A stretch of 64,000 nt of DNA from positions 333,560,001-333,624,000 of the forward strand of contig CM075977.1 in assembly GCA_038087875.1 (NCBI GenBank), given 5' to 3'. The translations under genes and the position numbers were made by a program. This DNA comes from Malacoraja senta. Its lineage: Eukaryota. Positions 1 to 64,000 of the stretch are shown one piece after another; positions within the stretch are counted from its first letter, which is position 1; every line of letters starts with the position of its first letter. The notes below the pieces were generated by a model. It had not been told where the DNA came from and ran no database searches. It worked only from the letters and a program-made list of their open reading frames with translations.

Positions 1-784
1 CATTTACAGTTATTTAAACCATCAATCACAGATGTGTTGGTTAAAATGAACAAAGTGGACTGACTATTTCAGTAGCTCACACCTTGTCTAAAAGACAATT
101 ATCTCTCATTAAATGCAAATCATCATAGCCTCCAAATGCTGGAACTTTTTGCCAGTTTGCTGAGCAGGACACCTTAAAATGAATGTGACAGCTGACCACA
201 TATTGAATAAATTTAGTCTTTAATGTATTTTTTTACTTGAGATATAGCTGATTTTTATCGTCCCATGTGCGGTTCCAAATTCTGGAGCCTAACAATTACT
301 CATTGTACTTTACCCAGGGAGCCTTCGGCCTTACTATTTTTCTGTGGTTCATTCAGTAAAGTCATGCAACAAGGATGTCTGTGACTAATCAGGTACACTT
401 ACAACCATGGTCACTTAACTGAGGAACAGATAATTAGGAAACCTAGGAACAGTTGATGCTATATGCAGCAAATTAAAGCAATTGCATTGTGTCTCTAAAT
501 AATATTTAGAGCGAGCATGTCATATTTTAAAGGATGGGCACAGTTTGTACTTTAAAGTTCTAACAGCAATTGGTACACCTGGGAGAAGATATAAATGTTG
601 ATGTGAGGTTTCTTCATAGTTGCTACTAAAGTGGAAGCATTAATGTTAATTTATTTTCAAGAACTAAACATGGCATAACATGTAAGTTTATTTGTTGCCC
701 CAGTCATTAGATACACTGGACAAATTTTATTCCTTTAAGTGTCTGGGTCAGCAGTTGTTTGTCAATTAACATCAATAATACAAG

Positions 785-990
785 TAAAAACAGAAAAGTG
801 CTGGAAATACTCAGCAGCATCTGTAAGGAGAAAAAGGGATTTAACATTTAAGAACAATACCTTTCATCAGAACTAGTCTAGACTTTGTCACATTTGCATT
901 CCAGAATTTTTGGAGCTATGATTTGTTAAATGTATTCAATTAACATTCTGATGAAAGGTTAGCAGCATTAAACATTAATTCTAATTCATG
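785..990. mobile_element. Degenerate head-to-head Penelope-end (pLTR-like) remnant
   Basis: AAAAGTGCTGGAAATACTCAGCAGCATCTG...CCTTTCATCAGAA followed by inverted TTCTGATGAAAGG...AAACATTAA; same layout as the younger copy at 48204-48419. Confidence 0.45.
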
Positions 991-1567
991 TTTCTGTGGA
1001 GCATTTTGAGACATCCTGAAGCTGTGAAAGATAGAACACAAATGCAAAATTCTTCTTATGATTTAAGGTGCTTCTGTTTAAAATGTGATAGCTGCCGATG
1101 GCATTGGTGACCCATCATTTTATTTTCCCAATCCCATAAAATTATGGACATGGCCTTGCGGTGGATTTAGATTCTGTCTTTTCACTTCTTGAAGCCAAGT
1201 TTGGAATCATACTCGACCGATAGGATGATAGTTTCACTTTGATAATTGCATGAGTTCCAGCTGAAATGGATTTCAACATTCCCCAGTGGACGCACAATTC
1301 AGCAGATGCAGACACTGAATCAACAGTTGCACTCAGATAGGCTGATAGCTTTGCTGGTGTGGGAAATGCAAGGTCTTGCTGATGCAATAGAAATTGTTAT
1401 CCTGAGATTGAATTTAAAAATATAAGAAGCTAGACCAATTAAAAACTTTTAACTAATCAAAGTTCATCCCTCTCCAAGTTAAAATCCACGCCTTTACATT
1501 CCACTATCCCTTAGTATTACGTTATTTAATTCAAGAAATAACATATAAATTCCCTCCTATTTTGTAA

Positions 1568-1747
1568 ATTTTGTTGGTTCACATGCTTGATCAATGGTGT
1601 TTTATCATTAATGTTTTATTATTATTAATGTTTAGTGTTTTCTGAGTCATTCGTAACTGTCACTGTATGTCATGTTGTTACTTGTGGGTGGAGCACCAAG
1701 GCAAATTCCTTGTATGTGAATACTTGGCCAATAAACTTACTTACTTA
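1568..1747 (+). mobile_element. Rex1/Babar LINE 3'UTR fragment (young)
   Basis: 180 bp matching 14487-14666 with one substitution by eye; ends AATAAA(CTTA)n. Confidence 0.85.
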
Positions 1748-1889
1748 AAAAAGGCAAATACCTCCAACTAAATTAAGAAATGATGAATACGTTAAAAAAA
1801 AAAAATTCAGAGTAAAACTTCATTATATAAGTTTTTAAAAACTGTGCCCCTGTGTTCTTTGTCTCTACAGACACCCACACACCTGTCTA

Positions 1890-2170
1890 CGTAGGTTTCT
1901 TTTCTCTTAGTTTATCTTTCCCATCCTCACCCTACCTGGTTCCATCTGGCCCTTCTCCCTCCTCTCATCTGGTTCCACCTATCACTACTGGCCTCTATCT
2001 CTCAGCCTGATAATCAATCTTTTTCTTTCTCGGAACTGATGCCGGGTCATGACCCAAAATGTTGATATGCACCTTTTGCCTTCATAGATGCTGCTCAACC
2101 TGCTGAGTTCTTCCAGCATTCTGTTTTTTGACCCAGATTCTAGCATGTGCTAGCTCTTTAGTCTTCACAA
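1890..2170 (+). mobile_element. Old Penelope-like 3' end
   Basis: Pyrimidine-rich tract, then CTGATG..GGGTCATGACCC.AAAATGTT and AGATGCTGCTCAACCTGCTGAGTTCTTCCAGCATT, matching the PLE terminus at 35154-35250. Confidence 0.55.
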
Positions 2171-2914
2171 AATATACCATAGTGGCTGAATCATTCTGGC
2201 CTGCTGCCCAGACTGGATATACAAGGTATTCATCCCCTTGGTCCAGATTCATATGGCTAAATGAGCTGATCTTCCATAACCCAGTGAGGCAAAGCAAGCT
2301 CTGAGCAACAAGTGGAACTTGGAGACTATATTGAAGAGACCATGTTGAAGACTTCCTCAGGCCTGAGTGATTGATAGTTGGATGCTCCCCTTAGTATCAC
2401 TAACGTATGCACCAGCATGACTTGGCCCATCGTTCTTCAACTGTTCTGCGGTAGATCCTGGTTCTGCTGTGGAGTGATTCATGAACATCCCGCCACATGG
2501 CGATTGAAAACATTAAAATATTTTAAAATCTTCAGAGTTTTAGACATGCAGAGGTAACAAAATGACACCTGTCGAAAAATTACATATCGCCACGGTAATC
2601 CCGGCATCATCTAATCAGAAATAACCCTTTCGTCCATCCTCACTCACCCTCTCCGCAACTTGAAAATAACTTGTTTTCTCTGTTTTCCAGATCTGACAGT
2701 GTCCTCATTCTAAAACATTATATAAGTTTGTCTTTCCACAGATATTACCGGTTATGCTGAGCATATCTAGAATCTTTTGTTTTCATTTCAAACATTAGAT
2801 TTGACTATAAAACACACTGACGTGGAAGTAATCAATTACACCCGCTGGGAATAATTAAGTTATTATCTAAATAGAAACATTAAAAGTCCTTGTGTGCATG
2901 TTCAGTAATATTTA

Positions 2915-4152
2915 AATATATTTTGATTTTCATGAAGTATTTGACAAGATGTCAAGAGATTGTTGGCTTGAATTGGTTTTGAGGATGGACAGAAAATGAA
3001 GATTGAGAAAGAATGGGTCAGTGTTGGTGATTAGTGGGGTGCTGCAAAGAACCGTGTTTCAGCCTCACCAATTACAAATCTACATTAAATATTTTGGTGA
3101 GGGTATCTTGTTCAGACCATAATTATATTACAATTTAAGTACTCAGTTATCACATTTCCAATGAAGTCTCACATTTTCTCTTCTTATGTAGTTCCTTGGG
3201 ATTATCTTCACTCCAGTTCTTTGAGTTGTGGGCAGTTTGGTAAGGCCTCTCTGCAGGATCCACAAACTGTAATATGAAACTGGCGGGAAGTGCTAGATGT
3301 GGTGAGTGGTGGTTTGATTGGAGTGTTCTGCTTCCAAGAGGATACATTACTACTAAATGAAGTGCATTCATGTTTACTGATGATACCATGCCACATTTAA
3401 AAGCACATGCAAGAGGGATGCAAATAAACTGCAGAGTAAGATGTACAGTTTCAATTTGTGGAAGAAAGTGGAGATAAATAAAATATAATGAGAAAATAAT
3501 CATTCTGGGGGGGGAGGGGGGGTGTTAGGTGATTCTGTACAGAAAATTAATTCACAATTGTAGTAAGCAATCAGAAAATATATTGGCATGTTAACCTTTA
3601 CTGCAAGAAGAGTGATCTATAGGAGTGAGGAAGTTTACAGCTATTCTAGAGGGCACACATGGAGTATTGTGTAGGGATTTGGGTTAACTAATTTAACATA
3701 AAATTGCCTTAAATGGCATGTTAATGAAGGTTGACAATAATAATTCCTGAGAGGAACAGCGTATAAATGAAATGGGATTATATCTTCTGGAGTTCAGAAG
3801 AATGAGAGATCACTGAAATATCTACTCCTGGTGCCGAGATGAATGGGGGTTGATCTGACTAAGCACTTGATGTGGTAAATGTTGAGATGTTGTCCACTCC
3901 TACTAGCAATTAAGAACACGAGGAGCACAGGCTCGTGATAAGGAATAGACCATTTGCTGCTGCGATTAAAAATGTTTGGAATTGTGACTTTTTGGAATTC
4001 TCAACTTTTATTTAATATATTTAACGACAGAGCATTCGATTTTTGAAGACGGAAGGAATCCATATAATTGAATAGAGCAGTAAAGTGATAATGAGCGATA
4101 ATCATATTGAATTGTTCAAAGGGCTGTTTTACCCATTCCTGCTATTTCTTGA
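2915..4152 (+). mobile_element. Highly degenerate CR1 LINE (RT to 3' tail)
   Basis: Patchy similarity to the CR1 copy at 53040-54190 (GATTTTCATGAAGTATTTGACAAG, CACATGGAGTATTGTGTA, TCTGGAGTTCAGAAGAATGAG, tail-like ACCCATTCCTGCTATTTCTT). Confidence 0.6.
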
Positions 4153-4568
4153 GGATCTGGAATGACAATAATGGTCATAGCTAGAATTGGTCCATTACCA
4201 ATTATCTTTGTGTAAATTGTCCTTGACTATTGTAACTTGTATTAAACAATGTTACCTTAGCAAAGTTTAAAAGTACAGGTAGTTTTCGTATAATACATGT
4301 TTCTGCAATGTGAATTGGATATATCGTGAGAATGAATTAGGGAACACTTTTTGTATTGTGCAGTCTTAAGTGGTTAGAATGTCATTCCTATTGGGAACTG
4401 GAGAACTATTTAGAATTACTTTAGAAATTGGCAAGCCGAGAAGCTGTCTTCACAAAAAAAATGTTTCCATGTCGACTCCCCAAGGTAGTCAGACACCTCT
4501 TAAGAACACAGCTGCTACTTTCACCATGGAAGTCCACTAAAATTGACAAATGATTTCCTCTATTGATA

Positions 4569-4732
4569 GTAGACAAAATTGCTGGAGAAACTCAGCGGGT
4601 GAGGCAGCATCTATGGAGCGAAGGAATAGGTGACGTTTCAGGTTGATACCGTTCTTCAGTCCACCTGTTCCTGGAATAGGCCCAGCATGTCCATGGTTAC
4701 TTGGGCCAGATACTGAGAGTTGAACTTGTGGG
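4569..4732 (-). mobile_element. Chimeric insertion: PLE 3' terminus (4569-4659) plus ~70 bp copy of 5767-5838, 13-bp TSD
   Basis: TCCTCTATTGATA at 4556-4568 and 4733-4745; 4663-4732 is near-identical to 5767-5838. Confidence 0.85.
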
Positions 4733-6911
4733 TCCTCTATTGATACTTGTGGCAATGATATTCTATTAAACAATGTAACATACAGCCATTAGAATTTTCA
4801 GCTTGAAGTAACAGAAATAAACTTATAGTTATTAAAAAGATATATACTTTTGAAAATCCTGCAGAGAAAAATAACTCTTATTGCAAGTCTGAGACACTCG
4901 AGCCTCTAACCTCCTTTTCCTCATTGACACAATTTATAGTGCAATTTTCTACAGTGCAAGGTTTCTTAGCATTAGGTCAACTAATGCATTCTTACAAAAC
5001 TGTACACTTATTTTGTTACAATCAATTCTCACACAAAATTTATAATTCTACTAACTTTGTTACTACTTAAGTAGTTTAAAAAATATAAATAATTAAAATA
5101 TTGTCTCAAGTAACTGATTCCTTGTTATTTTTGCAACTTTTAATGGGTTTATAAATGAATAAAGAACACAGTTTGCTGCATTTAAATTTATATTTTTGTC
5201 CAAAGAATTTTCAAAAATTATTTGCAGCTATTTCTATTTGAATTTGTAACTGTTTACTGATAACATTTTTCCACAGTTTTTCAAATTGTGATTGATAGTT
5301 GGTTTTGTTACTACTTCAGACTTGCTTATTGGTATGTTCTATGCCTACTCAGTTACGATTTGCTGTCGTCTCATGAACATGACATTTGAATTAATCAGAT
5401 GCTAATGTGACACGTTCCTTGCATATAAATTTTAATTCCTTAGTTAAGATGGACACAAGAGCACATTAAATGTAAGGCCTTCTTACCTAGTGCCATTATA
5501 GAAATAATATGCTACCAGTCAAATACAAAAGGAAACTTCATGAATCCTTCTGACATCCCCTTGTCCAGTGGTTAGGAAAACCCATAGTACTCATGAATGC
5601 CAATTATTATCTGTGAGTGAATGTAAAGTCATGAGGCAAGTACTACAAAGTACAATAATTCAAAGATAATTCTTAATTTCTGAAAATGCATCAAAGCCAG
5701 TGGAGCATGGGCATTGAAGTTTGGACATGGCTGTTGGATTTATTGCATTGAACCATGCTGGAATTGACCTGTTACTGGAATTGGCCCAGCATGTCCATGG
5801 TTACTTGGGCCAGATACTCAGAGTTGAACATGGGCCCTCTGCATTCCTGTACAATGGCAGAAACCTTGCTCTGAAATAATTCTGATAAACCTTGATATTT
5901 ATGATCTTTTAAAATGGAACTAACAAAGTAGATAGAATAACTTTTAATTAAAGTCATTAAACTAAATCAAAATCATTATAACAAAACATTTGCTTTCCCC
6001 TTTTGCTTTCTAAGGCCGAGAAACCTCACTGTAATCAATGAATTTTGTAACTAAAGGATAAATCTAAAGAATCACATGAATACTAGTCCCTGCCGTTAGA
6101 CCTGATGGAGTGTCAAGTGGCAAGACATTCTGAAAGATTTGGCCCCACAGCTCATGAATTTATCAGTAAGCCCCAGGGACCCTCATGTCGAGCCTGGTTG
6201 TAATTAATTTTGTAATGCTGAATGCTAAGGGTCTCTTTTGGCGCAACCAGCCATAGCCAAAATGTTTCTGACCAAGGTGCTGAAATGTTTCAGAAGGTCA
6301 GGCGTTCTGTTTTCTGAACCTAGAACCTGAGCTTTGGTTAATGTATGCTTTAACCAAACAGGAATTCACCTGGTCCCAATAAGCAACATAAGCAAAAGGA
6401 GTCCCTGAAGCCAGCTCAGCCACCTTCCTACTCAATACCCATAACCCTTGATTCTCCTATTGCCCTAAAATCTATTTTGTCTTAGAATCTACTTAATGAT
6501 TCAGCATCCACAGTCCTCTGGTACCTGCTTTAGATCTTCAAAACAATACCTGGAGAATGGGAGATCAGATACATTTACAGCGCAGAAGGAGACCATTGAC
6601 ATTATGCTGCTGGAACTCTTCATACTCTCCCACCCTTATCTGCATTCAACTTAACATAATCATTTCATCTCATCTGGCTGATTGTTTCAATTTGCACACA
6701 ATTCAAACTGCATACCATTCTTTCAAACGCAATTATATTGTATTTTGAAATTCTGCTTCATGTAACACAATTTAAAAAAAGCATTAATTTAAATCTCAGA
6801 CATTTTAGGGGTAGAAGAATCTTGTTAAATCTAAGTTCAACATCGGGTCTCTGTGAGGCTTTGTGGACCATCAATTAATATCCCTACCACGTGCAGGATT
6901 CTAGATTAATT

Positions 6912-8624
6912 TTTTTTTTTTTTTTTTTTTAAATTTTTTATTTTTTAGAAGTACGGTAGATTACAGTAATGTACAACACGTATATATTAATACATTTTTT
7001 GTACCGCTTCACTTTTTTAAACTTTAAGAAAGAAAAAGAAAGAAGTAAGAAAAGTGAAGAAAGTGCGCAAAGGTTGTGAAGTGCAAAAGAGTGTTGGGAA
7101 AAGAAAGCCCCTTAGAAAAGAGGTTAGAGAAGGAAGTAAAGTTAGAAAATAGACCCTAGAAAAAAAAGAGAAAGAAAGAAGGAACAATCGCTCTATTATG
7201 ACTCTTATACCATACTTCATAGAGAAGGAACTACCAACCAAGTCTATTTTTATTTTACCTCCCATTACCAGGTCCAGATACCTTTTATTTATTTATTTGT
7301 TTTTCTAAATTACTATTGCACCTCATGCTTGTAATAGGTCCAAAAACGTAGACCACGTCTTTTGAAATTGATCTGCTTTGCCTACTAGGAGGAATCTCAT
7401 CTCTTCCAGATGTAATGTTTCCAACATATTTGATGTCCACATTTTTATTGTTGGTGTGGGCGCATTTTTCCAGAATTTAAGTATAAGCTTTTTTCCCATT
7501 ATTAGCCCATAATTGAGTAAATTCTTCTGATACACGTTTAATTCAGGAATACCTTCCGATATTCCAAAAATAATCCATTCTGGTTTTGGTACCAGTTTTA
7601 TTTTGATTAATTTTGAAAAAATATCAAATATTTCAAACCAGAATTTTTGGATTTTTGTACAAAAAACAAAAGAATGTGCTATGGTAGCTTCTTGACATAT
7701 ACATTTATCACAGATTGGTGAGACGTTAGGAAAGATTTTATTTAGTTTGGTTTTTGAATAATATAATCTATGTAATGTTTTAAATTGGATAAGCGTATGT
7801 CGTACGTTGATCGAGCATTTATGCACCTGTAATAAATGATTATCCCAACTCTCTTTTGAAATTTTTATACCTAGATCTTGTTCCCAATCTCTTCTAATTC
7901 CATCTGTTGTGGGTATTTCTATATTTAAAATGATATTATATAAGTATGATATTAAATTAGCTGATTCCGCCTTTGTCTTCATTGCTTCATCTAGTAAGTC
8001 GGAAGGCATATTATAATAATCTTTTGTGTGTGTTTTCAAATAGTCACAGATTTGTATATATTTAAAATATTGATTATTTTTCAAATTATATTTCAGTTGT
8101 AGTTGTTGGAATGATAGTAATTTTTCTAATTCATACAGATCTTCGAGCGTTTTAATTCCCATTCTTTCCCATTGTATAAATGCTTTATCTATGATTGAAG
8201 GTTTAAACGATGGGTTATTGACTATTGGTATTAAGAGAGATAGGTTTCTTAATTTTAGATTCTGTTTTATTTGCTTCCATGTTCTAATAGTGCTATATAT
8301 AATTGGATTTTTATTATAATTTTTATTATTCAAGTTTATTGGAGAGAGAATAATCGCTCCTATATTATTCGGGGAGCAATCCCCTTTTTCCATTATAATC
8401 CAGTCCACCTGCTGGGCAGAATTGTCCAGCAGGTGAATCATATTTTTAATATTTACTGCCCAGTTATAATACATAAAGTTAGGGAGCGCTAGACCCCCCA
8501 ACTCTTTTCGTTTGTTAAGGTGTGTTCTTTGTATTCTGTGGGATTTGTAATCCCATATAAAATTTGTAATGTCTGAGTCCAGTTTTTTGAAAAACTTTTT
8601 TGGGAGATATATAGGTATTGATTG
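6912..8624 (-). mobile_element. 5'-truncated L1-clade LINE (ORF2 C-terminus, 3'UTR, poly-A)
   Basis: ORF 7323-8501 with GGLALPNF and CDKC..H..C zinc-knuckle motifs; poly-T at ~6910-6930; TSD CTAGATTAATT at 6901-6911 and 8625-8635. Confidence 0.93.
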
Positions 8625-8658
8625 CTAGATTAATTATTATCCTCTGTAAATTCCCATG

Positions 8659-8755
8659 AGTGTTTAGGGAGCCATGGAACTAGTGTGACCATGTGATTGA
8701 TGTTCGGCATGGACTCGGTGGGCTGAAGAGCCTGTTTCCAGGCTCTATCTCTAAA
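8659..8755 (+). mobile_element. SINE/CR1-type 3' tail fragment
   Basis: GGCATGGACTCGGTGGGCTGAAGAGCCTGTTTCCAGGCTCTATCTCTAAA matches the tail of the SINE at 42503-42828. Confidence 0.7.
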
Positions 8756-9029
8756 GGAAAAAGCAGTCGAATTGTATTCTACCACCATCTGTAGCACCAT
8801 GTCCTGACACATCAGCTCACTCTTTTAACCTTAGTTCAATGAGAAGTGTAGAACAGCATGCCGGGGAATGGCTTCAGACATACCTGAGCATGGGTGCCAA
8901 CTCATGAAGCTGCTTGCATGCTATTGATAGTTAAGCAATTATAGGGCTGAATAAGATTAACTAGAATCATAATTTTGGATTCCCACACATGCAATCATGC
9001 ATACCACTGGAAAATTAGTCAACTAACTT

Positions 9030-9545
9030 GGTCCAGAGGAGTGAGTTCCTTTGGTCTATCTCCTGAGCCTAACTATTTTAGCAGCTTCATCAATGACCTC
9101 CACCATACCAACCACCGATCAAACCGTTGCATCATAAGATCAAAACTGTGGATATTACCAGCTGGATATTACACAATGCTGAGTTCTATTCATATTTCCT
9201 GATAAAATGTATCTGAATCCTTTCAACTGATTAGTTTGTTAGATACACAGATATTTGTCCTGTTCATATGTCATCTAAAATGTTGTGTTGTTTCTATGTC
9301 CCATTCACAACACCAAGTTTTATCCTGCTCTTGGCATTCAGATTGTTGAATTCTCCAACATCAACAATATGGGCATTCCTGGCGAACAAAAATGTTCCTG
9401 GACCAACCACATACATATTGTGTTAATAGATCAGATTAGAGTTTGTGTATTCTGTGGGAAGTTACTTACCTTCTGCTTTCCTCAACCATTTTTGACCATT
9501 AACATTGAACGTCAAGAAAGTGATGGAGTGCTTTTTGCTTATTAA
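9030..9545 (+). mobile_element. Ancient non-LTR RT remnant
   Basis: Decayed PTIFSxFINDL-like segment (CCTAACTATTTTAGCAGCTTCATCAATGACCTCC); resembles the family at 54240-57170. Confidence 0.4.
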
Positions 9546-10614
9546 CAAGTATTTTCTCCTCCAACTTTTATAGGTATATGAAATAAAATATAATTTATAT
9601 AGCCTATTGAACGATATTTCCATATCATACAGAAGATCTTCAAGAGATAAAACACTGGACTGAATACTAATGTCATTATGAAATCTTAAGTGTAGGTTGC
9701 AATATTTTTTGGTTTGTATCAGTTGAGGATATGGAGCAAATGAGAAAATATGCTATTTGACCACAGAAAAAGGCAACTAAATGGACAAACGTCTGAAGAA
9801 TTGGTATTATATATCCACATCTCTTAACTGCAAGATGAATGAGCACAGCTAGAAAACTTGTTAAGTAACCTGATGAGGGCAGGCAAGATAAGCAAACTGC
9901 CATAACTTCATTTCACGGACATCTGGGAACACCTTTAATGAATATCCATAAATATAATGCAAAATTTTCATTCACTTTGATTCAATGATTCTCTATTTTG
10001 TCAACAATACATATTTGGAACTCTGGGCATAATTGCATTAGTTTCTTGCAATGCCAGCATTTCACAGTGAAAGGTTCTCCTTAATTTTGTTTTGTCAATT
10101 AATATGCCTCTCTATTGCTGCCTGGATATTGTTCCAGGAAACATGGGCTCATAATTTTTGAAGGAGACAGGTGACTGAGCACAATGATCTGGATAAATGT
10201 GTCCTAAACACGTAGAAAACTGAGGTATAGAGCTTGTGGAGAGGCACTTTGAGTATTAGTGATATGGGACAGGTGCTGGTGAATAGATGCAAAAGCAGTG
10301 CATGTGTTCGCTGCAGAACTGTAGAAACAAAACTACCAATTGCATCCCCAGATATTTTTTTGCTTGCAGATGTCAGCATTAATAATTCATTTCTTCTGCG
10401 GATCATTCACAACTAAGGGAGAAGGAGTATTTTGATGGTATGAATGATAACAAGGAACATTATCCCTCCAATTATATCCATCGTTAATCAATTTCTCGTG
10501 TTACTTCTCTTTTACACTCATCAAGTCGGATCTTTACTCAGGAGGATTGATTGTGGAGATGCTTTTTGCAGCTGATTCATCAATGACCACAACGTTTAAG
10601 AAACATTTAATCGT

Positions 10615-11120
10615 TGGAGCGCAGGAGGATGAGGGGTGATCTTATCGAGGTGTACATGATCAAGAGATGAATAGATAGGATAAATGCACAGTTTTTTACC
10701 CCGAGTAGGGGAATCGAGAACCAGAACACATAGTTTAAGGTGAGGGTCATAAGGTCATAAGTGATAGGAGCAGAATTAAGTCTACTCTGCCATTCAACCA
10801 TGGCTGATCGATCTCTCCCTCCTAACCCCATTCTCCTGCTTTCTCCCCATAACCCCTGAGGAAAGATTTAATAGGAACCTGAGGACCAACCTTTTTACAC
10901 GAAGGGTGGTAGGTGTATGGAACGAGCTGCTGGAGGAGGTAGTTGAGGCTGGTACTTTTAACTAACATTTAACTAACATTTAGACAGGTGTATGGAAAGG
11001 ATAGGTTTGGAGGGATATGGGCCAAATGCAGGAAGGTTGGACTGGTGTAGATGGGGCATGTTGGTTGGCATGGGCAAGTTGGACCAAAGAGCATGCTTTT
11101 GTGCATTGTGGCTCTATGAC
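10615..11120 (+). mobile_element. CR1 (HER1-like) LINE 3' end with a nested antisense CR1 tail at 10746-10856
   Basis: LERRRMRGDLIEVY coding remnant and CR1 3'UTR; the insert is flanked by TGAGG (10741-10745 and 10857-10861). Confidence 0.85.
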
Positions 11121-11469
11121 CCTCCCACCCATTGTAAGACCAGAACTGACAGACATGAAATGCTGGAGCAACTCACGCAGTATCTCTGGTGACATTTCAG
11201 GTTGGGACCTGAATATTAGGCAGAAGAATACTAGGAGAGTGGAGAGACAGGACTGATTGCATGGTTGGGGGAAAGAAAGCTAGAAGAGGCAATGAAAAGA
11301 GACTGAACTGGCAATGTTTACAGATGATTGCACGATGATCAATTCCACTCATAAAAATGCATGCAGCAAGACTCGGATAATGTTTCGACATAGGCTGAGG
11401 TGTGGTGTGAATTTTATTTGCCACTTAATTGCAGAGTAGCAAAATCATATGGCTCCTGAATATGGAACT

Positions 11470-11637
11470 TCATTACTATTCCATTGCCACTGAGTCCATG
11501 TCTTAGAACCATTTACCTACCAACACTGTGGGAGTATCTTCAACAAAAATATGTAGCATTTTAAGAATACAATGCACTACCATCTTCTCAAATTAGAGCT
11601 GGGCAATAAATGTTGGCTTTGCCAATGTTGTCCACAC
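11470..11637 (+). mobile_element. Old LINE 3' tail interrupted by the L2 element (resumes ~14092-14110)
   Basis: CATCTTCTCAAATTAGAGCTGGGCAATAAATGTTGGCTTTGCCAATGTTGTCCACAC then, after the L2, CTCAAAATATGAATTAAAA. Confidence 0.55.
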
Positions 11638-14091
11638 TTGTGAGTGAATTTATGAACCTGGTTGAGTCCTTCAATCTGTCTCTACTCACCACTGGACCCA
11701 CGCACAAGCTTGGCCATACACTAGACCTAGTGCTTTCGTCTGGTCTCCCAACTCGTAACACAGATATTATTGATGCCTGCCTGTCTGACCATAGTGCTAT
11801 TATATTCGATATATCTCTGCCTTTCTCTCCCTCAAAATCCCATCTCCCTGCTCGCTACTCCCGCTACGTTAACTCCACGACGGCCAGTAAGTTCTCTGAA
11901 GCTTTCATAGCCGCCCCCGGCATCTGCACTATTGAGGCATCCACCCCCCATCTCAGTACCGACGACCTAATTTCTTTATTCAATAATACCTGCTCTTCCG
12001 TCCTGGATTCTGTTGCTCCTCTTAAAATGAAAAAGCCTAAGCCTAAAGGCGAGCCGTGACTCAATGATACCACCAGAGCCCTAAGAAGAGAATGCAGAAA
12101 ATCAGGAAGTACAAATCTGATAAGCTTCAAATTTCCTTTGAACTCCTGAAAAATAATCTTCACAAATACCAGGAAGCTGTAAAATCTGCAAGAACTAAAT
12201 ATTTTTTCACCCTTATCTCCAAAAACGCACAAAATTCCAAGGTCCTTTTTAGCACCATCACCTCCATCATTTGTCCTGCCATCAGCACCAGCCTAACTGG
12301 GTCCCCTGCTAAGTGCGAGGAATTTACCACATTTTTCACCAGCAAGGTAAAGAACATAAGAACGAATATTTCTCCTCCCACCCATGACCTGGCTGTCTCA
12401 TTGGTCTGCTCTTCAAAATTAGACTGTTTCCAACCCGTTACTCTACCCTCCCTTGTAAAACTGATCACCACCATGAAACCTACTACCTGCCCCCTCGACA
12501 CTGTCCCCTCTGCCCTCCTAAAGGACGTCATTACAACAGCCGGTCCCAGCATCCTCGCCATCTTCAACAGCTCTCTGGCCACTGGCACTGTACCTACCTG
12601 CTTCAAAAACCACTCCTGAAAAAACCTAACCTCGACCCCACCTTGCCAAGCAACTACAGACCCATTTCTAAACTGTCTTTCCTCTCAAAAGCCCTTGAAA
12701 AGGTAATTTTAAGTCAACTTATACCTTACCTTCACCAAAACACTATCTTGGAAACTTTCCAATCAGGTTTCAGGGCTCACCATAGCACAGTCTGCCTTGT
12801 TGAAGGTACACAATGACCTACTGCTCACCGTTGACTCTGGCGACTGGGCAATTCTGCTCCTTCTTGACCTCAGCGCAGCATTTGATACTGTCGACCACAC
12901 CATCCTAATTGACCATGGGGTTGGTGTTGGTGTTGATGGCACTGCCCTGAGCTGGTTCATCTCCTACCTCAAAGGTAGGAGTTTCTCGACTAACATAGGC
13001 AACTCTTTCTCCTCCCCAGCTAATCTCTGCTGTGGGGTTCCACAAGGTTCCATCCTTGGCCTCATTCTCTTCTCCCTGTATATGCTCCCCTTAGGCCAAG
13101 TCATTGAAAGGCACGGCATTTCCTTCCATTGCTACGCAGACGATATACAACTCTATCTCCCCCTGAAGCCCAAAAACCAATCAAATCTGTTTAACCTTAC
13201 CCACTGCCTTGGATATAAAGTGTTGGATGGCCCAGAACGTCCTCCAACTAAACGAGAGTAAGTCTGATGTCATCCTTCTCGGCCCCTCGGACTCAATCAA
13301 AATGATAGCAGGCAGCCTTGGAAGCCTTACCCCATTACTCAAACCTCACGTCAAAAACCTTGGCGTATTTGACTCAGTACTGAAATTTGACAAACAAGTC
13401 AATGCCGTGGTAAAAGCTAGCTTCTTTCAGCTTCGGACGATAGCTAAAATAAAACAATTCCTCCAGTTTGATGACCTCGAAAAGATCATCAACACATTCC
13501 TCCTCCAACCTAGATTACTGCAACTCCCTTTACACTGGCATCAGCCAATCTTCCCTGTCCTGCCTGCAACTGGTCCAAAACGCCGCATCGAGACTTCTGA
13601 CGGAACCACACATCACCCCGATCCTGGCCTCTCTCCACTGGCTCCCTGTGCGGTTCCGTATAAACTTCAAGATCCTCCTCCATGTCTACAAAGCCCTCAA
13701 TGGGCTTGCCCCCACCTACATAAAATGTCTTCTCACCCACCACTCCACCTCCAGGCCCCTCAGATCGGCCGACTTGGGGTTGCTGAATATCCCACAGTCT
13801 AGGCATAAGCTCAGGGGCGACCGCGCCTTTGCGGTTGCAGCCCCTAGACTGTGGAACAGCATCCCTTTTCCCATCAGAACTGCCCCCTCCATTGACTCTT
13901 TTAAGTCAAGACTAAAGACTTATCTATACTCCCAAGCCTTTCCTGACGTCCTCTGAGTGAGGGCTACATGTATATATGTATGTAGTTTGTTTTGTTTGTG
14001 CTATTCTTATAACAAATGTAAAGCACTTTGGCCAACAAGAGTTGTTTTTTAAATGTGCTATATAAATAAATGTGACTTGACTTGACTTGAC
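11638..14091 (+). mobile_element. L2-clade LINE, 5'-truncated, frameshifted EN-RT ORF2
   Basis: EN motifs GPTHKLGHTLDLV and LSDH; RT motifs LLDLSAAFDTVDH, GVPQGSILG, HCYADDIQLY; C-terminal HITPILASLHWLPV and GDRAFAVAAPRLWN; AATAAA then (GACTT)n tail. Confidence 0.95.
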
Positions 14092-14295
14092 CTCAAAATA
14101 TGAATTAAAATAGCATAGATTCTCAAGTATGTACGGCCTAACTCTCCTGTTGTTTCAATTTAAAGCTCATGGGGGGACCTTAAAGTGCATATCATAGCCT
14201 CTTTATGGGTTTCAATTGGCTTTTGGTGAAAGGATTGCATGTCATTTTCCAGAATTGCTTATAAAAACAAAAAGCTGGAAATACTCAGCAGATCA

Positions 14296-14666
14296 GGGCC
14301 AGGAAGCGAGCGGGCAAGATCATCTCTGACCCCTCTCACCCTGGCCACAAACACTTTGAATCACTTCCCTCTGGAAGGCGACTCCGGATTGTCACATCTG
14401 CCACAGCCAGACATAAAAACAGTTTTTATCCATGAGTAGTTGCTCTACTCAACAGCCAAAAATCTGTAGCCTCCCTTTGATCTGGTATTTTGTTGGTTCA
14501 CATGCTTGATCAATGGTGTTTTATCATTAATGTTTTATTATTATTAATGTTTAGTGTTTTCTGAGTCATTCGTAACTGTCACTGTATGTCATGTTGTTAC
14601 TTGTGGGCGGAGCACCAAGGCAAATTCCTTGTATGTGAATACTTGGCCAATAAACTTACTTACTTA
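14296..14666 (+). mobile_element. Rex1/Babar LINE 3' end
   Basis: Encodes RAGKIISDPSHPGHKHFESLPSGRR..HKNSFYP, the typical Rex1 C-terminus; (CTTA)n tail; abuts a PLE-end remnant at 14264-14295. Confidence 0.9.
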
Positions 14667-17600
14667 TTTAAAAATAATTGGGGAGGGACAAACAGACTTG
14701 AATCAATGAATATGAATTAGCTTACAGACACTGGAAATTAAAAAAAAATTTAAACTCAAGAGTTTGCTCAGGAATGACAACGTGAATTATGTGCTGGTTG
14801 TTGGGGCACTGTTGGATCTGCAGAATCTGCCATGGTTTGGGCAGGAGGTGATATGTAGACAGACAGGCAGGTGAATAACATGGGTGATCGTCGGTTCCGT
14901 TTGCAGTTCTTGATGGGCTTTTGTATGCTCCCAACAAAGAGATTCAAAGTTCTCATTGAATCCCGATGTCCCTTCTTCTTTCGGAATAGTCATGGATTTT
15001 GGGGGTTCCCATGAGTCAGTGAGAACATTTCAGTTTTACAAGGCAGTTTGAGGATTAGTTTTGAGCCACCGCTGTCCTGGTAATCTCGGACCACCAGATT
15101 GGAATGTGTGACTTTTTCAGGAATCTCGTGTTGGGAATGTGAATGTCGTGGTTCACCATATGGAGCCAGCTGCGTTTAAAAATATATATATATGATGCCA
15201 AGTATATCGCCTGGGAGGAGAGGTAGATGAGAATGCATTGTCTACCCTGACTGCGGAAGAGTTTTACAGGAGTAGGTTTGGCGGTATCTCTCCAGTGCTT
15301 TGACGATCCTGCTGCTTGTAGTTCAGAACTTAGAAGCCTACAGGAGGGCATGGGTCAAATGCCCCTTGGTGGCCTTAAATTTTGAACTAGATTTTAGGTT
15401 TTAATCTTCAAATATTATTTTTCTCAAAGGCTCTACTGGCCCACAAGCGGTAAATTTCATCATCGACGCCTCTTTGCCGACATATAGTTCAGACAAACCC
15501 AACACTCTCCAACATATGCTGTCGAGGATTAGTTGTACTAACTTAGAAATTCTCCGATGCATTTTCCGTTGCTAATAAGGAATCTAAATTAGTATTGGAA
15601 ACGCCAGGCACGCAATATTTGAGACGTCGAAACCGAGATGACATAAGAGTACTTTACTGTAGAGTAAAATACTGAAGGATATTTTGTAAACAAAATTAAC
15701 CAATCTCCTGAAAATAGATTATCATTTTAGAATTTGGAGTGTTTGGATGATATGTACGTGATTGCATCTACCTTTTAAACCTCTGTTTCACTATTTGCTA
15801 GTCAACAACTTGAAAAGTCCGTCTGCAAACGTAGAAGAAACCTCTCAAGTGAAACCGCTTCGTGTCCGATTTTTGGGAACATCATTCATTAGATAATCCT
15901 ATAATTTCCGGGATCAAGAACAACATGGATTTATCACGGAACAGTGATAACTCGGTTTGTGTCTGTGCAGGTGCATTCGCGAATCTTGGTGAATGTCGGA
16001 TGACCACTCTTATTCAGCATAATTTAGCTCTCAATAGTTCTAATTTGCGGTTTTATTATCGTCGATGCAGCACGACGCGGGGAAAGCGGCATTTATCACA
16101 TGGCAACGAGTTCCCACAGCGTATCTAATTAATACCAAAAGAAATGCCAAAGAGACCAGCAATGCAGGTCCGGACGCAACCTGACACCCTACGCGCGCAA
16201 GCACTTTCAAACACAACCGATTTCTCGTGGCTTATGTGTGATCCAAGTGTTTGAATATTCCATCATGTGGTAATACATTCGTAAACCGAGTGATTTTCCA
16301 TTCACGTGCCTGGCTTCCAAAAGCTTTCCGAAGCCTGTACTTTGAACTGAAGCCAAAATACACTAGGCAGAAAAGTCGCTACGACAAAACCTAAGCACCC
16401 TTAAAATGGCCGTGGAATAAACTTCGAACACAAGTAGTTATGAATGTATATTTCGTCCGCATCGTGTTTTTGTTGCCGACCCTGCGTGTGTACTTATGCA
16501 AGCGGTAGTGAATTTGTGCTCGGGTTTAAACCGCTGCCACCAGACTTTGCTGGAAAGCGGTAGCGTCTGCAGCTAACTCCACAAACCAGTAAAAGCAACG
16601 CTGCCTTTTCCCACGATTGGCTCGCTGTGTTATATTTGGTCGAGGCCACCCCACAGAATTCTGTGCACGGCGTGTTTGTTCACTCGCTGCCCGGGCAGTG
16701 ATCACCGACCTAAACTTTGCTTCCTGTTAAAACTAGCGGGTTCATTTAGTTCACACTGCAGATTTTTTCTCTCTCGAAAGCTGGACTCTGCAAAGTGGGA
16801 CTACAGCATCACGACAGTGGGGATCACAGGGAAATCACGTTGGTGTCACCGGATCCTCCGATTGCTTTCCCGCTGTTACAGCCTTTTGAGCTAGACCGCG
16901 GCTGGATATTTGCGCGCATTAGTAGGCTGTACTATAGTGTTGTGGAGTATAGGTCGATAGCAACGGAACTCTCCAAGGTTTCAGACATTTCCATTACGTA
17001 TCCAGCACCTGCATTGACACTCGGCTCATCATCCTCACATGACCTGGGAACACGCTTTTTATATCAACCTGTGTAGTCAGGAGGAAATATTTTGGAGGAT
17101 GTTAAATAAGAGCTAGACGTTACAAAATTATCTTGTAGACGGAACATTTTCTGCTGGTCCGTCGGCCTGATTTCATATCGCGAAAACAAGGTTGTCGACT
17201 GAGGGGGGAAAAAAGGGGTGTGGAGTTTCAGCATTTTATAAACAATCCCCAATTCTGCTCTGAGCGTAAGTGCTAGTCGGAAATAACTATTTTTCCTGCG
17301 AACTGGATGAGAAAAGTGGGACTGTGATATTCAGTGGACTAAAACCGTGCTGTGATCTAACTCGCCCCGGTCATTAAGCAGAGATCTGGCGCCCGGTCTT
17401 GGCTAATCAGCGGAAGAGAACGATATTGTACACAAAAGAAAAGCTGGTGACCGGGGTTAAAAGTGTGCAGCCAGCCCATCTGAACTTTAATGTGAATTCG
17501 GTACATCACATACCGCTGGCGGAAACTGGACTCAAGCTGAGGGCACTGATGTTCATCGTATGGAAAACTTACTGTGATCGGCTGGTGCCAACGCGCCGGT

Positions 17601-18099
17601 TTTAGTGCGAGTTCGGCACGTTTCAAATAACCGACTGTGTCTCCACTACGGGCTGTCTCCGTTTGGACTCGTGCGAAGACTGTGAAAACAGTTCCGCAGA
17701 GAATTAAGTGATCATCTTTGATACACTGTATAAACATGGCCCCTGGCGGGAATTGATTCATTTAATCATATTACACCGGTCTTGCAGATCCGAATCGCTG
17801 CCAGCGCGATTGGTGGACACGTTCTCCTGGGACTAAGAGTGAAAGTTAAAAGGACAACTGGGTTCTCAGGTGCTGACCGCCGGGGCAGCGGCGCTTTCAC
17901 CCCACGTACGCTCATTGCACCGCCTGTATTCGTGACCAACGCGAAGGCGGCACACTTGGTTAAACCTGTCAGGCGAAATAATTCAAGGAAACAAAATCCG
18001 TACCGTTTCACTCTCGGCGCCCCCCCCCCCCCCCCCCCACGCCTCTCCGTGCAGGGATCTCCGGCATCTGTGGCAGGAATAGGTGGCCGGTTACAATAA

Positions 18100-18700
18100 A
18101 GTCTACCTGTAAATCCCAGCCCCCTCTGCTGGACTTGCCGGGAAGCCGGGAGCGCGCACGTGACACTTTCGCCTCATTTCCCAGGAGGAGAAATTACGGG
18201 AGCGGGAGAGAGGAAACAAAAAAAAGTCTCACTGTTGCAATTGTTCTGCATTCATTCCGTGGCGCCCCGGAGCACCATTTGAAAGCTCTTTTTGTCACCT
18301 ACCTCTGAGCCTGACGACAACATTTGAACCTCACCCCCTGGAGCAGTCTCTCTCTCTGGACTTGTGTCACGCTTGCTAGAGGAAGGAGGCGCGCTCCCGC
18401 CGGCCCGCCTGCGCGTGACTGCAGGGCGCGCGTGCCCGGTGGGCTCAGCTCAGCAGAAGCCAAGTCGGCGGCCGCGCGCACAGCGAGAGCGCGAGCGAGA
18501 GCGCGCGCCGCCGGCCGCGGGGCCGCGCAACAGGTGTTCGCGGGTGGAGGCGCGCGGCCCGGAGCCGGTCCCGGGAGCCGGGCGCTCGCTCACGCGACTG
18601 CGGCTCGGACAGCGAGACTGTAGGCGCTCGCTCCCGCGATCCAGCCCCGCTCCCGCTCCCGCTCCCGCTCCCGCCTCCCCATCCCAAGCGCCCACTGAGG
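18100..18700 (+). promoter_or_regulatory. TATA-less CpG-island promoter and 5'UTR; E-box CACGTGAC at 18157-18164; (CTCCCG)n at ~18646-18675
   Basis: Extreme GC content, CGCG runs and a USF/TFE-type E-box upstream of a strong donor site. Confidence 0.7.
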
Positions 18701-18802
18701 ATGGCGGGCTGTGGACTAAACGAAGACCTCTTCTTCTCCTCCTCCTCCTCTTCCTCCTCGTTTCTCTTCAGCTACATCAAAGAGAGCCCATTCACTCAGC
18801 AG
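18701..18802 (+). CDS. Probable first coding exon or uORF start, MAGCGLNEDLFFSSSSSSSSFLFSYIKESPFTQQ; product unidentified
   Basis: Strong Kozak AGGATGG; 34 open codons ending in phase 0 at donor CAG|GTAAGC (GT at 18803). Confidence 0.55.
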
Positions 18803-21019
18803 GTAAGCGGAAAGATAGCGGGGCGACCGCGAGTGCTAGGTGGGCGCGCGTTATCCACTTAACGCTGCTGCCTCTTGGGTTCATCTCCTTGCACGGGGAG
18901 GCAAAGGGGGGGGAATTGCCACATTGCAAAAAGGGTGAGTACAAGCCGAGTTCACCGGCATCCTTCCTGTGTGGTAAAATGAACTTGTCAGTGCAAATAC
19001 TCATCATGTGTGGATTGCCACGGATATTTCCCCCAAACAATACTGGGAACGTGTCCGAAGCGGAATGTCATTGATGTAAATAATGCATAGAGAGTGTATG
19101 TTACCGTAACCACGTAACCGAGTACTGTAGAAAGTGCATCGCGGAGGCTGGCAGGTGACAGTTCTGTTTCAGCAATTAAATGGGCTGGCTTCAGTTTGGA
19201 GTGATTTCATGTTTAAAAAAAACGTGGAAAGGCTTTTTCCAGAAGTGGCCGGGTTAGTAACTCGTAGATCGGTGCAAAAGTGATGCTGTTCTAATGGAAA
19301 AGGAGAGGCAGCCGAGAGTCACCGTCTCCAGGAGACTCGAGAGCAAACTTCCCGTTACCAGTCTAATGTTACTGATTAGCCACCGATCAAGAAGCAGGGC
19401 AGGTTAATAATGCATTAATACATTAAACATAAGGGCCGGTATCTGTAGGGCAAAATAACCGTGTTGACTCGGACAAATATTCGCTTCTCTACTCAATTTC
19501 AAGCAACCTGCATCTCCTCAACGCGAGCGAGGAATTACACTCCAACCGGGCTAATAAATCACGTTATTCTATTTGGCTCGCCTTGCTGTCTGCACATTAA
19601 AATAGCATGACACCAGTAAAATTTCCATTATTTGGCGCTTTAACTAAAGGTTGAAATGTTAATGCAAAGTTCCCAGGCAGCTACGTTACTGCGAGTGGTG
19701 CTCTCGAGAGGAGAGCCGGGGTTTTAAGCATCTGATCATTTCACACTCGGGCAAACCGCTGCCTGATGTAACCAGGTAGCGTTGTCTCTGTGGACGGTTA
19801 TTGTCCTAATTACATACCACTAAGGGATCTAGTGTACTGATAAACCTGGGGAATTTTCAAGCCGGGATCAGAGCATTGACACAGAAAGGTGGTGGTTGAT
19901 TGGCAATGTGGCGGTGGGGAATTCAGAAGCACTGGTGGTTAATTTAGGTTAAAATTTAGGGCACTGTCGCCGTTCCAATAGCGTCGGAAGTCCAATAAAA
20001 GCACCTTTACTTTAAACCGCTTTATATTTTCGAAGTACTGAAGTGTTTTATGCACACGCACGGTTTATCTGAAACCGTTTGGCTGTTATTAATTTTGGAT
20101 CTTCTCGGCAGCGGATAGCGCTGTAATTAAGAGATTGACTTCTCACACACTGTCAATCGAGCAAAAACTTTGATAAACTCACTCACCAAAGCTAACACTT
20201 TTGCCTGAAGGGCTTCGTCATCTAATCATTGTCACGCTTCGTGATAGCGATCAAACGTTGTTTCAGTCGAGTTGAAATCAAATGGTTTAAATATTTGATT
20301 GGCGCACACACAGCGTTTTGTGGAAGACAACGCGGCGTGTAGGGACGTGAAATGTCAAGTGTTATTGCAAGGACTTCGATGCGGAAAAAAATTGAAGATG
20401 ATGTTCCGGTGTAATTCACAGATGATGGCAGGGTGTAAATTCGGGCTGAGAATCACCAGCTCAAGTCCAACGAAGGTCGAGGAGTTTGGATTTTCTTTTA
20501 TTGTAAGACAGCAGGTGGAGAACTGACAGTGGCGACACTATGAAGGCCAGCTCAGAATGAAAGGCTGATTCTTACTGCTTAAGCACTATTAATAGTAAGC
20601 AACATTTGCTTTTGAAACATGGACTGCCTTAACCTCGTAATGTAGGATTGCTGATCACACTCGGGCGTTCGAGCCAGGTTAGAAGAAGATTCAATACATT
20701 TCAACCCAAAATCAACATCCAGAAAATGAAATATCTCAAGGATATGGCAAATCTTCACCGACTTGTTACCAAACAGAAGGTCCTCCCTATTGTACGTAAC
20801 TATTTCAGTTCTAACACAATATTTCTTAAAATAATATTTTTATACCGTAGCAGACTTTCTGAGTTTAAGAATTGACTTATTCTATGACTCTCAAGGCCTG
20901 CTGATCTGGTTTAGAAATTCATACGATTAACATGGTTGTGGGTAAAAAGATGAACCAGTCTGCTTTGCTCCCCTGTGTTGCTGATGTTTTAAAAATGCCT
21001 CTTTTACTTACTTTGACAG

Positions 21020-21088
21020 GTAGATGACCAGCATAACCCGTCTCTGTACAATAGCTTAATGACCCATTCTTTGAAAGACTATATTAGA
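21020..21088 (+). other. Candidate 69-nt exon (VDDQHNPSLYNSLMTHSLKDYIR in frame with exon 1)
   Basis: Pyrimidine tract CTTTTACTTACTTTGACAG|, branch-like CTGAT ~35 nt upstream, weak donor AGA|GTATGC. Confidence 0.25.
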
Positions 21089-21326
21089 GTATGCAGTTAT
21101 TGATTGGATACTCTCACTGTTCAACTGTAAGATCAATCAAGAGATACATTTCCACCAAAACATATGCCTATTTTGTGACCATGTTTCTCTGCACATTCAA
21201 AGTTTAATGATGCACAGTGTGTTTTTCATATATTTTTCATTCATGAGGTGTCAATTTTGGTACAGTAGTTACCACAGTTGCTTTTAATTTGAGTTCAGGC
21301 CTCATACTTGGATCTGAGCATAAAGT

Positions 21327-21658
21327 AGAATCATAAAGATATACTGTACAACATGGAAATCGGTCCTTTCGGCCCACCGAATTAGCACTGTCCACAAACC
21401 ACTCATTTACATGAATCCCACGTACATTCATCCCATTATCACTGTCCCTCAGATTCAACTACTCACCTGCATACTAGGGCCAATTTGCAGTGGGCAAGTA
21501 ACCTACTGTCCCACATGATTTTTGGGACGAGGGAGGAAATCAAAGCAGTCTCAGGAAAAATCTGCAAACTCCACATAGACAGCTCCCGATGCCAAGATTG
21601 AACACGGGTATTGATGTTATGAGGCAACGGCTCTACCAGCTGTGCCATAGTGTCACCC
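21327..21658 (-). mobile_element. tRNA-derived V-SINE (HE1-like), diverged
   Basis: Reverse complement shows A/B-box head, V-domain-like core and CR1-type tail. Confidence 0.8.
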
Positions 21659-22296
21659 TCGGATGACATTCCAATGTAGAAGTGAATGAAGACAGCAATG
21701 TTGGGAAGTTTTTTTCAAAAAATTGTTGAATTGAGTTGCTAACTTTCTTTAGGCAGTACTTGAAGAGGAATGGAGGAATTCTAAACAACAACATTCTAAG
21801 CACCATTTATTCTTCAAACTAGATGTGGACAAATTAACTATTGGAATGTCAGACACGACCAGATCTTGTCTGTATCACTTTTATTCGTTATTCTTTATTA
21901 TGATGAGACATTCAGCAGCAAATTTGATAACTACTTGGGAGGAAATTATTTCCAAGGCTATGGAGAGATGGCAGGGAAGTTGGATTGGATTGGAGAAAAA
22001 TCTTGTACATAACCAGCTAGGATTTAGAGGATCAATCACTTTCTTTCATGCAACAAGCTATCTGACACTCTTCTCTGGTTGTAACATTGACTTCATTTCA
22101 GAGATATTTCACTGGTTGTTGATTGCCCTTTCTGGTATATTAGCTGGTATTGTTATCATTCCTCCCTTGTCAATCTGATCATATTTAGAGAATCATCAAC
22201 AAATGGCTCTTTCCACACCATCATCTTTCATAGTGCATAAAGGTCTGTCTTTGGTACCATCCTATTATATATCTGTGTGGAGTTCCTCTATAATAT

Positions 22297-22470
22297 TTCA
22301 CCTTCCATCACAGCGAGGAATGTGGAGGAGTCACTGTGGTGGATGTTTATGTTAAAATGTATTTTGTGTGTCTTGTTGCGTTTTATTGGTATGACTGTAT
22401 GGCAAATCAAATTCCTCGTATGTTGCAAAACATACTTGTCTAATAAAGTATGATTATGATTATGATTATC
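22297..22470 (+). mobile_element. Non-coding retroposon 3' part (hairpin core plus Rex1-type tail, (TATGAT)n)
   Basis: CCTTCCATCACAGCGAGGAATGTGGAGGAGTCACTGTGGTGGATGTTTATG is shared with 22736-23113 and 24768-25475. Confidence 0.75.
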
Positions 22471-22682
22471 ATATCACTCAAAAGCATGGTATCAACGTCA
22501 CATGCATGTGGATGGTACTGACTTGTTGTCCAACATCCAGAAATGGATGAGCAAAACATCCCTCAAATTACATATAATTTTCAATTTACATCCATGATAT
22601 TTGACCCCCTAGCTACTCATTGCACACCTGTTTCTGAAATTTAAAAATAAACTAAACCAGATAATCCACTTCCTCCTGGATG

Positions 22683-23380
22683 ATTATCAACATAGGAGTG
22701 CCTCAAGGCTATGTGCTCAGTCACCTGCTATACTCAAAGGTTCAAAGGTTCAAATTTATTTGTCACAAGGTGCAGTGAAATGAATTTACCATGCAGCGTT
22801 ACAATTAAAAAAGGACATAATACACAACATAATTCAACACAGACATCCACCACAGCATTCTTCACTGTGGTGGAAGGCAATACACTTCAGACAGTCCTCC
22901 TCCTCCTCCCTTGTTCACCCATGGTCGGGGCCCTGACCCTCCTTAGTCACCGCCACGGATGGCCCGATGTTCAAGCCCTCTGGTCGGGATGGTCGGAATA
23001 CCGACGTCGGGACAGGTCGAGCACACCCCGTGGCCCGGAGCTCCCAAATCGGCCAGCTCCTTACCGGAGACCGCGGCTTCAAGATGTTGTAGGCTGCAGG
23101 TTGTTGGTCGGAGCTCTGTCTATACCCATGACTATACTCTGTCTATACCCATAACTGTGCAGCCAGACACAGCTCCAAATTTGCCAATGATACCACAGTT
23201 GTTGGATGAATAACGGGTATTGAGGAGGCGGAGTACAGGAGGGAGATTCATAATCTGATTGAATGGTGCCAGAACAATAACCTTGCTCCAAACATCTGCC
23301 AGTTAAAGAAACTGCTTGCTGACTTCAGGAATGGTAAGTCAAGAATTCATGAACCTGCCTTCATCAACAGGACAGCGGTG
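22683..23380 (+). mobile_element. Rex1/Babar RT fragment, interrupted at 22736-23131
   Basis: Rejoined translation GVPQGYVLSHLLYS|VYTHNC..KFANDTTVVG..EYRREI..WCQNNNL..DFR. Confidence 0.8.
22736..23113 (-). mobile_element. GC-rich non-coding retroposon with Rex1-type tail (TTGAACCT)n
   Basis: TSD CTATACTC at 22728-22735 and 23132-23139; shared hairpin core at 22846-22874. Confidence 0.75.
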
Positions 23381-23865
23381 TTATTGCTGTAGTATGTAAG
23401 AATCTTATCGTGCTACTGCTGGTACATATGACAAGTAAAGACACAAAAAACTGCAGGTTGGAATCTTGAACAAAAAAAACAAAGTGTTGGAGGAACTTGG
23501 ATAAAGTGCTGGAGGGCAAACTTCCCTCCACAGATACTACCTGACCCACTGGCCTCTCTTATTTTGCTCTCATGAAACCTGAAGTCATCTGTGCCCTAAT
23601 TCACTTTTATTCTAAATCCTATTTATTCTTCATTTGCCCGCTTGCTTACACAATAGTTTCCAGTTAAGTACTGGCTCAACTTTAAATTTTTTATCCCTCC
23701 ATATTCTTGCTCCTTCCAGATTGTGAAATCTCTTCTAACTGTGATATTTGTGCTTTTCAATTTCTGGAGTTAGACACATCCTTACATTTATTCTCTCCAC
23801 CATTGGCTATTATGGCTTCTGTGTCAAGTTCTTACATTCTGGAATTTCCTTGCAAAACCCCTTTC

Positions 23866-24053
23866 TGGGCAAAGTATTTATGATACAGAGTCATTATATA
23901 TCATAACAAGTAATTTAATTTGTATACATACAGAGACCATCGAGATGATTACTGTAGGCTCCGAATAGTAAGTTAAAACTAAAAAAAACATCATGGCTGC
24001 CCGCATGCCACAAGGTGGTGGTGTGAAAACCTGACATGGATTATGGATCTACA
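23866..24053 (-). repeat. 3' LTR (188 bp)
   Basis: Direct repeat of 25625-25864, about 14 differences counted by eye plus one 51-bp indel. Confidence 0.93.
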
Positions 24054-24064
24054 TCCCCCTTCTT
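24054..24064 (-). promoter_or_regulatory. Polypurine tract
   Basis: AAGAAGGGGGA directly before the TGTAGATCC start of the 3' LTR on the minus strand. Confidence 0.85.
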
Positions 24065-24218
24065 GGGCTTTTGCCCAAAGGGCAAACATAAAGCATGCAG
24101 AAGTAATATGTATATAAAGCTATAAAAAGTAACTATCATCTGCAGTAAAGCAATGGAGGATATACTTAAGTAATATAAGTAATGTCAGTTATAGTTAATT
24201 AGAGTCCAAGATCCGCAT

Positions 24219-25563
24219 CTAGATACAATCCCTGTAACTAGCCACAGGCTTGCTGACCCGTCCTGCACGCGTACGATACAGGCCTTCAGACGTGCCCCTC
24301 ACAGGAGATGTCGCCACAGGCACGGCCTCCATTGGGAGTTTCTTAGCAGACGACGACTCAACCAGCACAGATTTCGCAGGGGATTTGTCGACAGACTTTA
24401 CGGGGGCTTCGTCATTGGCACCAGCCCCATTGGCAGTCCTTTGCAGGTACAGAAACAAAGTTCTGATCACCATCTGCTGTCACATGTCCCTCATTCTGGT
24501 ATCTTGAGAAAAATTTCACACGTTCGATGAGTGGATTAGCTTGAGGGTCATACAACTGTCAAAACTTTCTCTTGAGACACTCCGGGTCGTCCGGCGACTC
24601 AGCCGGGGTCACGATCAGCGCCCCACCATCGGCAAGTTGATGAGTTATTGCCACAGCATACACAAACTGTTGTGCTCATTTGTTAGCTTCATCTCCTGTG
24701 AGGAGAAGGAGCATGCTTGCACGGACCATTGCCGGCTTGTCATGAGAAGTTGCAGCAATGAACAAATAAGGTTCATAAGGTTCATTTATTGTCACATACA
24801 CCAATTGGTGTAGTGAAATTTCACTGGCCAGGTCAGTCATACAATTTAAAAAAGGAACAGACTCAAAAAACACATTTTAACATAAACATCCATCAGCGAC
24901 TCCTACACATTCCTCACTGAGATGGAAGGCGAAATAAAGTTCAAGTCCTTCCCTTTTTGTTCTTCCTTGGTCTTGAGTCCCGTAGCCGGTGGCGTTCGGG
25001 CCCTCCGCGTCGAGGCGTTCAGCTCCTGCATCGGGGGGATGTCAGCTCCCCTGTGCCGGGCGATCGAACCTCGCGTCGGGGCTGGACGAACCTTCTGTGG
25101 CGTTGGAGCTCCCGACTAGTCTCTCCTGAGACTGTGAGCCCTTGAAGGTAAGTCCGCAGGCCGCGGTGGGAGCGATCCCAGGCAAGGGATCCGCTCTGAT
25201 GGTAAGTCCGCGCCCCGCGGTAGGGCTCACGACAGTCCGAGGCGGCTTTTCAACTCCATTGATGGTAGGCCGCAGAGCCCAGAGAATGTGATCCGAAACT
25301 TGATCACCTCTCCGGGAAGGTAAGAACCTGAAAAAAAAGTTTACCCCTCCCCCCCACATAAAACAAACAGAAGAACATTAAAACAAACTTTAAACAAACG
25401 CTAAAAATAACAAAAAGGATGAAAAAACGAACAGACTGCCGGCAGGGCTGCCATCTCCCTCCTCCGGCAACCCCTAATCATACTGTCGCTCAAAGGTACG
25501 CCACCGCTGTCCGATTCTGCTATCAAAAATGGGTGGGTCAGGTTTTCTGAAAGCTTCAGCCAT
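24219..25563 (-). pseudogene. Gypsy gag N-terminus joined to a pol (integrase) C-terminal remnant
   Basis: ATG at 25563: MAEAFRKPDPPIFDSRIGQRWRTFERQYD|LFIAATSHDKP..AESPDDPECLKRKF*..ERVKFFSRYQ after removing 24768-25475; ends YRTRAGRVSKPVASYRDCI*; internal stops. Confidence 0.85.
24768..25475 (-). mobile_element. GC-rich non-coding retroposon (~710 bp) inserted in gag
   Basis: Removal restores the gag frame (AAT duplicated); tail AATTTCAC-hairpin-GTGACAATAAA(TGAACCTTA)n; internal repeats CCGCGG..GCGGACTTACC. Confidence 0.85.
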
Positions 25564-25606
25564 GTCTAAGACTATGAAAAGCCTTGTAAATAACAGTCAA
25601 ACCGAA

Positions 25607-25624
25607 ATCCCACTTCTGACACCA
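25607..25624 (-). promoter_or_regulatory. Primer-binding site, tRNA-Leu
   Basis: TGGTGTCAGAAGTGGGAT is complementary to the ATCCCACTTCTGACACCA 3' end of vertebrate tRNA-Leu(CAA/CAG) and abuts the 5' LTR. Confidence 0.9.
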
Positions 25625-25864
25625 TGTGCAAAGTACTTATGATACAGAGTCATTATATTTCATAACAAGTACTTTAATTTGTGTACATACAGAGACCATC
25701 AAGATGAGTACTGTAGGCTTCGAATCGTAAGTTAAAACAAAAAAATATATAATGGCTGCCCGCATGCCACAAGGTGGTGGTGTGGAAAACCTGACATGGA
25801 TTATGGATCAGGTCATCAGCAGCAAAACCACATGGATTAAATCAGCAACACTGTTTGATCTACA
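25625..25864 (-). repeat. 5' LTR (240 bp)
   Basis: Matches the 3' LTR plus an extra segment at 25810-25860 bounded by GATC repeats. Confidence 0.9.
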
Positions 25865-26164
25865 CTTTCCATCTCTCTATCTCTCATTTGTCTTTTGGGA
25901 TGATCTTCATTTCTCGACCAATGCATGAATAGAAAGGCGGATTCATGGGGTCATGGGGTCATGGGGCCTAAAAGATTATTCTGTGGCTTGATGTTAATTA
26001 GTATTTAGTTAGATAATACTCCTGTGAAGCAAACTTGGCACTACAAAGTAAGTTACTGTTATTGATGTTGTTGGGACATCCTAAGTTAAAGAAGCTATAT
26101 GTTAGAGTTCTTTTCTTCTCATTTTTATCAAATGAAAGTTGAAACTATAAAATGTCACTTCTGT

Positions 26165-27779
26165 TTTAAAAAACTCGACTCTGTGATTACAAACTTTATC
26201 TGGGATTATAAAACTCACAGAATTCACAAACGACATTTATGCAAACCTAAAGAAATCGGTGGACTGGCTCTCCCTAATTTTCTTCTCTATTACTGGGCAA
26301 CTAATACAAAAAATTTAATCTACTGGATGGGCGATACATGCCAACAAGTAAACTGGTTAAAAATCGAGAGGGAAAATTGTTTGCCTTTCAATATAGGCGC
26401 GATTCTTCTCTCTCCAATACATCTGAAGAAATCAACGTATGAGAAAAATCCGATAATCCATAGCACCTTACGAATCTGGAAACAGTTGAAATCAACCCTT
26501 AAATTGAGAAATTTATCTCTCCTCTTACCAATCGCCAATAATCCCTCATTTAAACCTTCTACTTTAGACAAGGCGTTTGTACAATGGGAAAGCTTAGGAA
26601 TTAAAAAGCTGGGAGACCTTTACGAGATGGGGACTTTCCTCTCGTTTCAAGAATTACAGTCGAAATATCATCTGAACGGTAGTCATTACTTCAGATACCT
26701 TCAAATACGAGATTATGTGAAATTACACACGCAAAATTGCCACTCCATTGGTCCAGATATACTAGATGAATGCATGAATAGAAAGGCGGATTCAAATAAG
26801 TTAATATCGTACTTCTATAATACTCTTTTAAATTTACATATTCCATTGTCGGAAATAATTAGGCGAGCTTGGGAAGACGAATTGGGTTTAACAATTTCAA
26901 AGGATAGTTGGGAGGAAAGTCTTCTACATATACACTACTGTTTTCTTTATGTTAAGCACTCACTAATACAATTTAAAATACTGCATAGACTCTATTATTC
27001 AAAGTCTAAATTGAATAAGATCTTCCCAAATGTCTCCTCTAAGAAACAACCATAACCTATTCTTTTGTTTGCTGTACAAAATTACAAAACTTCTGGAGGG
27101 GAATCTTTGATATCTTTTCCAAAATACTTAAAACAAAATTGGATCCCGACATAAAATTGATCACACTAGGTATGTAAGAGGTTTTTTCTGAGCTAACGAT
27201 ATTTCAAAGACGTTTCCTTAACCATGGCCTGATAACGGCAAAAAAATTAATGCTTAAATTTTGGAAACAACAGTCTCTACAGTGAAGATGTGGATCACAA
27301 ACATGTCCGAGACACTACATTTGGAAAACATTAGTCTTGTCTTGGCGGAAAAACCAGATCAATTTCACAAGACATGGACACCATTTACCGAATTCTTACA
27401 ACAATAGCATGGTGCAACACAAATATAAATTTAAATCCGACGCTGGGTTGGGTGAGGTGGGCGGGGGGGACGAGGGGCAAGGTATATCTCCACCTTTCTT
27501 TTTCTTTTTACTTATTTCTATATCTTTCTGCCACACTACTTTGCTAGTTTAGGGGTCTTTCTTTTATTCTTTTTCGATCTATCTTTTCACTTTCTACTTT
27601 TTTCCTTTCTTGTTTTCTTCTTCTTTTCTTTTTTCATTTTCATAGTTTAGGTTATAAGGTTAAAAATGAAGCTGTACAATAATTGTATAATTTTAGATGC
27701 CGAATGTTTTATCTTTGTACAATTGCTTCTAATTAAAAATAAATAAATAAATAAAAATAAATAAGAAATAAAATTAAAA
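26165..27779 (+). mobile_element. 5'-truncated L1-clade LINE
   Basis: ORF2 C-terminus homologous to 7323-8501; T-rich 3'UTR; A-rich tail; TSD AAAATGTCACTTCTGT at 26149-26164 and 27780-27795. Confidence 0.93.
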
Positions 27780-29481
27780 AAAATGTCACTTCTGTACTTG
27801 CAATTAAATCCCATGTGAGACTGGTATTTTTATAGTGTTATAAAATTATTTTAGAAGGGATTCTTTCTATACATTAAATTTCTAATCCTTTAATTATCTT
27901 AATATCTTGGGATTTATTTGGCTATGTTAAAATCATTACATAAATTAAGTTTGTTGTTTAAATCATTCTGTGACATTATATTTTAAGTTTAATTTACGAC
28001 TTTTAATCTATTGTTTTGATGTGTAGAAATTCAAGCAATTTTGTAAATACACATCTTTTAATTTTTTTGTACTAAACAGTTTTCATCAACCATATATAGT
28101 AATTGTCAATTTACTAAAACAGCCTTTTCAAATCATTGAAATATACTGAGACAGGTAGCACTGTGAAGATCTCATGCCATAGAGTTGTAGTATAGTGTTA
28201 CAAGATCAAGATTTCCAGAGAGCATATTGAATGGAGATCACGAAGTGAACATAAATTTGGGGTGAGAGATAATCCAAATCCTTCGCGCATTTTCTAATGT
28301 CTGGTTACAAATCAGCAATGGCACAGACTTTTTCCTGGTTGCCAGCCCAGTTCCACAGCTGGATATGATGCTTAGCCAGAGAGTGCCAAGTGAAAGCAGT
28401 AGTAAGTAGATTACAAAAGTGATTGTTGGAAGTACAAAATCACATCAGGATACATCTGTGTAAAATCACTTAACACATCATGCATATTGACAGAGTGATT
28501 CTTTGTAATAATTATAGTAACAATTAACTGTACTTTTACTGAGATTTGATATGCAGCCATCAAAAATGCTTGGACCTGGTCCATGGATATCATTCATTGA
28601 TCACAGGAACTAAAATGAAACATGGTAATTTTGCTAGTTGATGAATTTTCCTTAAATTCTTTGCTTTTGTTTGAAATATGCTGACTTGTGTGGGTAAGGG
28701 AAGACTATCAGTCCTGGAAATTGAATATATTATGGCCAATTGTAAATTAGATCTGCACTTTCTCCAGTGGAAAAGTATCCTTTTTGAGTCTGGTGGCAGA
28801 ATGCCTATAGTTCTTGAAATGCAGTTTCATCAAGACTCTATATACATTTTAACATTATCTTTAGGCCTTTCATACGCCGTTCTTCTAGAAAATGAATCCC
28901 ATACATTGTTCGCATTCTCAATGTGTTGCTGCTTTTAATAAGTTATGTATCTTCATTGCCTAGTGTCATGGTTCTCCACCTCAACTTTCTTTGAGTAGAT
29001 AGTCTCCTTAATTCTCCTGCTAAATTAATTCTCATAGTTTGTCGCATTGGGTGGGTAAGAGAATAAATGCCCAAACACATTATAAATGAAGTGTGCAAAA
29101 ATTATCTTTACTTAACGTTGTGAATTTATTATTTAAAATATTTTGCAAAGATGATTCTTGATAAGTTTACTCTTGTGATTTATTGTACCAATTTACTTTT
29201 TCTGTCTAATCCAATTATAATTTGAAATGTTTGGTTTATTCCATGACCAGCCGTACACAAATTAAATGAAATTGCAAGAGTTGAGATATGTATTCACAGA
29301 TCATTGTTTCTGCTTTCGGTTGCTACCAGGTTCTCAGGCTTTGATAAAATGGTATGGTGACGGCTGTATCTGATATATTTTAAAAAATTGCATTCCTTCA
29401 TTCTTTGACTTCATTCCTTGACTCTTGACTTGACTCTTACTTATTATTATTTTACAAAATTGATTGGAGGGTAATACCTGC

Positions 29482-29778
29482 TATAAGGGGGAAATCCTTT
29501 AAGACCGAGATGAGGAAAAACTTTTTCACACAGAGAGTGGTGAATCTCTGGAACTCTCTGCCACAGAGGGTAGTTGAGGCCAGTTCATTGGCTATATTTA
29601 AGAGGGAATTAGATGTGGCCCTTGTGGCTAAAGGGATCAGGGGGTATGGAGAGAAGGCAGGTACGGGATACTGAGTTGGATGATCAGCCATGATCGTATT
29701 GAATGGCGGTGCAGGCTCGAAGGGCCGAATGGCCTACTCCTGCACCTAATTTCTATGTATCTATGTATCTATGTATCT
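29482..29778 (+). mobile_element. CR1 LINE 3' end
   Basis: FKTEMRKNFFTQRVVNLWNSLP coding remnant; GGCCGAATGGCCTACTCCTGCACC; (TCTATGTA)n tail. Confidence 0.9.
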
Positions 29779-29967
29779 GAGATGGGAATGGTGGTGCTTA
29801 AATGGAAAACACTGCAGGAGATCAAGAGTTGGACAACACTGAAGAAGGCACTGCTCCTGTACTTTCTAAGAATTATATAATAGTCCCACTCAGTTATGCT
29901 TTCATTGTTGTTTGGCAGAAGTTTTGTATATAATTCACTCCACATTTACTTTTGAACGGACTTAATC

Positions 29968-30140
29968 TTCTTCTTATCGAGTCCACACACGATTAGAAGT
30001 TGTTAGATGCCAGAACTGAACACACTTCTCGGCATCTGCATACAATGGCGCCTGTCTTGTGCTTCTTGTGCTTCTTGTGCATGTTGGTGGAAAGATTGGT
30101 GAAAACAGGGCCGCAACGTGAATGCTCTTTCCTTGACCCC
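29968..30140 (-). mobile_element. Short bipartite Vingi/Ingi-like non-autonomous retroposon (173 bp)
   Basis: Minus strand starts GGGGTCAAGGAAAGAGC and ends GATAAGAAGAA; residual PPTCT..AEKCVQFW peptide; 11/13 TSD at 29955-29967 and 30141-30153. Confidence 0.55.
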
Positions 30141-32420
30141 AACTGACTTCATCATCTTTTCAGACAATAAGATCATAATGGTTTCCTTCATCATCCCTGG
30201 TTCTTTTACTCCGTTATCTTAAATCTAAGCATATCTATCAAATCTCTCTACAATAGAAATAGTTTCTTTAACTCTACTCTATTAAACCCCTCATAATTTT
30301 CAATATCTCTTTTAAATCTCAAACTCTGTTCATAAGGAGAGAGCAATCTGATCATTGGTAAACAACCCATGGCTTTTGGCCCATTAAAATTAATGGAGAG
30401 AAACGCATTGGCAGTCTGCTAACAATTTCCTGCAACGCATAATCTGTGAGTGCACAGACGTAGAATCTTAACATGGCTGTCCAGTGAGTCATATTATGTG
30501 TGTTCATAGTATTCCCCCCCCCCCCCACAAGTTATTTTGAAACTAATATTGCCTTTTTATTGTAATCAAATTATAAATTAGATTATTGATTTCAGGTAGG
30601 CATCTTATCTAAAGAAATTATTTTCTACCTGATCCAAATGCCAGTATTAGATCACCTTTTTTTTGGCAATGTTGGTTGACTCCTCCTGCTAAGTGAAACA
30701 ATCACAGATATGTTGCATGCAAGCAGCGCGCCCAATGTTGTTTACTGACTGGCAGAAAACCACTGGAAGAATTGGTGACAAGGGATTTTAGGAAAGATCA
30801 CAAAAATCACATTTACCTGAATAATGATCTATATTATACGATAAAACATCAAGGTTTTCAGTAAGAAATGGTAGACACTTCCTAACCAAGGAGTCTCAAA
30901 CAGGAAAACATTAGAGCATATGAGTTATTTAATCAGCAGAATTGAACACAACTTAAAAAAAAAACCTCATCTCATATAGGAACACACAATTCGGCGACAA
31001 ATTTTAAAGTTACATGATGCAGTATTGTCTTGGTCCATTTTGAATCTGCAAACTTCATTGGAGCTATTTGTTCACATATATTTTGGGGTAAATACATTGT
31101 TGCTGGGTCAGTGTTTTATGAGCTAGGACAGACAAGCAATTATTTGTTTTGCCATAAAATACAATTTACTAAAATATAATTTCAGAGAAACTATAAGCAT
31201 ATCACTCCCATTAGCAAATCCCAGTTTATCAGCTCAGCAGTAATGATAGGGTTGAATGGCTTTAATCCATTGTTGTTGGGTCTGCAACAGCCTGGCTGCT
31301 TTAGCCATCTCATCCTGCTTGACATTACCTATCCTGCACTTCAATGGCCTTTTTCATATTCTGGTTGCATGAATCTCAGTGCAGTGCTATGAATTGTTTC
31401 TATCTGTTTCCACTCTAGAAATTTCCTCAAGCTGCTGAGGTTTAGCTGAAATTTTCACCCATCAAAAAGCAAATCATCCAGCAACATGTGGTGACTCACA
31501 ATAAGTAACGTGCTCTTTGCTCCAAAATGCTGGATAATTAAGATAATGACAACACGTACCAATCAGATTTTATTCTAATAGTAAATTCCAGCTCAGCATT
31601 TGACTCTGCTTGTAACTTAAGGGCACTAATAAGTCAAATGTTGTTCAAGAAAAACAGAAAAAGGGGAGAAAAGGATACCTTTTCTGGATCTTCTTGTATA
31701 ATCCATAATTCATATTCACCCCTCAATTAAAATGCAGTCATGTCAAGTCTCATTTGCAATGGGCTGATGCACAAAATCTGGGCTAATACGCAGTGTAGTA
31801 TTGAAGGAGTCCTGATCTATTAGAGATGCCATATTTTGAATGCGATTTTAAGGTTAGGTTCCATCTGTTTTCATTTGGTCATAAAAGATTGCATGGCACT
31901 ATTATTTAAAATAATGGCCAGTAGAGTTCCTTCCTGGCCAATATTTATGACCCAAATCACTATTAGATTGCTGCTACATAACAACACTTCAGAAGTACTT
32001 ATCTATATAATTAAAAGTCTCATCTTGACCACTTCCTGTCTGCGCTGTATATTGATTTTAGAAAAAACGCTACCCTGTATCGCTGTGATTTTTGGCCATC
32101 TTACTCACAGTCCTCCTCCGCTGAGCCAGCCCCGAGGATTTTTCCCATCGGTGAAAAGTAAAAAAAAGTTATGAGTGTTTAAAAAACCTTGAGATCAGCT
32201 GATTGGTCCTCTCGCCTGTCAAACATCACAATGAAGGTAACGTCTCTTCCGGGGGGGGGGGGGGGGGGCGGGGGCGGAACTATAAAGCCCCGGATGCCTG
32301 GACGTGGGTCAGTCACTCTGCAAGATCACGAGGGAGAGGCCACAACTGTCATTCTAAGCTGTGAATCAACTGAAATGTGAGTCTGCAATGTACTTGCAAT
32401 AAATGATTTGTTAGCCCTTA

Positions 32421-32728
32421 ATGACAATGCCATGAGTTGTTTGGCCTACTGCCCTGCCTGTGCTTGAAAGTTCAATGCCTAATTGGAAATGAAATGAAAT
32501 GACAATGCCATGAGTTGTTGGCCTGCTGCCCTACCTGTGGTTGAAAGTTCAATGCTTAATTGGAAATGAAATGAAATGACAATTCCATGAGTTGTTTGGC
32601 CTGCTGCCCTGCCTATGCTTGAAACTGCAATGCTTTATTAGGTCCGACTGTGTTTGGAAGAATAAATGCTTTATTAGGTCTGACTGTGTTTGGAAGGAAT
32701 AAATGCTTTATTAGGTGCGACTGTGTTT
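32421..32728 (+). repeat. Two minisatellites inside the Helitron (~78 bp x ~2.7 and ~36 bp x ~2.7)
   Basis: Units ATGACAATGCCATGAGTTGTTTGGCC... and AATGCTTTATTAGGTCCGACTGTGTTTGGAAG... Confidence 0.9.
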
Positions 32729-32905
32729 AGTCCAAAAGTCTCGCTCATTTCGTGACTTCCGCTTAGTGGACAGGTCGCGCTGATTGCGTAATTTCCGGTA
32801 AGTGCAGAGGACACGGTGATTGCGGAAGTGCCGCTGACTGAGGAAACCCCACAGTGGAGAGGCCGCGCTCAGCCGTGTGAGTAGATTCAAGAAAGTTTAC
32901 TGTCA

Positions 32906-33306
32906 NNNNNNNNNNNNNNNNNNNNNNNNNNNNNNNNNNNNNNNNNNNNNNNNNNNNNNNNNNNNNNNNNNNNNNNNNNNNNNNNNNNNNNNNNNNNNNN
33001 NNNNNNNNNNNNNNNNNNNNNNNNNNNNNNNNNNNNNNNNNNNNNNNNNNNNNNNNNNNNNNNNNNNNNNNNNNNNNNNNNNNNNNNNNNNNNNNNNNNN
33101 NNNNNNNNNNNNNNNNNNNNNNNNNNNNNNNNNNNNNNNNNNNNNNNNNNNNNNNNNNNNNNNNNNNNNNNNNNNNNNNNNNNNNNNNNNNNNNNNNNNN
33201 NNNNNNNNNNNNNNNNNNNNNNNNNNNNNNNNNNNNNNNNNNNNNNNNNNNNNNNNNNNNNNNNNNNNNNNNNNNNNNNNNNNNNNNNNNNNNNNNNNNN
33301 NNNNNN
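32906..33306. other. N run (gap or masked repeat) next to a (TG)n tract
   Basis: 401 N. Confidence 0.98.
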
Positions 33307-34544
33307 GTGTGAGAGGTGGAGTGTGTGTGTGTGTGTGTGTGTGTCTGTGAGTGTGTGAGTGTGTGTATGTGTGTGTGTGTGAGTCTGTGTGTGTATATTG
33401 GAATTGGTGGAGAGGTGGAATATTGCGTTGGGGGACCAGCCCTCCCGTGTGAACTGGGACCCAATGGGTCCCACTTAGTCCAGTATGGTTATAAAGCTCC
33501 AGAGATTGTAAAACATGTTGTGTTGTACAAATGTAAGTTCTTTTTATGTTTTCCACTTTTTTTTCTGTTATGACATTTGACTTATTTGTGTCCTTAATTT
33601 ACAACCAGATTCAAATATTGATCTAGAATTTACATTTAAAATAACACCATTTAATTGCTGCTTCTTGTCATTATTATCTTAATTATCTAGAAATTTGGGG
33701 CATGCAGGAGACACTTTACATATTATGAGTCACTACATTTTTGATTAGTGAAAAATTCAGCTAAGCCTCAATCTCTTTGTAAGTTTCATGAAGCTGCTGT
33801 TTTTGCACCTTGCCAATAAAGAATGGCACAGAAAATTAGGGTTGCCACAACACCAAAAGTAATGAAGAGATTTGTATTCCTGCAATTATTCAATTTCATT
33901 GGCCCAGAAGGGAAGAATTAAAAATCTGGAATCTCATTCCTATAGATAGTAAATTATTGTTGAATAATTAGATTCTGCAATTAACAAGTACAAATAGAAA
34001 GAATGGGAATCAATGGATTAAGCATATTCAATGTAATTTTGAAATATATATAAAGTGTTCTCCATTTTTATACGATAATGTATTAGTTGGTGGTGATTGT
34101 ACTACTGTGTATCAGATAATGCCATGGAGTTTGAGTCTATTGATCATAAAGGGAAAATAATATAGCCTTATGTTCATTTGAGCTATTATGTAATTTAAAG
34201 TCAGGCTCTGACATGAAAAGATCTATATGAAATGAATTTGGGTTATTGCAATTAAGCACCCAATGGATACAAGGAGAAAACTGCTCACCATTTGGGACTA
34301 ACGTCTCACTGGCAAATGAAGCAAGGACAAGAAATTGTTATGTGAGAGGAAATCAAAATGAATTAACCCCAAAACATGCAGTTTGAAATTTTTTTAGCCA
34401 AACTGTACCCATGAAATAAATTAACAAACTATGGACTGTCCATTGGATGAAAGATTATTTATAATTGACTCAGGAATAAATTCCAATTGAGTGTTGGAAT
34501 GGCATGGTGAGACTGGTACTTGTTAAAGAACTTAAAGCAAATCA

Positions 34545-34650
34545 ACTATGGGGCAAACGCAGCAGGTGGGACTAATGTAGATGGGACTTGTTGGTCGGTG
34601 TGGGTAAGTTAGGCCACTGGGCCTGTTTCCACACTGTATGACTATGACTA
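34545..34650 (+). mobile_element. CR1-type 3' tail
   Basis: TATGGGGCAAACGCAGCAGGTGGGAC...GGGCCTGTTTCCACACTGTATGACTATGACT. Confidence 0.75.
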
Positions 34651-35153
34651 TATACTTTACATTCAATATACTTATTGATACTTGGATTTTTAAGCTAAAT
34701 GACGCAGTATTAAAGCAAACGTGCCAACGGAAAACACTTAAATCAGAATGAAATTTGGCTTCAGTATGTTGTGCATGTTGATGTTGGGGTTGTACTATTG
34801 TTGTTCTAAAATAATTGTGGAATGCTTTCAAATTAAATAAATTGTGTTAACTTAGTAGTTAGTTTAATTTCCAATACGCTGGGGTATTTCAAATAATATT
34901 CAATCAGGTATGTTGGTATGTATGCAAAGACTTGTATGCACTGTACACTTTTTTCTCTTAAAGGTTTGTGCAGGGATAGACTTACAGTATTGACCAAGCC
35001 ATAAATAGAAAGTATGGTGAGGTCAGCATATGAGAGTTCACATTTATCTCGTACATAGCAGCATTTTTATAGTAAGTATGCCTATCTGAGATCATTTGTT
35101 GGTGATCTTGAGAGAAGAGTCCTCTTGTTTGAAAGGAGGCTTGGTATTATTGT

Positions 35154-36174
35154 AGGTACACAAAAATGCTGGAGAAACTCAGCGGGTGCAGCAGCATCTA
35201 TGGAGCAAAGGAAATAGGCAACGTTTCGAGCCGAAACCCTTCTTCAGACTGATGGGGGGGGGGGGAGAAAAAAGGAAAAAGGAGGAGGAGGAGCCGAGGG
35301 CTGAGGGCTGAGGGAGGGATAGGAAGGGGAGGAGACAGCAGGGGCTAACAAAATAGGGAGAATTCAATGTTCATGCCCCCAGGATGCAGACTCCCCAAGC
35401 GGAACATGAGGTGCTGTCCCTCCAATTTCCGGTGTTGCTTGCTCTGGCCATGGAGGAGACCCAGGGGTCGGATACGGATACGGGAGTTGAAGTGCTGAGC
35501 CACCGGGAGGTCAGGTTGTTTTTTTGCGGACCGAGCGGAGGTGTTCGGCGAAACGATCACCGAACACCTCCGCTCTCACCGCCGGACTCTCCGGACTCTC
35601 TTCTCTCCAGCTTGGTCTCACCGATGTAGATCAGCTGACATCTAGAGCAGCGGATGCAATAGATGAGGTTTTAGGAGATGCAGGTGAACCTCTGTCGCAC
35701 CTGGAACGACTGCTTGGGTCCTTGAATGGAGTCGAGGGAGGAGGTAAAGGGACAAGTGTAGCGTCTCTTGCGGTTGCAAGGGTAAGTGCCTGGAGTGGGG
35801 GTAGTATGGGAGGGAAGGGAAGAATTGACAAGGGAGTTACGGAGGGAGCGGTCTTTGCGGAAGGCAGACATGGGGGGAGACGGGAAGATGTGGCGAGTGG
35901 TGGGGTCACGTTGGAGGTGGCGAAACTGACAGAGGATTACTTGTTGTATGTGACGGCTGGTGGGGTGAAAGGTGAGGACTAGGGGGACTCTGCCCTTGTT
36001 GCGAGTGGGGGGATGGGGAGAGAGAGCAGTGTTGCGGGGTATGGAAGAGACCCTTGTGCGAGCCTCGTCTATGGTGCAGGAGGGGAACCCCTGTTCCCTG
36101 AAGAATGAGGACATTACAGATGCCCTGGTGTGGAACGCCTCATCCTGGGAGCAGATGCGGCATAGACGGAGGAA
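35154..36174 (-). mobile_element. Penelope-like element (Neptune-type linker), 5'-truncated, GIY-YIG region and 3' pLTR
   Basis: VPLVLTFHP, Cys linker PCNRKRRYTC, IYCIRC..YIGET, HFNS, LGSLHPGGMNIEFS; 13-bp TSD TTGGTATTATTGT at 35141-35153 and 36175-36187. Confidence 0.92.
35220..35247 (-). ncRNA. Minimal type I hammerhead-like motif in the PLE 3' repeat
   Basis: CUGAAGA-A-GGGUU(UC)GGCUC-GAAA-CGUU; minimal hammerheads with a palindromic helix III remnant are known in PLE pLTRs; helix I pairing is weak here. Confidence 0.55.
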
Positions 36175-36459
36175 TTGGTATTATTGTTATTGGTGCTGAC
36201 ATCAACCATCTCTGTAGATCATTATAATGTTATTAAATTAGCTATACAGGCTCCTAAATTATTTGATTGATGTTATGTGTGTCGAGATAGATTTTATTGC
36301 TCTGTTCTGCCCTACTCTGATGCCAGAGAGGAGAAACACACCAGAGGTATGCCCAGTTCACAATGCCTTTTTTTCTGAATTGGGGTGTATTGGATCATCA
36401 TGGGGCTTTTTGATGCAGCTGAAAGATTAGTAGGTGAAACATACAAATCAATGCATTGT

Positions 36460-37250
36460 AAAATGTAGATGTCAGGCGATACTCTGTTCCCTGTGATGGA
36501 GGAGATATTGAAAAAGGGGAGAGATATATATGAGATAGTCCAAGTGAATTTGTGGGCAGGGTGAAATGTAGTAGTTGAAGAATTCAACATGTTCTGTGGA
36601 GGGGAGTAGGGGGGTGGGGGTGCAGATAGCAGCCCCAATGCCGTCGTCAGTGTGGCTGAGAAAGAGTTGGACAATGCTACCAGGGTACATTTAGAACAAG
36701 GACTGTTCAATATAACGCAACAAGAGGCAGGTAAAACTAGGGCTCATGCAATTGCCCATGGCTACACATTTCACCTGAATAAAGTGAGAGGAGTTAAGAG
36801 TAGTTCTCAAGGGGAGGGCAGTGGGGACAGGTTTTGTCAGGTGAAGGAGAGTGTTAGCTGAGGGGAACTAATTGGGTCTCTGTTCAAGGACGAGCCAGAG
36901 GGCCATGAGGCCTTACTGATGGGGAATGGAGGTGTAAAGGGATTGGACATCCATGGTAGATGAGCGGATGAGGGTCTAAGAATTGAAAGTTATTGAAGTG
37001 TTGAAGACTGGAAAAGAAGAGGCAAGTTAAAATCAAGATATTTGGAGATGAGTTCGGTGGGGCAGGAGCAGGCAGAAACAATGGGTCTGACAGGACAGTC
37101 CTGCTTGTGGATTTTGGGAAGGAATTGAAGGGCAGTCTGGGGTTGGGGAACTGTAAGGGTGGAAGCTGTGGAGGGAAGATCACAATGAGATTGCCATTTG
37201 TCTGGGAGTTGGCATCCTGATGTTTGTCGGTGGAGTTATGGTCAAGGTTA
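36460..37250 (-). mobile_element. Older Penelope-like RT fragment
   Basis: Decayed PIVSACSCPTELISKYLD, MDVQSLY, GVAMG, TDDGIGAA, HPAHKFTWTIS; lies outside the TSD of the neighbouring PLE, so a separate copy. Confidence 0.8.
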
Positions 37251-38571
37251 GGTATGATCTGTACTGATTTTTATTGTTTTCTTTTCCTTTGCTAAATGGA
37301 GAAACAATCAGTTTCAATTTATTCTTTGCTTAAGAACACAGCTGAGACTAAAAACTCATTGCAAGAGTAAATAATAAGTTCCATGCAATTTGAAATATTT
37401 ATAATCTAGATTTTGAAATAATTTATACTCGGGAATTTAGACCACCAATATAGTGTACTATAATCATACCAAACAATAGAAAATAAAATATTTCTTACGA
37501 TACTTTTTTGAAAGTGACAATACGAAAGTAAGTATAGTGGAACGCCTCCCAAATGGACCAGTTAAGAGATTGATAATGCTTGCTTCTTTTTTCCCCTGCA
37601 ATTCTGAATTGTAATTCTTTGAGGTACTTAAAAAAAAATGCTCACGATCATTTTTGAAGCGCAAACATAGAGAATGGAAGAAAACTATTTGCATTTCTTT
37701 ATGATAGTTAAAGTAAATTACAACAAAAACCCTTCAAAGGAATATGTTATCCATAGAATTGGTCTAATTTTACCTAGTGTATTTTTAAAATCCTCATGAT
37801 CTATCCATGTGATATGCCAGATGGAAACTAGATAAGAATTAACAGAAATAAATACCACCTAATCTGTGTAATATCTCCCGTTTTATGTTTATAATTAAGT
37901 TCTGGTGAAGTACCTTTTAAAAATAGGCTGACGTGTCTGAGTTAAATTCTATCACCTGCCATTTAGGAAGTAAATTGAATAAAAGTATAAATAATTATGC
38001 AAGGCTTAAACCTACTACTATCACAATAGGTCAAATGACAAATAAATGTAATTGATCATCAACAGAAAAATAGTAAAATACTTTGAAAATCAAATTACTA
38101 TGAAGACATCATAATCTAAAAGGAAGAGGATGTTTTTCCCCCCCACCAAGTTAATGCTGTATCCCCAGAAATTAATCAGTCATGGGTGGAAACATCACAA
38201 AGGCCACAGAGATCATGTAAAATTAGCTTTTTCACTGCCAACCCTTTCAAAGAAAATTATGACCTAAACAATTTGACAAGAAAACTGCACCTGCATTTAG
38301 TTAAATGTATTATGGCTAAGATAAAAAGAGTTGTAGCCATAATGTGCCAAAAGTTCACATCATGACTGACTAGTTATTGATTCAAGACGTAACAGTCTAT
38401 CAGTCTGTGGTATTATAGATTTTTTGATGACACTTTGAGGAGGATGATAAAAGCTGATCTCTCATAAGATTCATTTCTAAAAGAAAAATGGTCACTCTAT
38501 GAATGATGGAATGTATGTTTGTAATGCCACTTAACTGTTTTCCTACCTAAGAAATTGTTGAGCGACCTTTT

Positions 38572-38653
38572 TAGAAACATAGAAAATAGGTGCAGGAGTA
38601 GGCCATTCGGCCTTTCGAGGCTGCACCGCCATTCAATATGATTATGGCTGATC
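38572..38653 (-). mobile_element. CR1 3' tail
   Basis: Reverse complement of the tail at 29680-29760. Confidence 0.85.
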
Positions 38654-41343
38654 TTTTCTATACTGAAAGAAAAGTTTAACATTTTTATAGAAACTATAAA
38701 ATAATTTATAACCCATGAATTAATGTTGTAAAATAATAGAATACTTTTGCTATAAATTATATATGAGGGACAGCAGTGTATATTCTGAAAATTGTACAAG
38801 TAATCAGATACATGCTGGATCTTGTTTTCAGATATTCTAATTATAAATTCATATCACAAATATGCAATAAATATTAAACTAACCTTCTATTTATTGTATT
38901 TCTTGAAAAAGTTTAAATAGAAAATAAGTTTGACATAACTAGCTGCAGTGACACAACAATATATCTTTTTTATATAAACTAGGCCATGTGATGGGGAATT
39001 CATATTAACGTATAGGTGTAAGTTGTTTATTACTATCCATGATGGCAATGCCCTTTTAAATAACATTTAATCTAATTAACCCACAGAGAAATTTGTCTCC
39101 TGCATTTCCTCCTACTAAGTAATTCTGATTATAAAGATGGAGTGTTTTTTGAAGAAATATCAATTCCATTATCGAATGATTGAACAAGGAGTTTAAAAGT
39201 ATAAATATTTCACTATTTGTCATTGCATTTTGAATTTACCTGCGTTTTGAGCAAATTGATTCAACCGAGAGGGGGTTAGAATGTGTGATTAATTTTCCAC
39301 CGCAAACATGCCTAGTTTATGTTTAACAAACGAACAGCAGTTTTCTGCGTAAAAATCACGGATTGCCAATCTCAGTTGCCAACTGGGCAAAGTAACACCC
39401 TGTACCTTGTTTACACTTGTGTCCAGAATGATCGTAATGGTCCTACTTCACAAGATGCATAGTTCTGCAGTGTTTACACTTGCTGACCTAATCTTGGAAC
39501 CTAATCTTGCAGGCATTCGAAAGAGATGGCAAATGACCAATTCTCTATTAATTTGAGTCATGTGCTGTGGATCAAAGGACAATACAGTTGTTGAATTAAT
39601 ACAATCCGAGACACATTCTGTAAATTTAGGAACGGGGATGATAAATATTTTTTACCAATGACATTGATTCCATTCTGACATGAATGATGCTCATGTACTG
39701 ACAAACAAGTGGACTAGACTTTGGGAATTTACAAGAGAGGGAACTGTGTTGTTCATCTGTTCACAGGAAATCTCAGATTAATTTGTATAAAATGTCCCTG
39801 CATCCTGTTTCATTTTGGATATTTTCTTAAATGGTTTTCAGGGTGACAAAAGATTTGTGAAGAAATAAAATGATGGAATAATATGCAGTTTGATGTTTAA
39901 CTTACTGCTAAATTGTACTATTCTACAACTTCCAATATCAGAACAATACAATTCTCATTTTTATGCAACCTTAGCTATCTAGCCAGTGGTGATTCTCATC
40001 CATCATACCCAATAATTCAAATTTTATTCCAAAAGTTAGTATCATCTGTTATTGGGAAACACATTTAGATATGGTAACCATCTGTAAACACATAACTTAC
40101 ATGAGAAAATGATATTGAGTAGCGCAAAACGAAAGTGCATTCAATTGACCGTTTTCCCCCCTCCAAATACATTGCTGACACAGTGAATGGGTAGAACAAT
40201 GTTGTTGATGTATACTTAGCTAAGCACTCCTAAAATCTATGTTGATAGGGAATGAAATTGATTAGCAAATTGATTTAAATAAGAAACAGGAGATAGTCAT
40301 TGATGGGAACTTTAGAGATTAAAAAGAAGTTATGGGCAGGGTATCAAGCATCTGTCTGCAGACTGTTAACTCATCATATAATAGATTGACAAATATCATT
40401 AAGAGTCACGTCCAAGATTATAAATGACAAAATAGGAAGTGGGCCAAATAGTGTAACTAACTTCCAAAATATCTTAATCTTTATGGTAACTGGGTTAGAA
40501 CATAGGAGTTGTAAATCATTGTGGGAGTAGGGGACCAATAAAAAGGGTCAATATTAAATGTAGTACTTTTTGAATGGCTAGTTATTATAAAGGATTGTAC
40601 TATTCTGAATGGCTTCGCAGTTGAGCGTGAAAATAGATCCTGGGAATGAAGCCCGTGAAATATTTGGAGATATGAAAGAAGTTGGGCCCATTTATTTAGG
40701 AAAACAAACCTAGTGACAGTTTATAATTAAAATAGTAATTAGCAAATAAAGATTGAACCATGCAAATGATTTGTAATTGTTGAGGTTGAATAAATGTCAC
40801 TATACCTACCAACTGAAATGAATGATTAAAATGTGAATTGGCGTGATTCATTGGCATTGGCATGAATATAAACTGAAGTTAATCCCAGAACAAAACCACA
40901 AATATTGTGAAACCAGGAATGACTGATAATTTATAATTCTGAATTTTCTCTGCCACTGGACACTACATAGAATCTACTGGTAGGACTTAGTCTTGCTGAG
41001 ATTCTCTGGCTTGTGAATCACAGCTTGTCTCCTGCCACAGTTTAGACCTGGGGAAGGATCTGAAAACACATGGGTCTCAACAAATTTTACAGATAAAGAT
41101 TGAGGAGGCAACATAAAATTATGTTGACCACTTTTAACCTATTTCACCTAATTTAATGCTTTTACTTATTTTACCTAAGTTTGTCTTTTTCTGAACTTTA
41201 TTTATTTTTAATCAGAATTGGTAACCTTTTTTCTTTTATTATTTATTTTAATAATAATAGTAATTTAAAATATATTGCAGCTTTAGCAGAAAATAAATGT
41301 CCTCTATCAGCATTGATTTCTGTCATGGGTATTTTGCATGCAG

Positions 41344-41452
41344 GGGGCTTTGACTGCCCTGTGCCATTCACGACACTGTCACTATCTGGATGTGACTGCT
41401 GGATTCCAGGGTGCAGAGGTTCAAGAAAATATGTTCTTCACATCTGCTCCAG
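41344..41452 (+). other. Candidate internal or alternative exon
   Basis: Consensus donor CAG|GTAAGT (GT at 41453) in non-repetitive DNA; acceptor uncertain (41343 or 41280). Confidence 0.3.
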
Positions 41453-42502
41453 GTAAGTACAAGTGGGCTGAGTCTGCGAGCAGCAATTCTATCCATTATG
41501 TCATTGGGAGGGCTGGCTCCCAGGTGATTGTCAGGGATTTAGATGAACTGCAGGATCTCTCTGAGTGGAAATGAGCAGCTCTGCATTTGAAAGGCCTCGA
41601 CAGCTGGTGAGGTTGTGCTCCCAAGCTCATCGGCTGTCAGGGTGGTTACTGATCTCTTCTAAGTTACACTTTCTCAGTCTATCTCCTAAAAGTGGCTCTG
41701 GATTTCTTGGCAAAGATGTTCCCATTCTAAAACTAAGCAGAAAAACTGCTGTAGTTCCAACTCCTGATTAATAAACCAGGACAGTTGCCAGAAAGTGTCT
41801 ACACATTGATGATAAGTGTGGCCCAGATCAGGGTTGACTCCGATGTCCTCCAACAATCACAAACATCTTCGCTCACGTGGTCAGTTCATTGACGCACGAG
41901 TGACTGCCTTAGAGTAAGCAAAGACAAAGGAAGGAGTATTGTATAGCAGATTGAGGGTGGTAATAAATGATTCGCTGTATGGTTTAAAGAATGTATTCCT
42001 TTAGTTTAAAAGCAGAATTACAGCCAGTTCAAAAAACTGAAAGTGGGAAAAGATAACCATGAAGAGAACATTTAACTGTGCAGGCTGCAGGAATATTTGA
42101 ATTTCAGACTTAACTTGGATTCGTAAATTTCCATTTATACCTGTTATATAGTTCCTGCTTAATAACTGCATGTAATTCTGGAACCCAATGATATGCCTCC
42201 AGTTATTCATGTTTACAAAGCAAAATTTACTATTTGGCAAAATACAGATTTTTAATTGCATTGGCAATTGAACAAAAATTGCATACTTTTAACAAATTTG
42301 GTTATTATATTTGAATGGTAGAAATTTCTCTCATTAGTAGCCAGTGAGACTATCACGAGTGATTCATTATTCCAAGAGTCCATGCATTGAAATTGATAAC
42401 TTGGAGAATGGATCATTTATTTATTAATAGGTATGGGATGTCAAGCCGTGATAGAGCTATTTCACCACGCAACTGGGAAAGATAACTTTCATCAGAGACT
42501 GA

Positions 42503-42828
42503 GCAGCAGGGTGGTGCAGCAGTAGAGTTGCAGCATTACAGCACTTGTAACGCCGGAGACCCAGGTTCGATCCCGACTACGGGGGCTGTCTGTACGTAGT
42601 TTGTACTTTCACCCCGTGACCGCATGGGTTTTCCCCGAGATCTTTGGTTTCCTCCCACACTCCAAAGATGTACAGGTACGGAGGTAAATTGGTTTGGTAA
42701 ATGTAAAAATTGTCCCTAGTGTGTAGGATTGTTCTAATATGCAGGGATCGCTGGTCGGCGTGGACCCGGTGAGACAAAGGGCCTGTTTCTGCGCTGTATC
42801 TCTAAATTAAACTAAACTAAACTAAACT
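42503..42828 (+). mobile_element. Near full-length tRNA-derived V-SINE (HE1-like)
   Basis: A box GTGGTGCAGCAGTAG, B box GGTTCGATCCC, core GGTTTCCTCCCACACTCCAAAGA, CR1 tail and (CTAAA)n. Confidence 0.92.
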
Positions 42829-45800
42829 TACTTGCCCTCATCTCCCTGCTCTCCAAGTGTGTCTTGTTAGACTGGCTGTGGACACGGATTGGTGGTGAGT
42901 CAGAGAGAGAGAAAGCCGCAAGACTGCCCTGCCAGTGGTGAACTATGTAATGCAATTAGAGGACTATGTGTGGTGAATCAACAGGTCCGTGCCTGCCCTG
43001 AGGTGTCAAAGCTCTGAGGAAAAATGCTAGTAAATGCTGGCTATTGCATGTTTAACTGCTGGCTTGCCTTCTGAAGATCTGGTTCAATAAATATTATTGG
43101 TTAACAAAAAGTAACTGCACTCATATGAACGTATTAAATGGGATGAGCAAGGGTTATTTCCTTTTGGTTTGTTTTTTCCTTTTTTTTTTCTATTTTTGGT
43201 ATTGGTTTATTGATTTACGATTGTCGTGTGTACCAAGATACAGTGAAAAAATGTTGATTGCGTTCTATCCAATTGGATCACACTATCCATGAGTACAATT
43301 TGATGAAGCTTATAAATGTGTTTTGACTCCATGCTATCCCTAAAAGGTATTTTTTTTAATCAAAACTGTTCCCCAAGGCAGATGGCAAAAAGCTTGTTGA
43401 ATAGTTTTAGCTCATCAAGTATCTACACAACATTTCTTATATTTGAATAACTGTCAAGCTACATTTGAGAGTTACTCTGGCATTTCGATAGAAAGCTCAA
43501 CCAATCTTACAGTAAGTGTTCATTTGTACTTGCCTTGGCTTCTCTCTCAAATACTAGATGATTGACATGCCTTTACATATTGTTGTCAGGCTAGAGATAT
43601 AATTCAAACAAGATGGGCTTTTAAGCAGTTTCACACAGAAATTCTATCTTAGAGGACTGGGGAAGTCTGTCACAGAACCTGCAGGGTTGGTGTCAGAGTG
43701 CAGTTTATGGATGATTGGATGGGATAATTGGGATTGGAGCAACCATCAAGATTGGAGTAGACATGCTGGCTAGAAGCGTGGGGTAGCGGAGTCAGGGATA
43801 GCATCTGAGGGAAGGTGTAGTTAAATGAGGAGGCAGTGCCAATGGTCAAGGCTAGATTGGGAGCACAGGCATCAGAGTGAGGGTGTTTGGAAATTGAAAC
43901 ATTGGCAGTGGGAAGCACAGTACTGAGTTATGAAATTCAAGATGTTAGAGGACAACTAAACTTCTTCAGTGTTCCCTGACACTTAAAGGAAAACTTATGA
44001 ACGACTATTTTAATTTATGAAATGGAGATCAATCAGAAGCATTTAACTGACCTTCTGCTTGTACTACACAGATTACATAAGCTCCCAGGATTTGATTATT
44101 AGTTTACCCTCTTTGTCAGATTATAAAATCAATACGGTTGCGTATTGTCTATCTGTTAACTTTTTTAATGGGAAGTTTGTTCATATTTTAATATCAGGCA
44201 TGTTATTATTGTATGTACAAAGCATTGCATTTTATTAATTCTTGAATTTATATTGGAAGTCCTATCTTTTTGCCTGTTAAAAAATCTACAATTATGACAA
44301 ATAAATGAAAATATGAAGTATTAAAGTCATTTAGTTCCAGCATGTCAGATGCAGTGCTGTTTCACCATTTGTGCATTTTACATTGTAATAAATTACACTA
44401 ATCCTGCATTGAAGGAGCCAGATGAAGAATAAACCTTAAACTGATATTTTGTCTCTATACATTATAAATTGGTATTTGGGGTTTGCTTAATCATACATTT
44501 TAATCAATAGCTTCAATCTGTAAAATGTATATCTCGGCTTGAAATTTTCCACCTTTTAGACAGGTGGGAAACTTGTTTAAATTCCCATTGCAAGTCCCAG
44601 AGATCAGGGTTAATTGTACCACCTGGATCACACTAACTCATTATGACAGAGCATGAAAGATGGAGGTTTAAGATCATAAGGGAAACAATCTCTGTAATTG
44701 GACCATCAGGCCTGTTTTGCAAGAAAATAGCGATGGCAGCAAAGCCCACAATGAATTAAGCCAAGCATGATTTAGTTGCAAATATATTGCTTAACATCAC
44801 AATTAGTTGACAAGATGCAATATTCAATTCTGCAGAAAATAGGGATCCTGTTTGAAATATCCATAATAATTTAATTTTATAAAATTATGAAACAGTAATT
44901 TAACATAGCTTCAGGTTCCCTGGTGGGTATATATATCACTTTGTTACAGAGATAAAATACGTATTCTTTAACAACGGGTGTTTAAATAATCAGCAAAACA
45001 GCAAAAGCAATTGAATTCCCGAAGTAAACATGAGTACATTGCTTGGTCATTCTTTCTTTACAAAAAAAGTGAAATGCTACAGATTAGAGAGAGAGATTAA
45101 AGCAATATTTCCTGAATTATAAATATATTCAGTAAAGAAAATCAAAAATTATTTTAAGTACATAGGTTTGCCATTTTGAAGCTACAGTACCAAATAATAA
45201 ATTAAGATTTCAATCTGGTTCAAAGACCATGTGAATAGTGCCAGATATTAATGGAATGTATCCTGATGGCACTGAGAGACAAAATTAATAAATTAGTATT
45301 GTCCAAGCAACACTCAACCTGAGATTTCAGCAATATTTTGTTTGACAAAGAAAGGGGTGAACTTTTAAGCATTTGTAAATATTAATATTAAGAAGAGCAT
45401 ATGCACTAGTGCATGCCCCAATTTACTGAGATTCATAAATCAAGTTTTGTTTGTGATTCTTAACAAAATAAACAACAATGTACAGATTTTAGAACATCTG
45501 TGATAATTTACTATTGATGTTTCCTATGTTGGATATAAGCTTTGTAGGTGCACTTAACTCAAAACTTCATATTTCCCAGTGGACTTCAGAAAGAGCTATT
45601 TTTTTTTTAAATTCCGGTTCAGTGAAATGCCTTTCAGGGAATCAGTGCAAGCCACACTGCAATGTTCTATTAACTATTGTAAGTCTCCAAGCAATTTCTG
45701 GTTGGTTTCTGAAGCTTTTCATTTTCTAAACAGCATGATGGGCATCTATCCTTTTGAAGAAGATTGTTTCCTTCAAAATGGATAAGTCATGCTCCATGAT

Positions 45801-47750
45801 TAAAAACAACAAAAACACTTGAAGATCTCATAAAGGGAAAACAAAATTCTGGCTACTGTTTGCTTTCATTCATAGATGTTTTAACATCATTACATAATAT
45901 GTACCATTATCTCTCCACCATTCATGCAATTGCATTGGGCTAATTAAACTTAATTTGTTATTAAAGGAAACTACTTGGTTATTGAGAAGATTATTTTCAT
46001 ATATTTTAACCTCTAGTTCAGAGAGTGATTCTTTTTTTTCTTTTTGAAACAGTATTCTCTCCATATGTTTTGTGTCTCAATTAATGAGAAAATACTTGTT
46101 TTCCAAAACCATATACCTTACAACTCAGGACTGTACCTTTTATAGCATTGTCAGGACCACTGTAGAATATGAAGACCTTAGCTCCCCCCACCCGCCCCAT
46201 ATTTCTAAGGGCTTTGAAATTGTGCAAAATAAACATAGAATGACAATATTTCATTATGGCTATTGTATATATTTTCAAAACTTTAGCATCCATAATTGAT
46301 TTGGATAAATTCAGCATAAATTCAGCATCAGCATAAATACCTGTATACACATATATAATAGAAATATATTGTAACTGTATCCTCCTGTTCATAGTTTTTG
46401 GGTACCTCCATTTTACACTTCCAGCTTCACTTTGTTCACCATAAATTGCCCCATGTTCTGCAATTAAAAAAATTTATATATATATATATATATATATGCA
46501 TGCTTCCTACTTCCTTTGTCACAACGTTTGAAGATTTCTGCCTATTAACATTGTGCTAGGTTAGACCTGGTGCAAATATTGTGATCCCATTAAACAGAAA
46601 AGAAATTGTGTGCAGAAAGAAAGGGAAGTACACTTATTTTGTTTAATTACATTTTTTAAGTATCTGTATTTTAGTTCTTTAATATTTTGTGAAGTTTATT
46701 TTTAATTTTTACGACATTTTTTCTTTTTTTGTCTGCTGGTTTTGAATGTTTGTGACATTCACAAATATTCAATAACAAGACAAATGTGGCAGCATACAAA
46801 TGGGTAGCAAGGCTTCAGCATGTATCAAAACTGTTCTGATTGTCCAGGCAGCCTTCAGCATTGGGAGAGGGTCTCTGCTGCAGTGTGCTCTGCTGGCCTT
46901 CTCTTGGGAGCTTCATTAAGCAGGAGATTGTGCCCTGGAACCATCTGAAAGAAACAACGTAGTCCAAGGTTGATGGTCAACTATCTAGTGCTCAGCAAAC
47001 ATCTTTCTCATTATTCTACAATAAATACTATAGCTGCAAACTTGAACAAAAAAACATTGAATTGGCTTTTTTATCTTTCAGTTACCTGGTAATATCTTTT
47101 AGCTGCTGCTCTCTACCACCTTTCAAAGCCTGGACTTGAATTATACTTAGTTCTTTTGAATTTGCTTTCACACTCTTTCTGTAGTATTTGGTTAGTTCAC
47201 CGATTAAACATCTTTAGATAGCACTTAGTAGTTTCTGCTCAATCGTCCTTTGCTATTAATGGAGAAAATAAGCTGGAGGGAAAAACTTCAACATTTGATT
47301 TGCTGAAGTAAGTATTCAATTAAATAAAGGCTCGGACATGAGAAATAGCCCTAGTGTAATATATTAGGTTAATGATGGAGTATCTTTCATCCTTTTAATT
47401 TGAAGTAAAATTCTTAATAAACATAGTTAAAATTTGAAGTGATATAAAAACTCATTGGACTTGAGGGAGAATGAATCTCTAGATTTCTATGTTCCTGCAA
47501 TCTCTTTAAAGTTGTTCCATTTTACTATATTGGCTCTACATTTATCCTTTCATTACATATCATAGATTCATGGAGCTATAGGGTCATGCAGCAGAGCATC
47601 AGGCCCACCCACCTCTGCGGCAACCATTGCACCCACCTATACTAATCCCATTTACCCACATTAGGCCCATAACCATAACCACTTTACCGTGTCTTCACTG
47701 TTGGTGTTAGACTGGATTTGTGCTATTCCCTGTGATGTAAAAATTGTAAT

Positions 47751-47908
47751 CCTTTAATAGAAGATGGACACAAAATGCTGGAGTAACTCAGCAGGACAAG
47801 CAACATCTCTGAAGAACAGGAATGGGTGACGAAAGGGTCGAGACCCTTCTTCAGACCCTTCTTTAAATCTTTGGTTTAAACCAGCATCTGCAGTTCCTTC
47901 CTATATAT
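47751..47908. mobile_element. Short PLE-end element, centre deleted
   Basis: GACACAAAATGCTGGAGTAACTCAGC..GACCCTTCTTCAGAC then GGTTTAAACCAGCATCTGCAGTTCCTTCC; possible TSD TTGTAAT. Confidence 0.75.
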
Positions 47909-48203
47909 TTGTAATAATTTATTCTTATGACACCACTCCTATATCTAGGAATTATTTGAATAGTGTAGCTCTGCTCTCTTCACACAAACTTCCATCAGCA
48001 ATCTGTGGCTTGGATAACTTTTATACTTGGAGAGCTGCTACCTTCAGAAATATGTCTCTGGACTGAAATATTTTAAGACATTTATAGCTTGCTGATAGCT
48101 TTTGACATTCAGTCATCTCCTAAATCAAGGTGTTATCTACATACTCTGATGAACATTCTTCAGGCAACTCCACACAAATAGAAACTGATCATTTATCCTA
48201 CTG

Positions 48204-48419
48204 TTAGACACAAAATGCTGGAATAACTCAGCGGGACAGGCAGCATCTCTGGATGGAAGGAATAGGTGATGTTTCAGACTCAAGTCTGAAGAAGGGTCTC
48301 GACCCGAAATGTCACCCATTCCTTCTATCCAGAGATGCTGCCTGTCCCGCTGAGTTATTCCAGCATTTTGTGTCTTTCTTCGGTTTAAACCAGCATCTGC
48401 AGTTCCTTCCAACAGCATA
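48204..48419. mobile_element. Palindromic head-to-head PLE-end element with hammerhead-like core at 48286-48313
   Basis: ~65-bp near-perfect inverted arms; centre TTCAGACT-CA-AGTCTGAA; 10-bp TSD TATCCTACTG at 48194-48203 and 48420-48429. Confidence 0.88.
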
Positions 48420-49416
48420 TATCCTACTGCTCTCTGTGTGGTAAATTATCACATTGTCGATAGAAACAATCCTGCTATTTTCCACTTTGAAATGCAACCG
48501 TTTGTGGTATTACCTTGCAGAATATTTAAGCTTTTAAAGTAGTTGGGGATGAAAATTAATAAAATATGCATGCATATTATGAAAGTTTAATTGTGGACTT
48601 CCTTTCACAAATTACCAGAAAAATGCTGGAATGCAATTTAATAAAATTTGACGAATTCACTTATCATGAAACAATTGTCTTAATCTTATTTTCTATGAAT
48701 TATAGCCATTTAATAAAACAGTGAATCATTTGACATACTTGGCAGATTTTGACAGTCCCTGCAAACTGCTCAGAGCCCACGTGACATTAAAAGTGGTTGA
48801 GTGAAAGCTCTGATTCTGCCCGTAGCTGTTCTTATGTTGTTGTTTCCCTAGTTGGTTGAGGTATTCACCTGGCTGATGCTTCATCAGTATATGTAAATCA
48901 TCATATAAGTAGTTAGATTGGATGCCAACGGCATTTTAACAGCTTGGAGTGTACGCTACGGAGGGCTTCTTGAGGTTCCACAAAGAAAATTTAGGCCAGT
49001 TTTGCACCAAGCTCACAATGAATGATCTCTTAGTCAACTGAGTTCCATCTGGGTGACATATTATGCAGCAAAATATTTCCGGTCAGAACCTGGCAAGTTA
49101 TTGAAGGTGAGGAGCTTTACAATGTGACTTGTCTGTTAAAATTTGACGGGAGAATTAAATAAAGTCTCACCATCATGAGATAATGTTTCTATTTTCTGGT
49201 CTAATTTTCAGTTTATTATACATCAGTTGTTTTGGGATGAGACCCCCGTCCTAATTTTCACTTGTAAAGATGATTGCGAGCCACCATTCTGAGCTGCTAT
49301 AGTTGTTTTGATGAGGGCACTTACTGTATGCCATGCTTTTGTGTAGAGATGTGGCTAACTGTGATAGTTTTCTCATGTGCTTGCTTATTTTGGTCTTCTT
49401 TGATTGAATAATTGAT

Positions 49417-49708
49417 TGAAAGATGCAGCATGGAAACAGGCTCTTTGGCCCCTTGATATCATGGCAACTGTCAGTCGCCCGTTCACACTCGTTCTGTGTT
49501 ATCCCACTTCCTCATCCTACACCCTAGGAGCGATTTATAGAGGTCAATTTACCTACAAATCTGCACGTCTTTGGGATGTGGGAGGAAACCAGAGTACCCG
49601 GAAGAAACCCATGTACAAACTCCACATGGACAACACCTGAGTTCAGGATCAATCCCGGATCTCTGGTGCTATAAGGTAACAGCTCTACTTGTGGCAACAC
49701 TGTGCTGC
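49417..49708 (-). mobile_element. V-SINE (HE1-like)
   Basis: Reverse complement matches the layout of 42503-42828. Confidence 0.85.
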
Positions 49709-49815
49709 TATTAGGGAACACTATTTGTATTACGAGGGATTGGTTAGTAGAGGTTGACAGATTGAGAAATGTTGTTAGAATAACCTAGGAGAATAACTGT
49801 GGTGTATGTCTGACA

Positions 49816-52800
49816 TTGGTAGTGGGGAAGATGCTTAAGTCGATTATTAAAGATGTAATAGCAGCGCATTTGGAAAGTAGTGACAGGATCGGTCAATGTC
49901 AGCATGGAATTATGAAGGGGAAATCATGCTTGTCTACTCTTCTGCAATTTTTTGAGGATGTAACAAGTAGAATGGATTTATTTTTTTTAATTTTTATTTT
50001 ATTAGAAGTAAGTACAATTGTATACAATCATATTTTCATAATACCTTTTATGTACAGCTTCTTATTTAAATTTTTTTTTGAAATAAAGAAGAAAAAGAAA
50101 AAAGTTAGATAATGAAAAATAGAAAAATGTGAGATATATAGTGTGTGAAAAAGAAAAATAAAGAATGAAAAAAGAAAGTTGAGACATAGAAAATAGAAGA
50201 AAGAGAATAAAAGAAAAGAAGAGAAGAAAAGAAAATAGAAGGAGATCATTTATAATCTTGACCATCCGCAGTCACGGATTAGCTTTTACACCTGTTTTGC
50301 ACCATACGTTTCCAAAAAGACGACAAATGGAGACCAACTCGTTATGAATTGGTCAAATTTATCTATTAGGAGGAATCGCATTTCCTCAAGATGTGCGGTA
50401 TCCAACATACTTGCAATCCACATTTTGAGCGTTGGTATTGGTGTATTTTTCCAAAATTTCAATATTAATTTTTTTGCTATTATTAAACCATAATTAAAAA
50501 TTGACTTTTGAGATGAGCTCAATTTGTTCCCGTCTTCCATTACCCCAAATATAATCAATTCATTATTGGGTTCCATTTTTGTCTTAAATAGTTTTGTAAA
50601 TATTTCAAAAATATCACTCCAAAATCCATGAAGTTTTATGCAAGAAACAAAAGAGTGTGTTATAGTTGCTTCTTGGGTTAAACATTTATCGCAAATGGGC
50701 GATATATTTGGATAAAATTTATTTAATCTTGTTTTTGAGTAATATAATCTATGTAAAATTTTAAATTGGATTAGATTATGTCTTGCGTTAATCGAACACT
50801 TGTGAATGTATGTCAAATACTTTTCCCATGTAGCCTTCGTAATTTTTATCAATAATTCCCGTTCCCACTCTTCTCTAATTACCTCGGTCACAGGTAAATC
50901 TATATTTAAGATACTATTATATAAATATGATATTAATTTTTGTGTATCAGCTTTTATATTCATTACTTCTTCTAGTAAATCAGGAGTTATTTTTTGATAT
51001 CCCTGTATGTATGTCTTCAAAAAATTACAAATCTGAAAATATTTAAAATAATGAGTGTTTTTCAGTTTAAATTTTAATTGTAATTGTTGAAATGATAATA
51101 AATCTCCCATTTCATACATATCACCGATCCTTTTAATTCCTAAACTTTCCCATTGATTATATATTTTATCCATCATAGATGGTTTAAATAAAGGATTATT
51201 CGCTATCGGTGTTAACAATGATAGGTTTCTTAATTTTAAGGATAGTTTTATTGTTTCCATATTCTTATTGTATCTTGTATAATTGGGTTTTTCTTATATA
51301 TTGTATTGTTCATTTTTTTCGGGGAGAAGAGGATTGTTCCTATATTACAAGGATAACAATCCTCTTTCTCCATTTTTATCCATTCTGTCTGTTGAGTTGA
51401 ACTATCCAACCAGTAACTTATATTCTTAATATGTATTGCCCAATAGTAATACAAAAAATTAGGGAGTGAAAGTCCCCCGACATCTTTTGGTTTACATAAG
51501 TGTTCTTTTATAATTCTATGTGATTTGTAATCCCAAACAAAATTAGTAATATTAGCGTTCAGTTTAGAAAAAAAATATTTTGGTACATATACTGGTATAG
51601 ATTGAAATAGGTATAATAACTGTGGTAGGAAGCTCATTTTAATAGCATTTATTCTGCATATTAATGATAAAGGGAGTGTTTTCCAAAATTTTATCATTAT
51701 ATTAAGTTTATTTATTAAGGGTATAAAATTAGCATTGAATAAAGCTTTATGTTTTCTAGTAATCTGTATACCCAGATATTTGAATTTTTCTGTTGCTATT
51801 TTAAAGGGGAATTTCAATAAGTGTGTGGATTCTTGAGGTTTTAACGTCATAATTTCACTTTTGTTCCAGTCTATTCTATATCCTGAAAAGGACCCAAATT
51901 CCTCTATTAAATTTAATAAATTTGGTATGCTCGTTTGTGAATTTGTTATATATAACAAAATATCGTCTGCATACAATGAAATTTTATTATTTGAGTCCCT
52001 AATATTATAACCCTGAATATTCGGATGGCTTCTTATACTTTCAGCCAGAGGTTCTATCATAAGGGCAAATAGCAGGGGTGATAAAGCACATCCCTGCCTA
52101 TTACCCCTTGATAATTGAATTTTTTGAGATAACATGCTGTTAGTTAATATTCTTGCCATCGGTTTATCATATAATAATTTCACCCATGCAATAAAATTCT
52201 CTCCCATATTAAATTTTTGTAATACTATGTATAAATACAGCCATTCTACCTGATCAAATGCTTTCTCTGCGTCCAAAGAAATAATTGCTAAGTCTTTTTC
52301 TTCCTTTTTATGTGAGTACATTATATTAAACAGGCGTCTTAAATTATTAAATGAATATCTTTTGGGTATAAACCCCGTTTGATCAGGGTTTATCAATTTA
52401 CTAATATATTTGCTTAGTCTTCTAGCTAAAGTCTTTGCTAGAATTTTCTGGTCGGTATTTAAAAGTGATATAGCTCTATATGAGCCCGGTTCCTCTAGAT
52501 CTTTATCTTTCTTTGGAATAAGCATAATTGTTGATTCTGCTAATGTTTCAGGTAATTTATTTTCTTTAAAAACGTGAGTATATAAATTAAATAGATAGGG
52601 GGTCGTTATCTCATGAAACTTTTTATAAAATTCATTACTAAAACCATCTGGTCCCGGTGTCTTACCATTTTTCAGCAATTTTATTGTTTCACCTATTTCT
52701 TCGATTGTAATTTGCGCTCCTAGTTCTTCTTGTTCCAAAAGGTCACGTTTTGGTAGATTACATTTATCTAAAAAGTTTGTAATTTTACTATCTTCTGTTT

Positions 52801-54200
52801 TGGTTTTTGATGTGTATAAATTCTGATAAAATTGAACAAATCTTTTATTGATATCTTTAGGTAGTGTTAGTAATTCACCATTCTCGGATTTAATTTTATT
52901 TATAGTATTTTCCTTTTCCTGTTTTTTCAATTGACGCGCCAACAGCTTATGTGGTTTGTCACCAAACTCAAAATGTTCCTGTTTTGTAATTTGGAATAAT
53001 CTTATTACTCTTGCCGAGAGAATTACAAGTAGAATGGATAAGGGAGAGCCAGTGGATGTGGTGTATCTGGACTTTCAAAAAGCCTTTGACAAGGTTCCAC
53101 ACACGAGATTAGTGTGCAAAATTAGAGCACATGGTATTGACATGGATAGAGAACTGGTTGGCAGACTGGAAGCAAAGGTCCTTTTCAGAATGGCAGGCAG
53201 TGACTAGTGGGGTGCCGCAAGGCTCAGTGCCAGGACACAAGATATTTACAATACTGTATATATATATTAACGATTTAGACGAAGGAATTAAATGTAACAT
53301 CTCCAAGTTTGCTGATGACACAGAGCTGGGTGGCAGTGTGAGCTGCGAGGAGGATGTTATGAGGCTGCAGGGTGACCTGCATAGGTTGGGAGAGTGGGCA
53401 GATGCATGGCAGATGCAGTATAATGTGGATAAATGTGAGGTTATCCAATTTGGTGGCAAGAACAAGAAGGCAGATTAGGAAAAGGGGAGGTGCAACGAAT
53501 CCTGGGAGTGCTTGTACATCAGTCACTGAAAGTATGCATGCAGGTACAGCAGGCAGTGAAAACAGCAACTGGCATGTTGGCCTTCATAACGAGAGGATTT
53601 GAGTATAGGAGCAAGGAGGTCCTACTGCAGTTGTACAGGGCCCTGGTGAGACCGCACCTGGAGTATTGTGTGCAGTTTTGATCTCCTAATTTGAGGGAGT
53701 GCAGCGTAGGTTCACCAGGTTAATTCCCGTGATGGCGGGACTGACATATGATGAAAGAATGGATTGACTAGGTTTGTATTCACTTGAATTTAGAAGGATG
53801 CGAAGGAATATTATAGAAACATATAAAATTCTAGATAGATGTAGGAAAATGTTCCTGATGTTGAGGGAGTCTAGAACTAGGGGTCACAGTTTAAGAATAC
53901 AGGGTAGGCCATTTAGAACTGAGATGAGGAAAAACCTTTTCACCCAGAGAGTTGTGAAACAGTGGAATTCTCAGCCACAGAAGGCAGTGGAGGCCAATTC
54001 ACTGGATGTTTTCAAGAGAGAGTTGGATATAGCGCTTAGGACTAACGGAATCAAGGGATGTGGGGAGAAAGCAGGAACGGGGTACTGATTTTGGATGATC
54101 AGCCATGAACATATTGAATGGCGGTGCAGGCTGGAAGGGCCGAATGGTCTACTCCTGCACCTATATTCATTTAATCATTCTATGTTTCTGTGAATCTATG
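49816..54200 (+). mobile_element. CR1 LINE (RT to tail), split by an L1 insertion
   Basis: QHGIMKGKSCL..FEDVTSRMD|KGEPVDVVYLDFQKAFDKVPH, GVPQGSV, SKFADDT, VRPHLEYCVQF and CR1 tail. Confidence 0.93.
49978..53024 (-). mobile_element. 5'-truncated L1-clade LINE with complete RT domain
   Basis: ORFs 51248-52942 and 50286-51260 (one frameshift): KTPGPDGF, SLDAEKAFD, RQGCALSPLLF, LYADD, KYLGI, CDKC..H..C; 15-bp TSD ACAAGTAGAATGGAT at 49963-49977 and 53025-53039. Confidence 0.96.
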
Positions 54201-54600
54201 TATGTTGTAGCTGGTACAGAATTTTGATGATGGAGTACTCAGCAATGATAATGCCATTGAACATCGTGGTTAGACTCATTTCGCTGAAGATGTTCATTGT
54301 TTGGCACATTTGTGATAAAAAATTAATTACCACTTATCAGCTCATGCTTGATCGTTATCCAAGTCTTGCTGCATCCCTTATGATGAAAAGTAGCTGAAGA
54401 TGGTTAGACCACAGACAGTGCCCTGAGGAATTCCTGCAGGCATGACCTGGGGCTGGGATGAATGCATTCCCAAAAGCACAATATTTTTTTTCTTTGAACA
54501 AGGTATGACTCATCTTTGGGGTATTGTCCCTTTGATGCACATTAACTGCAGTTTTACCAGTGTCCCTTGATACTACACTGGGTCAAATGCTGATTTGGAC

Positions 54601-55332
54601 TTGAAAATCTTGAACTTCTACAGGTGTACAGTGGAGAGCATATTTACTGGTTGCATCACGGCCTGATTCGGCAACTCGAATGCCCAGGAGCGAAGAGGAT
54701 TGCAAAAAGTTTTGAAAACTGCCCAGTCCATCACTGGCTCTGACCTCCCCATCATCGAAGGGATTTACCGGAATTGCTTCTTCAAAAAGTCAGCCAGCAT
54801 CGTCAGAGACCCACACCATCCTGGCCGCACACTCACTTCACTCCTGCCATCAGGAAGAATGTACAGGAGCCTGAAAACTGTAACGTCCAGGTTCAGGAAC
54901 AACTTCTTCCCTTCAGCCATTCAGCTATTAAACAATACAACCTCAAATAAGCTCTGAACTACATAGACTATTATTATTATTATTGCACTATTNNNNNNNN
55001 NNNNNNNNNNNNNNNNNNNNNNNNNNNNNNNNNNNNNNNNNNNNNNNNNNNNNNNNNNNNNNNNNNNNNNNNNNNNNNNNNNNNNNNNNNNNNNNNNNNN
55101 NNNNNNNNNNNNNNNNNNNNNNNNNNNNNTGTGCATTTGTGACTATGTGTATATATTCGCACACTGAACTTTTTATTTCCCCTTGTTTCTTCAGTAGGCT
55201 CTCAGGCACAGTTTATAAGCTCTCAGCTTATATCGTTTACAGTGTACTATGTTTACATATTCTGTTGTGCTGCTGCAAGTAAGAATTTCATTGTTCTATC
55301 TGGGACACATGACAATAAAACACTCTTGACTT
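54601..55332 (+). mobile_element. Rex1/Babar LINE 3' part (contains N run 54993-55129)
   Basis: LNFYRCTVESIFTGCITA..LQKV..DPHHPG..LLPSGRMYRS..FRNNFFPSAI; tail AATTTCAT..GACAATAAA. Confidence 0.92.
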
Positions 55333-55643
55333 TTGATGTCGCGGGTCCATCCTTTCAACTCATTTGTGAAATTCAATTCTTTGGCTCATGTTTTGACTAA
55401 GGCTGTGATGAGGCCTTGAGCTGAGTGGTCCTGATGAAACCTAAATTACACATCGATGACCGGAATATGGGAGAGCAATACCATTTGATAGCATTGTTGA
55501 CAACATTTTGTGAACGGAACATATCTGGGTAAATTTCCATGCAGTCAGGTCAATGCCAATGCTGTAGCTATTCTGGAATAGCTTGGATAGAGGTGTGGCC
55601 AGTTCTGGACTGCTAATCTTGAGTATAACAACCAGGATGTTGA

Positions 55644-56423
55644 TGGGCCTGTCCCACTTAGGCGATTTTTCAGCAGTCGCGTGAAATTAAACCGGCAACT
55701 GGAACGGCGACTGTCAGAGTGGAACACACACACACACACACACACAAACACATCGCTTCCTTCACCAGCCCGTTATGCAGGCGGGGGACAGGGCAAGCGG
55801 GGGGAGTGCTGTTTAAAAAATTCACACGGTGCAAAGCCAAGGTGAAACAGACACACACCGCGATGAACAGGAAGGTTGGCGCTGTAAAAAGCCGGCTAAA
55901 GCACAGTGTACTGTAAGTCCTTTAAAAGAGTGGGGGAAGAGGGGGGAGAAGGGGGAAGAAGGAGTGGAGACAAATTTTAAGAAGCCAGAGATACACTGCT
56001 GTGAAGCTCGGCGGACATTAACATTAACGGTCGGTATCCTTCGTTCTGAAAACCACTGCTTACCTTTTTTTCCCCCTATGAGCCAATGAAATTCACCGGT
56101 CAGCACCGGCTACAACCTACGAGAACCTCCAAGAACCTTTGACCTCCTGGCAACCCATTAGGACCTCCTGGCGACCCATCTACGGCTTGAGAATTTTCGC
56201 TACTCTCCATGGCGGCTTCATTCTAGTCGCCGCTAATTTTTCAACATGTTGAAAAATTCACGATGCCATAATGAGGCCGCGACTAGTTCCCAGAATGCGG
56301 GAACTCCTCACGACCATGAAGGCGACTCCCCGGAAACCCCCACCCGCGAACATATGGCGACCATGTGGCGACTGCATAGTCTCCTGCAGTCGCCTAAAGA
56401 GTCACCTAAGTGGGACGGGCCCA
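55644..56423. mobile_element. MITE, probably PIF/Harbinger
   Basis: TIRs TGGGCCTGTCCCACTTAGGCGA and TCACCTAAGTGGGACGGGCCCA; flanks TGA and TTA (imperfect TWA TSD); no transposase. Confidence 0.8.
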
Positions 56424-56479
56424 TTAGGTTCCAAAGCCGTTGTTGCACCCAGTACCCTCAGTTGATACTTGACGTCTCC

Positions 56480-56938
56480 AGTGGGCCGCTGTGGCAGACG
56501 CCTCCCGACAGGCCGCAAAATAGCCGAGGCCGGAACCCCCGCGGGTCGGAGCCCACGGCTGGTGGTGTCAGCAAAGCCCACGGCCGAGGTTGGGGTCCGT
56601 GTGCCGTGAGTCAACGGAGCCTGGGTCGGCAGAGAAGACCTGGCCGCTATAGTGGGGAGGTCGGTGCGGCAGGCGGTGATGGCACAGCCCGACCGACGGA
56701 CGAGGACGGACCATGTGGAAGTGAGCTGAGGGAATGAATAAAGGAGGACCTGGCGTGGGGGAGCCGCCATGAGGGAGGGGGTGGGGGAGAAAACAAAGGG
56801 GGACCTGGTGCGGATACTCTGTCACTTTGTCAGTGCCCTTTACGGGTGACTATTTGCATACCTTGGATATGCAAGCAAAGAATTTCACTGTGACTTGTCA
56901 CATGTGACAATAAAGTAATCATTCATTAATTTATTCAT
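56480..56938 (+). mobile_element. GC-rich non-coding retroposon with Rex1-type tail
   Basis: CpG-rich body; ends GAATTTCACTGTGACTTGTCACATGTGACAATAAA then (ATTC)n-like. Confidence 0.7.
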
Positions 56939-57194
56939 ATCAAGTGGAATGAATTGAACTCTTTTGAAAGCTAGGTCTTTTCAATTAGGGCATTCCAGGA
57001 AGAAACTGGAATGATTACTTATTTTTTCTGGAAAAACATTGTTTCAGTCTTTATCACTCACACACAGTGCATTACCATTATTGTAAAGGGGAATGTTCTT
57101 AGAAATGTATTTTATTCTTTTAGCTGATTAATTCTCTATCAATATTCATGATAAAATGAGGCAAGATGCAAAATTTTGATCTGATCTGCTTGTA

Positions 57195-57520
57195 AACAAC
57201 CTTCCACCATCACCATCTACTTCCTGCCACAAAGCCAATTTTCTATCCAGTCAGTTAGCTCTCCTTGGATCCCATGCGATCTAACCTTCCAGAGCAGCCT
57301 ACCATGCGGAACTTTGTCAAATGATATTTCGTTCAAGCCTCGGTTTGAATGACAATAAATAGCATTCTATTCTAAATGCCTTGCTGAAATCCATATATAC
57401 AACATCTGCAAAATCTGCCCTCATCAACCTCTTGGTTACATCTTCAAAATCAGATTTGTGAGACTTGATCTCCCATGTACAAAACCGTGCTGACTATCCC
57501 TAATCAGCCCATCACCACCT
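57195..57520 (-). mobile_element. CR1 RT fragment
   Basis: DVVYMDFSKAF|DKVPHGRLLWKVRSHGIQGEL..WIENWL. Confidence 0.88.
57324..57373 (+). mobile_element. 50-bp Rex1-type tail-only insertion
   Basis: TSD AAATG at 57319-57323 and 57374-57378; hairpin, GACAATAAA and (ATTCT)2. Confidence 0.8.
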
Positions 57521-57624
57521 AAATGATGATGATGAAGTCAAGTTAGGTTATCCCTCATGTTGGTTCGCTCACTGTGCATCTGCTACTGTCCTTAACGACT
57601 TTGCTCGCATTTGATGCTGTTTAA

Positions 57625-57877
57625 AACTGTTATCAAGCAACCGAATGGTCTTCTCATCACTAGAATGCAGTCCTGACTTCCCATCAACCTCATCGGAGAT
57701 ATTTGAACTATCCGTAATCTGACCTTATTGGACCTCAACGTTATATCTTGCACTAGATGTTGTACCCTTTATCCTTATCTGTGCACTGTGGATGTTTTGA
57801 ATATATTCAGGTATAATCGTATTGACTGGATCGCATGCAAACAAATCTTTTCACTGTACCTCGGATCATGTGACAAT
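57625..57877 (+). mobile_element. Rex1-type 3'UTR fragment
   Basis: Ends TTTTCACTGTACCTCGGATCATGTGACAAT; a related minus-strand tail lies at ~43195-43300. Confidence 0.65.
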
Positions 57878-60019
57878 GTTTCTGTTTATTGTCGGCAGTC
57901 ATCTTAAAAATTTATCAACATATTGGGGCAGATGTTTTTGCTGAAATCTGCCTGGGTATTGGGCATAAAACCATAAATGGGCTACCCCTGAGTGAAAGCT
58001 GAAGGCTTCCACTCAGTGGAAACCTGGTCCCAGAATAGCTGAGCTGCAGTGGTGCTTCTCATGGAATCCACTGGTGCAGAGCCAACTTCTACAGATCTCC
58101 CTGGTCCCGGACTGGGAAGTCGGCCCACTGAGTAAGTGTCATTTACATCTAGTGCAAGTACAGTGATCTCATTAAATTGATTGGGAGAAATGGATTACTG
58201 GAAGTTGAGGTGAGCTTTTCATTTTCTTTAATTGAATTATTTAATGTTTTTAATTGTTATGCTTTTAATCATTTAGCTTCCAATTTTTAAAAATAATTTA
58301 AAAGTTTCAAGACTTTTTTTGAAATAGGGTGAAGCTGATTTTGATAGTCAAAAACCCATGTAATCACTCAAAAAACATGACAGCTTTGGGAGTTGGTGAG
58401 ATGTAGTGTAGAGCCTCACCGGCTGTCAGAGATGTCCTGTCAACAGGGCCAGCCTACTCCATGTGGAGGGGCCCTGGTTTACACAGCTCCATACTGCTCC
58501 TCTCTGAGGAACTGGAAGCCTGGCAGAAGCAGATGAACACACTTGGACGTGGTAGCGAGTCTGGGTTGAAGCCTACTGAAGGAAAATTTGTGGTCTGAGG
58601 CAGTCAGCCAGTGATCTTAAGTCAGTGGAAGATCAACACTTAAAACTCTGTTACCTTTCTGTCCTGGCAATATCGGCTGGTAAATTTTGAACCTCATCCA
58701 GGTCTGTATGTTGTTTTTGTTTGTCCAGACAAGCATGATATAATTAATAGTAGTTTTGTTTTATTTATTTTCTTATACGTTTAATTTATTTATTCCATTC
58801 CTCCTTTCACATGACTTCTGTGATTGCTTCCAGACTTTGTTTCACTACCTCTCATGCTTTTTATTCTTACTTCTGTTTCCTAGTATCAATTTTTCTTTAA
58901 TTGTCCTCAATCAAAACTTAGTTTCCTGGGTATTGGGAGGGCACTATATTTATGTTCACTCAGCGTAGTAGTGATAGATAAAGCTGAAGGTGGCAAAAGG
59001 AAAGGTAAAAGTTTGTGTAGTCAAGGATTGCGTGCAAATGACTTGTTTAATACGGATGCAGGGCAGAGAAGGAATTGAAATATAAGCTGCAGGGGAAGAT
59101 GGAATAGAAAAGAGATACAATGAGCCCAAGATGCCTTCAGAAGTAATATGCAAAGAAATCAGTAGAGATTCATTTTCAGTCACTTGCATTTAATGCACAT
59201 ATTGTTGTTGCTGTGTGTTTTAGCTTCTGACATTCAGTTCAGCTGAAATCAATGGCACTGAATTTTGGAAATGGAGTACAAGATGCAGTCTTCATAGTAT
59301 ACATGCAAATTCAGTGCTTGCGACTGAGGCTAACACTCTATCCCACGTCATACACAAAGTGTGCACCATTCATTTCACACTTAAAAGTTAAAAATAAAGA
59401 AAAATCAAGTTAGAGGAGGAGGTGAATGATTCAAAAGAGGAACAAGAGGAGCTATACATCAATACAGATGTAAATAATGGAGGGACCAAAGGCTCAGATG
59501 TATCCTGAATAAGGGCATGGCAGATTCACCAGAACTTAAGAGATTGGAATATGTGTGAGACACTATGGTGGTCACAGGCTTCACGGATGTCAATATCAGA
59601 CTGGAATACAAAAACTGCAGGAAATGTGTGCATAGAAAGACAAAACTACCATGTTAAAGTCTTCCCTTTTGGCCTGATGCCCGGAAAATGACAAACTGCA
59701 AGTGGAAATCAGCAATTACCTTTGGAACTATTGCGATAAGTTTGACTTTTAACCCTTCATTAAAAAAAAGTAAGTTCTGACTTTCATTTTAAAGGCTTGA
59801 TGGTAGATTTTTTTTTTTTAATCTAGCATTTGTATTCTATGATTCGCACTAAAGTTTGCACCAAAGTTGTTCATTTGCCTTCTTAAATCATTGATACTCA
59901 GATTTTGGAGAGAACAGCTTTCTTTCTCAGAGAGGAAGTGCCTCTTGTGATGGCTGTTAATTTTAGTCTTATTTCATTGACTGTAATTTCCAATTTATGC
60001 AAGACTTGATTTTATCAAC

Positions 60020-60368
60020 TTCCAGGCCATTTAGCCCATCATATCCATGCCTTGCTCATAACAGACTGAATCCCATCTATTCTCTTTCCTTCTTCCCCTG
60101 CAGCTCTGCATCTTATTTTCACTCACCTGCCCATCAATTCCCCTTTGGTTCATTTTGCCTCTTACCTACACTAAGGGTTAATTTACTGCAGCCAATTAAT
60201 CTACTGGCACAGCTTATGAACAAAGGAGGAAACAAGGGCACCTGTCAGAAATGATTGTGGCCGCAGGGAGAACACACATACTCCAGACAGACTGAACTCA
60301 AGCTCAGGATTGAACCCGGATCTTGGGCAATGAGACTGCAGCACTGACTCCTGCACAACGGCAGCACC
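60020..60368 (-). mobile_element. Diverged tRNA-derived SINE
   Basis: B box on minus strand (GGATTGAACCCGG on plus), V-core remnant and CR1-like tail. Confidence 0.7.
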
Positions 60369-61127
60369 TCAAACTTTTCTAATTTGACAGTTCATGACAT
60401 GTACAAATTTGTTTAGTCCAATATTCATGTAAGAGTTTTGACTGTGACTGCATGTATTGCTCTTAGTAGATAAGAACATAAGGAATAGAGAAGGAATAGA
60501 CAATTTGACACCTTTAGACTATTCAGCCATTTAGTGAGATCTGATGTCTGACATACTGTAACTTTACTTTCCTGGCCATAAAACTCGCGATTTATGTGTC
60601 CAAGGGTCCACGTTGGCCTTGAATGTAATTAATGACTTAGCATGCACAGTTCCCAGGGGTTGGGAATTCCAAATATTCATAATTCCTTGGGAGAAGAAAT
60701 GTTGACCCCTGGTCAGGATGTGTGAATTCATTGTTGGATTCTAGATCTCCATGATCTGGATGAGTTGGAAGTTTATTTATATTATGTAGATACTTTAATG
60801 TAACAAGGGCATATTTTCTGTTGTATACAGTCTATAATACCGACAATGATCTATTTCATAAGCTACTCACCTGTTTTATGCCACACATGTTCTTGTAATC
60901 GGCTAGAATATAATATTTGTGAGAAACTTATTTAAACATGGAGCAACAGCAATATACGAACATAATAGCAATTTTCTGATTTTTCTCACCAATAGTGAGA
61001 GTTGTGTTCAGTTTGGTTAGACAGATCAGCTCCATTTATTGAGAGCCATCTCTAGTTGAAGGCAGACCCGATGTTGAAATGTAACCTTGGCTTCACTGCA
61101 CTAAAACAGCCTTTGGACGTTCGAAGA

Positions 61128-61983
61128 CAGAGTCATCGAGTCATTCAGCATAGACTAGACCTTAAATTGTCCATCCCAACCAGCATGTATGTATGTGCAA
61201 GTCCCTTTTGCCTGTGTTTGGTCCATATTTTAATAAACTGTTTCTCTCCATGTATATGTCCAAATGCCTTTTAGGCATTGTAATTGTATCCACTACAGCT
61301 TCCTCTGATGGCTAATTATACAGGTATATACCTGCTACCCTCTATGAAAACCCTCAGATCCCTTTTAAAATCTTTAACTTTTCACCTCAAATCTATGCCC
61401 TCTTGTTTTGGACTCCCCTACCCTGGCAAATGACTTAATAATCTTTATGTCACCCCTCCATCTCCTACACTACAGGAAAAACTGTCCCAGCCTATCCAAC
61501 CTCGTTATAACTCAAGTTCTCCAGTCCATGTAATATCCTTGTGAATCTTTTCCGTGACCTTTCCAGCTTGATTACATTCTTCCTATAGCTGGTCAACCAG
61601 AACAGTACACAATACCTGAGTGTGGTCTGACCAATGTATGATTGTAACATGACACCCTAACTCCTGGATTTACTACGCTGACTAATGTCGGTAAATGTGC
61701 CTCATGCCCTCTTCACGATTCTGTCTACCATTGTCGCCACTTTCATGAGACTATGTAACTGTGCCCCCAGATCTCTCTGTTGTACACACTCTTGGGAATC
61801 CTATCTTTTACTGGGTTAGTACTGCTCTGGTTTAACTGACCAAAATGCATCAACTTACATTTGTCTGAGTTAAATTATGTCTACCATTCCTTGGCCCACT
61901 ACCCCAGTTCATCTGTTGTAATCTTAGATAACCATTTTCTTTGACCACCACCCCACCAATTTTGGTGTCATATGCAAACTTAC
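61128..61983 (-). mobile_element. Old CR1 LINE 3' part
   Basis: Minus strand KFAYDTKIGGVV and VRPHSGIVYCSG (decayed VRPHLEYC), tail near 61130. Confidence 0.8.
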
Positions 61984-64000
61984 CTGTAATTACCATATTG
62001 TGCAAACCATGATGTATTCAGAATCAACACCAGATTCCTGACAGAAAACTCTATTCTGAGCCCAGAAATGGGAAGCAATTACCAGGTGTGAAGAAGAAAA
62101 TAATTTTCTCAGTCCTTCGAAACATCCACGCTGAGTATTGAATACCTCTGGCCTGATTTCCCCTGGTGGAAAATAACTCAGATAGATTTGAGGACTTGAG
62201 ACCATGCGTTGTGAGCCCAGAGATGCCCTGCAGAAGTGCCAGAGGGAGCACAACACTTCATTACCCATCTGCCTGACCTAGCAGGTACTTCTTACTCCAG
62301 CCATGGAAGAGTGTCTGCAGTTCCCACATTGACTTCATCCATCACCTCAGAACCCAGTTTGGATTGGAAACATCTAACTCTCAATTCTGAGAGACTGCCA
62401 TGGAGGAAGTGCAAAATATAAAATGATATTGTGGGTGATGCTGGCTTAGGATTGTGAGCAAATATCTGTACAAAAGATAAGATGCTGAAATGTTGTGGAA
62501 ATACGTATTGCCTTTTGGAAAGTGGACCTTGAAAGAGCTGGTGATAGAACGTCATTCCTCTATTATATTTGTTAAGTTATTTGCTATTGTTAGCTATGCA
62601 CCGAGTTCAGCAGAGTATATGCTTCTTTATTATGCATTAAAAGTGCATACTGAGGACCGTTCTTTTTGCCTTGCGTCATAGATTTCTGAATATTTCTTTG
62701 ACATTTTTGTAGTTTCAATGTAAACATCTACGATCCAGTTAAAAATCAGAAAATGGGTATTTTTTCATTAATCAGACGGATGAAAGAAGAGCAGCTTTGC
62801 TGGCTCCAGAATGAGCTTCTAACGTTTGTTCTTACCCAGGCACATGTCATATTGAATATCCGAGGAAACCTCCCTTTTGTAGAATAAGAGTTATTGACTT
62901 GTGTTGTCTGCTAAAAAATAACCTGCAAAAGACCTTCACTACAAGGATGGTACTGTCAATGTTTGTCAAAGTCACCACTGTGCAAACTCTAATGCTTTGG
63001 GCATATTTTAACCTACAACTTTATATTGATAAGATCAGCACATTCACATTGCACAAATGCTTTAAACAAGTCACTGGTGCACATTGTTCATACGGCAATG
63101 GAAAATGCTAAAATAATGCAGATCAGTGTAGAACATATCTAAAATACATTATCTATAAATCATTAACCTTTCTTGCCTCCTTACAAATTCTGACTGACCT
63201 GCTGAGTATTTGTCAATTTTTTCTTTGCTTTCATTTCATGTTTCCAGCATTGGCAATTTGTTTTTTCAATGAACACATTTTTATTGTTTTCCCCATGGAA
63301 AACCAGTAACAGACTGAGGGGGCCCTGTAATTTTTACACATTTGCAGATTTCCCCGTTCCAGAATGTTATTGATGACAACCCTATGGCCATCTGGGACCC
63401 ACCCAAAAATAAAATAAAGAGATTTCAATTTTATGTGCCTCTCACATCCTCAGGATTCTCAAAGGGTTCAAAACAATGAATTACTTTTGAAAGGCATTCA
63501 GTGTTGTTGTCAAATTCAGTACAGGAGTGTCTGAGAAATAGAAAATGATATGAATGACCAGTTAATTTGTTTATGATGGTGATGGTTGATAGATGGATGG
63601 CAGGTAAAACACTGATGGAATTCAGTGCTCCTACATGATCAGCACTCTGGGATCTTTTCCGTCTATCAGATTGGGCAGAGAAAATCAGATTGATGTATTA
63701 TATAAAAGATTCAATTTCTAATTTCAATTACTGAGATATCAGTCAAAAAATAGCATGAACAACAAACCTGGTTTCGGTCAAAGATGTGGGTTATATCTTA
63801 CAAACATGCAGGTAAATGCTGTTTATCAGGCTGCTGTAATGATGCCTTCATTTTAAAATGTCTCCTGTACATAGACTGTCTTCTACACAGACTATTTTAA
63901 GAAGAAACATATCTAAGGATGGCTGCAAGGCTCCTCTCTTTATGCCAAGCACATTGATCTTCAGGCATACATAATAGCAGCTGAACAAAGACTTTATAGG

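Follow-up and report, generated by a model that had tools for sequence, protein, structure and literature searches.

The analysed sequence, a 64-kb stretch of skate or ray DNA referred to here as the window, contains a locus in which an exact 13-bp direct repeat encloses the end of a Penelope-like element (PLE), three filler bases and a copy of a segment that lies about 1 kb further to the right. How can part of a retroelement and a copy of nearby unique DNA come to lie within one target-site duplication? A preliminary description of the locus had proposed that the nascent cDNA switched, during integration, from the element RNA to nearby DNA or to a local antisense RNA. Here we follow the structure of the insertion, the origin of its parts and its presence in related organisms, and weigh the ways in which it could have arisen.

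Structure of the Locus

The features of the locus are listed in Table 1. A repeat search found the 13-bp repeat at exactly two positions, and the pair is 100% identical, as had been described. From left to right, the insert consists of the left repeat, the PLE 3′ end, the point at which the PLE is truncated on its 5′ side, 3 nt, the captured 70 nt and the right repeat. The sense strand of the PLE piece is the minus strand, and its tail-less 3′ terminus adjoins the left repeat. The captured copy is 94% identical to its source over 66 nt (E 6e-25, within-window search). The preliminary description had this copy follow directly on the PLE end; the match to DNA ~1 kb off stands, but the three bases TCC intervene.

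The two ends of the captured copy differ in character. At its right end, source and right repeat have CCTCT in common, which makes a 5-nt microhomology at the join and agrees with the rejoining proposed earlier. Directly before this motif the source has C (5835) and the right repeat has T (4733). At its left end, where the source is entered, there is at most 1 nt of microhomology, and the three bases ahead of the copy are unexplained. The 7-mer AGTCCAC is found at the junction of PLE and copy (4658–4664, covering the filler) and again in the left flank (4531–4537), 19 nt to the left of the duplication. As a sign of templated filler it was given no weight, since chance may produce such a match and its geometry with respect to the strands is awkward.

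Table 1. Features of the insertion and of the source segment (positions in the window).
Feature	Positions	Strand	Evidence
Left copy of the 13-bp target-site duplication, TCCTCTATTGATA	4556–4568	none	Repeat search and reading
3′ end of a 5′-truncated Penelope-like element (PLE), 91 bp	4569–4659	minus	Homology to four other copies in the window; contigs of relatives
Minimal hammerhead core, apparent relic	4632–4659	minus	Reading; family consensus; minimal hammerhead features of PMC4209133
Filler TCC, 3 bases	4660–4662	none	No match to the PLE consensus, where ACTGA follows, or to the source
Captured copy of 5767–5834, direct orientation	4663–4732	plus	Repeat search, alignment, four related organisms
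Right copy of the 13-bp target-site duplication	4733–4745	none	Repeat search; CCTCT at 4734–4738 shared with the source as microhomology
Source of the captured segment (5767–5834), followed by C and CCTCT (5836–5840)	5767–5840	plus	Single-copy

The Repeat as the 3′ End of a PLE

The 91-bp piece belongs to a very abundant repeat and aligns with four other copies in the window (35156–35247, 47770–47857, 48205–48277 and 48375–48286). In each of four related organisms hundreds of contigs stop matching exactly at 4569, and we therefore take this position as the terminus of the PLE family. The first of the four copies forms the 3′ end of a decayed, 5′-truncated PLE on the minus strand (35156–37100), which carries several stops and frameshifts; it is the same ~90-bp unit as the focal insert. 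The translation of this longer element shows motifs like those of a reverse transcriptase (RT), followed by NLIYCIRCSRCQLIYIGETK, GDRFAEHLRSV and a conserved C-terminal block, and its GIY-YIG region has cysteines between the two motifs. The Pfam GIY-YIG model matched the first piece of the element weakly (E 0.011), at 16.5 bits and thus under the cut-off of 22.6. Pfam detected no RT domain in the broken pieces of this element and nothing in four ORF pieces. A word search with a 147-aa ORF gave a single match, a metagenomic protein, and a protein atlas gave no match.

We took the defining features of PLEs, including the order of RT and GIY-YIG, from PMC8557442. Hallmarks of these elements are an optional tail of 30–40 nt, inverted 5′-truncated partners, frequent 5′ truncation and short target-site duplications (PMC8557442, PMC11167929). 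In the window, the unit at 48205–48412 has the partner, the tail and the duplication, and the focal copy is tail-less, 5′-truncated and flanked by the 13-bp duplication. Judged by its sequence features, the repeat at 4569–4659 is accepted as a PLE 3′ end.

Two of the other PLE units deserve a description of their own. The composite unit at 48190–48429 contains an inverted 5′-truncated copy (48205–48277) and a direct copy (48286–48375) that starts near the hammerhead core, followed by a 36-nt tail (48376–48412) and ~4–5 extra bases; the whole is enclosed by a 14-bp target-site duplication with 13/14 identical positions. The hairpin formed by this pair attracts spurious microRNA-type Rfam matches. 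In the short unit at 47765–47900, an antisense copy ends 2 nt past the start of the hammerhead core, and its last 12 nt are repeated in tandem (47841–47852 and 47853–47864), with an oppositely oriented tail-like segment after them. This is another junction with locally re-copied bases. Among the 150 ORFs of at least 72 aa in the whole window Pfam found no host protein domain; the only families were RVT_1, in 4 ORFs (best E 1e-40), and zf-RVT, in one, which points to several LINE-type elements in the window.

A Putative Relic of a Minimal Hammerhead

The motif TCTTCAG at 4653–4659 is the reverse complement of CTGAAGA, so that the last PLE base (4659) would be the first C of a hammerhead core. 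A PLE end of ~90 bp that stops at precisely this base had been described before, and the length of 91 bp found here bears this out. On the minus strand, the family consensus reads CTGAAGA-A-GGGTC..GACCC-GAAA-CG-TC, with the first A after CTGAAGA bulged, and after the core it continues for ~65 nt to a fixed end, GCATTTTGTGTC(TAC). The minimal hammerhead of PLEs described by Cervera and de la Pena has a base between positions 9 and 10.1, a G10.1–C11.1 pair and a palindromic 15.2–16.2 (PMC4209133). We tested for the minimal type-I form, defined as CUGANGA, a bulged base before G10.1–C11.1, GAAA and a palindromic 15.2–16.2. By reading, as distinct from a scored match, the family consensus fits every feature given in PMC4209133. 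Rfam gave no hammerhead match for the whole window at the gathering threshold, nor for two PLE copies searched permissively (E up to 10); around these two copies the permissive scans returned only chance hairpin matches, to the inverted PLE pair. As the Rfam models miss the motif, the hammerhead assignment rests on reading and not on a score.

In the focal copy, CTGAAGA on the sense strand is followed by a degenerate helix II and by GAAACGTC, and with the 5′ strand of helix I absent the hammerhead could not be active. In view of both defects, we regard the ribozyme of this copy as a relic. The other two short PLE copies in the window with a readable 5′ end stop ~2–3 nt from the first C of the core, a sample too small to carry weight.

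The Captured Segment and Its Source

The preliminary description had named two outcomes that would speak against a template switch. One of them was that the 70-bp captured piece is itself a dispersed repeat or a part of the PLE. In the window the piece occurs only twice, as the copy and as its source. In four related organisms, the depth of contigs over the source is 1–1.7x that of its flanks, and the figure for the PLE part is ~1e7. The captured piece is thus neither a dispersed repeat nor part of the PLE.

Two ORFs that cover 5721–5957 gave no credible Pfam match, and contigs of the relatives show a 2-bp indel between species inside the source segment. On these two grounds we treat the source as unconstrained, non-exon DNA. 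The possibility that it is an exon was considered and rejected, as ORFs without a credible family and a 2-bp indel argue against coding constraint. The DNA strand of the source does not fold better than shuffled sequences (z -0.39). A search of the window for another copy of the flanks of the insertion, which would be a paralogous empty site, did not find one. The window also has a GC-rich island at 18000–19000 (63% GC vs ~35–40% around it), which resembles a promoter or a first exon; a search of it yielded neither a readable coding exon nor an orientation. We regard the focal locus as a neutral, ancient scar with no visible function.

The Insertion in Related Organisms

The stretch 3200–7200 was matched by sequencing runs from the source species and, at 20–33% of sampled words, by runs from at least nine other organisms. 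Contigs of four other organisms (B, E, G and J) were aligned to 4100–6100 at 90% likeness. In all four, the left flank runs 22–28 nt into the PLE piece before the contigs break in the repeat. This overlap is shorter than our bridging rule of 31 nt; an empty site would read differently. Other contigs of the relatives cover 4632–4836, 4634–4713 with 4685–4781, 4685–5796, and 4670–4744. The PLE end, the copy, the repeat and the right flank are found together in 4/4 relatives. The presence of the whole structure in four relatives indicates that the insertion is real, that it is no assembly artefact and that it is older than their split.

The second outcome that would speak against a switch was that orthologous loci have the copy but lack the PLE piece, which was the case in none of the four relatives (0/4). 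An empty site, with one copy of the target sequence and the source alone, had been expected from a comparison with related species. The comparison did recover the insertion, whole and in each of the four, but no empty site was seen among them. Since all four already carry the insertion, its pre-insertion state is deduced from the duplication alone.

The relatives also make it possible to polarize the differences between copy and source. At 4678 all four have T, the state of the source, so that the A of the window is a later change in the copy. At 5774 all four have C, the state of the copy, and the A of the window is likewise a later change, here in the source. At 5829–5830 the source of 3/4 relatives has two extra T and a G, which gives AACTTGTGGG as in the copy. 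The sole difference without an explanation by later change is G at 4715 vs C at 5819. Three of the four differences between copy and source thus arose after the insertion, and the copy was about 71/72 identical to its source in the common ancestor or at the time of insertion.

Some further differences surround the locus. One contig of organism J joins 4744 to 5154 with 24 other letters in between; J has a lineage-specific deletion of ~409 bp directly to the right of the insertion (4745–5153 in the window). Over 4703–4836 the contig depth in the four relatives is 60–100x that of the single-copy flanks, and many short-sided joints link ~4520–4526 to ~4752–4765 in their contigs. The raised depth may reflect a moderately repeated element in the flanks or spill-over from the pile of PLE contigs. 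In organisms B and G, the left flank has 19 extra bases behind 4176 relative to the window.

One Insertion Event

The duplication adjoins the canonical PLE terminus on its left side and the captured piece on its right side. That two independently defined boundaries match at 13/13 positions by chance has a probability of ~1e-6 or less. Because the 13-bp duplication encloses both parts, we conclude that the PLE end and the copy entered in one event.

Two events could be imagined instead: a local duplication followed by insertion of a PLE beside it, or a break that was patched with a stray piece of PLE and local DNA without any target priming. Filler DNA of mixed origin does occur at repaired breaks, and as there is no empty site among the four relatives, the order of events is not directly seen. 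A PLE arriving later, however, would have made a duplication of its own that left the copy outside, and here the exact 13-bp repeat encloses both. Furthermore, the PLE piece starts precisely at the canonical terminus of the family, and the length of the duplication matches that of another PLE insertion in the window (14 bp). A canonical terminus together with a matching duplication length points to endonuclease nicking and target priming and not to random patching. We therefore consider two separate events, or patching of a break, to be distinctly improbable.

A single event might also have been the retrocopying of a chimeric read-through transcript. In that case a PLE fragment would have been situated directly downstream of 5767–5838, and the flank would have been carried along as a 5′ transduction. 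PLE terminal repeats can indeed mobilise unrelated sequence that they flank or adjoin (PMC3846280). The source, though, has no PLE next to it in the window or in the covering contigs of the four relatives (five genomes), and three bases that match neither part separate the two. In addition, the copy ends exactly at the microhomology with the target, which the 5′ end of a transduced segment has no reason to do. Read-through is accordingly the explanation to which we assign the least credit, and we think it very improbable.

With the two adverse outcomes looked for and neither found, the switch of the cDNA from element RNA to a second, local template, as put forward in the preliminary description, is supported.

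A Proposed Locally Templated Detour

We favour a single target-primed PLE insertion that was finished by a locally templated detour with DNA as the second template, to which we give a probability of roughly 0.55. As the element is in minus orientation, the cDNA would be the plus strand, extended rightwards from a primer that ends at 4568. The 72 nt copied after the PLE part are of plus sense, and their template should then have been of minus sense: the minus DNA strand of 5767–5840 or an RNA of the same sense.

In the proposed sequence of steps, the PLE endonuclease would first nick the plus strand after 4568 and the minus strand 13 nt to the left, so that the minus strand of the right-hand end would be left with a 3′ overhang of 13 nt. 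The plus-strand 3′ end of the left duplication copy would then serve as the primer, and reverse transcription of the PLE RNA, begun at the internal, tail-less site that is usual for it, would yield 4569–4659. The structure of this junction can be read directly; the priming process is what we infer from it. Synthesis would leave the PLE RNA at the first C of the hammerhead core after 91 nt, and TCC would be added. Resection of the right-hand end in the 5′-to-3′ direction would expose its minus strand as single-stranded DNA, on which the free 3′ end would prime ~1.02 kb from the break; either the PLE reverse transcriptase or a Pol-theta-type repair polymerase of the host would then copy ~72 nt. 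Finally, the strand would be released with CCTCT at its tip and anneal to the 13-nt overhang, followed by fill-in and ligation. The microhomology itself is observed, and such a closing process would account for it. If the overhang retained its last base as a terminal mismatch, this would explain the T at 4733, where the source has C.

The same single insertion could have been completed on RNA, if the reverse transcriptase jumped to a local minus-sense transcript (nascent pre-mRNA or non-coding RNA), copied ~72 nt of it and was captured at CCTCT. Reverse transcriptases of this kind prefer RNA, and for non-LTR elements, jumps with few untemplated bases are well documented (references in PMC2666801). 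Such a jump would fit with the three filler bases and with a switch that lacks microhomology. On the other hand, none of the listed sequencing runs that match the locus is recorded as RNA, and no host gene or strand that could provide the transcript was found, as Pfam gave transposon reverse transcriptases only for the 150 ORFs. An RNA that diffuses freely would hardly be expected to have its origin only 1 kb away, and a tethered nascent transcript would thus be needed. An RNA template also does not predict on which side the source should lie, as the DNA model does. Taken together, we rate a local RNA template as rather unlikely.

The DNA-templated detour is favoured by the position of the source. 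To be joined, the nascent strand has to reach that side of the break where the source is located; the source is in direct orientation and is DNA from the 5′ side of the element. Its side, its orientation, its position and the end of the copy at homology with the overhang are as predicted for copying of a resected strand, and for this reason we prefer a DNA template to a tethered local RNA. By analogy, a habit of the family may lend further support, namely the composite PLE of the window with its 14-bp duplication, 36-nt tail and inverted truncated copy.

Several points weigh against this reading. The source is entered without useful microhomology and after three unexplained bases, and the entry junction looks more like jumping of a reverse transcriptase than like Pol-theta priming. 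Moreover, a distance of 1 kb between template and break is large by the standard of classical templated insertions. That no empty site was seen, and that the contig overlaps of 22–28 nt into the PLE part are under 31 nt, count against it as well. The sequence fits DNA and RNA as the second template alike, so DNA is the favoured choice and not a proven one.

Significance of the Locus

The locus can be read as a legible record of the second half of PLE integration, in which the priming site, the point of exit from the RNA, the nearby detour and the closure by 5-nt microhomology with a 13-nt overhang are all visible. That PLE integration may make small local duplications was stated earlier as a general claim; here it is based on one locus. 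It is conceivable that PLE integration in this genome regularly ends in detours of this kind, with a short PLE RNA that has a fixed 5′ end at the hammerhead core. We consider such regularity improbable at present. If it were true, a telomerase-related reverse transcriptase would often continue from the 5′ end of its RNA onto single strands of the cut target DNA, and the family, with its hundreds of thousands of insertions, would have seeded many small direct or inverted duplications of flanking sequence. Cartilaginous fishes would then owe local sequence duplications systematically to their PLEs. Should such scars prove common, statistics of side, orientation and distance could show whether the target is resected before 5′ joining, and could tell the PLE enzyme from a host polymerase as the copier. 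Unless the pattern is systematic genome-wide, what we have here is an ordinary, if well-preserved, scar, and its kind is known.

Comparison With Known Systems

The nearest parallel among LINEs is the zebrafish element ZfL2-2, for which a large fraction of the extra nucleotides at the 5′ end derives from the flanks (Kajikawa, Yamaguchi and Okada, 2012, via PMC4245944). Joining of the LINE 5′ end by annealing is an established pathway (PMC4245944, PMC2666801). ZfL2-2 resembles our locus in that the extra bases are templated by nearby DNA and that the 5′ end is joined by annealing at short homology. The published extras are described as several bases long and as coming from the immediate flank, whereas here ~72 nt come from 1 kb away. 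A further difference is that ZfL2-2 is a LINE, and the element here is a PLE with a GIY-YIG endonuclease. When the locus is compared with flank-templated 5′ extra nucleotides as a class, it shows both the structural order and the origin from nearby unique DNA.

Within the PLEs, those of Adineta vaga have duplications of 8–10 bp, 5′ junctions with microhomology and host DNA inside the duplications, and template jumps were described or proposed for them (PMC3846280). They share with our locus the class of element, the short duplications, the unrelated host DNA inside these, the microhomology at 5′ junctions and the invocation of template jumps. In A. vaga, the captured DNA is situated between terminal repeats, measures 0.9–1.5 kb or comprises a whole gene, and is non-local (PMC3846280). 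By contrast, the piece captured here is short, is located at the 5′ junction of a solo truncated end and has its source 1 kb away in the same DNA. For a PLE protein, biochemical data are available from the purified anole enzyme, which initiates reverse transcription internally and cuts and extends both strands; the later steps of PLE integration have not yet been reconstituted in vitro (PMC11167929).

The detour can also be set beside products of DNA repair and of other retroelements.

Pol-theta end joining and synthesis-dependent strand annealing make templated insertions that as a rule are shorter and have their source at a distance of tens to hundreds of bases. The locus resembles these insertions in the direct copy from the opposite flank, in re-annealing at short microhomology and in the few unexplained bases at the switch. 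It differs in that the primer would be the nascent cDNA, and the sequence does not allow a host factor to be assigned. The Pol-theta type is defined by microhomology of at least 2 nt at both switches and by dependence on the host polymerase; at the switches seen here, the exit has 5 nt (CCTCT) and the entry at most 1 nt. Chimeric retrocopies of LINE-1, such as U6/L1, reportedly arise by template switching in which the second template is an abundant cellular RNA from elsewhere. They are similar to our locus in that two templates contribute to one insert, which lies within one target-site duplication and has the element at its 3′ side. Their second template is not from the neighbourhood of the insertion itself, whereas here it is local.

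Our literature searches returned no report of this exact form for PLEs, a result that counts as weak evidence of absence. The kind of mechanism is not new, as flank-derived 5′ extras of LINEs and capture of host DNA by PLEs have already been described. To these the locus adds a long, distal and cleanly resolved example in a vertebrate PLE.

Follow-up and report, generated by a model that had tools for sequence, protein, structure and literature searches.

Three elements in the 64,000-nucleotide stretch of Malacoraja senta DNA analyzed here (the window; positions 333560001-333624000 of contig C1) are copies of one non-coding family, 700 to 900 nt long, and this family is a retroposon, not the 3' untranslated region (UTR) of a LINE. 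Behind one and the same hairpin, tails have been exchanged between its subfamilies. The best explanation, which we hold to be quite probable, is a single abundant family of non-coding, non-tRNA retroposons with Rex1-type tails, tail exchange and a conserved stem, propagated by the mechanism proposed below. A preliminary description of the window had already seen in the elements a non-coding retroposon, not of tRNA type, that conserves a hairpin; our analysis supports that reading.

The first element, E1 (22296..22470, + strand), is a 5'-truncated copy of subfamily F1, 97% identical to longer copies. It consists of the conserved hairpin (22304..22343, +; a predicted stem of 11 to 13 bp with a variable loop), a U-rich linker, a tail of type T1 (22408..22450, +; a stem-loop followed by AATAAA, folding z-score -3.4) and an (ATGATT)n end. 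E2 (22736..23117, - strand) is a 5'-truncated copy of subfamily F2, 91% identical to a longer copy, and retains the 3' half of a GC-rich body, the hairpin (22846-22874) and a tail of type T3. E3 (24765..25476, - strand) is a near-full copy of subfamily F3a: a fixed 5' end and a head with a T-rich stretch and a G-run (about 25300-25476) are followed by a CpG-rich body with a short internal deletion, the hairpin (24889-24926), tail T2 and a short tandem repeat end. The stem-loop of T2 (24780..24822, -; folding z-score -3.2) belongs to an exchanged module. The three elements had been delimited previously, with their common motif and stem, and they stand as described; E1 and E3 are 83% identical over 106 nt (E = 3e-24).

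An old and broken fragment of a Rex1-type reverse transcriptase (RT) adjoins E2 (23120..23380, +; about 40% amino acid identity, E values of 1e-16 to 1e-19) and is likely the host sequence of the E2 insertion. At 23120-23165, within this fragment, host sequence (about 23 nt) is duplicated at the truncated 5' end of E2. As for E3, contigs of sequencing runs X1 and X16 join position 24764 to 25476 and provide an empty site, although the flank appears multi-copy and this could be a paralogous locus. Direct repeats of 164 nt (23866-24029 and 25625-25788, 91% identical) lie on both sides of the E3 host sequence; they may be the ends of another element.

Longer relatives of E1 and E2 reach about 750 nt in F1 and about 850 nt in F2, among many shorter copies; the two elements are therefore 5'-truncated, E1 just before the hairpin and E2 in mid-body. 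The preliminary description had taken the bodies to differ, as modular and unrelated parts. This view had to be abandoned, since the consensus bodies are homologous: those of F1 and F3 are 82.3% identical over 690 columns, and those of F2 and F3 about 69%, being alignable in blocks. From 5' to 3', a family copy begins at a fixed 5' end with a T-rich stretch and a G-run, continues into a GC-rich, internally repetitive body that leads to the hairpin, and closes with a linker rich in U, a terminal stem-loop plus AATAAA and a short tandem repeat. In four copies, the body has a GC content of 63 to 66% and an observed to expected CpG ratio of 0.85 to 1.05. The 5' end of the E3 subfamily has a fixed position, some 20 nt upstream of the start motif named earlier: the 30 best-scoring matches to E3, a sample biased to full length, all begin at query position 12 or before, and all share the same tail end. 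The 5' motif that is shared measures only about 20 nt and was found in 62 of 108 heads.

The family is abundant. Seventy-five arbitrarily placed stretches of 10 kb held 19 hairpin matches and 10 head matches (reversed controls, 0), from which we estimate some 49,000 copies (30,000 to 77,000) in the 1.94-Gb genome; copy number multiplied by length gives a rough figure of 1% of the genome. Top-match copies diverge from their own consensus by a median of 4 to 7%, and sequencing runs of six organisms contain at least half of the sampled words of E3. GGTRAG splice-donor-like motifs occur 1.33 times per copy in antisense and 0.26 times in sense among 140 copies, with the strand comparison as sole control (for example at 25140-25330, +); family bodies could give rise to exonization in introns.

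Copies bear the marks of retroposition, with variable 5' truncation and tandem-repeat ends. Flank duplications of at least 6 nt accompany 6 of 22 F3a copies, compared to 2.2% of mismatched pairs, and are missing from the other 16. A hairpin lies within 2.2 kb downstream of 152 of the 165 head matches; the remaining 13 are explained by the end of a locus, by interruption or degeneration of the copy, or by insertion of Rex1 into it. It is very improbable that all three elements are long 3'UTRs of autonomous LINEs. The 5' ends are fixed and the flanks unrelated, the sole pair that shares its flanks being a duplicated locus, and an intact head is present 0.5 to 1 kb upstream in 36 of 60 tail-selected copies. 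LINE protein matches do exist in 14 of 115 upstream flanks, and at the loci L270 and L210 a Rex1 C-terminus of like orientation lies 130 to 380 nt upstream, but such flank matches are mixed in orientation and mostly fall in mid-ORF. Moreover, among 160 Rex1-type ends examined (many from families that were searched for, some counted twice), the 87 with a recognizable tail have no hairpin in their 3'UTRs. The preliminary description had named a long LINE 3'UTR with ORF2 upstream as the observation that would speak against a retroposon. We looked for a Rex1 C-terminus upstream of exact tail matches, taking those that come first along C1, and found none in 30 T1, 70 T2 and 30 T8 loci (0/130); the retroposon reading withstood this examination and the comparisons given above.

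The family does not code for protein: the reading frame was kept in 3 of the 21 indels that separate F1 from F3, and Rex1 protein matches were absent from 140 family bodies, in agreement with what had been proposed. Nor was a small-RNA head detected. Rfam gave no match to tRNA, 5S, 7SL or snRNA in the region and eight loci, ARAGORN predicted 0 tRNA genes, and an A box and a B box were each found in 1 of 140 copies, so that the earlier statement that tRNA A and B boxes are lacking is borne out. T5 runs would stop Pol III; they are present in 136 of 140 heads, and therefore argue against Pol III transcription. Two other candidates were rejected. Rfam matches to snoRNA, lncRNA, sRNA and miRNA in the same region and eight loci were weak and below threshold, and for a supposed U1-derived segment the genome's own U1 failed to exceed shuffles in any of 8 copies. 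Judging only by the CpG-rich body and the T-runs, transcription would be carried out by Pol II, from an internal promoter in head and body.

The window also contains the 3' end of an autonomous Rex1-type LINE family, RexA (14296..14667, +), which is devoid of the hairpin and constitutes a candidate partner class for T1. Longer RexA copies have RVT_1 (RT) and PF09004 domains, APE-like motifs recognized by eye and a repeat end, for a full length of about 3.3 kb. We take Rex1 to be the clade of this LINE. Its layout, with an APE-like and RT ORF and a repeat end, fits passages of PMC6274825, in which Rex1 elements have an APE and RT ORF and a conserved 3'UTR followed by oligonucleotide repeats. 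Two RexA 3' ends, at 1568-1747 and 14487-14666, are 99% identical, as in a young family. Elsewhere in the genome, Rex1-type copies (L241-L244) retain uninterrupted frames of 993 to 1174 codons, and some LINE families of this genome are therefore young. The 3' part of another RT-bearing LINE, presumably L2/CR1-like, occupies 12500-13940 (+) and has a tandem-repeat end. At about 56420-56920 (+) lies a GC-rich, apparently non-coding repeat that has a Rex1-type tail and no hairpin; related pieces occur in about 10 loci, and it is possibly a second Rex1-tailed non-autonomous family.

The tails of the family span the three tail classes, defined by sequence and predicted fold, that are seen among the 87 Rex1-type tails. 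T1 agrees with the tail of a RexA relative in 31 of 37 columns, and T2 with its nearest LINE tail, from another family, in 27 of 36, each pair having the same predicted fold layout; T4 and T5 are nearest to a third LINE family, and T8 has no match among the 9 LINE tails examined. The 50 to 60 nt that precede the tail also resemble Rex1-type 3' ends. By these shared classes of sequence and fold, the 3' part of the family is derived from a LINE 3' end, and its tail class indicates that the family likely uses Rex1 proteins. It had been noted earlier that the tail of E1 resembles the LINE end at 14296 and that E2 and E3 carry another type; indeed, the tail class of E1 is that of the LINE family at this position. 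The matching of each tail to an autonomous family, proposed at the same time, succeeded at the level of the class for T1 and T2, and no identical autonomous tail came to light in the 130 loci.

Exchange of tails between subfamilies is apparent from several observations. Tails of at least seven types are found behind one and the same hairpin. We calculated a maximum likelihood tree (IQ-TREE) from the bodies only of 52 hand-picked copies out of the 140, the root not being inferred. In this tree F3a, the T2-tailed subfamily of E3, forms a clade (100/99) within F3b, which lies within T1-tailed F1 lineages (starred branches), and the other carriers of T2, the F5 subfamilies, are located across the tree. 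Forcing the T2 and T8 rows together was rejected (p-AU 3.4e-5, for a group named after the first tree had been seen). F3a and F3b are alike through the junction as far as the tail-opening motif, beyond which they diverge; the sister form, in which the F3 junction is followed by T1, has 328 exact matches. A second swap involves T8, which is nested in the T2 clade: the 30 T8 loci inspected all belong to the family, 26 having a hairpin match and 4 being truncated or deleted. The switch point is the motif that opens every tail. Exact tail matches in the genome number 2,449 for T1, 1,797 for T2 and 792 for T8. The tail exchange surmised in the preliminary description is thus confirmed.

The source of the exchanged tails is a separate question. 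Each tail might have come straight from an autonomous Rex1 family of its own, which would enable the element to switch partners; the three Rex1 classes covered by the family tails are in keeping with this, as is T8, which is unlike the other family tails and therefore came from outside its clade. We nevertheless regard this scheme as rather unlikely, since no LINE turned up among the 130 tail-selected loci and since the T2 tail of E3, so imperfectly matched by any LINE, agrees without a difference over 35 nt with the tail of the distant F5 subfamilies. Furthermore, among the first 70 of the 1,797 T2 loci along C1, only 4 carry the F3 junction, and the remainder are of the F5 type. The likely donor of the E3 tail, as far as such sequence comparisons tell, is therefore a sibling subfamily.

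The hairpin is the most conserved block in an alignment of 21 representatives. Among 20 natural copies, 95.7% of the cells are paired, against 34 to 57% when the structure is slid, and loop lengths range from 3 to about 20 nt; the stem is thus conserved despite changes of the loop, as had been claimed. Changes on both sides of a pair were found in 15 cells, in 3 of 13 pairs. The covariation check that had been suggested gave a divided answer: the covariation score and the count of changed cells were reached in 0 of 500 shuffles, but the count of covarying pairs was as high in 302 of 500, and that of further pair types in 490 of 500, the structure being derived from the same sequences as those used in the test. 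A change from A-U to C-G is restricted to one clade, and the covariation represents perhaps two or three events. Folding z-scores of single copies are uneven (E1 -1.4, E2 -4.2, E3 -0.4), and single copies are therefore partly decayed. Taken over the alignment, selection has likely acted on the stem. Consensus folding revealed no convincing second structure in the head and upstream body. The hairpin resides 60 to 90 nt ahead of the terminal stem-loop and keeps this position through tail swaps, a constancy that points to a possible function in loading or stabilizing the RNA.

We propose the following cycle. Transcription would be carried out by Pol II from an internal promoter located in head and body; the Rex1 RT and endonuclease would bind the terminal stem-loop of the RNA and prime at the terminal short repeat. 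Tails would be replaced, through template switching or recombination at the shared motif that opens them, with a sibling subfamily as donor in at least one case; the resulting chimera would then amplify. The upstream hairpin might aid the loading of the RNA onto the RT, or its survival for the RT, whatever the tail; this is the weakest step of the proposal.

The same mechanism could operate in an element of more ordinary origin. Head and body may stem from a Rex1-type LINE, extinct or unsampled, whose 5' region became joined to its 3' end, with tail exchange as a later event. Such bipartite non-autonomous LINEs are known and are thought to be transcribed by Pol II (passages of PMC5786205), the first part of the head, a short motif and a T-rich run, is like the 5' end of RexA, and the Rex1 likeness just ahead of the tail would also be accounted for. 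However, blastn and tblastn matched none of the 140 bodies to two full ORFs or to the first kilobase at the 5' end of four Rex1-type families, and the head profile scored no higher than shuffles on 6 of 7 Rex1 5' ends from these four families, the seventh reaching -1.6 bits, which is not significant. In the Rex1 elements sampled, the ORF begins nearly at the 5' terminus and a GC-rich leader of 500 nt is lacking, and only RTE, Ingi, Vingi and R2 are given as sources in the passages of PMC5786205 concerned. A bipartite origin is possible, though on balance not probable; a Rex1 origin of the head was set aside for the four families, on which profile, blastn and tblastn were all negative. Apparent cases of the family acting as a Rex1 5'UTR were likewise dismissed: at L121 the family copy is separate and has its own tail, and at L253 and L346 the LINE is inserted into a family copy. 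Rex1-type LINEs inserted into family copies were observed at L253, L346 and L120/L122 (possibly also at L347), and at L346 the copy resumes after the LINE.

A full-text search at the level of titles and abstracts found no published description of the family, which supplements, Dfam or Repbase may already hold. Returning to the retroposon family with exchanged tails, we advance with considerable reserve the idea that it represents an uncatalogued class, namely large, SINE-like Rex1 parasites of several related fish, independent of Pol III, having a head that does not come from the partner, a hairpin that serves independently of the partner, and tails that are passed on as modules. If this were true, tail modules, some of them from source LINEs that have vanished, would allow the family to persist beyond any single Rex1 lineage. 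F3a and F3b, with near-identical bodies and two different tails, offer a natural experiment, and the specificity of tail and RT and the role of the internal domain are therefore directly testable. For annotation, copies are liable to be mislabelled as Rex1 3'UTRs or as unknown repeats.

Compared to known systems, the family falls between categories. An autonomous LINE would have an APE/RT ORF upstream of the hairpin, and none of the 130 tail-selected loci does. With SINEs, it shares a LINE-type tail (at the class level), a non-coding body and 5'-truncated copies; it has no small-RNA head with Pol III boxes. With bipartite LINEs, it has in common a LINE-derived 3' part and the lack of an ORF, its 5' part showing the short RexA motif and no significant alignment to four families. 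The ORF-less non-autonomous LINEs described in passages of PMC5786205 (derived from RTE, Ingi, Vingi and R2; RTESINE1/2, WALLSI3) are also non-coding, without a small-RNA head and with a fixed 5' end, a LINE-type 3' end and presumed Pol II transcription, and tail exchange is described for them. The present family differs by its Rex1-type tail, from a clade absent in that source as far as its consulted text goes (the word Rex1 occurs 0 times), by the lack of a detected parent LINE for the 5' part, by a conserved internal hairpin, and by at least seven tail types. According to passages of the same 2018 paper, only four LINE clades yield ORF-less non-autonomous derivatives, sampling bias being left open; a non-tRNA family of some 50,000 copies with Rex1-type tails would add to that list a clade or a new route.

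A pairing with a Rex1 LINE, which we deduce here from the tail class, has a precedent in SINE2-5_NV of Nematostella, a non-autonomous element paired with Rex1-24_NV in passages of PMC3747384. SINE2-5_NV has a tRNA head, whereas our family has none, is 700 to 900 nt long and has several tails. The CORE-, V- and Deu-SINEs, as well as HE1/HER1 of sharks and rays (passages of PMC3747384), resemble it by a conserved internal block and by LINE-derived tails that change, and bivalve HCD SINEs (PMC11481361) by a conserved central domain with changing LINE partners. The CORE-SINE-like character attributed to the family in the preliminary description holds only as an analogy, there being no tRNA head: CORE-, V- and Deu-type SINEs have tRNA or 5S heads and, in the table passages of PMC3747384, CR1/L2-type partners, whereas here the conserved block is a hairpin of about 40 nt close to the 3' end, and homology between subfamilies extends over the whole body.
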